Sequence record: NC_079184.1
DNA: 53,998 nucleotides
Origin: Escherichia phage vB_EcoM_DE15
Direction: 5' to 3' (one strand)
Below are positions 1-53,998 of the stretch, piece after piece. Within the stretch, counting starts at the first letter, position 1; each line of letters starts with the position of its first letter. A program made the translations under genes and the position numbers. The notes under the pieces were generated by a model. That model did not search any database. It was given only the letters and a program-made list of their open reading frames with translations, and was not told where the DNA came from.

Positions 1-88
1 CGATTATATGCGAGAAGAGATTCGATGCGTTAGCGTCGTTTCTCTTTGAGCTAGAATAAGACAAGTAAATTAAATATTTATTTATTCC

Positions 89-101
89 CAATATTGCTAC
101 A
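89..101 (+). repeat. CAATATTGCTACA motif copy 1 (palindromic CAATATTG core)
   Basis: Exact 13-mer repeated at 291-303, and 12/13 at 3238-3250. Preceded by an AT-rich tract. Confidence 0.8.
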
Positions 102-151
102 ATATTAAGAGTAATATTAGGAATGCGTAAAGTTAAAACCAAATGGTACAT

Positions 152-224
152 GGTCGGTCAACTGTATCTCCTTCGGAGAAGGTACTTGGACCAATCTTCG
201 TTCACGGTCGGTCAGCTGTATCTC
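152..224 (+). repeat. 19-nt direct repeat pair GGTCGGTCA(A/G)CTGTATCTC
   Basis: Copies at 152-170 and 206-224 match at 18/19 positions. The first is followed by the small hairpin TCTCC-TTC-GGAGA. Confidence 0.8.
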
Positions 225-290
225 GCCGAAATTTGTTCGAACAGAAGTCCGACTATGAAATAATTTTTTTATAATTTTTTTTTTATTTTT

Positions 291-303
291 CAATATTGCT
301 ACA
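291..303 (+). repeat. CAATATTGCTACA motif copy 2
   Basis: Exact copy of 89-101, preceded by a T-rich tract. TTGCTA (296-301) plus a 15-nt spacer plus TAGAAT (317-322) is weakly sigma70-like. Confidence 0.8.
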
Positions 304-310
304 GAATTAA

Positions 311-388
311 TGAGACTAGAATTCGTAACAAAGCTACGAGACTCGAATTGTTTCAATATTAACGAGACTCAATCTGTGACAATATTAT
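311..388 (+). repeat. Three degenerate 26-bp tandem repeats, each starting (T/C)GAGACT
   Basis: Units at 311-336, 337-362 and 363-388. Units 2 and 3 match at 20/26, units 1 and 2 at 15/26. The 11-mer TAACGAGACTC (360-370) recurs at 17311-17321. Confidence 0.7.
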
Positions 389-569
389 AATTTTATTTTT
401 GGGACGGCGAGGAGGGGAAGCCCAACGTCCTATCGGACTTAAAATACGGTCCCTACCCCAACTTTTTCCTACAGCCTATCGGCTTTCAAACAACACCAAG
501 TTAGGCGCTTCGCTTATGGGTCAAGGTCAAAGTCTCCGTGCTGTTGTAACAATGGCACAGGTTTGTGAT

Positions 570-585
570 ATTAGTTGGACGTGAA
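570..585 (+). promoter_or_regulatory. Putative phage-RNAP promoter (ATTAGTTGGACGTGAA) upstream of the RNAP gene
   Basis: Member of the 10-site intergenic + strand family with consensus ATTAGTTGGATNTGAA. Confidence 0.55.
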
Positions 586-651
586 TTGTGTAATGGCTAC
601 GCTATTATAATCCGTTTCAGTTAAATCATACACAATCTTGGAGACTTACAA

Positions 652-2592
652 ATGACTACTATCACCACTCAAACTATCAAATCCGTTGTTCCTGCTATCA
701 CTGCTCTGGTATACCGTGCCAAAGAGAAACAGAACTATATGCAGCCTCAGACTTGTGCTATTGCTGCCTTAGCCATCTTCAAGATGATGACGTCTTTCAC
801 TCGTGATGACGTTGTCCCTGCCATCGCGATGGTTGAACTGGCTTCTGCTTCTATTGCTGATGCCAACCGTTATAACAACGATTTGAAAGCAATGCACTAT
901 GTTGACCCAGCTATCAACCTCATTGGTCTGGCTAAGCACTTTGGCTTCATCACCATGAACGAAGACAAGTCATTCCAACAGACTGACACATGGGTTGAAC
1001 TGGTTACAACCAAAGACACCGCAGTGCCATTCACTGAGCGTGTTACATCTGAATCTCGTCGCAAGCCTTTCGTTAAAGGTGGCAAAGTTAAGCCATCCAA
1101 AACTCTGAAAGCTGCAATCGAATTCCTGCAAGATACTGAGTACCATGTGGAGACTGAGATGGTTCGCATCATCCAGTCCATGCTTGAGCAACGTACTTAT
1201 GGTGGCTTGCAGATGCCAGAAGCAATCCAGACTGAACTTCATGTTTGGAACAATGCTGTAGCAATGATGAATCAGGACACACTGTATTCTGACTACTTTG
1301 CTGACAACCGTGGTCGCCTGTATCATGTAGCATGTGCTGGTCCTAACCCACAATCTTCTGACTTTGCTCGTTGCTTGTATTCTCACAATGTTGAGAACAT
1401 CGTTAAGAAGTTTAACGAAGATGGTTCTACTACCATTGCATACAATATGTTCATGGCAGAACTGGAAGACATTTCCGGTGGTGAATGGTGCACTGCCAAG
1501 CGTTTGACTTATGTTGCTCAGAATCCAGCTGGTTCACTTGCTCGCATGATGAACATGCCTAAAGCTGAACGTCCTTCCAAGCCATTCACTTATGTTCGTC
1601 TGGCTCTGGATTGGTTCAAGTTTGAGACTACAGGTGAATGCGATTCTCGTGTAGGCTTTGGCTTAGATGCTAAATGTTCTGGTACTCAATATCTGGCATT
1701 CATTGCTGGCAATATGGAAATGGCTCGTGCAACAGGTCTGGTTGATTCTGAGACTAAAGCATCTGACCCATACCAGTTGAGTCTTCGTGAACTGTTGAAG
1801 CTGTTGGACAAGTCTTCAATGAAACCATCTCCTGAAATCATGGATGAATTCTTGAATCCGAAAGCTGGTCGTAAGTTTATCAAAACTCCGTACATGGCTA
1901 TTCAATATGGTGGTGGTAAAGCTGCACTAACTGGTTCATCTGACTTCATCAGCTACATGACGGAAGCTCTCCAGATTCCTATGGAGAAAGCTGAGGCATT
2001 TGCTGAACTGTGTGTAGAAGCAATCCATAACGCATTGGGTGCTAAGATTAACATGTTCATTGAGAAAGCTGCTGAGGCTGCATACAACCGTTGTGTTGAA
2101 CTCAACAAAGAGTACATCACATATCGTCACACTGATGGTCAGGTTGTAATGAAGCCTTGCTTCCCATCTCGTGAAATCTGTGAGGCATTCAGCATTCGTG
2201 TTGACAGCCAAACTCGTGTTATCTTTGGTCAGATTCAGGAGAATAAGCCTTGGACCATTCGTGAATCCAACCCAACTAAAGAAGAATTCAAGCGTACTTT
2301 CGTTGTTAACTACATTCAAGGTATTGACGCATTGGTTGCTCGTACTGTTGCAGTTAAAGCTAAAGAAGCTGGTCTTCGTGGTTTCACTTCAATCCACGAT
2401 TGTTTCCGTTGCTGTTTGGCAGATGCTCCACGTATGATGGAAGTTATTCGTGCAGCATATGTTGAAATCTTTGTAACCAACAATCAATTCGAGAATCTGT
2501 CTAAGCAACTTGGTGGCATTCAGATGTATCATGAGAACATCGTAACTGAAGAACTCCTGATGTCTGAACACGCTTACTACTTCTGTCAATAA
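652..2592 (+). CDS. Single-subunit T7-like DNA-directed RNA polymerase, compact (646 aa)
   Basis: Motifs read by eye: DNRGRLYH, GLDAKCSGTQYLA (motif A), KTPYMAIQYGGG (motif B) and SIHDCF (motif C). RBS GGAG at 640-643. Confidence 0.9.
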   Translation: MTTITTQTIKSVVPAITALVYRAKEKQNYMQPQTCAIAALAIFKMMTSFTRDDVVPAIAMVELASASIADANRYNNDLKAMHYVDPAINLIGLAKHFGFITMNEDKSFQQTDTWVELVTTKDTAVPFTERVTSESRRKPFVKGGKVKPSKTLKAAIEFLQDTEYHVETEMVRIIQSMLEQRTYGGLQMPEAIQTELHVWNNAVAMMNQDTLYSDYFADNRGRLYHVACAGPNPQSSDFARCLYSHNVENIVKKFNEDGSTTIAYNMFMAELEDISGGEWCTAKRLTYVAQNPAGSLARMMNMPKAERPSKPFTYVRLALDWFKFETTGECDSRVGFGLDAKCSGTQYLAFIAGNMEMARATGLVDSETKASDPYQLSLRELLKLLDKSSMKPSPEIMDEFLNPKAGRKFIKTPYMAIQYGGGKAALTGSSDFISYMTEALQIPMEKAEAFAELCVEAIHNALGAKINMFIEKAAEAAYNRCVELNKEYITYRHTDGQVVMKPCFPSREICEAFSIRVDSQTRVIFGQIQENKPWTIRESNPTKEEFKRTFVVNYIQGIDALVARTVAVKAKEAGLRGFTSIHDCFRCCLADAPRMMEVIRAAYVEIFVTNNQFENLSKQLGGIQMYHENIVTEELLMSEHAYYFCQ

Positions 2593-2599
2593 GAGAAAC

Positions 2600-2630
2600 A
2601 GGGCTGGCAATAGCTGGCCCTATTCTTGTT
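2600..2630 (+). terminator. Hairpin plus T-rich tail after the RNAP gene
   Basis: 9-bp stem 2600-2608/2613-2621 (2 G-U pairs), loop AATA, then TATTCTTGTT. Confidence 0.5.
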
Positions 2631-2695
2631 CATCAACAACTAAATCCCAATATTCAAGCAATATTGCTGCATGTAATATTGCTCCGATATTCGAC

Positions 2696-2711
2696 ATTAG
2701 TTGGATATGAA
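2696..2711 (+). promoter_or_regulatory. Putative phage-RNAP promoter (ATTAGTTGGATATGAA)
   Basis: Consensus family member, about 75 nt after the RNAP-gene terminator. Confidence 0.55.
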
Positions 2712-3237
2712 GTAAAAGAATACGGAGAAATATTCCGCATGTCATGTTGAATCATTCTAGAAACATTCAGCATGTCAGCTTTGAGTTACAGCGTTGTAAT
2801 GATGTGGCAATCATTGAACTCCCTGGGAAGGCCACCTATAGTTCCAGCAACCATGACTTAGAGTAGGAATATCTATCCGAAACTTGGACTTCATTGTAGT
2901 TTGGTGTGCTTCATCGTGAGAAAGGTTGTGATAACTTTCGTAAGCAGGTGTTGAACTAACAACAGAACATCGTGTTAGCCATCTTGATTAAGTTACAAGA
3001 AAGTCAACAAATCAGCATGTCTATTAGTAACAATCTTGTTCCTTCTCCTATTATCAAGGCCCACCCACAAGCCGGGAGATAACTTTGACAAGACTGGAAC
3101 TTTTGGACATGCTTCTTTCTTTCTACAAGAATTCGAAAGAAGAGAAGAGTCGGAGCAAAGCCGCGAAACTAATCCCGTAGCCCGCCCCCGATTTTGAGCA
3201 ACAAATATTGTGACAATTGCGTCGCAGTATGGCATGT

Positions 3238-3250
3238 AAATATTGCTACA
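3238..3250 (+). repeat. AAATATTGCTACA, third copy of the left-end 12-mer
   Basis: AATATTGCTACA is identical to 90-101 and 292-303. It directly follows a GCATGT motif. Confidence 0.8.
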
Positions 3251-3672
3251 AATTGGCATGTTGGAATGTGGCAGAATTGTTAGAGGACTAATCACCTCGA
3301 AGATACAATCGTCTACCAATCTGGCATGTTAATTTTGTAACAGTATTTGTGCCAATTTCGCATGTAATAGTTGTATCAGTATTGACCCAATATTCTTGCA
3401 ACCCGCATGAATACTGGCTTCCAGCCAAGCGAAGGCTTTATCATCGCATGTAATATTGTGACAATATTGGGATAAAACCCTTTATTTAAATCATTTAGTT
3501 TATTAATTAAATGGTCGGTTTTCTGTACATAGGTATTCAACTGTTTGTGCCAAATACAAACAAGTTGGCTGCTTCTACAGAACTCCAGTGCTACAAATGT
3601 TCGTGCCAATCTGCTGCAATTTATCTCATTTGGCGGGGTAATATTGTATTAGGTTGGTACGTCATTATTTCG

Positions 3673-3688
3673 ATTAGTTGCATGTGAA
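3673..3688 (+). promoter_or_regulatory. Putative phage-RNAP promoter (ATTAGTTGCATGTGAA), a hybrid with the GCATGT motif
   Basis: 15/16 match to the consensus. It contains the last GCATGT of the array. Confidence 0.5.
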
Positions 3689-3838
3689 TAAGACCAAATC
3701 TCTGTAAATTCTGTGACAGATTTTAGAGAGATTATGTCTCCAAGCTAATCATTGTAGTTCTTCGGCACTTAATGTGTCACATATATAGCCTGTGAAAAAC
3801 GTGTGGTTTATTGCTGGATTGCAACGCGCCCACCAGAC

Positions 3839-3949
3839 TAGGGAGTCCGTGATGGCGGCACACAGGAATACTATATAACTCCCTACAACTTTAAGGTGGA
3901 TTGAGGTAAGACAAGACCTCCACAATCGTTCTGTAGGGAGTTTTCTTTA
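3839..3949 (+). promoter_or_regulatory. Leader with mutually exclusive pairings, terminator-like
   Basis: AACTCCCTACA (3877-3887) can pair with TGTAGGGAGTT (3932-3942, 11 bp, followed by TTTTCTTTA). Alternatively it can pair with the upstream TAGGGAGT (3839-3846, 8 bp). Confidence 0.4.
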
Positions 3950-3964
3950 ACTTGGGAGAATAAA

Positions 3965-4213
3965 ATGGATACTGTGACTAAAGCTGCTTACTTTAAAGAC
4001 TTGTCAGATGGTCAAATATTTTCTATTCGCTCTGTAAAGTGGATTAAAGTAAATGAATCAGACAAGTACAATGCTGTAAAGTTCTTTGATTCAAGCAAGG
4101 CATGTACTTTTAGTGACAATATTGTTGTAAATATTGAAGTCGAATTAGAGCCAGATGATTCAAATGATGAAATCATTCTGCGTAAAACTGTTGGATACAC
4201 TAAAGGATTCTGA
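3965..4213 (+). CDS. Hypothetical early protein (82 aa)
   Basis: ORF with RBS GGGAGA at 3954-3959. First gene after the ORF-free array. Confidence 0.6.
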   Translation: MDTVTKAAYFKDLSDGQIFSIRSVKWIKVNESDKYNAVKFFDSSKACTFSDNIVVNIEVELEPDDSNDEIILRKTVGYTKGF

Positions 4214-4214
4214 A

Positions 4215-4445
4215 ATGGATTATGCACTGTATCACTATATAAGCAGGACTGGGCTTGTTCGTCACGCTTTGGTCAACATTAAAACCAAAGACATACTGTT
4301 GGCTGGCTTGTCAATTTACGAAAACAATTTAGTATGGAAACGTGCTGTACATCCTGGACATGTTTGGGATGTAATTCAGTCTGACAAATACCACAAAATT
4401 GTTGCAATGGCTAACCGACCAGAGCACATCAAGCCGAGGAAATAA
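4215..4445 (+). CDS. Hypothetical protein (76 aa)
   Basis: ATG at 4215, two nt after the upstream stop. In frame with track ORF 4155-4445. Confidence 0.55.
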   Translation: MDYALYHYISRTGLVRHALVNIKTKDILLAGLSIYENNLVWKRAVHPGHVWDVIQSDKYHKIVAMANRPEHIKPRK

Positions 4446-4447
4446 TC

Positions 4448-4636
4448 ATGGACTTCATCGTCTACTTTAAGTTAAATGGTGTAGAGCAAAGTTTGTACTT
4501 CAATTCTTTACTTCGTTTGCAACAGTGGGCGGAGAAGTTTGTTGGTTACGACTTTGATTACATCAATGCATGTACAACTGACGAACATGAGGAAATCGTG
4601 TTCAGTTCTTTAAATCAAATTCTGGAGGCCAAGTGA
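4448..4636 (+). CDS. Hypothetical protein (62 aa)
   Basis: Tightly packed ORF. Confidence 0.55.
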   Translation: MDFIVYFKLNGVEQSLYFNSLLRLQQWAEKFVGYDFDYINACTTDEHEEIVFSSLNQILEAK

Positions 4637-4824
4637 AGAGCAAGATTCTTAAGTCAGCAATGTATAATCTGCATTTCGGACTCAGCTACCCTACAGTAAA
4701 GCGTCAAGAGAAACGATTTTCACGACTACCTGCACGGACTGTTGCCAAAGAGGTTAAGAAGGCGAGCGAGATTCTAAAGTTCGTTATGTGGAAACGTGTT
4801 GTATTAACTCCGGAGACCAAATGA
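4633..4824 (+). CDS. Hypothetical small basic protein (63 aa)
   Basis: GTG start overlapping the upstream stop. Shares the PAR.VAK.V motif with ORF 5084-5248. Confidence 0.5.
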   Translation: MKSKILKSAMYNLHFGLSYPTVKRQEKRFSRLPARTVAKEVKKASEILKFVMWKRVVLTPETK

Positions 4825-5087
4825 GCCAGTTTAAGTTAAAAGCAGATTTAATCGAGTTGGCCTCTTATGAAGAGAAAATCGAATTCATCCAAGAACGTTT
4901 GGTTGTCAACTACGGTGGTTGGATTGATGTTTCTACAAATGAGTTGGTGGTTCGTATCAAGGAAGAGTTTGGTATTGAAATCACTAACAAACAGTTTTAT
5001 GAAGATGTTCTCACAGATAAAGTTATTCGAGGCATCACAAACAATTTCATGTCCAGCTTTATGGAAGGTGGGCCACGTTTAAAATGA
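4821..5087 (+). CDS. Hypothetical protein (88 aa)
   Basis: ATG at 4821 in an ATGA overlap. RBS GGAG at 4812-4815. Confidence 0.6.
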   Translation: MSQFKLKADLIELASYEEKIEFIQERLVVNYGGWIDVSTNELVVRIKEEFGIEITNKQFYEDVLTDKVIRGITNNFMSSFMEGGPRLK

Positions 5088-5248
5088 AGAAGCTCAAATA
5101 TATGACCAAAACGGTTACATATATGGCTATGTATGGTGCTTCAAAGCGTAAGGCTAAGAAATTGGCAAGAGCTGCAAATCCTCGTATGCCAGCACGTAAA
5201 GTGGCCAAAATCGTTAATCTGGTATTTGGCAATTGGAGTATTAAGTGA
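5084..5248 (+). CDS. Hypothetical small basic protein (54 aa)
   Basis: Hand-translated as MKKLKYMTKTV...PARKVAKIVNLVFGNWSIK. ATGA overlap with the upstream gene. Below the track size cut-off. Confidence 0.4.
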   Translation: MKKLKYMTKTVTYMAMYGASKRKAKKLARAANPRMPARKVAKIVNLVFGNWSIK

Positions 5249-5427
5249 ATTATGAGAATCTGCTATTAAGAACTAGTGGTGGGATGCTCATACTGACCAC
5301 ACCTGAGTTTCATTTCACAAGGGTATACTCCGAAGAATTTAAATCCTGGTTCCCAGCAAATCTAAAAACACGATGGCTTAAAGATTGTGTGCCTGTTGGG
5401 AAGAATGTAAAGCTAAGGAGTAAATAA
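5245..5427 (+). CDS. Hypothetical protein (60 aa)
   Basis: GTG start overlapping the upstream stop. Confidence 0.4.
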   Translation: MNYENLLLRTSGGMLILTTPEFHFTRVYSEEFKSWFPANLKTRWLKDCVPVGKNVKLRSK

Positions 5428-5600
5428 TGAACGACCAGCAATTCAACACATTCATGCAGCAAATTAATCATCAAGAACTGATGGATGCCATTAAAGGCAA
5501 GAAGCCAGTCGAACGTCAATATCGTAAAATTGATAATTATATGCCAACAATCATTGCATGTGTTGGTGTTGCTATTGTTCTCTACTTCCTGGTGAAATAA
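5427..5600 (+). CDS. Hypothetical protein with C-terminal transmembrane segment (57 aa)
   Basis: Hand-translated as MNDQQFN...PTIIACVGVAIVLYFLVK. Confidence 0.45.
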   Translation: MNDQQFNTFMQQINHQELMDAIKGKKPVERQYRKIDNYMPTIIACVGVAIVLYFLVK

Positions 5601-5686
5601 TGTCGATTGCTAAGAAACTGTTATTCTGTATCGTAATGTTCCCTATGGTGCTGCTCGTTGTGGGCAGCTTCATGTACTTAAACTAA
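5600..5686 (+). CDS. Possible 28-aa membrane peptide
   Basis: Hand-translated as MSIAKKLLFCIVMFPMVLLVVGSFMYLN. The start overlaps the upstream stop. Confidence 0.3.
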   Translation: MSIAKKLLFCIVMFPMVLLVVGSFMYLN

Positions 5687-5695
5687 GGTAATTAA

Positions 5696-6004
5696 ATGGC
5701 TTCTTTACTCGAATTCTCAAATATTGCAAATGTTGCTAAGAATTCTATTCCGGAAAATCCGGACGTAATTGCGTACATGCGTGTTGATGTAAGTTTGTTA
5801 GCTTTTGTAATGGACCACATCAACCTTGTTGAAGCGCAGTTATCTCAGTCTTACGAAACAGTTGACACTCTTCGTGGACTTCGTACAGCAGAGCAACAGG
5901 CTTATGCTGACCTCATGGAGCAAAAGAACAAGCTCCAAGAACAACTGGCAGACGCACTTCAACAAATTGAAGACATGAAGCCACCAGCAGAATCAACCAA
6001 ATAA
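5696..6004 (+). CDS. Hypothetical protein, coiled-coil C-terminal half (102 aa)
   Basis: ORF with RBS AAGG upstream. Confidence 0.6.
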   Translation: MASLLEFSNIANVAKNSIPENPDVIAYMRVDVSLLAFVMDHINLVEAQLSQSYETVDTLRGLRTAEQQAYADLMEQKNKLQEQLADALQQIEDMKPPAESTK

Positions 6005-6022
6005 TCAAACTTAGGAGTTGTT

Positions 6023-6283
6023 ATGGCTACCAAAACAGGCATGATGATTGTCCCAAGCCGTAATAACTCTTTAAGCGGCTTTACACCATATAAAATCTAC
6101 GAAGTGATTTCTGGCACTGGTGAAGCAAACCTGTCAGAAGTTGCTTTGAAGTTGGGCCGTATGGTCCACTCCGAAATCTCCTGTAACGTAGTTGATGATG
6201 AAGGTAAAATCCGTTTTGTAACAATGGATTTCTTTCGTGAATTTAACCTCAAATCTGAATTAGGAGTCCTGTATCATGAATGA
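6023..6283 (+). CDS. Hypothetical protein (86 aa)
   Basis: RBS AGGAG upstream. Confidence 0.65.
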   Translation: MATKTGMMIVPSRNNSLSGFTPYKIYEVISGTGEANLSEVALKLGRMVHSEISCNVVDDEGKIRFVTMDFFREFNLKSELGVLYHE

Positions 6284-6464
6284 GGATGATGATGATGTTG
6301 TTTGCCCGAAGTGTGGCAGCAATAACGTAGACCATGTAGCACACGAAGCAGTGGGAATGTATGGTCCCGTAGTTCTGGACAGTGCATTCTGTGTAGATTG
6401 TGGTTTAAACATTTATCATGGAAAACTTATAGACAATAGTGGGAATATCCCGCCAAAAGGATAA
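6276..6464 (+). CDS. Small zinc-ribbon protein (62 aa)
   Basis: Cys pairs CPKCGS and CVDCG. Confidence 0.6.
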   Translation: MNEDDDDVVCPKCGSNNVDHVAHEAVGMYGPVVLDSAFCVDCGLNIYHGKLIDNSGNIPPKG

Positions 6465-6466
6465 TC

Positions 6467-6694
6467 ATGAAATTTAAATGTGTTGCTTCAACCAAAGATT
6501 ATGTTCCAGTTGGCTTCATCGTTGAAGGTGAAGCTATCTCACCTTTGGAATTTAAAGTGACCAAATCGGCTGAGAGTGTTTCTCCAGCATTTCGTAAAGG
6601 TGCTGTAGTGCCTATGAATGGTACATTCTGGACATGGCAGCGCGACCATGAAGCAGAATTTGCAGACATTTGTGAACAAGGTTTATTGCAATGA
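6467..6694 (+). CDS. Hypothetical protein, paralog of 6691-6921 (75 aa)
   Basis: Shares the MKFKCV start, a VG..(V/I)EGE motif and a W.W C-terminal motif with its neighbour. Confidence 0.6.
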   Translation: MKFKCVASTKDYVPVGFIVEGEAISPLEFKVTKSAESVSPAFRKGAVVPMNGTFWTWQRDHEAEFADICEQGLLQ

Positions 6695-6921
6695 CAAAGT
6701 TTAAATGTGTGAAATCAACCTCTTCATCTGAACATACTCCGAAAGTTGGGGATGTGATTGAGGGAGAACTTATCCACATACAGAGAAGACACGGAACAGA
6801 CACTCGAATAGTTATTTCGAATGTTGGAAACCGAATGGCTGCAAACGGAAGGCCATATTGGAACATTGGTGAAAAGGTTCCGCTAAAAGGTAGTGTCTGG
6901 TCCTGGGAAGAAGTTAAATAA
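6691..6921 (+). CDS. Hypothetical protein, paralog of 6467-6694 (76 aa)
   Basis: Contains MTKFKCVKS...VGDVIEGELI...GSVWSWEE. Confidence 0.6.
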   Translation: MTKFKCVKSTSSSEHTPKVGDVIEGELIHIQRRHGTDTRIVISNVGNRMAANGRPYWNIGEKVPLKGSVWSWEEVK

Positions 6922-6927
6922 TTTCCT

Positions 6928-6954
6928 CAACCACTTTTGTAATGAGAGTGGTTG
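6928..6954 (+). terminator. Hairpin (8-bp stem CAACCACT/AGTGGTTG)
   Basis: Stem 6928-6935/6947-6954, 11-nt loop. The downstream sequence is AT-rich but has no clean T-run. Confidence 0.35.
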
Positions 6955-6984
6955 CTGAATATTATTAATTAACTTGGAGCATTT

Positions 6985-7275
6985 ATGAAACAACGTACTC
7001 GTTTACAACGTGACCCAGCCACAGGTCGCATGTTGCCAGCATACTTGAAAGTTGGTGACTTGGTTTACACTCGCGACTTTGCTTTTGACATTTGCCCAAG
7101 CAAAGCATATGAAGTTCTTGCCACCAGCTTGTCTGGTCCTAAAGTAATATTTGGTGCACTTGAGCCAATCCAGTTAACCGGAACTCAGTTTGTCATTAAA
7201 GACGAATCTGGTTGCAACCGAATCTTCAATCTTGAAGGAGGTTTATCCAAATGGGAGAAGGTGAAGCGTGGGTAA
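6985..7275 (+). CDS. Hypothetical protein (96 aa)
   Basis: RBS GGAG upstream. Contains a KVGDLVY beta-barrel-like motif. Confidence 0.6.
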   Translation: MKQRTRLQRDPATGRMLPAYLKVGDLVYTRDFAFDICPSKAYEVLATSLSGPKVIFGALEPIQLTGTQFVIKDESGCNRIFNLEGGLSKWEKVKRG

Positions 7276-7501
7276 GAATTATATCGAAATGTTTAAGCGA
7301 TTGTCTGTAAATGGGCAGGAGTTCTTGTTAAACGATGCAAGACAAGATATTGAATTGTCTGACAAGTATTCTTATTTTGCCCAAAAGACAATTGTGAAGT
7401 GGACATTCTCTTACATGTCCGCCAGTATTCCAGGAGAAACGCTCGTAATTAGCGGTTCTGGAGATTCAGTTTTAGCAGCTTTGGAGAAACTAAAGCAATG
7501 A
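7268..7501 (+). CDS. Hypothetical protein (77 aa)
   Basis: GTG start overlapping the upstream gene. Confidence 0.5.
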   Translation: MGKNYIEMFKRLSVNGQEFLLNDARQDIELSDKYSYFAQKTIVKWTFSYMSASIPGETLVISGSGDSVLAALEKLKQ

Positions 7502-7785
7502 ACAAGAATTCAATTTTGCGTTATGTTGGTAAAACAAACTACAACTTTACCAACGGTAAGAAATACAAAATCGTCGCAGGTCGTGGTGACGGGGTTCCTC
7601 GCAACAACGGTACACTCGGTGCGTATATTCAATCTCCTTTGGGTTTTGTCGTTAATGATGATAACAGCAATTTATGTTATCGTACATTCTCCGATAATTG
7701 GGAACTTGTGAAAGATTCTGGTGAAGTTAGTTGGTATAAACCTGAATCAACAATCGACCCAATTCCTATTTCAAAATCTATGTGA
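7498..7785 (+). CDS. Hypothetical protein (95 aa)
   Basis: ATGA overlap with the upstream gene. Confidence 0.6.
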   Translation: MNKNSILRYVGKTNYNFTNGKKYKIVAGRGDGVPRNNGTLGAYIQSPLGFVVNDDNSNLCYRTFSDNWELVKDSGEVSWYKPESTIDPIPISKSM

Positions 7786-7828
7786 TTAACAATGGGCATC
7801 TTCTGTAGGTGTCCATGATTAATCCAAC

Positions 7829-7844
7829 ATTAGTTGAATGTGAA
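7829..7844 (+). promoter_or_regulatory. Putative phage-RNAP promoter (ATTAGTTGAATGTGAA)
   Basis: Consensus family member, 22 nt upstream of the macro-domain gene. Confidence 0.55.
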
Positions 7845-7865
7845 TAACAACTACTGGAGCAGATT

Positions 7866-14675: not shown

Positions 14676-15014
14676 ATGGCTAAGATTGTAACCGTAACTC
14701 AGTACGAAGCTAACGATGGTTCCCTGTTCCTGACCGAAGCAGAGTGTAATGCACATGACTTCAAACTGGAAAACGGTGCTAAAATTGAGAAAGCTGCCGA
14801 AGCGTACCTGAACACCGTTGGCGCTATCGACCGTTCTCGCTCCATGCAGAAGAACACCATCGAGCAGTTCCTGGCATTCTACCTGCCGTGGGTTGAAGCT
14901 GGTGAGCCGGAAGTTGAGCGTACTAAGTTCGATACTCCGAAAGAAGCTAAAGTTGCTGACGCAAGTGTTGCCGAAGCTGCCGAAGCTGCTGTTGAAGAAG
15001 CTCCGGTATTCTAA
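14676..15014 (+). CDS. Acidic Ala/Glu-rich protein (112 aa), function unknown
   Basis: Strong ctg/cgt/gaa codon bias suggests high expression. Net charge about -10. Has its own promoter. Confidence 0.7.
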   Translation: MAKIVTVTQYEANDGSLFLTEAECNAHDFKLENGAKIEKAAEAYLNTVGAIDRSRSMQKNTIEQFLAFYLPWVEAGEPEVERTKFDTPKEAKVADASVAEAAEAAVEEAPVF

Positions 15015-16104
15015 GTTGCCGATGGCAAACTTGAGAGACTAAGCTAAATCGATCTGGCATGCACTGGAAGATTTCCGGTGCTGCCTTGAACCCATTCTGA
15101 AAGGAAGAGTGGGCTTCAATGAGCATTCTTGTGATTAGAGTTGGGAGGTAGGCCGATGCCCAAGCTCATGGCCCAGACAAGAGTGTTCATTGAAGTTACT
15201 TCAATATGGATTGTCGCCAAGTTGTGGAAGGACGTGCACACAGATTTAACGAAGAAAAGTAACAGCCTGAGAACTGTGAAAATTTCCCGTTATGTCGTGG
15301 GGAAGTGCACCATAGCTTGGGTTCTTCACGTAGATATTACTCAGATATTTGCGGCTCGCTGAATGTGAGCATCCATATTGAAGTAGTTTTCTGAGTCTTA
15401 CGACGGGCCTAAACTGCCTGAAGTTATTGCGACTGTTTTATTCATTTAAAATAAATGCAAATGATTCTGAAATGCGAGTTGCGGCTTAATTAAATTTAAG
15501 TCCTCTCCGTGGTCTTCCAATCCCACGTAACCAAATTTGGCGCATTGTGGCTTCGAGATGTGATTAATAAATCGGAGCAATAATTAATTTGTATTCTGCG
15601 ATGCAATGCAGGCTTAAGTCCCTCAGTGCGCGTGGGGATGTGACAGAGTACAAACTTAATTATGCAGTTGGATATTTCTAGAGGACGGACGAGCACACTG
15701 GAATGTCTTCAATTGGTTTAGTGTGAGAAGCTATGCCAATATGAAACGTAACTCCTTGGGGAAGTGCTCCTCTGGATTTCCCTCCACACAGGAATCTCAA
15801 GCCTGTGGCAGCGACTTCGAAGCTGCACTGCGTAACCTAAATTCACCCTAAAGTGAGTTGCCCTGAGTATGGAAATAAACTGCTCATAACCGATGGTATC
15901 TACAAAGGTAGATTAAATCAGGTTGCCTGTTGGTACTTGGGTTCAACACCTGCTTGCACTCGCAAAGTAGTGCCTCGTACCTGAGATGAAGTGAGTCGGG
16001 ACCATCAATCCCACGTTATGTCAAAACACAGTAGGCGGCTCACGGATTCTACAAGCCTCGCAGTTCGGGAAAACCTGCGTTATCAAAACCCCCCTCTTTT
16101 ATTT
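15015..16104 (+). ncRNA. ORF-free structured island 2 (candidate large ncRNA(s))
   Basis: No credible ORF. Many hand-foldable hairpins. The 11-mer CAATCCCACGT occurs twice (15518, 16006). Degenerate promoter cores at 15463-15485 and 15666-15675. Confidence 0.3.
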
Positions 16105-16196
16105 GGACGAGTAGCTCAGAAGGTTTGCATTGTGCTCAGTCAGGTAGAGCAATCTGTTCGACAGATGTGTCGTTGGTTCGAATCCAACCTCGTCCA
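16105..16196 (+). tRNA. Aberrant tRNA-like gene (possible pseudo-tRNA or tRNA mimic)
   Basis: 7/7 acceptor pairing GGACGAG/CTCGTCC, T-arm GTTGG-TTCGAAT-CCAAC and D-arm GCTC-AGTCAGGTA-GAGC. There is a ~20-nt insertion after a duplicated GCTCAG. The anticodon arm is only 15 nt (ATCTG-TTCGA-CAGAT). The 3' end is ACCCA. Confidence 0.45.
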
Positions 16197-16228
16197 CCCA
16201 CTTTAATAATAGCAATACTGGAGTCCTT

Positions 16229-16369
16229 ATGGATTTTGATGCACTTGATAATTTAGACTTCGGTGCTGCCGAAGAAGCAATTGAAGAACTTAAGAAGAAA
16301 CAGGACGAAGAAGCAATCGTTCCTGGTGAGGGCGATAACGACTGCTCAAGTGGTGCGTGCGCCATCTAA
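16229..16369 (+). CDS. Small acidic peptide with C-terminal CSSGACAI (46 aa)
   Basis: RBS GGAG at 16220-16223. Hand-translated as MDFDALDNLDFGAAEEAIEELKKKQDEEAIVPGEGDNDCSSGACAI. Confidence 0.45.
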   Translation: MDFDALDNLDFGAAEEAIEELKKKQDEEAIVPGEGDNDCSSGACAI

Positions 16370-16377
16370 GGTGATTC

Positions 16378-16614
16378 ATGCAACAGCTTAAGTCAATCTT
16401 TCTTGGCGTCTTGACTGCATTGGGTATTCTCCTTGCAGTGTTCCTCAAAGGCAAAAGCTCAGGCAAAGCCGAGGAGCGCCAGGAAGCCAAAGAGAAGCAA
16501 TTCGATTCCATTAAAGAATCTATCGAGATTAAAACGCATGTTCAGAAAGAAGTGTCTAGCAGTTCTGATAGCAATGTCGATAGTGAGTTGCTCTCAAAGT
16601 GGGTTCGTAAGTGA
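16378..16614 (+). CDS. i-spanin (Rz-like), 78 aa
   Basis: N-terminal TM segment IFLGVLTALGILLAVFL, a charged periplasmic domain, and an overlapping lipoprotein ORF. Confidence 0.7.
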   Translation: MQQLKSIFLGVLTALGILLAVFLKGKSSGKAEERQEAKEKQFDSIKESIEIKTHVQKEVSSSSDSNVDSELLSKWVRK

Positions 16615-16738
16615 TTACTGCATGATTGCACAACCAATCTATTTGGATGTTGCAGAAGTGAAAGTTTTATCACGCGAAACCAAAACACAGATTTTAGTCC
16701 ACAATGAAACGTGGGCACAAAAGTGTTCGAAACGATGA
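16538..16738 (+). CDS. o-spanin (Rz1-like lipoprotein), 66 aa, overlapped architecture
   Basis: MFRKKCLAVLIAMSIVSC lipobox. It starts inside the i-spanin gene in another frame and extends beyond it. Confidence 0.65.
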   Translation: MFRKKCLAVLIAMSIVSCSQSGFVSDYCMIAQPIYLDVAEVKVLSRETKTQILVHNETWAQKCSKR

Positions 16739-17181
16739 AATTATCAAAGCAGTATATTTACGACAGAGTTTCTAAGCGTCAGGAACCTACTTGGCAAGTA
16801 GACACAGATGGGTATTTATCTGCTTCGATTACTTTGCCAGAAGGCACTTTCAACGTAAGAAAACACATCTTGGTGTTCTACAAAACAAACGGATACATTC
16901 CAGATTTTGTGGACCATAAAGACAACAACAAATTAAACAATGCTCCAGACAACTTGCGAGAAGCAAGCAAGTGCCAGAATCAACAGAACTCCAAACGACC
17001 AAAGAATAACTCTTCTGGCGTTAAGGGTGTGTCACTAACCAAACACGGTAAATGGCAAGTTCGTATTATGGCAAATGGTGTGAAGCATTACGGTGGATTG
17101 TTTGACTCTCTCGAAGATGCCAAACAACACATAGAATCATTACGATTGAAATTACATAGTGATTTTGCTCGTAGTGTGTAG
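16735..17181 (+). CDS. HNH homing endonuclease with AP2-like DNA-binding domain (148 aa)
   Basis: HNH region VDHKDNNKLNNAPDNLRE. AP2-like region SGVKGVSLTKHGKWQVRI...GGLFDSLEDA. ATGA overlap with the o-spanin gene. Confidence 0.75.
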   Translation: MKLSKQYIYDRVSKRQEPTWQVDTDGYLSASITLPEGTFNVRKHILVFYKTNGYIPDFVDHKDNNKLNNAPDNLREASKCQNQQNSKRPKNNSSGVKGVSLTKHGKWQVRIMANGVKHYGGLFDSLEDAKQHIESLRLKLHSDFARSV

Positions 17182-18080
17182 AGTTAGCTTACCCGACAGT
17201 GAGTGAACAAGACGGACGTCTATAACTTCCCACATGGCCTAGCTAGTTGGTGGTGTAAAAGACTGACCAAGGTGACGACAGCCAAAGTCGAGGGAGTGCG
17301 CGACTTTAAATAACGAGACTCTAGCAACTTGTTGCGATGATGGTGTAAGCCCATGCGTTTGGAAGCAGGACTCCAACTCAAACAAACCTGCAAGTTGCTC
17401 TGGGCATAACAATTGAAATTGCTGCCTCGCATTGAACGCGAGAAAGTTCAGGTAGTCACTTCCTAGAACAGTGTCCGAGAACACCCTCGCCAAAGTGCTT
17501 GAGAACGTTAGCTCTGTCTTGCCAGCATTAATGGCACGTTGGCCGCGTAAAGGCCACAGCGTCTGACCAACGTATCGGTCACCAAATTCAATGGATTCGT
17601 AGAGTTAATTAAACCTGCACGATGGGATAGGGATGAAGCATCCGAGGCCGACTGTGTAATTGTGAACTTATCGTTCGCCGAATCCGCCAATTTACCTCCA
17701 ACAGTTATGCCTCTGTTCAAAAGGCTCAAGAGAGCGTCTGGCATACCGTAGCGATACGGCTTAGTTGCGCTGATTGTGTTGTGCAGAAAGAAAGTTCAGG
17801 CTTTCGTTTGGGTTACTCCTCATCCCGAAGTTAGCTGGATTCAAAATCCAGACTATGTTCCTATACACATGAAATATGCAAGTCGAGGGTTCTTAATGTT
17901 CAAACATGATGCGAGCATTAAGCGGGTTTATACTTTTCCCCGATGGTCCCCATAAACAAGGCTGATTCACTTGGGCGGTTCGAATCAAATTTAATAAGTG
18001 TCTTGGCCGCAGTGGAAACATCATTTAAGCCAATGTTTTGTAATGTTCGTAATAGTCCACGTCAGGACACTTAATTAAAT
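17182..18080 (+). ncRNA. ORF-free structured island 3 (candidate large ncRNA)
   Basis: 9-bp long-range helix 17323-17331/17391-17399. GCGA-capped hairpin at 17746-17759. 7-bp hairpin at 17835-17851. Degenerate promoter cores near 17242 and 17830. TAACGAGACTC is shared with the left end. Confidence 0.3.
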
Positions 18081-18097
18081 TTTAACTGGAGAGAGAC

Positions 18098-18319
18098 ATG
18101 AAAACTGCTGAAATTGCCGAAGAGATTTATAAGGCCGTAATAGCCAGCCAAATCACAAGTGAAGTCCTGCACATGGATATTGAAGAAGTTCGCAATGCCT
18201 TTGGTGGTTTTGCAATCTTGTCAATAGAAGCTGCGGAAGCACTGACAAACACGTACAATCAACGCGAATATGAAAAGCGTTCTGTACTAAATGCGTCATT
18301 ACAGGCGTCATTAAAATAA
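18098..18319 (+). CDS. Hypothetical protein (73 aa)
   Basis: RBS GGAGAG upstream. Confidence 0.6.
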   Translation: MKTAEIAEEIYKAVIASQITSEVLHMDIEEVRNAFGGFAILSIEAAEALTNTYNQREYEKRSVLNASLQASLK

Positions 18320-18375
18320 TACCATTATCATGGTGCGGAGCTAATTAATCTCCCACCATATGAACCGGAGAGCAA

Positions 18376-19026
18376 ATGATTACTGCAACACTCGTTGACC
18401 ACATGGGCAGCGACCTCACAACTGTTAATGCTGCACGAGTTTCCTATGGTGCAGAGTCGCATGAAATATCTTTACGTGACGAGAAGCTGATTGAGTTTCT
18501 TGCAAAGCATAAGCACATTACGCCGTTTCGCCACGCACAGGTAACATTGCGTTGCAAAGCTCCAATCTTCATTGCACGTCAGCTTGGCAAACATCAAACT
18601 GGCTTTAGTTGGAATGAGGTTAGCCGTCGTTACAAAGATGGTGAAGCAATCTCTATTGAATGCTTTGTACCAGATGTTGTATTTGGTCGTCCTGAAAAGT
18701 TGATGACTCAGACTGCACAACCGTTGCCGCAAGATTTTGCTGACGATATTCATTATCGCATGGAAAGCCATAACAAGGCTTGCATCGCTGAGTATGAAAC
18801 GTTAATTGGTTTGGGGATTGCCCCAGAGCAAGCTCGCATGGTTCTTCCACAATCCATGACGACTGAATGGATTTGGACTGGCTCACTTTATGGCTGGGCA
18901 TCTATGTATAATCAACGTTCCTCCGAACATGCGCAATATGAAGTTCGCTTGTTTGCGGAAGAAGTGAATAAAATCATGTCAGAACTGTTCCCAATTTGTT
19001 GGAAGGCTCTGACCAACCAGGAATAA
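18376..19026 (+). CDS. thyX: Flavin-dependent thymidylate synthase ThyX-like (216 aa)
   Basis: N-terminal DHMGSDLTTVNAARVSYG and the region RQLGKHQTGFSWNEVSRRY. The latter is a variant of the RHRxxS...S.RY signature. Confidence 0.75.
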   Translation: MITATLVDHMGSDLTTVNAARVSYGAESHEISLRDEKLIEFLAKHKHITPFRHAQVTLRCKAPIFIARQLGKHQTGFSWNEVSRRYKDGEAISIECFVPDVVFGRPEKLMTQTAQPLPQDFADDIHYRMESHNKACIAEYETLIGLGIAPEQARMVLPQSMTTEWIWTGSLYGWASMYNQRSSEHAQYEVRLFAEEVNKIMSELFPICWKALTNQE

Positions 19027-19030
19027 ATAA

Positions 19031-20794
19031 ATGAACGTCAAGCAATGTGTGGCTAAGATTAAGCACGATGTACCAGACTGTAAATCCACATCTGGCAAGT
19101 CTTTACAGGTTTGGTTGAATGTCGATGAAGCTGGTAATAAGAACTTCTCTGGTTACTGCTTTGCGTGTGGCGTTCTAGTACCAAATCCTTATGGCAATAA
19201 TCCGGAGAACATTCCAGAGATTAAAGTCAAAACTCCAGAAGAAATTCAGGAAGAAGTTGATGAAATCACTGCTTGTCCTCCGTTTGATTTAACCCATCGC
19301 AGCATTGAGCCGGAGTTCTGGAAAGCTGCTGGTGTTCGACTTCTGTATTCAGAGTATGATGGTAAGACTCCAAATGCTCTGGCACATGGCTACACCAAAA
19401 ATGGTAAACTTGTTCGTTGGAAGATTAAACTTCTGAACAAGAAAGTTATGTGGTCCGTTGGCGACACCCAGGGTAACGACCCTTACAACTGGATGGCTGC
19501 AAAAGCAATTGGCGGTAAGACACTGTTCATCACAGAAGGTGAAGAAGACTGTATCGCATTGCGTCAAATCCTCAAAACCATGAACCGTGGTGGTGCATAT
19601 GAAGATTTGGATTTTGCTGTAATTAGTTTGAGTGACGGGAGTGATTCCGTACACAAATGTTTGTCACCAGTTGCAGAAGAAATTAAGCAACGTTGGGAGC
19701 AGGTTGTTATTGTATTTGATGACGATGAACCTGGACGTAAAGCTGCAAAAGAAGCATGCCGATTGTTGCCTGGTGCAATGATTGCAACTCTTCCGGCTAA
19801 CGATGCCAACGATTGTTTGAAGCGTGGCTTGCTCAAAGCTACTCAATCTGCTGTTGTATTCCGTGCTGCTCGTCCTCTACCTACAGCACTTGTCAATAAA
19901 GAACTTCTTATGGAAGAACTTGATGATGAGGTTGAACAAGGTGTGGACTATCCTTGGCCCAAGTTAACCGACTTAATGTTTGGTCAACGTCGAGCCGAAG
20001 TTATTACAATCGGTGGTGCAGAAGGTGGTGGTAAAACTACGCTGTCCCGTCAGATTGTGCATCACAACATTACCAAGCATGATTGGGGAGTGTTTACTGC
20101 ATACATGGAGGAAACTCCTACAGAAACATTGCGCCGAATGGCTGGCCTCAATGACAACTTGCCATATTGGGAGCCTGCGTTTACTCGTGAAGACCCTCGA
20201 TATGATGAAGCTAAGTTCCGTCAAACTGCTGCGAAGATGCTTCGTAACATGGAGATTTGGGACCGCAAGCAAGCTGGAGAAGACCCTTATGAAACCTGGG
20301 ATGGGTTAAAGACGATTCTTCGTCAGATTGGACCAGACATTGATATGTTTGTCCTTGATAACTTAACCTACTTATCGGAAGGGATTTCTGCCTCAGAGAA
20401 GAACGACTTCTTAGGTAAGCTGTATGCAGATATTACTAAGCTGGCAGACCAATATCAGTTCCATGTAAATATTCTGTCGCACCTTAACCCTGTGGCAAAA
20501 GGTCAACGACCTCATGAGGATGGTGGACGTATTAAGAAGTCAGACTTTACTGGCTCCCGTGCTGCTGCTAAGTATTCTCATGGTATGTTCGGCTTTGAGC
20601 GTAATAGCCAGGCAGTTGACCCAAACTGTTCTATCATTCGTTCTATTAAGGCTCGTAAGAGTGGTAAAACAGAAGGCTTCAAAACGTACTACGACACCGA
20701 ATCTGGTCGAATCATTCAACGTTCTTGGGATGACTCGCTGTTCGAAACTAAAGAGATTGTTCAACTTACCAAGAAGAACGGTCCTCATCAATAA
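19031..20794 (+). CDS. Bifunctional DNA primase/helicase (T7 gp4-like), 587 aa
   Basis: Zn-finger Cys pairs (CKS..., CFACG). TOPRIM EGEEDC and DDDEPG. Walker A GGAEGGGKTT. Confidence 0.85.
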   Translation: MNVKQCVAKIKHDVPDCKSTSGKSLQVWLNVDEAGNKNFSGYCFACGVLVPNPYGNNPENIPEIKVKTPEEIQEEVDEITACPPFDLTHRSIEPEFWKAAGVRLLYSEYDGKTPNALAHGYTKNGKLVRWKIKLLNKKVMWSVGDTQGNDPYNWMAAKAIGGKTLFITEGEEDCIALRQILKTMNRGGAYEDLDFAVISLSDGSDSVHKCLSPVAEEIKQRWEQVVIVFDDDEPGRKAAKEACRLLPGAMIATLPANDANDCLKRGLLKATQSAVVFRAARPLPTALVNKELLMEELDDEVEQGVDYPWPKLTDLMFGQRRAEVITIGGAEGGGKTTLSRQIVHHNITKHDWGVFTAYMEETPTETLRRMAGLNDNLPYWEPAFTREDPRYDEAKFRQTAAKMLRNMEIWDRKQAGEDPYETWDGLKTILRQIGPDIDMFVLDNLTYLSEGISASEKNDFLGKLYADITKLADQYQFHVNILSHLNPVAKGQRPHEDGGRIKKSDFTGSRAAAKYSHGMFGFERNSQAVDPNCSIIRSIKARKSGKTEGFKTYYDTESGRIIQRSWDDSLFETKEIVQLTKKNGPHQ

Positions 20795-20859
20795 CAGAGC
20801 TGCTACGCTGCATGGTTCGCCCACCAGCGTAGCCCTCACCAATCCATTGGAGCCATACT

Positions 20860-22794
20860 GTGTTGTATCCTTGGGAAAACATGTACGCCAGTGACATTGA
20901 AACAACTGGCCTGTTGGAGCAAATGCGTAAGCAAGCTGCACCACGTCTTCACAACATTGGATATATTGATGTTCTGACTCGTGAAGAAACTGTAATAGAG
21001 TGGACCGACAGAAAATCTATCCAAGCATTTCTGGATACAGGCCCAACATTAATCATGCACAACGGCGCAACCTTTGACTTTGAAGCACTGAGGTTCCTAG
21101 GCTACGACGTTTCAAAATGTACACTAATTGATACTTTGTTTATCAGTTGGTATCTGCAACCTCGTCGTGTTAAGCACGGCTTAGAAGGTTACGGCGAAGA
21201 GTTTGGTGTGCCAAAACCAGTCATTGAAGATTGGGAAAATCAAACTCAAGAAGAGTACAACCATCGTGTGATGGAAGACTGCAAGATTCAGTTGAAGCTG
21301 TGGGAACAGCAATACATTCAACTCTTGAAGATTTATAAATCTCCTAGCGAAGTTAAGCGCTTCGTTGAATATCTGATGACAAAAGCTCGTCAACAAGTTA
21401 TTCAACAACGTACTCGCTGGAAGCTGAACATTGAGAAGGCATTGGCGTTTAAGGCCAAGCTGGAGCCAATGATTAAAGAGAAGACGGACGCATTGGAAGC
21501 ATCAATGCCGCGTGTTCCGGAATACGTTATCAAAACCCGTCCAGCTAAATGCCACAAGATGAACGGGCAACTGTCTGCCACTGGAATTAAGTGGAAGGCC
21601 ATTTGTGATGCAAACGGTTTGGACTGGAAAGACCCAGACTTAGCTATCAAGGTTCTTAAAGGCTATAAGAAGCCTAATGCTGGTTCACATGTTCAAATTA
21701 AAGATTGGTTGTTCAGCTTAGGCTGGGAACCAGAAACCTTTAAGTTTGACCGTAATAAGGAAACAGGTGAAACTCGCCAGATTCCACAAATCACTGTGAA
21801 GGATGAGGATGGCAATCCTGAAATATGTCCGAGCTTGCATAAGCTGGCGGAAAGAAACCCCGACTCTGGTATTCAACATCTTATTGGGATGGGCGTGTAT
21901 AAACACCGTCTGTCTGTTGTTAATGGCTTCCTTCGCGACGTCGATGAAGATGGGTTCCTTACTGCACGATGCGGTGGCCTTACCAATACTTTACGCCTTA
22001 AACATCGCGAACTTGTTAACCTCCCTTCTATTCGTGTATTTGGCGGTGAAGAACTGCGTTCAATGTTGGAAGCGTGGCGCGAAGACTACGAACAGTTAGG
22101 CTCTGACTTGTGTTCTCTGGAAGACCGCTGTAAGCACCACTTCCAGTGGATGTATGACCCTGAATACGTTAAGAAGCAGTTGGCACCAGACTATGATGCT
22201 CACCTTGCAATTGGCGTGATTGGTGGATTCATTACTGAACAAGAATCCCAGGACCACAAGGACGGAATTAAGAAGTGTAAACAACGTCCAATGTTTAAGA
22301 CCACAAACTATGCTTGTCAGTATGGTGCTGGTGTACCAACTGTAGCTCGTTCTGCTGGCTGTGACCAGACTACTGCTGCACGACTGCATAAAGCATATTG
22401 GGACTTGAACTGGTCTATTAAAGAGATTGCTGCAAACACTAAAGTGGTAACAATTGATGGTCAGATGTGGCAACAGAATCCAGTAAACAAATTCTGGTAT
22501 TCACTGCGTACAGAGAAAGACCGCTTCTCCACATTGTGTCAGGGTACTGGTGCATATGTGTTTGATGTTTGGTGCAACAACATCATTGCAATTTGTAATG
22601 AACGTTGGGGCTGTGACCCACTTCTGTCCGGACAATTCCACGACGAATTGATTCTCCAAGTTAAGAAAGGTTTCCGTGATTTGTGGACGGACTTGCTTAA
22701 TGAGGCAATGGACCGAACCAACAAAGAACTTAAACTTAACCGTGATTGTGCATGTGATGTGCAGTTCGGTGATAACTACGCGGAGATTCACTGA
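20860..22794 (+). CDS. Family A DNA polymerase with 3'-5' exonuclease domain (644 aa)
   Basis: Exo I DIETTGL. Pol motifs LGSDLCSLEDR, KTTNYACQYGAG and QFHDEL. GTG start with GGAG at 20848-20851; alternative ATG at 20881. Confidence 0.9.
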   Translation: MLYPWENMYASDIETTGLLEQMRKQAAPRLHNIGYIDVLTREETVIEWTDRKSIQAFLDTGPTLIMHNGATFDFEALRFLGYDVSKCTLIDTLFISWYLQPRRVKHGLEGYGEEFGVPKPVIEDWENQTQEEYNHRVMEDCKIQLKLWEQQYIQLLKIYKSPSEVKRFVEYLMTKARQQVIQQRTRWKLNIEKALAFKAKLEPMIKEKTDALEASMPRVPEYVIKTRPAKCHKMNGQLSATGIKWKAICDANGLDWKDPDLAIKVLKGYKKPNAGSHVQIKDWLFSLGWEPETFKFDRNKETGETRQIPQITVKDEDGNPEICPSLHKLAERNPDSGIQHLIGMGVYKHRLSVVNGFLRDVDEDGFLTARCGGLTNTLRLKHRELVNLPSIRVFGGEELRSMLEAWREDYEQLGSDLCSLEDRCKHHFQWMYDPEYVKKQLAPDYDAHLAIGVIGGFITEQESQDHKDGIKKCKQRPMFKTTNYACQYGAGVPTVARSAGCDQTTAARLHKAYWDLNWSIKEIAANTKVVTIDGQMWQQNPVNKFWYSLRTEKDRFSTLCQGTGAYVFDVWCNNIIAICNERWGCDPLLSGQFHDELILQVKKGFRDLWTDLLNEAMDRTNKELKLNRDCACDVQFGDNYAEIH

Positions 22795-23039
22795 TGCGTG
22801 TTCTGGCAGTATACGACCTTCATGGTCAACAACTTTATCAAGCGGCTGGAGATGTTCCGGCCACAGAATTGGCGTTGTCTTTAGTTGAGATGCACGCTTT
22901 GGCATTATTTGGTGATGGGTTTACAGACAACTCTGTCTATAAAGCCACAATTAAATCGTTGAAGGAATCAAAAGATTTCTCCGACACTCAATCAATCCTG
23001 TCCAGCGTGGATATGGATTCTCACATTATTGAAATTTAA
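22794..23039 (+). CDS. Hypothetical protein (81 aa)
   Basis: ATG overlapping the polymerase stop. Confidence 0.55.
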   Translation: MRVLAVYDLHGQQLYQAAGDVPATELALSLVEMHALALFGDGFTDNSVYKATIKSLKESKDFSDTQSILSSVDMDSHIIEI

Positions 23040-23050
23040 AGGTACTCAAA

Positions 23051-23917
23051 ATGGCATTTGCTGCTCCTACACTGGCCTCGAACAAGACTCCTTCTGCTGC
23101 ACCATTACTGGAAGCGGGTGGTTATCCTGCTCGTGTTTGCCGTATTATCGACCTGGGCTTACAGCCTGGTTCTGCTAAATATCCTACTCCGTCCCTGAAA
23201 CTTCTGGTGACTTTCGAACTGCTCGACGAGTACATGAAAGAAGTTGACGGTGAGGGCAAAATGGTCATGGTTCAAGACCCAGACGAAGATGACGGCATCA
23301 TGATGGCGAAGAATCTTGAAGACAAGCCGCGTTGGTTTGACTTTGAGTTTACCTATAATGCTGACGGCTTCATGGGTGAGAACTCCCACATCTACAAATT
23401 CGCTAAGGCGATTGATGCACTGGAAGTTAAACCTAACCTGGAACAAGGCATTCAGGGCCATCCTGCCAAGAACCTGCCGGACTGGTTGGGCGAACCTCTG
23501 ATTGTTGGCATTGTTCAATATACCAAGCAGTCAGGTAAGAATGCTGGTCAGGTTGCGAACAAAGTTGCTACCTTCTCCCCGATGAAGTCTAAAGAGAAGA
23601 AAGAAGCTAAAGCCCTGGTTAACCCGACTGTCTTCTTTGACATGTCCGAGCCGGACTTAGAAGTATTCAACAAACTGCCAGGTGGCGAATCTCCGTATGC
23701 AATCAAGAACCGTATTACTTCCGGTGTTGATTTCTACAAGACTAAGCTGTCTGCACTGTTAGGCGGTAAACCTGCCGATGAAGGTGCTGTACCGAATCAG
23801 GCCTCTGATGAAGAAGTTGATGCAGCTATGAAAGCTGAACTGGAAGCACAGGCTGCTGCAAAAGCACAGCGTGAAGCGGAAGGTGGTGCTGCTGGCGGTA
23901 CGGGTATGCCGTTCTAA
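23051..23917 (+). CDS. Putative ssDNA-binding protein (gp2.5/DUF669-like from memory), 288 aa
   Basis: Strong codon bias. Acidic/Ala-rich C-terminal region ending in MPF. Located between the polymerase and the exonuclease. Confidence 0.55.
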   Translation: MAFAAPTLASNKTPSAAPLLEAGGYPARVCRIIDLGLQPGSAKYPTPSLKLLVTFELLDEYMKEVDGEGKMVMVQDPDEDDGIMMAKNLEDKPRWFDFEFTYNADGFMGENSHIYKFAKAIDALEVKPNLEQGIQGHPAKNLPDWLGEPLIVGIVQYTKQSGKNAGQVANKVATFSPMKSKEKKEAKALVNPTVFFDMSEPDLEVFNKLPGGESPYAIKNRITSGVDFYKTKLSALLGGKPADEGAVPNQASDEEVDAAMKAELEAQAAAKAQREAEGGAAGGTGMPF

Positions 23918-23927
23918 TTATAAATAT

Positions 23928-23951
23928 GGCTCCTTCGGGAGCCTTTAATTT
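23928..23951 (+). terminator. Intrinsic terminator-like hairpin GGCTCC-TTCG-GGAGCC plus TTTAATTT
   Basis: Perfect 6-bp GC-rich stem with a UUCG loop, directly after the highly expressed gene. Confidence 0.6.
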
Positions 23952-23964
23952 GGAGCTTACCAAA

Positions 23965-24987
23965 GTGAGTAAGAAACGAGTTTTGTTGCTGGTTGACGGC
24001 GACATGGTTGCATTCAGTCACTGTGCTGCTGAGGAATACGGCAAAGATTCAGAAGATATTAACTTTGCTAAGATTCAAATGTCAATGGATTCCAAGATGG
24101 AATTCCTTGCGAAACGTGTAGGAGCTACAGAAGTAGTTACCTGCATTTCACCATCCAAAACATTCCGTAACGTTCTCGCCGAGAATTACAAAGGCAATCG
24201 TGATGACGTATGGCGACCAGAAAACTTGAAGAATGCGAAAGCACATCTTATGGTTGCCTGGAACGGTGTATGGATGAAAGGTCTGGAAGCAGATGACCTT
24301 CTTGCTGTATTCGCACGTCATGAATACGAAATGACAATGGGTAAACGTAATGAGATTAAGAGCCTCAAGCGCATTGGTCCTTGCACATATGATGAAGTCT
24401 GGATTGCGTCGTTGGACAAAGACTTGCGACAAATCGGGCAGAACGGTAGTGTTGGTCCAGTAATTAAACATTATCAATGGGAACGAGAAACCCAGGGTAT
24501 TGGTGAGAAGGTTGTAACTCCGAAGGATTACGGCGAACTCAAACTAATCATCAAGGACAATGGCAAGTCGAAGAAGAAAGAAGTTAAGGGCAATGGCCCT
24601 AAATTCTTCTTGCATCAATTGCTTATTGGCGACTCAACGGATAACGTTATGGGTTGCGGAGTTCTTGAAGAAAGAATTTACAAAACTGGTGCCAAAGCCG
24701 GAGAAACTTATTTCCGTCGTGATGGCATTGGTGCAGTTGCTTCATTCGAAATGCTGGATGGTACAACATCCTATGCAGAAGGTTTGAAGAAAGTTATTGG
24801 TGCATACATTATGCGCTTCGGAGATGGTTGGGAACAAGAGCTGCTCAAAGTGGGCCGTCTTGTTTACATGCACCATCAAATTGAAAAGGGTAATTGTGTT
24901 CGCTTGTGGCATTACAAGAACATTAACGAATACTTTGACCTTAAAGAGAATCGTATCCTCACTCAAGAAGAGTACCTCCAGAAATAA
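23965..24987 (+). CDS. 5'-3' exonuclease / flap endonuclease (340 aa from GTG 23965; 353 aa if ATG 23926)
   Basis: LLLVDGDM and GDSTDNVMG motifs. GGAG 9 nt upstream of the GTG. ATG 23926 would place the terminator hairpin inside the ORF. Confidence 0.8.
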   Translation: MSKKRVLLLVDGDMVAFSHCAAEEYGKDSEDINFAKIQMSMDSKMEFLAKRVGATEVVTCISPSKTFRNVLAENYKGNRDDVWRPENLKNAKAHLMVAWNGVWMKGLEADDLLAVFARHEYEMTMGKRNEIKSLKRIGPCTYDEVWIASLDKDLRQIGQNGSVGPVIKHYQWERETQGIGEKVVTPKDYGELKLIIKDNGKSKKKEVKGNGPKFFLHQLLIGDSTDNVMGCGVLEERIYKTGAKAGETYFRRDGIGAVASFEMLDGTTSYAEGLKKVIGAYIMRFGDGWEQELLKVGRLVYMHHQIEKGNCVRLWHYKNINEYFDLKENRILTQEEYLQK

Positions 24988-24998
24988 TTGGAGTTGGA

Positions 24999-25523
24999 AT
25001 GGCTTACGGTTATTGTGGAACGGAAGCCAAGTTTGTATCTTGGCTCCAATCTGCTATTCGAAGTGTTTGGTCTAAACACCCAAGCAAACTTGCGCTAATA
25101 CAATCTCGACGCATTGCATTGAAGGTCGGTGACTCAAAGAAACCAATCTTCCACATTCAATGTTACCATTGCAAGAAGTTGTATAAGCTCAAAGAGATTG
25201 AAGTAAACCACAAAGTTCAAGTTGGTGGCCTCCTTAAATTGGAAGACCTGCACCGCTTTGTGGACAACCTTCTACTGGTTCAGCCAGAAGATTTGGAATT
25301 GCTGTGTAAAGATTGTCACGGCATTATCACATACATGGAACGATATGGTGTATCACGTCGTGATGCAGTCATTGAGAAGAAGTGTATTGCGTTTGCCAAA
25401 TTGTCTGACGAAGAGCAAATTGCCAAGTGCAATCTTGCTAAAATAGAGCCAGTTCCTAAAACCAAAATCGGACGCAAGAATGCTGTTCGAGAATACCTGA
25501 GAAAGAATCTTAATGTCTATTAA
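24999..25523 (+). CDS. HNH-type nuclease (174 aa)
   Basis: CYHC...EVNH...N...CKDCH arrangement. RBS GGAG upstream. Confidence 0.6.
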   Translation: MAYGYCGTEAKFVSWLQSAIRSVWSKHPSKLALIQSRRIALKVGDSKKPIFHIQCYHCKKLYKLKEIEVNHKVQVGGLLKLEDLHRFVDNLLLVQPEDLELLCKDCHGIITYMERYGVSRRDAVIEKKCIAFAKLSDEEQIAKCNLAKIEPVPKTKIGRKNAVREYLRKNLNVY

Positions 25524-26268
25524 GCTCCTCGATGATGGTACAAAATACACAAAGGCTCACGCACATGATTGGGAAGACCCAGACTGCCGTATCAAAGGGC
25601 GCTGTGAACTCTTCATCAAGATTGACGGAATTCGAGCTATCCGTAATAAATCAGGTAGTGTCTGGAGTCGTAATTCCAAACCCCTACCTCATTTGGACCA
25701 CTTACAGTTCAGAGATGCTGAGATATTCCGTAATAGTTGGAATGAGACTTCTAGCATCCTCGGACGTATTGACCCGCCAAGCATCCCTCTAACCCAGGAC
25801 AATGTGTATGAGCTTAGTGATGGTGCTGTTGACCCACGCTTGTACATCGGCTGGTGCAAAGACCCAAGCAATGAAAACCTTAAGGCATTGATGGATAAAT
25901 ATCTGGCGCTTGGTCATGAAGGTATCATTGTCCGTGATGCAAAAGGTAAATGGTGGAAGATTGTACCATATAAATATGCCGATGTGAAGATTACTGGCAT
26001 GAAAGAAGGTACTGGTGCTCTTAAAGGTATGTGTGGTTCTATCTCCTCGAACTACGGCAGTGCTGGCTCAATGGTGAAAGATTGTCTGGCAGACCACGGT
26101 ATTCCAGAATCTAACACATTGATTCGTAAGTGGTTGTGGGAACATCGCCACGAGCTAATTGGTTCGATTATGCAAGTTCGATATCGTGAGAAGACAGAAG
26201 CTGGCAAGTTCCGGTTCCCGTCACTCGTTCGTTTACGTGCAGACAAAAGTGAGGAAAGTTTTGATTAA
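25513..26268 (+). CDS. Minimal ATP-dependent DNA ligase (251 aa)
   Basis: Motif I KIDGIR, motif IV EGIIVR, motif V WWKIVP, and a C-terminal RFPSLVRLRADK. Confidence 0.8.
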   Translation: MSIKLLDDGTKYTKAHAHDWEDPDCRIKGRCELFIKIDGIRAIRNKSGSVWSRNSKPLPHLDHLQFRDAEIFRNSWNETSSILGRIDPPSIPLTQDNVYELSDGAVDPRLYIGWCKDPSNENLKALMDKYLALGHEGIIVRDAKGKWWKIVPYKYADVKITGMKEGTGALKGMCGSISSNYGSAGSMVKDCLADHGIPESNTLIRKWLWEHRHELIGSIMQVRYREKTEAGKFRFPSLVRLRADKSEESFD

Positions 26269-26887
26269 GCGATTAGCTGTTATTCTCAATGGACCTCCTG
26301 GCTGCGGTAAAGACACCATTGCAAATAAGATTGTTGCTGCCGAGGAACCTTACTTTCTTGGCAGACGCAAATTCATTAAACACCAGTTTAAGGATGCACT
26401 GTATGAGCATACTGCCAAACACTTTCAAGTTGATGTGGACAAGTTTATCCACTACGCTTCGGACCGTGACCTCAAAGACTCTATCTCCCTTGCAGGTCTT
26501 GGTGGCAGAACACCTCGTCAGGCTCTTATTCACGTTAGCGAAGATGTGTATAAACCTCGCCACGGACAAGACTACTTCGGTAAGGTTGAAGCTGCTCGTG
26601 TTGAAGAACTCGCGGGGCGTATGGGTGGCATTATTAATGTCATTTATCCCGATGGCGGTTTTGGTGATGAAGTCGTTGCCATTGAGTCTGCTTATGATTT
26701 TGTCCTCATTGTGCGTTTGCATCGTGATGGTTTTGATTTCAAGGGCGATTCTCGCAGATACATCGAACTCCCAAACACACCTACCCGCGTAACAGTGGAT
26801 GAACATCTAATTGATGGTAAAGTGGGTGATTCTGTATTCAAAGTGTTCAACTGGATTGAGCGCGTAACTCATCAAGTAGAGAAATAA
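26261..26887 (+). CDS. P-loop nucleotide kinase (dNMP kinase-like), about 208 aa
   Basis: Walker A GPPGCGKDT. TTG start after GAGGAAAG. In frame with track ORF 26159-26887. Confidence 0.6.
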   Translation: MIKRLAVILNGPPGCGKDTIANKIVAAEEPYFLGRRKFIKHQFKDALYEHTAKHFQVDVDKFIHYASDRDLKDSISLAGLGGRTPRQALIHVSEDVYKPRHGQDYFGKVEAARVEELAGRMGGIINVIYPDGGFGDEVVAIESAYDFVLIVRLHRDGFDFKGDSRRYIELPNTPTRVTVDEHLIDGKVGDSVFKVFNWIERVTHQVEK

Positions 26888-26889
26888 TC

Positions 26890-27495
26890 ATGTCTTGTAT
26901 GACTCAAGTTGTTGCTGTAAAGCGAGTGCATCCTAATGCGAAATTACCTGTGTACGCTACTGCTGGCGCTGCTGCTGCTGACGTTTGCACTATCTCCAAC
27001 AGCACTGTTGTTATCAATCCCGGCTGCTCTGCTGTTTTCGATACTGGCCTCCAGTTCGAGGTTCCAATTGGATACGAACTCAAAGTGCATAGCCGTTCTG
27101 GTCATGGCTTTAAGTCTGGTATTCGCCTGGCAAACTGTACAGGGATTCTGGACTCCGATTATCGTGGTAATCTTATGGTTAAGCTGCACAACGATTCGGA
27201 CACAGCCTTTGTGGTTCAGCCAGGTGAACGTATTTGTCAGGTGCAAGTTAGTAAAGCTACTCAACACCATTTCGTCGAAGTTGACCGCCTGAATGCAACT
27301 GGTCGTGGTGAAGGTGGATTTGGTTCTACTGGACGTGTAGAAGTTGGTGAGCATGGCAACAGTCGTGTAGCACCTGGCAGCTACGACCCAAGTATTACTG
27401 TGCCGTCGAATGGTTCACACTCACACATCATCACTGGCCCAAGTGGAGTCTACGACGTAGGAACTCCAACCCACAACCCCAACATTACCAAGTAA
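26890..27495 (+). CDS. dut: dUTPase with ~50-aa C-terminal extension (201 aa)
   Basis: Motifs AGAAAADV, SRSGHG, GILDSDYRGNLMV, GERICQ and RGEGGFGSTG. Confidence 0.85.
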   Translation: MSCMTQVVAVKRVHPNAKLPVYATAGAAAADVCTISNSTVVINPGCSAVFDTGLQFEVPIGYELKVHSRSGHGFKSGIRLANCTGILDSDYRGNLMVKLHNDSDTAFVVQPGERICQVQVSKATQHHFVEVDRLNATGRGEGGFGSTGRVEVGEHGNSRVAPGSYDPSITVPSNGSHSHIITGPSGVYDVGTPTHNPNITK

Positions 27496-27514
27496 TGTAC
27501 CTCATGGAGCATCC

Positions 27515-27721
27515 ATGTTAGAACAGTTGGAAGAACTTCTTTCACATCTTAATGCGGAAGATAACGAAATGGCCTTAGAGTTTAAGGCCAAGTTGAAACA
27601 ACTCCAGGATAAAGCAGACAAAGATGCCTTGTGGCGTGAGTGTCTGGTATCCGGTGGAGTTGATAATTGGTCCTGGTATTCCGAATCCCTTCAGGAGTAT
27701 TGGGACACCTACGGCTATTAA
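27515..27721 (+). CDS. Hypothetical protein (68 aa)
   Basis: RBS GGAG at 27506-27509. Confidence 0.6.
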   Translation: MLEQLEELLSHLNAEDNEMALEFKAKLKQLQDKADKDALWRECLVSGGVDNWSWYSESLQEYWDTYGY

Positions 27722-27738
27722 TCTGGAACCTATCTGAA

Positions 27739-28068
27739 ATGAAACTGTCCTCACCTGTTGTAGTAAATAACCGCAAAGTTAAGTTTGCATATCTCAAGTC
27801 CAACGTTACCTCCACTGGTGGCGGGACTTATCTCACCCGTGCACTTGCAGTTCGCAATGAAACAGGTGCGGATGTTATCGTTTTCATGCTTCCTCATGGT
27901 GAGAACACAATCAAGAACGTCGAACGTATCAAGCGTGGGCGCGAAGATTTAATGTCGGCTGTTAAGCCGCTGATACTGCCATTTAAGATTGTGGTGGTTG
28001 TTGGTTCTACCCAAGCATATCTTGAAGATTTCTATAAAGATATGGCCTGGAGCGATATTAAATATTAA
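27739..28068 (+). CDS. Hypothetical protein (109 aa)
   Basis: ATG at 27739, in frame with track ORF 27667-28068. Confidence 0.55.
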   Translation: MKLSSPVVVNNRKVKFAYLKSNVTSTGGGTYLTRALAVRNETGADVIVFMLPHGENTIKNVERIKRGREDLMSAVKPLILPFKIVVVVGSTQAYLEDFYKDMAWSDIKY

Positions 28069-28084
28069 GCGACACGCATAATTA

Positions 28085-28113
28085 GGGAGGCTATCTGGCC
28101 TCCTATCTTATTC
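28085..28113 (+). terminator. Hairpin GGAGGC-TATCTG-GCCTCC plus T-rich tail
   Basis: 6-7-bp stem, followed by TATCTTATT. Confidence 0.45.
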
Positions 28114-28123
28114 GGAGTCGCTT

Positions 28124-28309
28124 ATGCGCACAATACAATGTCCTAACTGCCATTATGAAATTGCAGAAGATGATTTCATAACGCAACAATGTCCTATCTG
28201 TGATTCATATATGCCACTAAACCGCCTGTATTTAAAGGCCGATTCTGGTTTAGGCAGCATCATTCGCATCAATCCCGTGCAAACTCAGCCATTAGTGGAT
28301 TGTGATTAA
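28124..28309 (+). CDS. Small zinc-ribbon protein (61 aa)
   Basis: CPNCHY and CPICDS pairs. RBS GGAG at 28113-28116. Lies directly upstream of the terminase gene. Confidence 0.6.
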   Translation: MRTIQCPNCHYEIAEDDFITQQCPICDSYMPLNRLYLKADSGLGSIIRINPVQTQPLVDCD

Positions 28310-30347
28310 AAACAAAGAGAACGAATCAATGTCAAAGACTGATGACCTCGGACCGGAGTTTAATGATACAGTAGCCTCGTATCTTGCCAAGCACTACGGT
28401 GACGTATTAAAAGTCTCAAGAGAAAGATTCTGTATTCTATCTTTGCCATTGCTCCGTCGATATATTTCAGAAAATACTGCAATAGTTGACAGCTATGAAG
28501 AACAAATTCAAGCAGAGTTAGAAGGCCAGGGTCTTGAAAACGATGCTGTATTGCGTTCCGTTTTCAGAGCACAACTTGAGCGTCTTCGCTCTGGCGACAA
28601 GAAAGACTCAACTGCCTATGCAGACGAGTTGAAGAAAGGTATTCAAGCTGGTGTTACTGACCGTGTTGTGGGTTCTACTTTGGAAGAGCCAAACTCGGAA
28701 TACGATAACACCGATGAACTCGTAGACAAGATTCTGCACGACCCACATAACGTGGACCCAACTGTAATCCCTGCCAAGGTTGCAGAACGTGTTCGCAAAA
28801 TCTTGATGAAAAGTTTCGAAGCCTTTGGTAAATGGCAGTTCCATATCCAGATGGGATTTCCATTTCAAGCACAAGACTTTCACGATGTGATATTTAACGT
28901 TGGGCAAAAGGTTGTTGATGGTGAGATTGACCGCTTAATAGTGACCATTCCTCCACGACACTCTAAGACCCAGCTTATGAGTATTGCATTGCCCTTGTAT
29001 TCATTTTGCCACAATGAATCAAGTCACAACATTATCACCTCGTATGCAGAAGACGTTGTTCTTGAATCGAGTGGTTACATCCGTGCTGTAATGATGGACC
29101 CACTGTTCCAACGCATATTTCCGAAGGTGAGAATCGACCCCAACAAACGTTCACTTGAGCGTTGGGGTACAACCAAAGCTGGAGTTATGCACGCAGTACC
29201 TACTGGTGGTAAGCTAACTGGTAAAGGTGCTGGTCTTCTTGTTGCAAAATACTCCGGCTGTTTCGTGGTGGATGACGTTATCAAACCGAAAGATGCTTAC
29301 TCTGACACAGTTCGAGCAGAAATCAACGACCGATTTGATAACACCTTTATGTCCCGTCTTGCCAACGATGGTTGCATAACTGATTCATACGGAAACCAAA
29401 TTAAGTGTGCCCGTACACCAATGGTTATCATCATGCAGCGAGTTCATGACCAGGATTTAGTTGGTTACATACTCCGTGGTGGCTCTTCCGACAAATACCA
29501 TTATCTCAATATCCCAGCGATTATTGAGAAAGGTGTTGGAAGTGCTGAGTGGTATGATAAGTTAATCAAGAAGCAGAACTACACTCATGCTATTCCCATT
29601 CTGTATAATTTGAACAGGAAGGAAGAGAAGTCTGCATTATGGCCTTCACGTAAGAGTTTAGAATCTCTGGAGGCAATGAAAGAGTCTAACCCATACACAT
29701 ACAATTCACAGTATGCTGGCGACCCATCTGCACAAGGCCACGGCCTTATCAAAGAAGATTGGTGGCAAGAGTATGAACCAGACGTTTTCGACAGAAGTCG
29801 CATAGTCAGAAGTTTTATCACAGCGGATACGGCATCAACTGCCAAATCTTATTCTGATTATTCGGTCCTTAAGCATTGGGGCGTGACTAAAGAGCGTGAT
29901 GTTTATTGTTTAGATATTATGCTCGGTAAGTTTGAAACTCCAGAACTCAAGACTGCTATTATCGACTTCTGGAACAAATGCAACAAGTTGGACTTGAAAT
30001 GTGTAGGTTGTATTCCTCGTGCATTGTACATGGAAGACAAGTCTGCTGGACAATTCTTGAACCAACAATTCATTAGAGATGGGAGTGTCCGAGTTTTACC
30101 ACTGCCTCGTGATGGCATTAATGGTAATGACAAGGTAACTCGATTCCTTAACGCAATCCCATATTTCTCGCAAAAGAGAATATTCTTCCCTGCTGGTCAT
30201 GAACACATTGACCACGTTAGACGTGAAATACTTGGATTCACTTCTTTGGGTAGTGGTACTGGACACGACGATTGCGTCGATAACGTTTCAGATATGGTTG
30301 CAATCGAATTCTCTGGCCCAAGTGCCAACTACTCCGCATGGATGTAA
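28302..30347 (+). CDS. terL: Terminase large subunit (681 aa; alternative ATG at 28329)
   Basis: Size and position before the portal gene. ATPase-like VVDDVIKP and nuclease-like DTAS / HDDCVD segments. Confidence 0.8.
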   Translation: MIKNKENESMSKTDDLGPEFNDTVASYLAKHYGDVLKVSRERFCILSLPLLRRYISENTAIVDSYEEQIQAELEGQGLENDAVLRSVFRAQLERLRSGDKKDSTAYADELKKGIQAGVTDRVVGSTLEEPNSEYDNTDELVDKILHDPHNVDPTVIPAKVAERVRKILMKSFEAFGKWQFHIQMGFPFQAQDFHDVIFNVGQKVVDGEIDRLIVTIPPRHSKTQLMSIALPLYSFCHNESSHNIITSYAEDVVLESSGYIRAVMMDPLFQRIFPKVRIDPNKRSLERWGTTKAGVMHAVPTGGKLTGKGAGLLVAKYSGCFVVDDVIKPKDAYSDTVRAEINDRFDNTFMSRLANDGCITDSYGNQIKCARTPMVIIMQRVHDQDLVGYILRGGSSDKYHYLNIPAIIEKGVGSAEWYDKLIKKQNYTHAIPILYNLNRKEEKSALWPSRKSLESLEAMKESNPYTYNSQYAGDPSAQGHGLIKEDWWQEYEPDVFDRSRIVRSFITADTASTAKSYSDYSVLKHWGVTKERDVYCLDIMLGKFETPELKTAIIDFWNKCNKLDLKCVGCIPRALYMEDKSAGQFLNQQFIRDGSVRVLPLPRDGINGNDKVTRFLNAIPYFSQKRIFFPAGHEHIDHVRREILGFTSLGSGTGHDDCVDNVSDMVAIEFSGPSANYSAWM

Positions 30348-30562
30348 ATATGGCGGTTATCACTCGATTAGATGCCCGCTCACGCAAGAACAATTCCTTC
30401 CAGATTCAAGATTTGGAAGGAAACATTTTGTGTGTGATTGAGGCAGTTTCTACCACAGAGAGCGACTGTGTTAAGTTAAAGCACGAGTCAAATCTGCGAC
30501 TCCACACCTCCGACAACATTCAAATTGTTAAGGGTAATGGAACTATTCTAAGGAAGAAATAA
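30338..30562 (+). CDS. Hypothetical protein (74 aa; alternative start at 30350)
   Basis: ORF between the terminase and portal genes. Confidence 0.5.
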   Translation: MDVNMAVITRLDARSRKNNSFQIQDLEGNILCVIEAVSTTESDCVKLKHESNLRLHTSDNIQIVKGNGTILRKK

Positions 30563-31878
30563 TGACTTCCAAGAAGAAAAACAATCTTTCTGTTAAAGTT
30601 GCAGATGGGTTAGAAAACCTTGTAACGGGGTTGGGCGGTCAGGCAGATAAGTCCACTTTTAACCAGTGGACTTTCTCAAACAAGAACGCGAACTATCGCG
30701 AACTTATGAACCGCTTCCGTGAGGATTGGGTGGCACAGAAAGTGTGTACCGTTATTCCTCAAGATATGACGCGTAAGTGGCGACATATTGATAGTGAAGA
30801 AGGACGCAAAGCGGATAAGAAACTTCGTATTCGTAAGCTGTTCCGTGAAGCATATCAATGGGCCAGATTGTATGGTACTTCATTTGTTCTGCTCGACCTG
30901 AAAGGTACGGGTAAACTCGATACGCCGTTGCGACTGGATAACTTGAAGACTGGATGTATTAAATCCATGAGAGTTATTGACCGCTCACGCCTATTTGCCG
31001 CAGGGACTATGGTTCTGGACCCTTTGAGTCCTCACTATGGTTTGCCAGAGTATTACACTTTGGCTGGGTATCCCGGCTATATCCATTACACTCGTTTCCT
31101 TCGGTTCGAGGGTACTGAACTACCGCTGTTCGAATTCCAACGTAACATGTGGTATTCCGATTCGGTACTTATTCCACTGCTGAAAACGATTGACCAATTC
31201 TATACAACTGCTGCTGCTGCTGCCAGCCTTGCCCAAGAAGCCACCATTGATGTGGTAACTGTTGAAGGCTTGCAATCTTTGCTTACATCACCGGAAGGTG
31301 AAGCTGCTGTGATGAAGCGCTTCAAACTTATGAAGCTGGCAAAGAGTATTTATAACGTCTTAATTCTCGATAACACTGAGAAGTATGACACCAAGTCAAT
31401 TGCACTATCTGGTGTGAAAGATTTGATTTGGGAATACTTGAAGATAGTTGCTGCCGCAGTTGGTATTCCGGCTACACGTTTCCTTTCTGCATCTCCAGAC
31501 GGTATGAATGCTACGGGCGAATCTGACCTCGTAAACTATATCGACTTGTTGACTGGCTTGCAGACTTCTGTGTTCGACCCTCGTTTAGATGTGGTAGACA
31601 AGATTGTCCAGGCGCACTTTGGCATTGAAGAATATAACTACGAATGGTTAGATATCTTCCCTGAATCCAATGTTGAGAAAGCGAAGCGAGCTAAAGATTT
31701 GGCATTTGCTGTTGACCTGCTGGTTAACAACGGTACTATCACTACCGAAGTTGCAAACGAAGTCATGTTCCATTCGGGCGTGTTCGGAACTTGTGACCTT
31801 GGCAAACCAAATCCTAATCCTCCTAACATCCAAAAGGGTAACGCAAGTGAAGCAAAACCAAAACCTGGTTCAGCTTAA
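30562..31878 (+). CDS. Portal protein (438 aa)
   Basis: Size and position between the terminase and scaffold genes. RBS AAGGAAG. Confidence 0.75.
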   Translation: MTSKKKNNLSVKVADGLENLVTGLGGQADKSTFNQWTFSNKNANYRELMNRFREDWVAQKVCTVIPQDMTRKWRHIDSEEGRKADKKLRIRKLFREAYQWARLYGTSFVLLDLKGTGKLDTPLRLDNLKTGCIKSMRVIDRSRLFAAGTMVLDPLSPHYGLPEYYTLAGYPGYIHYTRFLRFEGTELPLFEFQRNMWYSDSVLIPLLKTIDQFYTTAAAAASLAQEATIDVVTVEGLQSLLTSPEGEAAVMKRFKLMKLAKSIYNVLILDNTEKYDTKSIALSGVKDLIWEYLKIVAAAVGIPATRFLSASPDGMNATGESDLVNYIDLLTGLQTSVFDPRLDVVDKIVQAHFGIEEYNYEWLDIFPESNVEKAKRAKDLAFAVDLLVNNGTITTEVANEVMFHSGVFGTCDLGKPNPNPPNIQKGNASEAKPKPGSA

Positions 31879-31891
31879 CGACGAAGATACC

Positions 31892-32911
31892 GTGAATGAA
31901 GTAGTTTTGTTGAACGACAAGGCTACTTTAACGACCCGTCGTTTACGTGACTCTGGCGAAATGATTGCAGAATGCACCATCGCTCGTACTGGCATTATGC
32001 TGTACAAGGCGAAAGAACTTGGTGAAATTGCAAAACATCTGGACCCAGAATCTATTTGCCGTGTTCGTACCAAGCCGGAAGTATTATTTGACGAAGCAAC
32101 CATCGAAGGCTGTCGTTCAATCCCGGTTACTATCGGCCATCCGAAAAATGATGTTAACATCAAGAACAACAAAGAACTCCAGAAAGGGTTCATCGAAGGG
32201 CGTCCAGTTGCAGACGGTTCTTTCTTAGCTGCATCAATCGTTTTGAATGACGAGCAAGCTATTCGATTAGTTGATTCTGGTGTTGACCAAATCTCCTTGG
32301 GCCATAATGCTGAACTGGCTGTATCAGAAGATGATGAAGCCGACTTCGATAAAGTTCGCATTATCCCTAACCATGCTGCAATTGTTGTTCGTGGTCGTGC
32401 TCAGACTACTCGCATTGGTGACTCTGGTGAAGAGATTGCCATTGTTGATAAGGCAACCTTTGACGTTGTTGAAGCAGAGCGTGATGCAGCGCTTGACAAG
32501 ATTAGTGTCCTTGAGCAGAAACTTGCTGATGCAGAAACTGCACGACTATCCGATGAAGCCATTCAGGCTGAGGTAGACAAACGTGTAATTGCTCGTACAG
32601 CACTGCTTGTTGATGTGGCACGTCTTGGCGACGAGTTCTCCAACCTCGATTTCTCCGGCAAAACCGATGCAGAAATTAAGTTGGCTGTAGTTAATAAATT
32701 GCATGACAAGGATTTCAGCGATAAGAGCGAAGACTATATCTCCGCCCGTTTCGATGCGGCTCTTGAAGATTGCGATTCCATTACTTTGGGAGATGCCCTG
32801 AATCAGTCTATGCAATTCTCTGCTAAGAAAGATTCAGAAGCTCGTAAACCTAAAGTTTCTATTTCCGAAGAAGCTAACAAACGTCGTTTAGAACGCTTCA
32901 ACTCTTTATAA
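31892..32911 (+). CDS. Prohead scaffold/core protein (DUF2213-like from memory); start uncertain
   Basis: N-terminal RRLRDSGEMIAECTIARTGIMLY with an acidic coiled-coil C-terminal half. In frame with track ORF 31670-32911. GTG at 31892 is the first start after the portal stop. Confidence 0.6.
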   Translation: MNEVVLLNDKATLTTRRLRDSGEMIAECTIARTGIMLYKAKELGEIAKHLDPESICRVRTKPEVLFDEATIEGCRSIPVTIGHPKNDVNIKNNKELQKGFIEGRPVADGSFLAASIVLNDEQAIRLVDSGVDQISLGHNAELAVSEDDEADFDKVRIIPNHAAIVVRGRAQTTRIGDSGEEIAIVDKATFDVVEAERDAALDKISVLEQKLADAETARLSDEAIQAEVDKRVIARTALLVDVARLGDEFSNLDFSGKTDAEIKLAVVNKLHDKDFSDKSEDYISARFDAALEDCDSITLGDALNQSMQFSAKKDSEARKPKVSISEEANKRRLERFNSL

Positions 32912-32920
32912 GGTAAGACA

Positions 32921-33394
32921 ATGCCAAAGCAAGATTGGTCTATTAATACTGGTGAAGCATATGCAGGTGAACAATATGGCCTGGCTACCACCAACTCCCA
33001 GCGCCTGACCTACGTTGCCGAAGAAGAAATGGCAAACTTTGGTCTGGCTGTTGTTCAGGGCACGGCCTCTAATCAGGTTAAACCTGGTATTGAAGCAGAC
33101 GGCACTGTTCTGGGCATTACCATGCGCCAGATTAACATCGAATCAGCCACTCGTCCTGGTGACGGTACTGTTGCTATTAAAGTTGGCTGGCCTCTGGGCG
33201 TTATGCTGTCTGGCCCAATCATGGTCAAACTGAAAACCGCAATCACCGATAAAGACATTGGCGTATCTGACACTGGTCAATTTGGTGGCGTTGGTGCTGG
33301 CTATACTAAAGCAACCAACCTGACTGCACTTCGTTATCCGGCTGCTGCTGGTGATGTTGTTCCGGTAATGATTAACGTAGTCCCAAAGCCGTAA
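32921..33394 (+). CDS. Head decoration / capsid accessory protein, zero-frame product (157 aa)
   Basis: Strong codon bias. Lies between the scaffold and major capsid genes. Confidence 0.65.
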   Translation: MPKQDWSINTGEAYAGEQYGLATTNSQRLTYVAEEEMANFGLAVVQGTASNQVKPGIEADGTVLGITMRQINIESATRPGDGTVAIKVGWPLGVMLSGPIMVKLKTAITDKDIGVSDTGQFGGVGAGYTKATNLTALRYPAAAGDVVPVMINVVPKP

Positions 33395-33969
33395 CGCCAC
33401 CTCCAGCTCCTGCGGTGTCTGCTGTAGCAGGGACTGTAACTGCGGACGCATCTGCATCTGATGCCACTGTAACTGTAGACAAACTGTTTACGTTTGAGAA
33501 CTCTACAGCAACAGATTACAACTTCGCCGTTACTCCTGCTGTAGCTGGTGTTTCTGTGGCGGCAAACGGCACTGTGACTGTACTAAGTGCAACGACTACA
33601 GCCACTTCTGCGACAATCAAGGCAACGAATAAAACAGAGCCTGGTGTAACTGCATCTAAAGTGATTACGATTAAGCCTAAACCTCCTGCACCTACGGTGT
33701 CTGCTGTAGCTGGAGTTGTAACGGCTGATGCGTCTTCTACTGATGCCACTGTAACTGTAGACAAACTGTTCAAGTTTGGTAACTCTGCAGCAACAGACTA
33801 CACCTACGCTATTACGCCTCCTGTGATTGGCGTTTCTGTGGCTGCAAACGGTACTGTAACCGTCTTGAATGAGACAACTACCGATACCTCTGCCACGGTT
33901 AAGGCAACAAACAAAACAACCTCCAGCGTGACTGCAACTAAAGAAATTGCTATTACGCCGAAGTCTTAA
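32921..33969 (+). CDS. Frameshift-extended decoration protein with two Ig-like repeats (~349 aa)
   Basis: A -1 shift at 33382-33388 joins the 156 codons to AVTPPPAPAVSAVAG... The track's GTG start at 33415 has no RBS. Confidence 0.55.
33382..33388 (+). promoter_or_regulatory. -1 programmed frameshift slippery heptamer C_CCA_AAG
   Basis: X_XXY_YYZ in the zero frame, 4 nt before the stop. The -1 frame is open from 33376 to 33969. Confidence 0.6.
33400..33966 (+). repeat. Tandem 282-nt (94-aa) coding duplication, Ig-like domains
   Basis: Units at 33400-33681 and 33682-33966. Both start PPAP.VSAVAG.VTADAS..DATVTVDKLF. Confidence 0.85.
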
Positions 33970-33977
33970 GTTGTGAT

Positions 33978-33998
33978 GGCGCAATTAATAGTTGCGCC
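33978..33998 (+). terminator. Hairpin GGCGCAA-TTAATAG-TTGCGCC
   Basis: Perfect 7-bp stem with no T-run. Possible processing or attenuation site before the capsid gene. Confidence 0.35.
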
Positions 33999-34024
33999 TC
34001 ACCAAACAAAACGGATTAATTTAC

Positions 34025-35032
34025 ATGCCTAAGATGATTAAACTGGCGGACGGTTCTGAATTCGAACTGAACGACGCTATCACCCGTATTCAGGATTCTG
34101 GCACTGTTGTCCTGAATGACGACGATGCAGTATTCTTTCAACGCCAGCTTGAGTACATTGAAGCTCAAACTTACGACACTCTGTATCCAGAACTGGAAGC
34201 TCGTGCTGCTTTCGGTGTGGACACTACTGGTGGTGCTGGCGTAAACACTCTGACCTACCGTTCTTACAACCATGTTGGTAAAGCTCAGGTAATTAACGCC
34301 CGTGCAACCGACCTGCCTAAATCCAGCATTTCTGGTAAAGAATACAGTATCCCTGTTAAATCTGTTGGTACTGCATTCGACTACGATATTGATGAAGTGG
34401 CATCCGCTGCTGTTACTGGCCTCCCGCTGGAAACTCGTAAAGCAAATGCTGCTATTCGTGGTTACGAACAGTATGTTAACTCTGCTGCATGGTACGGCGA
34501 TAAAGCTAACGGCTTTGTTGGCTTCTTCGAAAACCCAGACATTACCAAAGCAACTGTTGCTCAGGGTGCTGGCGGTTCTACCAAGTGGGCCGAAAAGACC
34601 CCGACCGAAGTTATTGCTGACCTGACTGCTGCTGTGTCTGCAATGTATGCTTCTACTCTGAAAATCATGCGCCCGGACGAAATCTGGATGCCTGTCGAGC
34701 ATGAGCAGTACATCTTCAACACTGCACGTTCTGAGCAGTCTGACAAGACGATTGGTCAATTCTTCATTGACAACAACCAGTTCATCAACTCCCGCGATAA
34801 AATCAAGGGTCTGAACGCAATCAAAGGCCATGGCGATTCTGGTTCTGATTGCTTCGTCGTTGTTTGCCGCAATGCAATGGGCAACCGTACTTTCCGTCTG
34901 CGTGAGCCTCTGCCGCTGACCTGGCAACCAGTACAGCTTCATGGCCTGGTTTATGAAGTTCCTGGCCGTGGTCGTTTCGCTGGCTTCCAAGCGATGTATC
35001 CGGCAGCAATCTCCATCAACTCCGGCATCTGA
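34025..35032 (+). CDS. Major capsid protein (335 aa)
   Basis: Strongest codon bias in the window. Position after the scaffold and decoration genes. ATG at 34025, in frame with track ORF 33992-35032. Confidence 0.75.
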   Translation: MPKMIKLADGSEFELNDAITRIQDSGTVVLNDDDAVFFQRQLEYIEAQTYDTLYPELEARAAFGVDTTGGAGVNTLTYRSYNHVGKAQVINARATDLPKSSISGKEYSIPVKSVGTAFDYDIDEVASAAVTGLPLETRKANAAIRGYEQYVNSAAWYGDKANGFVGFFENPDITKATVAQGAGGSTKWAEKTPTEVIADLTAAVSAMYASTLKIMRPDEIWMPVEHEQYIFNTARSEQSDKTIGQFFIDNNQFINSRDKIKGLNAIKGHGDSGSDCFVVVCRNAMGNRTFRLREPLPLTWQPVQLHGLVYEVPGRGRFAGFQAMYPAAISINSGI

Positions 35033-35078
35033 TAAATAGGGCGGGACTATTCTCGCCCATAACTTAAGAGAAATAGTA

Positions 35079-35519
35079 ATGCAGATTAAGAACAACGAAT
35101 CACGCAACCTTCAATTCTTCTTCTACAAGAAGGGAAAGTCTGGCAAAGCTGAACTGGACTTTGTTCACATTCCTGGTGGCGCAACTGTAGAAATCGACGA
35201 TGAAATCTACAAATCTCTTACGGCATCTCTGACGGAAGTTGAAGAACTGCGCGAAGAAGTGGTTCCGCTTGATGACGAGAATATCGGTGCTTCTGTTAAG
35301 ACCGGTAAAGAAGCTCTTGTCATTAAAGAGTATTACAGCACTGGCAAAACTCGCAAAGTCAACCTGGTTAAAGAGGCAATCAAAGCTGGCTCTCTTACCA
35401 TTGTTGAACGTGTGAAAGTTGGTATGCCTGACATTGATGCTATTCTGACTAAGAATGGTATTGATATTAAGGGTATGCCGGAAGACGTTAAACTGGCACT
35501 CTACGATAAGTTGGCGTAA
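35079..35519 (+). CDS. Hypothetical head-associated protein (146 aa)
   Basis: ORF directly after the capsid gene. Confidence 0.6.
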   Translation: MQIKNNESRNLQFFFYKKGKSGKAELDFVHIPGGATVEIDDEIYKSLTASLTEVEELREEVVPLDDENIGASVKTGKEALVIKEYYSTGKTRKVNLVKEAIKAGSLTIVERVKVGMPDIDAILTKNGIDIKGMPEDVKLALYDKLA

Positions 35520-35909
35520 ATGATAACACTGACCGATTTGGTTAAACGTTATCCGGCAATGGCTGACATGACCTCAGAGCGTTTTGATATTCTAGTTGAA
35601 GATGCAAAACTTATCATGGGGACAATCGAATCGCGTTGGTGTGGGTTTTATGACCCAGCTATGGCATCACTTATAGCGCATTGGTCTGCAACAATTGATG
35701 ACCTAATGCCTGGTGATGCCGCAATGCCAGCTATGCCTGTTAGTCGTACCGATGTGGACGATGTTCAGGTAGAGTTTAGCGACCGAATCATTTCAACAAT
35801 TCCTTATGTTGAAGCTGATTTCATGTCTACTGTGTACGGTCAACGTTACTTGCAATGGCGGCGAATGGCATTTGCTGGGCCGAGGGTTAGCCCTGGGTCG
35901 CAGTTTTGA
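35520..35909 (+). CDS. Head-tail connector/adaptor candidate (129 aa)
   Basis: Assigned by position. Abuts the upstream gene. Confidence 0.5.
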   Translation: MITLTDLVKRYPAMADMTSERFDILVEDAKLIMGTIESRWCGFYDPAMASLIAHWSATIDDLMPGDAAMPAMPVSRTDVDDVQVEFSDRIISTIPYVEADFMSTVYGQRYLQWRRMAFAGPRVSPGSQF

Positions 35910-36268
35910 TTAACCAGCGTCGGGCATTTAACCGCTACACAACCACTCGTATGTATCTTGAGGTATATCAAGAAGGTTACTACGATGACAAAAATAATTG
36001 GGTTGGTGATTCATATGCTCCAAAGAAACCCATCCGATGTACTCCCATACCTTATGGTGACAGGGATTCTGGCGTAAGCGGTCAATCGCTTAAAGCTACA
36101 GAAGTCGGAGAGCGCCAACCTGCATTCATGCAAGTACATTCCCGAACTGAAATGCCGATGAAGTCTATCCTAACTATCTACGGCCTTCGTTATAAAGTTA
36201 TTTCTGTTTCTGACTACAAGGCAGCTGGATTCTTTGAAGTCATTGCTGCAAAGGAGCTAGAGAAATGA
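35906..36268 (+). CDS. Head-tail joining candidate (120 aa)
   Basis: Assigned by position. 4-nt overlap with the upstream gene. Confidence 0.5.
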   Translation: MINQRRAFNRYTTTRMYLEVYQEGYYDDKNNWVGDSYAPKKPIRCTPIPYGDRDSGVSGQSLKATEVGERQPAFMQVHSRTEMPMKSILTIYGLRYKVISVSDYKAAGFFEVIAAKELEK

Positions 36269-36777
36269 TTTATGATGAAGATATTCAGGCGATGAAGGAT
36301 ATTGTGGACGTCTGTGTTGGCGTCCCACGCTTCTCTTATGAGATGCAGATAAACGCACCTCGACCATCTGATAACTATGCCGCAATAAAATGTGTGTCGT
36401 CAGTTAATCCAGGCTTTGATGAAACTCGAATCGAAGTACGCGATGGTGAGGAGGTATTTGTTACGAGAGGGATTCGAATCTTAACCTTCTATATTCTCTT
36501 CTCACGTCGTGGGAGTGAATATGTTAAGTTTGATAATTCCTTCTTCCGTCCAGATGTTCAGGCCATGCTTAAGAGCAAGGGCTTTGCAACACTTGACAAA
36601 AATCCACTGAATCTTGCCTCGTTAACTCTTGAGACGAATTGGGAATTCCGAGAAGGAATCCAAATCAAATTCAATGTTCTACGTGAAGACGTAATGAGCA
36701 TTGGAACAATGTCTGACGCCAGTGTTGGCGGCAAATTCTACGACGGTGGTGAACCCATCCTAATTAAGGGAATCTAA
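36265..36777 (+). CDS. Tail completion / neck candidate (170 aa)
   Basis: Assigned by position, immediately before the sheath gene. Confidence 0.5.
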   Translation: MIYDEDIQAMKDIVDVCVGVPRFSYEMQINAPRPSDNYAAIKCVSSVNPGFDETRIEVRDGEEVFVTRGIRILTFYILFSRRGSEYVKFDNSFFRPDVQAMLKSKGFATLDKNPLNLASLTLETNWEFREGIQIKFNVLREDVMSIGTMSDASVGGKFYDGGEPILIKGI

Positions 36778-38226
36778 ATGGCAATTCCAATTTCCGACAT
36801 CATCCAGGTCAACATTGCGGTAAGTCCTAACGCTGTTGCCGTGGAAGGTTTTGGTCCTCTTCTGTTTCTGAGCAAGGAGTTTACTCCAGCCCCAGGCGAA
36901 GCTGTTCCTGTTCGTCAGTATACCAGCATGGCTGCTGTATCTGCTGATTTCCCATCTGGTGAAATTTATCAAGCTGCTCTGGCATGGTATTCTCAGAAAC
37001 CAACTCCAAAGTATTTCCTCGTAGGTGCTATCACCCATGAAGATGTTACTCTGGCAACTCCTGGTACTGTAACCGCATCTTCTGCTGCGACTCTGGAAAC
37101 CATTACTGCGTTAACTAATGGTGTTCTGTCCATTAATATTAACGGCGTTGATAAGTCTACTGCACCAATCAATTTCTCGTCCGCAGACGATTTTGCTGCT
37201 GCTGCATCAATGCTTAATGCTGCATTTGTTGCTGCCGATATTCCTGCAACTGTTACGCAGACCACAGGCACTTTCAAAATCACTACCAACGAAACTGGCG
37301 TAAATTCCATCATTGGTAACGTGTACGGTTCTGCTGCTGCGGCATTTAAACTTGATTCTGCTTCAAGCCCTGTGCATGTTCAAGGTACTGATGAAGTATC
37401 TATCGGCACCGACTTGAATGCAATCTTGAACTCTACGTTCGACTTCTTCTTTGTTGCTATTGACCGCAAATATCGTGGCAGTGCTGATGGTAATAACCAG
37501 ATGACTGTTGCCAAATGGGCAGAAGCAAACGGCAAAGTATTTGGTTGGGCTGATAGCGACCCGCAGATTCTGGTTCCTGGTGCTGAGTCTAGCTTTAAGC
37601 GTGCCAAAGAGCAGAACCTCCAACGCACTCTGTTGGTGTATGATGCGTCTGATAATGGCGACGAGTATCCAGAAGTTTCTATCCTGGGCCGTGCATCGAC
37701 TGTTAACTTCAACGTTGCAAACTCTTCGCTCGTTCTGGCATTTAAACAAGGTCCAGCTATCAAGACTGCTGACTTGTCCCCGAACCAGCTTGCTGCACTT
37801 GAGCGTGTGAATGGTAACGCATTCATCAACGTCGGCGGGAACACTATGTTCTACAACGGCAAGATGGCTGACGGTACTTGGTTCGATACCGTGCAGGGTG
37901 TTTCTTGGTTAACCTCCAAGATTCGTGCTAACGTGTTCAACCTGTTCTACACCTCCACTACCAAGATTCCTTGGACGGACACTGGTGTTGCTCTGGTGAA
38001 CCAGCAAGTAACCCTGGCTCTGGAACTGGCAGTGACCAATGGTCTGATTGCTCCAGGTTACGACAATGAAGGCAACTTCTATCCAGATGGCTACAAAGTC
38101 TTGGCTACCGACTTGGCTCTGATGCAATCTCAGAAAGGTGCTCGTATCTGGGAAGGCACTTCCTTCATTGCAATTGGCTCTGGCGCATTGCAGGGTGCAG
38201 TTATCTCTGGCAACTTCGTTCAGTAA
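36778..38226 (+). CDS. Contractile tail sheath protein (482 aa)
   Basis: Size, codon bias, and the order sheath-tube-chaperone-tape measure. Confidence 0.7.
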   Translation: MAIPISDIIQVNIAVSPNAVAVEGFGPLLFLSKEFTPAPGEAVPVRQYTSMAAVSADFPSGEIYQAALAWYSQKPTPKYFLVGAITHEDVTLATPGTVTASSAATLETITALTNGVLSININGVDKSTAPINFSSADDFAAAASMLNAAFVAADIPATVTQTTGTFKITTNETGVNSIIGNVYGSAAAAFKLDSASSPVHVQGTDEVSIGTDLNAILNSTFDFFFVAIDRKYRGSADGNNQMTVAKWAEANGKVFGWADSDPQILVPGAESSFKRAKEQNLQRTLLVYDASDNGDEYPEVSILGRASTVNFNVANSSLVLAFKQGPAIKTADLSPNQLAALERVNGNAFINVGGNTMFYNGKMADGTWFDTVQGVSWLTSKIRANVFNLFYTSTTKIPWTDTGVALVNQQVTLALELAVTNGLIAPGYDNEGNFYPDGYKVLATDLALMQSQKGARIWEGTSFIAIGSGALQGAVISGNFVQ

Positions 38227-38236
38227 GGTGCGATAA

Positions 38237-38692
38237 GTGAAACAATATTCTTTCTATAATACCGACCTCATTATCGACGGTGCTCGTGTAGATGGTTTTA
38301 CCTCTGGTAATTCCATCATCACTGCTCGTCGTAACGCACCTCAACACCTGCCTGTTATTGACGCGTATGGTAAGTTGGCTGTAGCTACTACGGCTGACTT
38401 ATCTGGTACTATTACTTTCCCGCTTCTGCAAACCGCAGACTGGAACGAAATCTTGTACAGCCGTGCTCAGTTAACTCAGGCAACTGGTCTGTCTGGCAAC
38501 AAATCTCTGTGGCAACCGCTCCAGATTCAGATTGTTGACAAGATGGGTGATGTGCTGGTCAATGGTGTAAACGGCGCTATCTTGCAGCAACCTGCAATTC
38601 AGCGTGGTGTGTCCTTCACGTCTAACGTGTGGTCTATCTTTGTAGAGCGCCTCCAGATTAAGACTGGTTCTTATCCGGAAATTGGCGTTTAA
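38237..38692 (+). CDS. Tail tube protein (151 aa)
   Basis: Size and position. GTG start with RBS AAGGTG. Confidence 0.65.
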   Translation: MKQYSFYNTDLIIDGARVDGFTSGNSIITARRNAPQHLPVIDAYGKLAVATTADLSGTITFPLLQTADWNEILYSRAQLTQATGLSGNKSLWQPLQIQIVDKMGDVLVNGVNGAILQQPAIQRGVSFTSNVWSIFVERLQIKTGSYPEIGV

Positions 38693-38703
38693 TTGGAGTA
38701 AGT

Positions 38704-39162
38704 ATGGCTTGTGAATTGCTTCAACGTGAATTCACAAACTCCAAAGGCGAAACAGTGTTAGTCGTTGTTCGACAATTGTCGGCTTCGGCTGCACTGTCTC
38801 TTCACGCGGAGTTGGTAAGCAAGTTAGGCTCACGAGTATTCCCATTCATCGAAGGTAAATATAACTTCGCTGATATTATATACTTGATGCAGCAAGTAGA
38901 GCATACCGTATTCACAGAATTGTTTAAGCGTGTTATCAGCATGCACTCGTCCATAGATGGACAAGAAATCAAACCTGCATTATATGATATGCAGTTCAAT
39001 GGCGAATTGATGTTGTCTTGCCATGTCTTTGCTTTCGTGCTCGAAGCAAACTTCCTTGATTTTTTCAAGCAAGGGCTCGAAATCAACGAACAGAGACGAT
39101 TGGAGGCGGAGGAAGCATCCAAGCTGGCAGAGCAGAAGAATTCGAGTCCGGAGACAGTTTAG
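38704..39162 (+). CDS. Tail assembly chaperone, zero-frame product (152 aa)
   Basis: Position before the tape measure gene. Contains a slippery site. Confidence 0.65.
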   Translation: MACELLQREFTNSKGETVLVVVRQLSASAALSLHAELVSKLGSRVFPFIEGKYNFADIIYLMQQVEHTVFTELFKRVISMHSSIDGQEIKPALYDMQFNGELMLSCHVFAFVLEANFLDFFKQGLEINEQRRLEAEEASKLAEQKNSSPETV

Positions 39163-39338
39163 TATCCCTGTTCCCCGACATAAAATATTTTCTGCATCGT
39201 CCTATAATCGAAGATAGTTCTCTCTGCAAGTTACGTGAATTGCAAGATGGAACCTATTCGATTATGGACTTATTGCTATTCCACGACATTCTCGATTTGC
39301 GTAAGAAACTCGAACCAGTAGATGAAGACAATGGCTAA
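38704..39338 (+). CDS. Frameshift-extended tail assembly chaperone (~211 aa)
   Basis: The -1 frame encodes ...FPDIKYFLHRPIIEDSSLCKLRELQDGTYSIMDLLLFHDILDLRKKLEPVDEDNG, with no start codon of its own before 39263. Confidence 0.55.
39060..39066 (+). promoter_or_regulatory. -1 programmed frameshift slippery heptamer T_TTT_TTC
   Basis: In-frame X_XXY_YYZ. The -1 frame opens exactly at 39060 (TGA at 39057-39059) and runs to 39338. Confidence 0.6.
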
Positions 39339-42300
39339 TCAAAAAGATTTAATGAAGTTGAGCGTTAATGAGTTAATTGCATTAGGCTCTCAAAGCGGTC
39401 TGACTTTCCATGCTGGTATGAAGAAGTCGCACATGGTTCAACAACTTAGTGCGAGCGCTGCTTCGGGATGGCTGGATACAAATGCAGAATTAATGGGTGG
39501 GTCGTTCGAAGATGACAGTTTGATTACTGAATCTTTGGGTGACTCTTCCATGATTTCAGACGCTGCCCACATTGCACAAGTGCTTTCAAGTGCTGGCTAC
39601 ACAGAAGCATTTCATGCAGCAATGAATGGCCCATCACACCATGTAGAAGCTGTTCACGCATACATGGAAAGGCTTGGCGTTAGCACAGATGATGTGTGGA
39701 TGCACATGCCAAAGCCAAATCCGAACCTACCGCAAGGTAGCTTCAACATGCTTAATGCCTATATGCGAGATACTTTGCAAGGGCATCAAGATATTATGCC
39801 GGAAATCCCAGGCCATTATGCTGGGGATATTATGGCTGAATACTCCACCAACCGTGGAAACATTGCTGACTCCTACAACTACATGGCCCACATGTATGTT
39901 GACCGTGAGCAATATAGCAATCATGAACAATACGCAAGAGACATTAGTCGAGTTGCCAAACGTCTGGAACGAGAGTTACCCTCAGCCTTTAAGGAAGTTG
40001 GGTATACATCCGCATCTAATGTAGGAAATAAATCGGCCCCACATATTTCTTACATGGATGCACTCCCTCAGATTGGTTCTCCTTCGATTGTTTCTGGCAT
40101 TGCACATCCTCGTGCACCTCTTAACGCATCTGGACTTCCTCTTGGTTCTTATGGTTCTGGCATAAATCCAGAATACTCCCTCACTGCCTCGCTAACTGGT
40201 GGCACTGGTTGGAGTGAACCAAGCAAGGCTTTATATTCCTCTATTAGCGAAGCTGTTAAATCTGCTGCCAAAGTTTATTCTGGTTCCAAAGGGATGATGA
40301 ATACTCGTCACGAAGTATCTGACCGTGACATGATTATGGACAGTGCAACTCGCTACACAGATTTGGAAGAAGCCAGAAGCGGATACGAAAACCTTCGTTC
40401 TGAACTTGCAGATGAACCAGCTTATTCTGCATCAAGTGTTCGAGCTATTCTCGAAAACACTTACGATAGAATGGATGCCGAACCTGTTCGCATTCCAAAG
40501 ATGAAGGGAGCTTCACAGCGAGTCGATAAAGATTCACTGTCAACATCTACAGATTTTACAGCACAACTTGGAGAGGCCACCAATTGGAACTCTGCAAGAA
40601 TGCGTCGTGAGGAACTTGCGATTGCAAATATGGATAGTGCTGGATTCCGTGATGTATCAGACTATGGTACAGGACGTTCCGAGTCCCCCGTCCGATTCCA
40701 TGACTTAGAACAGGGCAGCCAAGAGTGGCTGGACTTCCGTAAAAATTATGACATAACTGGCTCAACTGTTGGAACTTTCTTAGGAAACAACCCATACACC
40801 CGACCTTGGGCTGGTATGATTGATAAGATTGGCTTATCTCGTAGTAAAGAGCACAGCGATTTCACCAAAAAGATGTTCGCTGATGGTCACAGGACGGAAG
40901 AAGAAGCACGCGCTCGTGTTGGTAAGGAATTTGGATTCGATATCAAACAAATTGGCGCTATAACAAATGACAACTATCCCGCCTTCATGTATTCTCCTGA
41001 TGGTCTTATTGGGGATGATGCCATTTGGGAGCACAAGAATCCGCAAAGGGCTGGTAAGTTTGCTGACCTTCTTAAAGGCGACCATCCAGACTACATGGAC
41101 CAAATTCAATTTGGTATGCACGTTTCTGGCCGTTCTCGTGCTTTGTTCTCACAAACCATCAACGACGAAACACGTTCGCAGTGGATTGAGAAGGACGAAG
41201 GATGGTACGAAAGAAACCGAAATCGCCTTGATTCTGTGCTTGGCCGTCTTGATGCTGGGCGAGAGTTTGTTAGAAACAATGCTGGATTAGAACGAGAAGA
41301 GCTGATTGCTGGTGCAAGAAGTGCAATGACTGGTGATGGAATCTGGAAAGATATTCGTCAAAGGTCTACTCGTGGCTATTCTGCTGCTGCTGGTACTCCA
41401 GAAGACCCGTTTATTGGTTCACGTTCTTCGTACAATCCAGAAGCATCCTACTCTGACTACAAGCCAAACTTTGTAATGCACGAGCAAAACTTTCCGGCAA
41501 CTACTGGAAATGGTGACACCGGAAATGACTCGATGGCATTGTCTGTTAAGAAAGGTATTCTTGCTGCTCAGGAAGAAAACAGGCAGAAAGGTATTGGTGC
41601 AGATGCAGACTTTGATGGCAAAGCCGATTCAATGGGCTGGAACCGTGAAAGATTTGATGCTGCCAATGGCGGTGGATATTCTGGCGGTGGTGGTGGTCGT
41701 GGCGGCAACTTCACAAGTGGTGGCAACTACTATGATGACTACGGTCGCATGGGTGGTTCGTTAGCTGCTGGCATTGCTGGTGGCAGTATTGGTTCAGCAA
41801 CCAACGGAGTTATGCAAGCATTGATGGCAACTCCTGCTGGACGTATGGCTGCTGTAGGCATTGGTGCTATTCAGATTGGCAATGAAGCTGCTGAATACAT
41901 GAATGACTTTATCGGCAACTCGCTTGATGCTGGTGTGATAAATCCTAATGAATATTCTTCCATGTCGCAAGGCTTGGAGATGTTAGGACTCAACTCACAA
42001 CAAGCGGCACGTCTGAATCAAACCACACATAGTGCCTATAACACCATGCTTAACGGCGACCCCAGCGCCGCTGTGAACATCGTTCGCGGCAGTAGGGGAT
42101 TGCTCACCATAGGTGATATTCGTGCGACAGGCGGCGACCCTGTGGCCCTGGCTCGCATCATGCAGGAAAGGGGCAAGGAGCGTGGCTGGAGTCAGGCCCG
42201 TATCGCAGGTGCTGCCGAAATGGCTGGCCTACAGGGTATGGCGCGAGCATACGACCGCACGGAATACAGCCATGAGCAAGCTGGCTCGGTGGTAGAAGCG

Positions 42301-43047
42301 GGTAGAAACTCCGACTTTGCCGAAGGTATGGCCCAATCGGAAATGTTGCAGGGAAGCCGCGCACGGATGCTGCCGAGCTACAACGTGCCACAAAGTGTCC
42401 TATCTAATGGCGCTTCTGTATTTGAGGCTGGCAGTGATGCACTTGACAGTGTACGCACTGGATTCAACAGGACACGAGAGTTTGCTGGAAGTGTTTACGA
42501 CTTTATTGCTCAGGAAGAATCTGGCGGTCGTGAATACAACAAAGATGGTTCTCGTGTAACAAGTCCAACTGGCGCTCGTGGGATAATGCAGATTCTCCCT
42601 TCGACTGCCCGTGACCCAGGATTTGGAATCAGGCCGTCTGATGGAACTCCAGAAGATGATGCACGAGTTGGTCGTGAATACTATGACGCAATGTACAAGC
42701 GTTATGGCGACCACGAGAAAGCAATGGCTGCTTACACCGATGGTCCTGGCACTGTTGACAAAGCTGTTGATAAGAATGGGTTGGATTGGCTTACTGCTGT
42801 TCCTGCACAGGCACAGAATCGCGTCAAAGCATTCCGTGAATGGTCCAAGTCTTCTCAATCTTTGGAAGAAGGTGCTACAGGGTTTACTCGTAATGGAATG
42901 TCATACGGTCAAACCCAAACTGTTGTTAATGTTAAGATTGATGCTAAGGTCAACAACCAGACTGCTTCTGCTACAGTTGCAATTCCTGGTGGTCAGACTG
43001 TGACTCAACAAATGAACATGAACAACGGTGCGCAACAAAGACGTTAA
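39322..43047 (+). CDS. Tape measure / ejected multidomain protein (1241 aa)
   Basis: Follows the chaperone pair. It has an N-terminal HeH/SAP-like motif, an internal YqaJ-like nuclease domain, a Gly-rich hydrophobic segment, and a C-terminal SLT domain (EESGGREYN...GIMQILPSTA). Confidence 0.75.
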   Translation: MKTMANQKDLMKLSVNELIALGSQSGLTFHAGMKKSHMVQQLSASAASGWLDTNAELMGGSFEDDSLITESLGDSSMISDAAHIAQVLSSAGYTEAFHAAMNGPSHHVEAVHAYMERLGVSTDDVWMHMPKPNPNLPQGSFNMLNAYMRDTLQGHQDIMPEIPGHYAGDIMAEYSTNRGNIADSYNYMAHMYVDREQYSNHEQYARDISRVAKRLERELPSAFKEVGYTSASNVGNKSAPHISYMDALPQIGSPSIVSGIAHPRAPLNASGLPLGSYGSGINPEYSLTASLTGGTGWSEPSKALYSSISEAVKSAAKVYSGSKGMMNTRHEVSDRDMIMDSATRYTDLEEARSGYENLRSELADEPAYSASSVRAILENTYDRMDAEPVRIPKMKGASQRVDKDSLSTSTDFTAQLGEATNWNSARMRREELAIANMDSAGFRDVSDYGTGRSESPVRFHDLEQGSQEWLDFRKNYDITGSTVGTFLGNNPYTRPWAGMIDKIGLSRSKEHSDFTKKMFADGHRTEEEARARVGKEFGFDIKQIGAITNDNYPAFMYSPDGLIGDDAIWEHKNPQRAGKFADLLKGDHPDYMDQIQFGMHVSGRSRALFSQTINDETRSQWIEKDEGWYERNRNRLDSVLGRLDAGREFVRNNAGLEREELIAGARSAMTGDGIWKDIRQRSTRGYSAAAGTPEDPFIGSRSSYNPEASYSDYKPNFVMHEQNFPATTGNGDTGNDSMALSVKKGILAAQEENRQKGIGADADFDGKADSMGWNRERFDAANGGGYSGGGGGRGGNFTSGGNYYDDYGRMGGSLAAGIAGGSIGSATNGVMQALMATPAGRMAAVGIGAIQIGNEAAEYMNDFIGNSLDAGVINPNEYSSMSQGLEMLGLNSQQAARLNQTTHSAYNTMLNGDPSAAVNIVRGSRGLLTIGDIRATGGDPVALARIMQERGKERGWSQARIAGAAEMAGLQGMARAYDRTEYSHEQAGSVVEAGRNSDFAEGMAQSEMLQGSRARMLPSYNVPQSVLSNGASVFEAGSDALDSVRTGFNRTREFAGSVYDFIAQEESGGREYNKDGSRVTSPTGARGIMQILPSTARDPGFGIRPSDGTPEDDARVGREYYDAMYKRYGDHEKAMAAYTDGPGTVDKAVDKNGLDWLTAVPAQAQNRVKAFREWSKSSQSLEEGATGFTRNGMSYGQTQTVVNVKIDAKVNNQTASATVAIPGGQTVTQQMNMNNGAQQRR

Positions 43048-43052
43048 TGAGT

Positions 43053-43068
43053 TGGGGAGAAATCCCCA
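43053..43068 (+). terminator. Hairpin TGGGGA-GAAA-TCCCCA
   Basis: 6-bp stem with a GAAA loop, directly after the tape measure stop and before the promoter at 43081. Confidence 0.45.
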
Positions 43069-43080
43069 GCTTACTTTAAC

Positions 43081-43096
43081 ATTAGTTGAATATGTA
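43081..43096 (+). promoter_or_regulatory. Putative phage-RNAP promoter (ATTAGTTGAATATGTA)
   Basis: The only consensus family member in the late region. Confidence 0.45.
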
Positions 43097-43119
43097 TTAA
43101 TTTCAATAGGTATATTGCA

Positions 43120-44229
43120 ATGCCGTGGCTACGCAGAGTTGAGGTAATAGTTTCACGTAAAGAAGACCCAAGCATTCGAACAATATTTAAATCACATCGT
43201 ATTGATTTTGAAGTTCGTTCTACTGTTGGGTGGCCCGCCGATACAGCAAACATAACTCTGTTTAACTTGTCATTAGAAGAAGTTAAGTTCCTCCAGGACA
43301 AGACCTACGGAGATATGTATATTGAAATTCGTGCAGGGTATGCAGAAGATGAACGTTCGGACTCTGGTGGTGGAACCTCTAGTGGCGGTGTTAAGAAGTT
43401 TGGTCAAAAGGCCGAACAGAGCGACCGCGTAACAGTGTCCACATCACTACCAACCATCTTCTCTGGAATTATTACAAACGCAGTTGGCTACAGAAAGCCT
43501 CCTGAACATGTAACACAATTGTTTTGTATTTCCAAGGCATATGGTGCATCCACTGATTTCAAACAGTTGACTGCAATCAAGCCTGGAACCAAGCTCATTG
43601 ATGCAATGCGCTCAATGTGTTCTGACTATGGATTCAATACCATCTCCACATTTGGTGTTGAAGATTCGGTCCTTGAAACAGTGATGCCTCGTGGGCGTGT
43701 GTTTCATGACACATTCTTAAACGAATTTCGTAACATGCTTGGCGAGTATAACTTGCTATACACTGTTACAACTGGTGAAGTGCAAATCTTCCCAGACACC
43801 TTTGGTGATAAAGATGCAGTAAACAGAATGTCCAAAGACAGAGAGCCAGTTAAGCTGGATGCCAACTCAGTCATTGGAAACCCTGTTGCTGGAATCTGCA
43901 CCTACACTTTAAACACATTCCTAAACCCATCTTTCCAACCAGGGATGATTCTTGATGTATCTCCTTTGCTTGGAGACAAGCTACTTGCCAATGGTGTGAC
44001 CTCTGTTTCAGGGGAAGGTATTGTACTCAATACAGACCAGTCCGTATTCCGGTGGGCTGTTGAAGACAAATACTTTATCATGGAAGTTGTGCATAAAGGT
44101 TCGACTCACACAACCACTTATCAAACATCAATCACTGCAATATTGGGTGGCAATACAATGATGGGTGGTAAGGAAGCTGCGTGGCAGGAAATGTATGCTA
44201 ACAGTGGAATGGCAATGGAGTCATTTTAA
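43120..44229 (+). CDS. Baseplate hub / DNA-circulation-like protein (Mu gp43-like by position), 369 aa
   Basis: Synteny with Mu/P2-type baseplate modules. Confidence 0.55.
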   Translation: MPWLRRVEVIVSRKEDPSIRTIFKSHRIDFEVRSTVGWPADTANITLFNLSLEEVKFLQDKTYGDMYIEIRAGYAEDERSDSGGGTSSGGVKKFGQKAEQSDRVTVSTSLPTIFSGIITNAVGYRKPPEHVTQLFCISKAYGASTDFKQLTAIKPGTKLIDAMRSMCSDYGFNTISTFGVEDSVLETVMPRGRVFHDTFLNEFRNMLGEYNLLYTVTTGEVQIFPDTFGDKDAVNRMSKDREPVKLDANSVIGNPVAGICTYTLNTFLNPSFQPGMILDVSPLLGDKLLANGVTSVSGEGIVLNTDQSVFRWAVEDKYFIMEVVHKGSTHTTTYQTSITAILGGNTMMGGKEAAWQEMYANSGMAMESF

Positions 44230-45116
44230 TGTCTATCTTTGATACCGACCTCATTGGTGGTGTGTCCTCTGGCTTGAAGAATTTCAGTTACGGGCATCAT
44301 CCATCTATTGTTATGTGGTCCAATGGACCTGCATCCCAGAAAGAAGAAGAGTCAGGACTGTTTGGTGGGTTTGCGAAATCTCTTGAGAGCTTGCCTGTTG
44401 TTGGCGAATCTGCCGTCGAAAGTTTTAACTCTTTTAAATTCGATGCTATGGTCAGTGAAGAGCACGCATCGGAAACAACTGTAACCAAGTTCCCCGTTAG
44501 TTCTGGGTTCATGGTTAGCGACCATGTTATTAATCAGAACAGGGTACTTAAGTTAACCGCTGTTGCTGTCAACATGCAGAACTCCTCCATGTGGACTGCA
44601 TCTGTACAAGGTTTGTCTGTTGCTTCTGGTGCAATCTTCAATAGTCCTGTTATCCCAATTCTTGGTGGAATTGCTGGTGGCGTTGCTTCTGCATTTGAGA
44701 CAAGCAACCGAATCCAGTCCACTTATGATTTGTTTAACAGCTTCCGTGTTACGGGGCAGAAGTTATACATCTCCACCATTCTGGGACCCTATTTGAATTG
44801 TGTAGTAACCTCAATCAAAACCAAACATGATAAGATGACTTCCGCAATGTTGTCAGTTGAAATCTTGTTTGAAGAGCTGCAAACAATAGGAGAAGATGTT
44901 CTTGCTAGCGAGGCTCGCAAGGCGATGGAATCAATGTCCGACTACTCTGAATTTGCAAAGGTTGCTCAAAGTTTGGGGATGGGTGTTCTTGGAGGTGTTC
45001 CGCTTCCTGGACTTGGTGCTCTTGGCACTCTTCCGACCAAACAGTTATCTAACTTGAAAGGTAAGTTGAGTAAACTGGCTTCTCCACTTTCTTCCATCAA
45101 GGGGCGTATCCTATGA
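44229..45116 (+). CDS. Baseplate hub protein (Mu gp44 / P2 gpD-like by position), 295 aa
   Basis: Assigned by synteny. Start overlaps the upstream stop (TAATG junction). Confidence 0.5.
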   Translation: MSIFDTDLIGGVSSGLKNFSYGHHPSIVMWSNGPASQKEEESGLFGGFAKSLESLPVVGESAVESFNSFKFDAMVSEEHASETTVTKFPVSSGFMVSDHVINQNRVLKLTAVAVNMQNSSMWTASVQGLSVASGAIFNSPVIPILGGIAGGVASAFETSNRIQSTYDLFNSFRVTGQKLYISTILGPYLNCVVTSIKTKHDKMTSAMLSVEILFEELQTIGEDVLASEARKAMESMSDYSEFAKVAQSLGMGVLGGVPLPGLGALGTLPTKQLSNLKGKLSKLASPLSSIKGRIL

Positions 45117-45475
45117 TTGAGCAGGAACATCAAGCTCTAAAGCAAATTGCTGAACTTCTGCCAACCGGATACGTGAAGAGTGTGCCTTACAGCATAAGGA
45201 AGGATGTATCGTTTGAGTTTAATGGTGTGACAGTTAAAATGTCTGCACTGTACTTAAACGAACCTTTAAACTGTTACATGTTTGACTTAGCGTGGGGAGC
45301 CACGAATAAAATATTCGGAATCCCTATTCGATGTGGTATTGATATTCTTAAGCAATACAAGACTCCGCTTCCAAACATGTATGCAGCTAACACAGTATTC
45401 CCTGGTGAAGAAATAACAAGCTACCGACAACTCTACCTATTCATTATTGACGAGAGTGTACTCGAACGTGGCTAG
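45113..45475 (+). CDS. Hypothetical baseplate-module protein (120 aa)
   Basis: ORF with a 4-nt overlap with the upstream gene. Confidence 0.55.
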   Translation: MIEQEHQALKQIAELLPTGYVKSVPYSIRKDVSFEFNGVTVKMSALYLNEPLNCYMFDLAWGATNKIFGIPIRCGIDILKQYKTPLPNMYAANTVFPGEEITSYRQLYLFIIDESVLERG

Positions 45476-46262
45476 TCATAACAATAACCAAAATGCTCCT
45501 GACATTAACACAAGTTATCCAGGGCACATTTACAACTTCGATGCAGCAACCCAAACTTGTGAGGTCCAGCTTGCAATCGAAAACTTGTTCGTGGGTTATG
45601 CCGAAGCCTACACCTTGCAGCCAAAACAAAGGTTGCAGGGTGTTCCTGTTCAGTTTATTCAGGGTGGCGGCTGGAGTTTAACTCATCCGGTTCCAGATGG
45701 AACCCCATGCTACGTCCATTTCTCCCAGCGAGGAATAGACCATTGGTTGTCGGAGAACAAGAGTAGTGCTGGCTTAGTAAACGGGCGACCTGCCCCAGAG
45801 TTCAGCCAACTGTTCTCCCACAATGCTGCCGTATGTACTATCGGGACTCAGCCTTTGACCAAAGTTATTCCAGGATTTAATGGTGGAGTAACAGAGCTGC
45901 GTAATGCGGACAGGAGCCAAAGACTAACATTGCATGGTGATGGTTTAATTGAAATCATTACTGGTGCTGCGAAGATTCAAATCACAAAAGATTCGGAGAT
46001 TCTCGTTGAAGTTACGTCGCAAGCTACAGTTAAAGCGCCGCAGATTACATTGGATGGCGATACGACCGTTACAAAATCTTTAACAGTGTTAGGTGGCATG
46101 GCTGTATCTGGGACCAAAGATGGCTCTACTGCAACGTTCACTGGTGACTTCAAGATGGACGGCAACATGGTTCAAACTGGCTCCCTCACTCTTAATGGTA
46201 TTAAGGTTGATGGTCATACTCACACTAACCCAGAAGGCGGCGATGTTGGGCCGATGAAATAA
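45447..46262 (+). CDS. Central baseplate spike (gpV-like) with HxH apex; start uncertain
   Basis: C-terminal beta-helix-like repeats and DGHTHTNPEGG. TTG at 45447 or GTG at 45456/45468. Confidence 0.6.
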   Translation: MTRVYSNVASHNNNQNAPDINTSYPGHIYNFDAATQTCEVQLAIENLFVGYAEAYTLQPKQRLQGVPVQFIQGGGWSLTHPVPDGTPCYVHFSQRGIDHWLSENKSSAGLVNGRPAPEFSQLFSHNAAVCTIGTQPLTKVIPGFNGGVTELRNADRSQRLTLHGDGLIEIITGAAKIQITKDSEILVEVTSQATVKAPQITLDGDTTVTKSLTVLGGMAVSGTKDGSTATFTGDFKMDGNMVQTGSLTLNGIKVDGHTHTNPEGGDVGPMK

Positions 46263-46633
46263 TGGCTGGAAATTTAGCTCTTGATTCAAACCACGACATT
46301 ATTATCGGTCGTGGAACAACTCGTATTTCAGGTGCTGCTCAAGTCGCTCAATTGGTTAAGTGCAGATTGCTGACAATCTTCGGAGAATGGAAGCTCGACA
46401 ATTCGTTGGGCTTGCCTTGGTTCGAAGCAATCTTCACAAAGCAAGTGCGTCCCTCGGATATTGAGGCGGCAATAGCCAACATTATTCGTGGAACTGCTGG
46501 TGTTCAGCAACTTATATCCATAGATATTGATGCAGACTACCGAGCAAGAAGCCTTGGAATCTCCTTTACTGCATTGTCTGATTATGGCAACATCACGGAA
46601 TTCTTAACATGGCAACAATCAAATACGGCGTAA
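46262..46633 (+). CDS. Baseplate wedge protein (gpW/gp25-like by position), 123 aa
   Basis: Assigned by size and synteny. Confidence 0.55.
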   Translation: MAGNLALDSNHDIIIGRGTTRISGAAQVAQLVKCRLLTIFGEWKLDNSLGLPWFEAIFTKQVRPSDIEAAIANIIRGTAGVQQLISIDIDADYRARSLGISFTALSDYGNITEFLTWQQSNTA

Positions 46634-47766
46634 CAGAGAACGGTTTTGTTCGCAAGCCTGTGGCCGACGTTGTATCAAGTCTTAATAACAAATTCATTGC
46701 TGCATTTGGTTCCAACTTTGATATAAGTCCGGAATCTCCTGACGGGCAATATATTGGAATTATGGCCGATGAAATCGCCTCGTGCTGGGAACAGGCTGAA
46801 CAAGTATTTAACGCATTCCGTCCAGGTGCTGTATCAGGCATTGGACTAGACAACGTTTGCGAATTAACAAATACTGTTCGATATGTTGACAAGCCTTCTC
46901 AAGCAACTGTCTTGTGCGATGGTGATATGGGAACTACTGTTCCTGCTGGTTCTATCGTAACGGATGGCACCATGCGCTTTATTCTCGACACAGATGTAAC
47001 ACTTCCAGGTGACGTAACTGTTATTGCAGAAGAGCCTGGTGAGTATTATATTGCACCGAGAACAATCAACCAAATCGTAACTCCTGTTGCCGGATGGAAT
47101 TCTGTAATTAACGAAACAGTTGGCGAGACTGGTATTAACTATGAATCAGACCCACAACTCCGAGCACGTCGAGAAAAGACTACGGCAGTCAGCAGCACAG
47201 CCACAGTCGAAGCCATCTATGCTTCACTCGCTGACCTCGATATTGATTACATTCGTGTTCGTGATAATGATACCGGCTCTCCTATTGGCAATCAGCCTTC
47301 GGGCACTGTATTTGTTGTAGTTGATGGCGGTACGAGTAATGATATTGCACGTCGAATCTACAATGCCAAAACTGGCGGAGTTCCGACATATGGCGATATC
47401 ACAATTACTGTAGCAGACTCGAAAGGCTACCCACACGATATTCATTTCAGCCGACCAACTTACACCGACATTTATGTCAAAGGTACGTTCCGTCGTCGTG
47501 CAAATGCCAACATAAGTTCGAACGATGCTATTCGTCAGCTTACAGATGCAACCATTGAATATCTCAACTCCCTGCAACCAGGGCAGAGTGTGGTATGGTC
47601 CAACATGTTTGCTCCTATCATGGCTGCAACACAGTATCTTGAGATTGATTCACTGTTTATTGGTATTGCACCAAACCCAACTGGCATAGCAACGATAGAA
47701 TTGGATATCGACAAACGTGCTCGTGGGGTTGCTGCTAACATAACTTACACTGATGTGACGGTATAA
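46609..47766 (+). CDS. Baseplate J-like protein (385 aa)
   Basis: Assigned by size and synteny. Confidence 0.6.
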   Translation: MATIKYGVTENGFVRKPVADVVSSLNNKFIAAFGSNFDISPESPDGQYIGIMADEIASCWEQAEQVFNAFRPGAVSGIGLDNVCELTNTVRYVDKPSQATVLCDGDMGTTVPAGSIVTDGTMRFILDTDVTLPGDVTVIAEEPGEYYIAPRTINQIVTPVAGWNSVINETVGETGINYESDPQLRARREKTTAVSSTATVEAIYASLADLDIDYIRVRDNDTGSPIGNQPSGTVFVVVDGGTSNDIARRIYNAKTGGVPTYGDITITVADSKGYPHDIHFSRPTYTDIYVKGTFRRRANANISSNDAIRQLTDATIEYLNSLQPGQSVVWSNMFAPIMAATQYLEIDSLFIGIAPNPTGIATIELDIDKRARGVAANITYTDVTV

Positions 47767-47767
47767 T

Positions 47768-48409
47768 ATGGCTGGTAAACATGGCTTAGATATGCTGCTT
47801 TCACAGTATGCACTGTCGCCAAACCTTCGTAAGTATATTTCAATCTTCTTAGAAGAGTTTGCAGAAGTTAAACAGGCCATGACTGACTCAGTTAAGTACA
47901 GATACTTAGCAGATTCGTTCGGAGTCATGGTTGACGACCTTGCGTATATTGTGGGAGCTTCTCGTGTAATACAAGGTGCTGCGGCACTTGGGTATTTTGG
48001 CTTCTACGCCAACCCAGGTGCATTTCCTGCTGGTGATGACAACGACCCAGGTATTGGTGGTATTCTGAAATCAGATTACGACAAAGACTCTGGAGACTTT
48101 GTTCGAACAGATGGTCAGTTAAAGGATGCAATACGTGCCAGAATCATTAAGATAACTGGCAACTGCACCATTGAACAGCTTATCATGTATATCGAGTTGG
48201 TCGTAGGAAGGGAACTGAAACTCCAAATCGTAGAGGGGTTTCAGACAATGGACTACATTATTCATGAAGAGTTGTCTGTGGCCGAGAAAGTTCTCATGGC
48301 CTACATGCTCCCGAACTTTAAGCCTGTTGGAGTTAAGATTACCCTAAGAGATACTAAAGGTAACATCGCTCTGGTTTATGGTTCCAAAGATTATCCTCCG
48401 GAGAAATAA
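47768..48409 (+). CDS. Baseplate wedge protein (gpI / Mu gp48-like by position), 213 aa
   Basis: Assigned by synteny. Confidence 0.5.
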   Translation: MAGKHGLDMLLSQYALSPNLRKYISIFLEEFAEVKQAMTDSVKYRYLADSFGVMVDDLAYIVGASRVIQGAAALGYFGFYANPGAFPAGDDNDPGIGGILKSDYDKDSGDFVRTDGQLKDAIRARIIKITGNCTIEQLIMYIELVVGRELKLQIVEGFQTMDYIIHEELSVAEKVLMAYMLPNFKPVGVKITLRDTKGNIALVYGSKDYPPEK

Positions 48410-49554
48410 TGACTCAACGTCTTAAGTTTAATTTTCCCTGGGCGCAAGATGGTGAAGTTAAAGACCCGGACTTGGATACCACTGCGCCAAGTTTTATCGA
48501 AAACAGGTACGCCAATCTGGGCTGGGAAGCTGAAAAGCCTCCCAATGAGTGGCAGAACTTCTTATCCCAAATTAGTGATTTGAAGATTATATCTCTGCTG
48601 TTCAGTGGCATTGCTGAGTTTGATTCAAGTGTGACTTATCAAGTTGGTGCAGTATCTTCTCTCAATGGTGTTGTTCGTGTATACACACCCACAGGTTGGG
48701 AAGAGGTGATGGACCTCAAGAGGGTCGACTACCTTAATGACGTCAGTAACTTGAAGTCCCTCTACGATAATCACTTGGCTGCAACCAATCCACATAAAGA
48801 AACTGTGGATACCATTACAGATAAAACTTATAGCAAAACTGATATAGATGATGCCTTTGGAAGCCCTACAGACCCAAGGACCATCGTGTATCATAAGCTA
48901 CAAACTGGCCGCGTACACCAAGAAACTCCACAACAGCTTGGAACACTTCCAACATCTGGTGGCAAGTTTTCCGGACCTGTGTCACTGTTGGGTGGTATGA
49001 AGTTTGGAACAAACATCACAATTCAAATGAACCCAGGAAATGGGAGAATTGAGATGCGAGCAGGTAATAGGATTCTATCCATTGATGCACTTGGCAATGT
49101 TCTGTGGAGCATAGTTGGTGGTGCAGAATATCCAGTGATGACAGAGCTGAATTACTCAGAATTTCAGATTCGCTGGGGAAACAGGTTTGCACTCCCTACA
49201 CCATATTTGCAAATGGACTTTGCGAGAAGCATTAATGATGGTTCATCTGTTCGTGACTGGACAATCACAACCACAGAAACACCAGTGTTTCACCCTAGCG
49301 GTGGGTTGAAGATAGATGACAACACTGTCACGTTTTCAGGATTTAATATCACTATTCCGACAACCATAGTTGCACTCACCAGAAACTCTGCTGGCGCACT
49401 TGGGAGGGGCAACTCAGATGCTCCATCTGGAGGATATACGAGCCTAAACACCCTGCTTACAAACTTGGGTGTATCAGATGCTGCATACATTGTCAGTATT
49501 ACTTGTTACCCAACACTTACCGCTTATCAGAAATCAATGTTAGTGAGGCCATAA
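48409..49554 (+). CDS. Tail fibre protein (381 aa)
   Basis: Position after the baseplate genes. Shares the NPH(K/Q) repeat motif with the next gene. Confidence 0.55.
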   Translation: MTQRLKFNFPWAQDGEVKDPDLDTTAPSFIENRYANLGWEAEKPPNEWQNFLSQISDLKIISLLFSGIAEFDSSVTYQVGAVSSLNGVVRVYTPTGWEEVMDLKRVDYLNDVSNLKSLYDNHLAATNPHKETVDTITDKTYSKTDIDDAFGSPTDPRTIVYHKLQTGRVHQETPQQLGTLPTSGGKFSGPVSLLGGMKFGTNITIQMNPGNGRIEMRAGNRILSIDALGNVLWSIVGGAEYPVMTELNYSEFQIRWGNRFALPTPYLQMDFARSINDGSSVRDWTITTTETPVFHPSGGLKIDDNTVTFSGFNITIPTTIVALTRNSAGALGRGNSDAPSGGYTSLNTLLTNLGVSDAAYIVSITCYPTLTAYQKSMLVRP

Positions 49555-50939
49555 TGGCAATTCGTCCTAAACTGAACCGAGTCTGGACTTCAAACAACTC
49601 TGTCGCAAGACGTGACCCAGGGGATGAAAAATACCTCAAGGGTTGGGTTGCGGAGATTCCGACCTATCAGGTTCTTAACTACCTGCAATACAAGATTGAC
49701 ACCACAATGCTTGCACAAGCAGAGCGTGGAATCTTTGAGTGGGGAAATGATGTAAGTTATGGCGTTGGTAGTTTGGCTTGGGACGAAACAGACAAGACTA
49801 TCTATGTTTGTACTGTCACCAACCCTAACAAAACACTACGCCCAAGTGCAAACTCTGCACAGTGGAGTCCAAGCTCCATCCAAGTTCCTCGTGCAAATTA
49901 TGACTCAATTGTGGCAGCAATCAATGCACACATTGCAGACATAACCTCAAACCCGCACAAAGTAACTGCTGCACAAATTGGTGCATACAACAAGTCCGAA
50001 CTTGATTCGATTGTTGCCAACTATCGTGCAATGGTACAGGCACACGTAACGGACTACAACAACCCGCACCAACTTACTGCAACTCAGGTTGGTGCTGTTC
50101 CTGTAACTGGTGGCGCATATACTGGTGAAGTAACTTTCACAACTGTGTATCTGAATGATTCCAAAACTGCACAGATTGTAAATGACGGTGGATTGTATCT
50201 TCGTAATGGAAGCTACTACCTTGGAGTCAATGGAACCACAGGAAATCCAGAGGCAGGCACTGCTTCAAGTAAGTCGCGTATTGTAACGGAACTAAACTTC
50301 CCAGATGTTAAGGCAGCACAAGAGCCTGGGTATGCTCACCTGGAACCAACATTCCAAATGAACTTTATAAACTCACTTAACATAGTGAGGGGTTCTGGAA
50401 CAGTGTCTTCTACAGAAGGCATGGATATTCGATACGACCAAGCTAATGGTGGTGTGTTCCTGTTTGACCAGGGTGGCATTGGACATTCGATAAGCGGTAG
50501 CGACGAACTTGTAGCAACTGGTGAAAACGTGCCATTTACGATTGCATTTGACTACTACCCAAACAATCCGATAGATTCTACATCTTGGCAGTTTACCATA
50601 GGACTACTTGGGTATAAGGTACTGTTCCGAGTAAACAACAACATGTACTTGGAGATTAGAAACTCTTCTGGCTCCAATGTGCAGAGATGCGCCAACCCCT
50701 ACGTTGTAGCTCCATATACATGGAGCAGGATTGTCGCAACATACGACGGAACTACATATCGTCTATATGTAAATGGCGTACAGATTGCTGAAGAGGCTGG
50801 TGGGTTTGCAACACATAACAACTCTGCCAGTCGCAAATTCATGTTGAACCTTGCAGCAAATGTTCAGAAGGCTGTTAGATTCCGTGGATTTAGGCTCTGG
50901 CCTTACTCGCTTAATGCCAAGCAAATTTCAACTTTATAG
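49554..50939 (+). CDS. Tail fibre protein with C-terminal LamG/concanavalin-like domain (461 aa)
   Basis: ATG at 49554 in a TAATG junction. Repeats SNPHKVTAAQIGA / NNPHQLTATQVGA. C-terminal YRLYVNGVQIAEE. Confidence 0.6.
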   Translation: MAIRPKLNRVWTSNNSVARRDPGDEKYLKGWVAEIPTYQVLNYLQYKIDTTMLAQAERGIFEWGNDVSYGVGSLAWDETDKTIYVCTVTNPNKTLRPSANSAQWSPSSIQVPRANYDSIVAAINAHIADITSNPHKVTAAQIGAYNKSELDSIVANYRAMVQAHVTDYNNPHQLTATQVGAVPVTGGAYTGEVTFTTVYLNDSKTAQIVNDGGLYLRNGSYYLGVNGTTGNPEAGTASSKSRIVTELNFPDVKAAQEPGYAHLEPTFQMNFINSLNIVRGSGTVSSTEGMDIRYDQANGGVFLFDQGGIGHSISGSDELVATGENVPFTIAFDYYPNNPIDSTSWQFTIGLLGYKVLFRVNNNMYLEIRNSSGSNVQRCANPYVVAPYTWSRIVATYDGTTYRLYVNGVQIAEEAGGFATHNNSASRKFMLNLAANVQKAVRFRGFRLWPYSLNAKQISTL

Positions 50940-50947
50940 GATTCAAA

Positions 50948-51976
50948 ATGGCTAAAGGTTATTCTTTAGATGCGTTGGTTAAGGAGAAGTGGTCGAGATA
51001 TGCCGAATCCTTAACCAGTGGGTTGGACTTTAATGACTTCTACGGTGTGGAAAAGTCCGGCATATACATGGTTGCTGCCAATAATATAGCCACTACACTG
51101 CTAAACATGCCAGAAAAGGTTGCTGGTGTACTCGAGGTAATGCCCTGGACATCAACGGGGCTAAGCATCCAAAGGTACACTACATACAACCTTGCCAGAC
51201 TATATGTTCGCACAAAGGAGTCCCCAAATGTGGACTGGGGTCCGTGGAAGCTTCAGATAGACGCATCAAACATATTTAATACCATATACCCAATTGGTAT
51301 TGTATTGCAGTTTGATAACGCCACCAACCCAAACAATTCATTCCCAGGCACAGTTTGGGAACAAATCCTAGACGGTCGCTCTGCTCGTTCTGCAACTTCT
51401 GCTGAAGCTGGTACAACTGCTGGTCAAATTGGTTCCACTGGTGGCTCTGATACCGCATCTCTTGCTGTGGCAAACATTCCTGGACACACTCACGGAATGC
51501 AAAACCACACGCACAGTATTGCAGCACACACCCACACGATGGCCCACACCCACTCCATCAACCACGACCACGGTGCCGTGACGTCAAGTTCCAGTGGTGC
51601 ACATACACACAGTGTGTCCGGTACTGCCGCAAGCAACGGTGCTCACACGCACACAGCCGGAACTGGTTACACTGGTGCAGGTAACTACATTGGTGCAGGT
51701 ACTGGGACTGGCCTGGGTACGATGACCACTAACTCTGCTGGTGCGCACACACACAGTGTAAGCGGAACTGCTGCGTCTGCTGGTGCACACACCCACTCTG
51801 TAGACTTACCTAACTACACAGGTACAAGTGGTGGCTCCAGTGCTGCCAATACGGGCGGTACGGCGTTAACCACTGGTGGGCCAAGCAACAATGAAACAAC
51901 CTCAACCGGAAGCGGCACAGCCTTCACTGTGACCAACGCCGTTCACTACTATGCCTTCTGGAAACGGGTGGCTTAA
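50948..51976 (+). CDS. Tail fibre / receptor-binding protein with HxH repeat region (342 aa)
   Basis: Tail-collar-like N-terminal half. Repeats HTHGMQNHTHSIAAHTHTMAHTHS and GAHTHSVSGTAAS (twice). Confidence 0.65.
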   Translation: MAKGYSLDALVKEKWSRYAESLTSGLDFNDFYGVEKSGIYMVAANNIATTLLNMPEKVAGVLEVMPWTSTGLSIQRYTTYNLARLYVRTKESPNVDWGPWKLQIDASNIFNTIYPIGIVLQFDNATNPNNSFPGTVWEQILDGRSARSATSAEAGTTAGQIGSTGGSDTASLAVANIPGHTHGMQNHTHSIAAHTHTMAHTHSINHDHGAVTSSSSGAHTHSVSGTAASNGAHTHTAGTGYTGAGNYIGAGTGTGLGTMTTNSAGAHTHSVSGTAASAGAHTHSVDLPNYTGTSGGSSAANTGGTALTTGGPSNNETTSTGSGTAFTVTNAVHYYAFWKRVA

Positions 51977-51984
51977 GGAAAACA

Positions 51985-52326
51985 ATGGAACGATTATCCA
52001 TTCAGATGTTTCTGGACCTCATGCACCAATATGGCGTATGGCACGGCTTGCTCGCTGGTCTGACGGCTTTAATCCGTGGGGCATATGAGAGTGAGGGTTT
52101 AAGCAAGGCGTTGCTAGATGCGACGCTGTGCAGCTTAATCGGCCTGTTTGCATTTCAGGTCGCTGGCACATTTGAGACTTTCACGACTAACGTCACTATG
52201 CAGTTAGTTTTGGCTATCGTGATTGGTGTCATCGGTGCTAACCTCATTATCACAACTGTCAGAGAAAGTTTCTCTGGCGCAATCAAACAACTTAATCCTT
52301 TGACGTGGTTCAAGAAGGCACGATGA
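51985..52326 (+). CDS. Holin candidate (113 aa)
   Basis: Multiple hydrophobic segments and a basic C-terminus (FKKAR). Immediately upstream of the lysin gene. Confidence 0.6.
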   Translation: MERLSIQMFLDLMHQYGVWHGLLAGLTALIRGAYESEGLSKALLDATLCSLIGLFAFQVAGTFETFTTNVTMQLVLAIVIGVIGANLIITTVRESFSGAIKQLNPLTWFKKAR

Positions 52327-52343
52327 AATGATAAGGAACTCGG

Positions 52344-52898
52344 ATGCTATCATTCAAAGTTCTTGCACTTCTGACAGCTTTAGTTCACATCAACGCCCCA
52401 GCTTCGGTTGGGGCAGTGAATTCTGCTATTACAGATTTTGCAAGTCATTCCTATTTAAATGGAAGTCTGAAATTATCTTCTTCACAACGCAAAGAGCTAG
52501 AATGCTACACTAAAGTAATCTGGTACGAAGCTCGCGGAGAAGACAAACATGGAAAGATTCTGGTAGCTAATGTCGTCCGTAATAGAACAGAGTTCGGGAA
52601 GCCATTCGCTAACACCGTTTGTAATGTTGTCTATCAACGCAATCAATTTGCATGGACACGAGAAGCAAAGAAGAAGAATGCTCAATGGAAGCATGTAGCA
52701 AAGATTAATTATGCCACAGAACAACAACAAGTTCTGGACACCATTAATGTTGCAATCTCTTTTGTACTATTTAATCAACCCTCTGTCACCAAAGCAACTC
52801 ACTTTTGTACAGCATCGGAGAAGTGCAACTTCAAGAATGTCAAAGGTCTGGGACGTTATGGTGGCCATAAATTCTATGAGTATCTAGGAAATCTGTAA
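52344..52898 (+). CDS. SleB-like cell-wall hydrolase with N-terminal signal/SAR sequence (184 aa)
   Basis: [14 protein letters not shown] and QFAWT motifs. N-terminal [24 protein letters not shown]. Confidence 0.7.
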
Positions 52899-53998
52899 TG
52901 GCTTACACTACCTTTTCACAAACCAAGAATAACCAACTATTAGAACCAATGTTCTTTGGTCAGAACGTTAACGTTGCTCGATATGACCAACAGAAGTACA
53001 GCGTCTTCGAGAAGTTAATCGAGAAGCAGTTATCTTTCTTTTGGCGACCTGAAGAGGTTGATGTTAGCCAGGACCGAATTGACTATGCTGGTCTGCCTGA
53101 ATGCGAGAAGCACATCTTTACCAGCAATTTACGATACCAAATCCTGCTTGATTCCATTCAGGGACGTGGACCAACCACAGTTTTGCTGCCAATTGTGAGC
53201 ATTCCTGAACTGGAAACTTGGATTGAAACTTGGTCTTTCTCAGAGACAATTCACTCCCGTTCTTACACGCATATTATTCGTAATATCGTGACAGACCCAA
53301 GTGTAATTTTCGATGAAATTGTGGAGAATGAGCACATTAAAATGCGTGCAATCGGCATCTCCCAATATTATGACGAGCTTCAACATCTAACTTCCATGTG
53401 GCATCTGCATGAAGATAAAGTTTCCCTTCGTGAGCTTAAGAAGAAGCTGTATTTATGCCTCATGTCCATCAATGCACTAGAAGCAATCCGCTTTTATGTC
53501 AGCTTTGCTTGCTCATTTGCCTTCGCTGAACGCAAGTTGATGGAAGGAAATGCCAAGATTATTCGCTTAATTGCTCGTGATGAAGCACTCCATTTGACCG
53601 GAACTCAACACATGCTGAACCTTCTTGCAAGTGGTGTTGATGACCCAGAAATGGCAGAAATTGCTAAAGAATGCCGTCAAGAATGCCAACTCATGTTCGA
53701 AAATGTGGCCCAACAAGAGAAAGATTGGGCTGATTATTTGTTCAAAGATGGCTCAATGATTGGCTTAAATAAGCAAATTCTGTGCGGATATGTGGAATAT
53801 ATCACGAATATTCGTATGCAAGCAGTTGGATTGGATGCTCCATTCAAAGGTGCTACTAACCCGATTCCTTGGATTAACGCATGGTTGAATTCGGATGCTG
53901 TACAGGTTGCTCCACAAGAAACGGAGATTAGTTCGTACCTTGTCGGGCAGATTGATTCCGAAGTTGACACCAATGCTCTGGGCGGATTTGAGCTTTAA
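52898..53998 (+). CDS. nrdB: Ribonucleotide reductase class Ia beta subunit (366 aa)
   Basis: Di-iron ligand motifs [12 protein letters not shown] and ARDEALH. The stop codon is the last codon of the window. Confidence 0.9.

Follow-up and report, generated by a model that had tools for sequence, protein, structure and literature searches.

A YqaJ/lambda-exonuclease-type nuclease domain in the predicted tail tape-measure protein of a Chaseviridae phage, and its possible role at DNA ends

Introduction

What would a recombination-type exonuclease do inside the protein that measures the length of a phage tail? The question is raised by a 1241-aa protein of Escherichia phage vB_EcoM_DE15 (NC_079184.1), in which a sequence-only reading placed a YqaJ/lambda-exonuclease-type PD-(D/E)XK domain that would be delivered with the ejected DNA. 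The window, i.e., the whole stretch of 53,998 nucleotides analyzed here, is a Carltongylesvirus genome (Chaseviridae; phiEcoM-GJ1-like coliphage). Genomes of this family are reported to be linear and non-permuted, with terminal repeats of ~3 kb, of which one copy only lies within the window. The family has a T7-like RNA polymerase and replication genes, and the genome encodes a separate T7 gp6-like 5'-3' exonuclease and an endonuclease.

Gene position and assignment as tape measure

The tail genes follow the order terminator, sheath, tube, -1 frameshift chaperone, ORF 39322-43047 and gpD-like hub (Table 1). The -1 ORF of the chaperone is opened by a canonical slippery heptamer, T-TTT-TTC, at 39060-39066. 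Such a chaperone frameshift directly upstream is a hallmark of tape-measure genes, as Xu and colleagues are said to have described in 2004. In the records of relatives, a small ORF is annotated in the gap between the chaperone and the tape-measure gene, and the hub downstream of ORF 39322-43047 has matching annotations. The ORF lies directly 3' of the frameshifting chaperone and 5' of the baseplate hub, and it is the sole ORF of the tail module with a length sufficient for a tape measure. From gene position and domain content, its product is assigned as the tape measure of a myophage of the Chaseviridae; the gene order and the frameshifting chaperone immediately upstream support the tape-measure position recognized in the sequence-only reading.

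No Pfam tape-measure family matches the whole protein or parts of it at E <= 1, and the PHROG of the ORF carries the label "virion structural protein" only. The missing curated match counts weakly, given the well-known diversity of tape measures. At 0.15 nm per residue, the full 1241 aa would correspond to 186 nm, and the ~925 aa that remain without the ~316 aa of enzyme domains to ~139 nm. Tails of the family are reported to be 110-130 nm, or 116-166 nm uncontracted, and the predicted ruler length is compatible with them only when the enzyme domains are left out of the ruler.

In most of the ~80 genome records in GenBank the gene is labeled "tail fiber", and other records have "probable T4 gp5 analog" or "tail tube initiator"; one record already names the product "putative endonuclease". 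The first three labels were dropped, since gene position and domain content disagree with them. The gene has also been read as a host-range determinant (PMC8762354).

Domain architecture

By sequence comparison the polypeptide is made of four parts: aa 1-454, the nuclease (aa ~455-655), a Gly-rich/hydrophobic segment with a core (aa ~783-1050), and an SLT domain (aa 1061-1152). Pfam has no matches in aa 1-450 and aa 650-1050, and both stretches are confined to the same 79 phage records. The N-terminus had been read as a HeH/SAP-like DNA-binding motif. A single-sequence AF2 model does contain two helices (helix 15-24, linker, helix 35-47; pLDDT 72-85), but aa 1-60 have no match in Pfam at E <= 1 and aa 1-55 none in the PDB by phmmer at E <= 10, so that the helix pair stands as a candidate and its assignment to the HeH/SAP class is tentative. 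The model of aa 1-460 from which it comes has a mean pLDDT of 36.6 and was used for the two-helix hint only.

The Gly-rich hydrophobic region was borne out by composition and hydropathy, and it has many invariant Gly residues. The core that follows is the only part that BLASTP can align with a sister-subfamily tape measure, and its aa 909-973 are 39% identical to the protein of Vibrio phage VPs20. The C-terminal lytic transglycosylase was likewise recovered, as SLT domain PF01464 (E 1e-12, 48.1 bits with a cut-off of 21.3), in which the signature E-S ... GxMQ is present (...AQEESGG...GARGIMQILPSTA). The same region is matched by PHROGs of endolysins and lytic tail proteins.

Table 1. Positions, in the window, of the tail genes around ORF 39322-43047 and of the predicted modules and active-site motifs of its product.
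Feature	Position (nt)	Strand	Basis or remark
Sheath gene	36778-38226		5' of tube gene
Tube gene	38237-38692		between sheath and chaperone
Tail assembly chaperone, frame-0 product, 152 aa	38704..39162	+	phrog_11820 "tail assembly chaperone", E 2.5e-75
Chaperone -1 frame extension, 92-codon ORF	39060..39338	+	ends within start of tape-measure gene
Tape-measure-position multi-domain virion protein, 1241 aa	39322..43047	+	phrog_19855 "virion structural protein", full-length match
N-terminal helix-linker-helix, aa ~5-48, candidate HeH/Rho_N-like motif	39334..39465	+	weak; single-sequence AF2
N-terminal region, aa ~49-454, clade-specific	39466..40683	+	without Pfam match
YqaJ/lambda-exonuclease-type PD-(D/E)XK nuclease domain, aa ~455-655	40684..41286	+	profile, PDB sequence, fold
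R473, invariant Arg of W..R....TGS motif	40738..40740	+	invariant in 42 sequences (domain R37) and 12 orthologues
E526, motif I acidic residue, GH[RK]xE..A	40897..40899	+	invariant
D560, catalytic Asp of SPDG, motif II	40999..41001	+	invariant; aligned to LHK-Exo SPDG
E570-H-K572, E-x-K catalytic motif III	41029..41037	+	invariant; aligned to LHK-Exo EIK
Y591-M-D-Q594-I-Q596, YxxQxQ motif IV	41092..41109	+	Q594 invariant in 42 sequences
Gly-rich then hydrophobic Gly/Ala segment, aa ~783-860, candidate membrane-inserting part	41668..41901	+	composition, hydropathy
Most conserved non-enzymatic core, aa ~861-1000	41902..42321	+	
SLT lytic transglycosylase domain, aa 1061-1152	42502..42777	+	PF01464
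Baseplate hub, P2 gpD/T4 gp27-like	43120..44229	+	phrog_196 "baseplate hub", E 5e-52; downstream neighbor

Identity and conservation of the nuclease domain

Profile, fold and motif evidence agree on the YqaJ/lambda-exonuclease PD-(D/E)XK identity of the domain. Pfam family YqaJ (PF09588) matches with E 2.3e-13 and 51.1 bits (cut-off 22) over profile positions 1-149 of 150, its envelope covering aa 468-604 (nt 40723-41133), and the isolated nuclease segment reaches 54.6 bits. RecE-like exonuclease families of PHROG match the domain as well (E 1.8e-18 and 6.7e-15), and a sequence search of the PDB finds LHK-Exo (3syy, E 5e-8) with SPDG, ExK and YxxQxQ aligned. The AlphaFold (AF2) monomer model of the domain has a pLDDT of 85.1 and a pTM of 0.81. 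The best PDB matches of Foldseek to this predicted model are 3sm4, 3slp, 1avq and 3syy (probability 1.0), with E 7e-10 to 2e-8 and TM 0.62-0.79 between the predicted structure and lambda exonuclease or LHK-Exo. Profile and Foldseek comparisons thus back the YqaJ fold far beyond chance. The peptides from which the domain had been recognized occur as written, i.e., EQGSQEWLDFRKNYDITGS at aa 463-481, YSPDGLIGDDAIWEHKNP at aa 557-574 and YMDQIQFGMHVSG at aa 591-603, and the interval then proposed, 40690-41250 (aa 457-643), falls within the domain as delimited here.

The catalytic D...E-x-K, on which that proposal was partly based, is intact, D560, E570 and K572 being invariant across the relatives examined. 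All of 12 cultured orthologues (46-99% identity) have the segments GH.xE, YSPDGLIGDD, WEHK.P and Y.DQ.Q.GM unchanged, and the same active-site residues are invariant in comparison with 41 stand-alone YqaJ proteins. The active-site motifs are also intact in 6 uncultivated relatives and present in 21 of the 22 long (at least 840 aa) representatives from a library of 1.84 billion proteins. Orthologues were drawn from a phage collection and from this exhaustive library; a word-indexed protein search with the domain gives stand-alone YqaJ proteins of 181-290 aa only, the tape-measure family being absent from that index. The invariant R473 is presumably the counterpart of Arg28 of lambda exonuclease, which binds the 5'-phosphate.

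The nuclease domain has a dN/dS of 0.06-0.12 and the lowest dN of all regions in the comparisons with 4HA13 and PYps4T, and is under strong purifying selection. As judged from sequence and predicted structure, the tape measure almost certainly holds a real nuclease domain of the active type.

Distribution of the fusion

The fusion of nuclease and tape measure is, from sequence comparison, a family-wide and ancient trait that extends beyond this one phage. The nuclease is present in every complete IMG/VR relative, and a search of the phage collection, IMG/VR and the sister subfamily for relatives without it, by which the fusion could be dated, found none. In the sister subfamily, ORFs in the tape-measure position match YqaJ at 19.6-25.2 bits (Vibrio VPs20, Shewanella Spp001, Aeromonas pAh6-C) and keep the D, ExK and Q motifs, the rest being unalignable, and the corresponding protein of Aeromonas phage pAh6.2TG has a fold-level match to the nuclease domain. 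In the distant metagenomic members P0053 and P0060, the gene lies between chaperone and baseplate genes with the same upstream order, and several small unassigned ORFs precede the baseplate genes downstream.

Among otherwise near-identical phages, the nuclease-containing segment is swapped as a cassette, with two alleles, the window type and the GJ1/MLP1 type, that are ~50-60% identical. One related YqaJ protein, of metagenomic origin, carries a fused T7 gp5.9 RecBCD-inhibitor domain, a fusion which hints at a link between YqaJ-type nucleases and RecBCD evasion.

Presence in the virion

In phage 4HA13, the orthologue (64% identical) was found in CsCl-purified virions with 64-67% coverage, a whole-protein figure that is not placed on aa 455-655, and was second by peptide ion intensity in the purified particles (PMC9699118). 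The same preparation also held non-structural proteins, including SSB (PMC9699118). Coverage this high is out of reach for the C-terminal half alone. Virion proteomics, from which coverage of the domain had been expected, makes the orthologue a high-coverage component of the virion, but the coverage is not specific to the nuclease. The nuclease probably travels in the virion and enters the cell at infection. The literature searched on tape measures with YqaJ, nuclease or exonuclease domains and on Chaseviridae tape measures contains nothing on this domain, and no paper was found there that describes a nuclease domain in any tape measure.

A possible role at the genome ends

Upon tail contraction, the tape measure would exit the tube with its C-terminus first. 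The SLT domain would then cleave peptidoglycan, the hydrophobic segment would engage the inner membrane, and the N-terminal half with the nuclease would come out last, beside that end of the linear and terminally redundant genome which enters first. The nuclease would act as a Mg2+-dependent 5'->3' exonuclease on linear dsDNA ends, for which the phage's own genome ends would be the most likely substrate. Their resection would leave 3' single-stranded tails, by which RecBCD loading would be blocked and/or the ~3-kb terminal repeats could anneal.

Different parts of this proposal deserve different degrees of belief. For the combination of an active nuclease, delivery by the tape measure and action on DNA ends, the evidence from sequence and modeling tips the balance slightly in favor. 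The phage's own genome ends as the substrate are a plausible choice that falls short of probable; by analogy, own-end processing would fit an end-dependent 5'->3' enzymology better than an attack on the circular host chromosome. More doubtful still is the general form of the proposal, in which the tape measure of Chaseviridae and related myophages would deliver a genome-establishment exonuclease; the domain would lie against the leading DNA end in the tail and pass into the cytoplasm together with it, the end being resected 5'->3', the genome made RecBCD-resistant, and the repeats pairing.

The tail-tube lumen is ~4 nm wide, presumably too narrow for three or more folded copies of a ~22-kDa domain; the domain would therefore be stored unfolded or placed outside the tube. 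The C-terminus-distal orientation is borrowed from lambda, T5 and 80alpha. For both repeats to anneal, the enzyme would have to persist, because only the leading genome end would be near the tape measure. The T7 gp6-like 5'-3' exonuclease that the phage already owns counts against the proposed role.

A classical two-component role of the Red/RecET type is unlikely, since no annealase gene (Red-beta/RecT/Erf/Sak) was found among the scanned early and middle ORFs, where several ORFs lack an assigned function, and none is present in the annotation of the relative 4HA13. In Red/RecET-type systems the annealase gene is usually adjacent, whereas the neighbors of the nuclease gene are tail genes.

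Alternative roles

Instead of acting on the phage's own ends, a delivered nuclease could be an offensive or counter-defense weapon against foreign linear or nicked DNA, for example co-infecting phage genomes, linear plasmids, DNA of defense systems, or host DNA after breaks. This role is unlikely. It draws on the same evidence for an intact, virion-borne nuclease and agrees with the concept of polyvalent proteins, in which effector enzymes are delivered with the invading DNA (PMC5512222). The cassette exchange of the nuclease segment, a pattern often seen in conflict genes, would suit it too, but the dN/dS of 0.06-0.12 speaks for conservation, and not diversification, of the active site and most of the domain, and such a weapon would need to leave intact the linear genome of its own phage, which follows directly behind it. 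Moreover, enzymes of the lambda exonuclease family need a DNA end, which an intact circular chromosome does not offer. Tape measures are present in about 3-6 copies per virion, and a weapon delivered in ~3-6 copies only would be a scarce one.

It is rather improbable that the domain serves mainly as a DNA-end clamp, which grips the leading genome end and tows the DNA into the cell, with catalysis secondary or absent. Lambda exonuclease and LHK-Exo are toroidal trimers that thread DNA (1avq), tape measures of other phages are trimeric, R473 presumably matches the Arg that binds the 5'-phosphate, and the domain lies in the presumed head-proximal half, all of which a clamp would accommodate. Pure binding, however, would not require D560, E570, K572, E526 and Q594 to be invariant over very deep divergence, as they are.

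The nuclease might also work in the producing cell, in late recombination, concatemer processing or host-DNA recycling, and then be passively carried or removed. The gene belongs to the late structural genes and is highly expressed, and no other enzyme of the lambda-exonuclease type is encoded, both in keeping with such work. The role is nevertheless very improbable: the T7 gp6-like 5'-3' exonuclease and the endonuclease already cover such jobs, no annealase partner was found among the scanned ORFs, and the fusion is kept in both subfamilies and in the same relative position in distant members. A cytoplasmic role is unlikely to hold the fusion, because a cytoplasmic enzyme has no reason to stay fused.

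Hardly credible is the reading of the ORF as a tail fiber or a T4 gp5-like puncturing lysozyme in which the YqaJ match is incidental or a degenerate relic, as the three discarded GenBank labels would favor, given that the ORF sits right after the frameshifting chaperone and before the hub, is without match to fiber or gp5 OB-fold/beta-helix families in Pfam and PHROG, and has strongly constrained nuclease motifs, distinct fiber genes being located further downstream.

Comparison with known systems

The nuclease domain shares its predicted fold and the motifs W..R..TGS, G...E..A, SPDG, E-x-K and YxxQxQ with lambda exonuclease (Red-alpha) and Laribacter LHK-Exo, and is therefore expected to be a Mg2+-dependent, 5'-phosphate-guided 5'->3' exonuclease on dsDNA ends. 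Those enzymes are free-standing cytoplasmic proteins of ~200-290 aa that pair with an annealase (Red-beta, RecT, Erf), whereas the domain described here is embedded in a 1241-aa virion protein (aa 455-655) and no annealase is detectable in this genome.

Tape measures with cell-wall enzymes include that of mycobacteriophage TM4, with an Rpf-like motif, and pb2 of T5, with a peptidase. Like the protein described here, muralytic tape measures are rulers with an entry enzyme, encoded in the slot after the frameshifting chaperone; here the muralytic domain is C-terminal. They act on peptidoglycan, whereas the extra module here would target DNA and lies in the presumed head-proximal half. Tape measures bearing enzymes are thus already known, and the DNA-acting module is the new element. 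T7 gp16, an internal core protein of a podovirus, is likewise ejected, forms a channel and has an N-terminal lytic transglycosylase domain of SLT type, but it lacks a nuclease domain and does not serve as a tape measure.

Polyvalent proteins are large and multidomain, and their co-delivery with the invading DNA has been proposed, lysozyme-type and DNA-acting enzymes aiding establishment (Iyer et al. 2017; PMC5512222). Tape measures, YqaJ and lambda exonuclease are unmentioned in that work (PMC5512222). Polyvalent proteins are typically packaged in the head, often with a releasing protease, whereas Pfam finds no such protease in this tape measure.

Correct annotation of the gene matters because Chaseviridae are in development for biocontrol of E. 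coli, Erwinia, Pectobacterium and Yersinia. Novelty is limited, in that a routine Pfam scan finds the nuclease domain and one record already has "putative endonuclease". If the proposed role is true, a nuclease function would be assigned to a tape measure for the first time, and tape measures, otherwise rulers and channel-formers, would also take an active part in handling the DNA that enters. D560, E570 and K572 would then be a mutable handle on a poorly understood step, the fate of the first DNA end within seconds of ejection.

T4 gp2 and Mu N are injected end-binding proteins which guard the incoming linear genome from RecBCD. The role favored here would, by analogy, be directed at the same target, the ends of the incoming genome, and against the same host enzyme. 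T4 gp2 and Mu N are without nuclease chemistry and act outside the tape measure, whereas the nuclease here is part of it. If its proposed role is true, it would bear on RecBCD evasion by phages without Gam or gp5.9, and would be a catalytic equivalent, carried in the virion, of T4 gp2 or Mu N.

Identity and fold of the nuclease domain

The 1241-aa product of ORF 39322-43047 contains, letter for letter, the three peptides quoted in the sequence-only reading, which had proposed a YqaJ / lambda-exonuclease-type nuclease here. A YqaJ-type nuclease domain in this protein is real, far beyond chance. Pfam YqaJ is complete at aa 468-604 (E 2.3e-13, profile positions 1-149 of 150), scoring 51.1 bits where the gathering score is 22. 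In PHROGs, phrog_19855 ("virion structural protein") matches the protein over its full length, and RecE-like recombination exonuclease families match aa 454-647 (E 1.8e-18 and 6.7e-15). A PDB sequence search found LHK-Exo, the alkaline exonuclease of Laribacter (3syy, E 5e-8), with SPDGLIGDDAIWEHKNP aligned over SPDGLVGDTGLIEIKCP and PDYMDQIQFGMHVSGR over PEYIKQMQTQMACTGR, and gave a weak match to lambda exonuclease. The AlphaFold2 model of aa 437-673, built from an alignment with 41 stand-alone homologues, is confident (pLDDT 85.1, pTM 0.81). Foldseek, proposed earlier as a check, recovered with this model the expected fold, the best solved structures being lambda exonuclease (3sm4, 3slp, 1avq, 6m9k) and LHK-Exo (E 7e-10 to 2e-8, probability 1.0, target-normalised TM up to 0.79). 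By every test open to sequence and predicted structure, the domain belongs to the YqaJ/lambda-exonuclease family.

Eleven orthologues (46-86% identity) were extracted and aligned with the window protein. Invariant in all are QG..EW...R....TGS, GH..E, YSPDGLIGDD, WEHK.P, and Y.DQ.Q.GM; the key positions R473, E526, D560, E570, K572, and Q594 stay unchanged across the 41 aligned stand-alone YqaJ proteins as well, so the D...E.K residues noted earlier are intact. In per-region Nei-Gojobori estimates, the nuclease segment has dN/dS 0.06-0.12 and, compared with phages 4HA13 and PYps4T, the lowest dN within the protein (0.13-0.16 vs 0.22-0.42 elsewhere). The least conserved, gap-prone parts (aa ~361-400 and ~641-720) flank the domain, which fits a discrete folded module between linkers. 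These alignments show a predicted lambda-exonuclease-type active site kept intact for very long inside a protein of the tape-measure slot.

Assignment as tape measure

The window's large ORFs lie on the + strand throughout and encode, among others, a T7-like RNA polymerase, primase-helicase, family A DNA polymerase, 5'-3' (FEN-type) exonuclease, and ligase. In the queried gene, the window is up to 97.6% identical in nucleotides to the phiEcoM-GJ1-like coliphages vB_EcoM_SA91KD, flopper, and ST32 (genus Carltongylesvirus, subfamily Cleopatravirinae, family Chaseviridae). PP952070.1 (hits H21 and H195), entered as "Staphylococcus phage Pel53" from the host Staphylococcus hyicus, has a tape-measure gene of ~90% nucleotide identity to that of the coliphage, and its host assignment looks doubtful. 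A tandem duplication at window 33399-33962 (282-nt, 94-codon unit, copies 77% identical) occupies nearly all of the 184-aa ORF 33415-33969, directly upstream of ORF 33992-35032, the major capsid gene position in relatives.

Genes for tail completion, sheath, tube, and tail assembly chaperone precede ORF 39322-43047, and a baseplate hub gene of P2 gpD / T4 gp27 type follows it. The chaperone gene has a predicted programmed -1 frameshift site: the heptamer is perfect and stands exactly at the opening of the -1 frame, whose ORF overlaps the start of the 1241-aa ORF. Among long-tailed phages, a frameshifted chaperone pair is conserved directly ahead of the tape-measure gene. In relatives, the 3' part of the frameshifted chaperone is annotated as a separate small "hypothetical protein".

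Features upstream of the tape-measure ORF
Feature	Position	Strand	Basis
Tail assembly chaperone gene	38704-39162	+	profile match, gene order
-1 frameshift site and 92-codon -1 ORF	39060-39338	+	slippery heptamer T-TTT-TTC at 39060-39066

No other ORF of the tail module is long enough for a tape measure. The Gly-rich and hydrophobic stretch (aa ~783-860) and the C-terminal lytic transglycosylase (Pfam SLT, aa 1061-1152, E 1e-12), both recognized in the sequence-only reading, are usual tape-measure accessories. With 0.15 nm allowed per residue, the full protein would span 186 nm and the ~925 residues outside both enzyme domains ~139 nm; tails of the family measure 110-130 nm (PMC8472413) or 116-166 nm (ICTV profile). 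The window protein has no curated tape-measure profile match, which counts against the assignment. ORF 39322-43047 is accepted as the tape measure; gene order, the frameshifted chaperone, and ORF length uphold the position proposed earlier. Most records use the labels "tail fiber", "T4 gp5 analog", or "tail tube initiator", which are rejected in its favour. The gene is a "putative endonuclease" in GenBank record SKA49, and in a Yersinia phage paper the orthologue figures as "large main tail fiber protein" in the host-range discussion (PMC8762354).

The virion proteomics called for earlier exists for an orthologue, the "tail tape measure protein" of 4HA13 (64% identical to the window protein). 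In CsCl-purified particles analyzed by LC-MS/MS, this 128-kDa protein ranked second by peptide ion intensity, with 64-67% coverage (PMC9699118). Such coverage is beyond the reach of the C-terminal half alone, so the N-terminal half was in the preparation. An orthologue of the nuclease-bearing protein is thus present in purified virions, in a preparation that also contained some non-structural proteins.

Spread and age of the fusion

Full-length matches occur in 78 phage-collection records, and the N-terminal 450 aa and the aa 650-1050 region are present in exactly the same 79 records; no cultured relative among them lacks the nuclease. A conserved-core scan of viral contigs gave six complete uncultivated relatives (1223-1252 aa), all with QG(S/T).EW and SPDGLIGDDA(I/L)WEHK. 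In the sister subfamily Nefertitivirinae, reached via tail sheath, tape-measure-position ORFs match YqaJ at 19.6 (Vibrio phage VPs20), 23.1 (Shewanella phage Spp001), and 25.2 bits (Aeromonas phage pAh6-C) and retain W..R.GK.T, G..LE..A, T(P/L)DA, VEVK, and Y.Q.Q(H/Y)QM. Between the two subfamilies' tape measures, only aa 909-973 can be aligned by BLASTP. The predicted structure of the 925-aa protein of Aeromonas phage pAh6.2TG matches the nuclease-domain model. The ORFs of Spp001 (genes 11 and 10, L031 10927-14387) and pAh6-C (gp10 and gp11, L032 4608-7741) are annotated as two genes each; the coding sequence simply shifts to another frame at the junction, which lies within or shortly after the nuclease domain, and the probable cause of the splits is a sequencing frameshift or a recoding event missed in annotation.

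An exhaustive HMMER search, run against 1.84 billion representative proteins, turned up 1161 sequences related to the domain. The top 150 include 22 proteins of 840-1534 aa that have the domain in their interior; 11 of these are close family clusters, and D...ExK followed by YxxQxQ is retained in all but one of the 22. A second tier, at 33-41% identity, has the domain again near residue 430-650 of ~1200 aa, with strong Pfam YqaJ matches (34-76 bits) and often a C-terminal SLT. The genes for two distant metagenomic members, P0053 and P0060, are preceded by terminator, sheath, tube, and Phage_TAC_15 chaperone genes and followed by baseplate genes. Since the fusion extends across both subfamilies and to distant metagenomic members, it did not arise as a recent accident: Chaseviridae and related myophages have an ancient and stable design in which the tape measure carries a nuclease. 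In the genome carrying P0053, a 348-aa RelA_SpoT gene (alarmone synthetase-like, PF04607; L033 17583-18629) lies inside the baseplate block, flanked by the sheath-initiator gene and by a gene whose N-terminus matches a Pfam domain (PF18352).

Comparison with loci L002 and L005 shows the tape-measure gene to be mosaic at window 39780-41430 (aa ~154-703). Measured against the window protein, that of phiEcoM-GJ1 has 92-100% identity at aa 4-150 and 704-1003, 60-95% in the remaining C-terminal windows, and only 30-72% at aa 154-703, where its identity to phage MLP1 is 86-100%. This pattern indicates that two nuclease-containing cassettes are in circulation in phages that are nearly identical elsewhere; the cassettes are ~50-60% identical and share their catalytic motifs. 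The ST32 paper gives 99-100% identity for neighbouring genes and 76% for the tape-measure ORF.

Proposed function

Exonucleases of the YqaJ/lambda-exonuclease family start from a DNA end, digest 5'->3', and are guided by a 5' phosphate. They would find a poor target in an intact circular chromosome and an ideal one in a linear genome end. The tape-measure C-terminus lies at the tail tip in phages where orientation is established, in agreement with the C-terminal SLT domain of the window protein; by analogy, the N-terminal half with the nuclease would be head-proximal, adjoin the leading DNA end, and exit the tube last. Chaseviridae genomes are linear and non-permuted, with ~3-kb direct terminal repeats (ICTV profile). 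In the favoured interpretation, the nuclease engages and resects the incoming genome end, which would leave RecBCD without a blunt end and/or free the terminal repeats to anneal.

No annealase was detectable in the scanned window ORFs or the 4HA13 annotation, which makes a classical Red/RecET role in recombination unlikely, and the window system does not qualify as a two-component recombinase. No Gam-like or gp5.9-like RecBCD inhibitor was recognized among the window ORFs scanned, and several ORFs of 240-300 aa carry no functional assignment. An anti-restriction protein (phrog_14321) and a small SSB are among the products of the early region (window 11485-12042 and 8433-8810). P0066, a metagenomic stand-alone YqaJ relative of 577 aa, has a C-terminal T7 gp5.9 RecBCD-inhibitor domain (PF25708, 66.8 bits). 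An exonuclease physically joined to RecBCD inhibition is interesting in its own right, and the fusion is a small independent hint linking YqaJ nucleases with RecBCD evasion.

A weapon delivered against foreign DNA would share the virion location and is the strongest rival, though unlikely; the intact host chromosome would suit it poorly. The main physical objection touches all delivery models: a folded 22-kDa domain in several copies should not fit the tube lumen, so that storage must be unfolded or outside the tube. A mostly non-catalytic DNA-end clamp, for which the presumed head-proximal position would serve, is less probable still, given the invariant D560, E570, and K572. Action only in the producing cell is very improbable, as the phage already has a separate 5'-3' exonuclease and the fusion to the tape measure is kept in both subfamilies. 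That the ORF is a tail fiber or T4 gp5-like lysozyme, as most records have it, with the YqaJ match as a relic, is hardly credible next to the low dN of the segment and the gene order.

Comparison with known systems

In the literature searched, tape measures are nowhere described as bearing a nuclease domain, and no paper comments on this one in Chaseviridae. A nuclease-bearing tape measure is unexpected, deeply conserved, and directly testable; its novelty is tempered, as a routine domain scan reveals the nuclease and the function is predicted. Polyvalent proteins are multi-enzyme proteins proposed to enter with the invading DNA, described without mention of tape measures, YqaJ, or lambda exonuclease (Iyer et al., PMC5512222). 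The window tape measure resembles those with cell-wall hydrolases in carrying enzyme cargo, but differs in that the cargo is a DNA enzyme.
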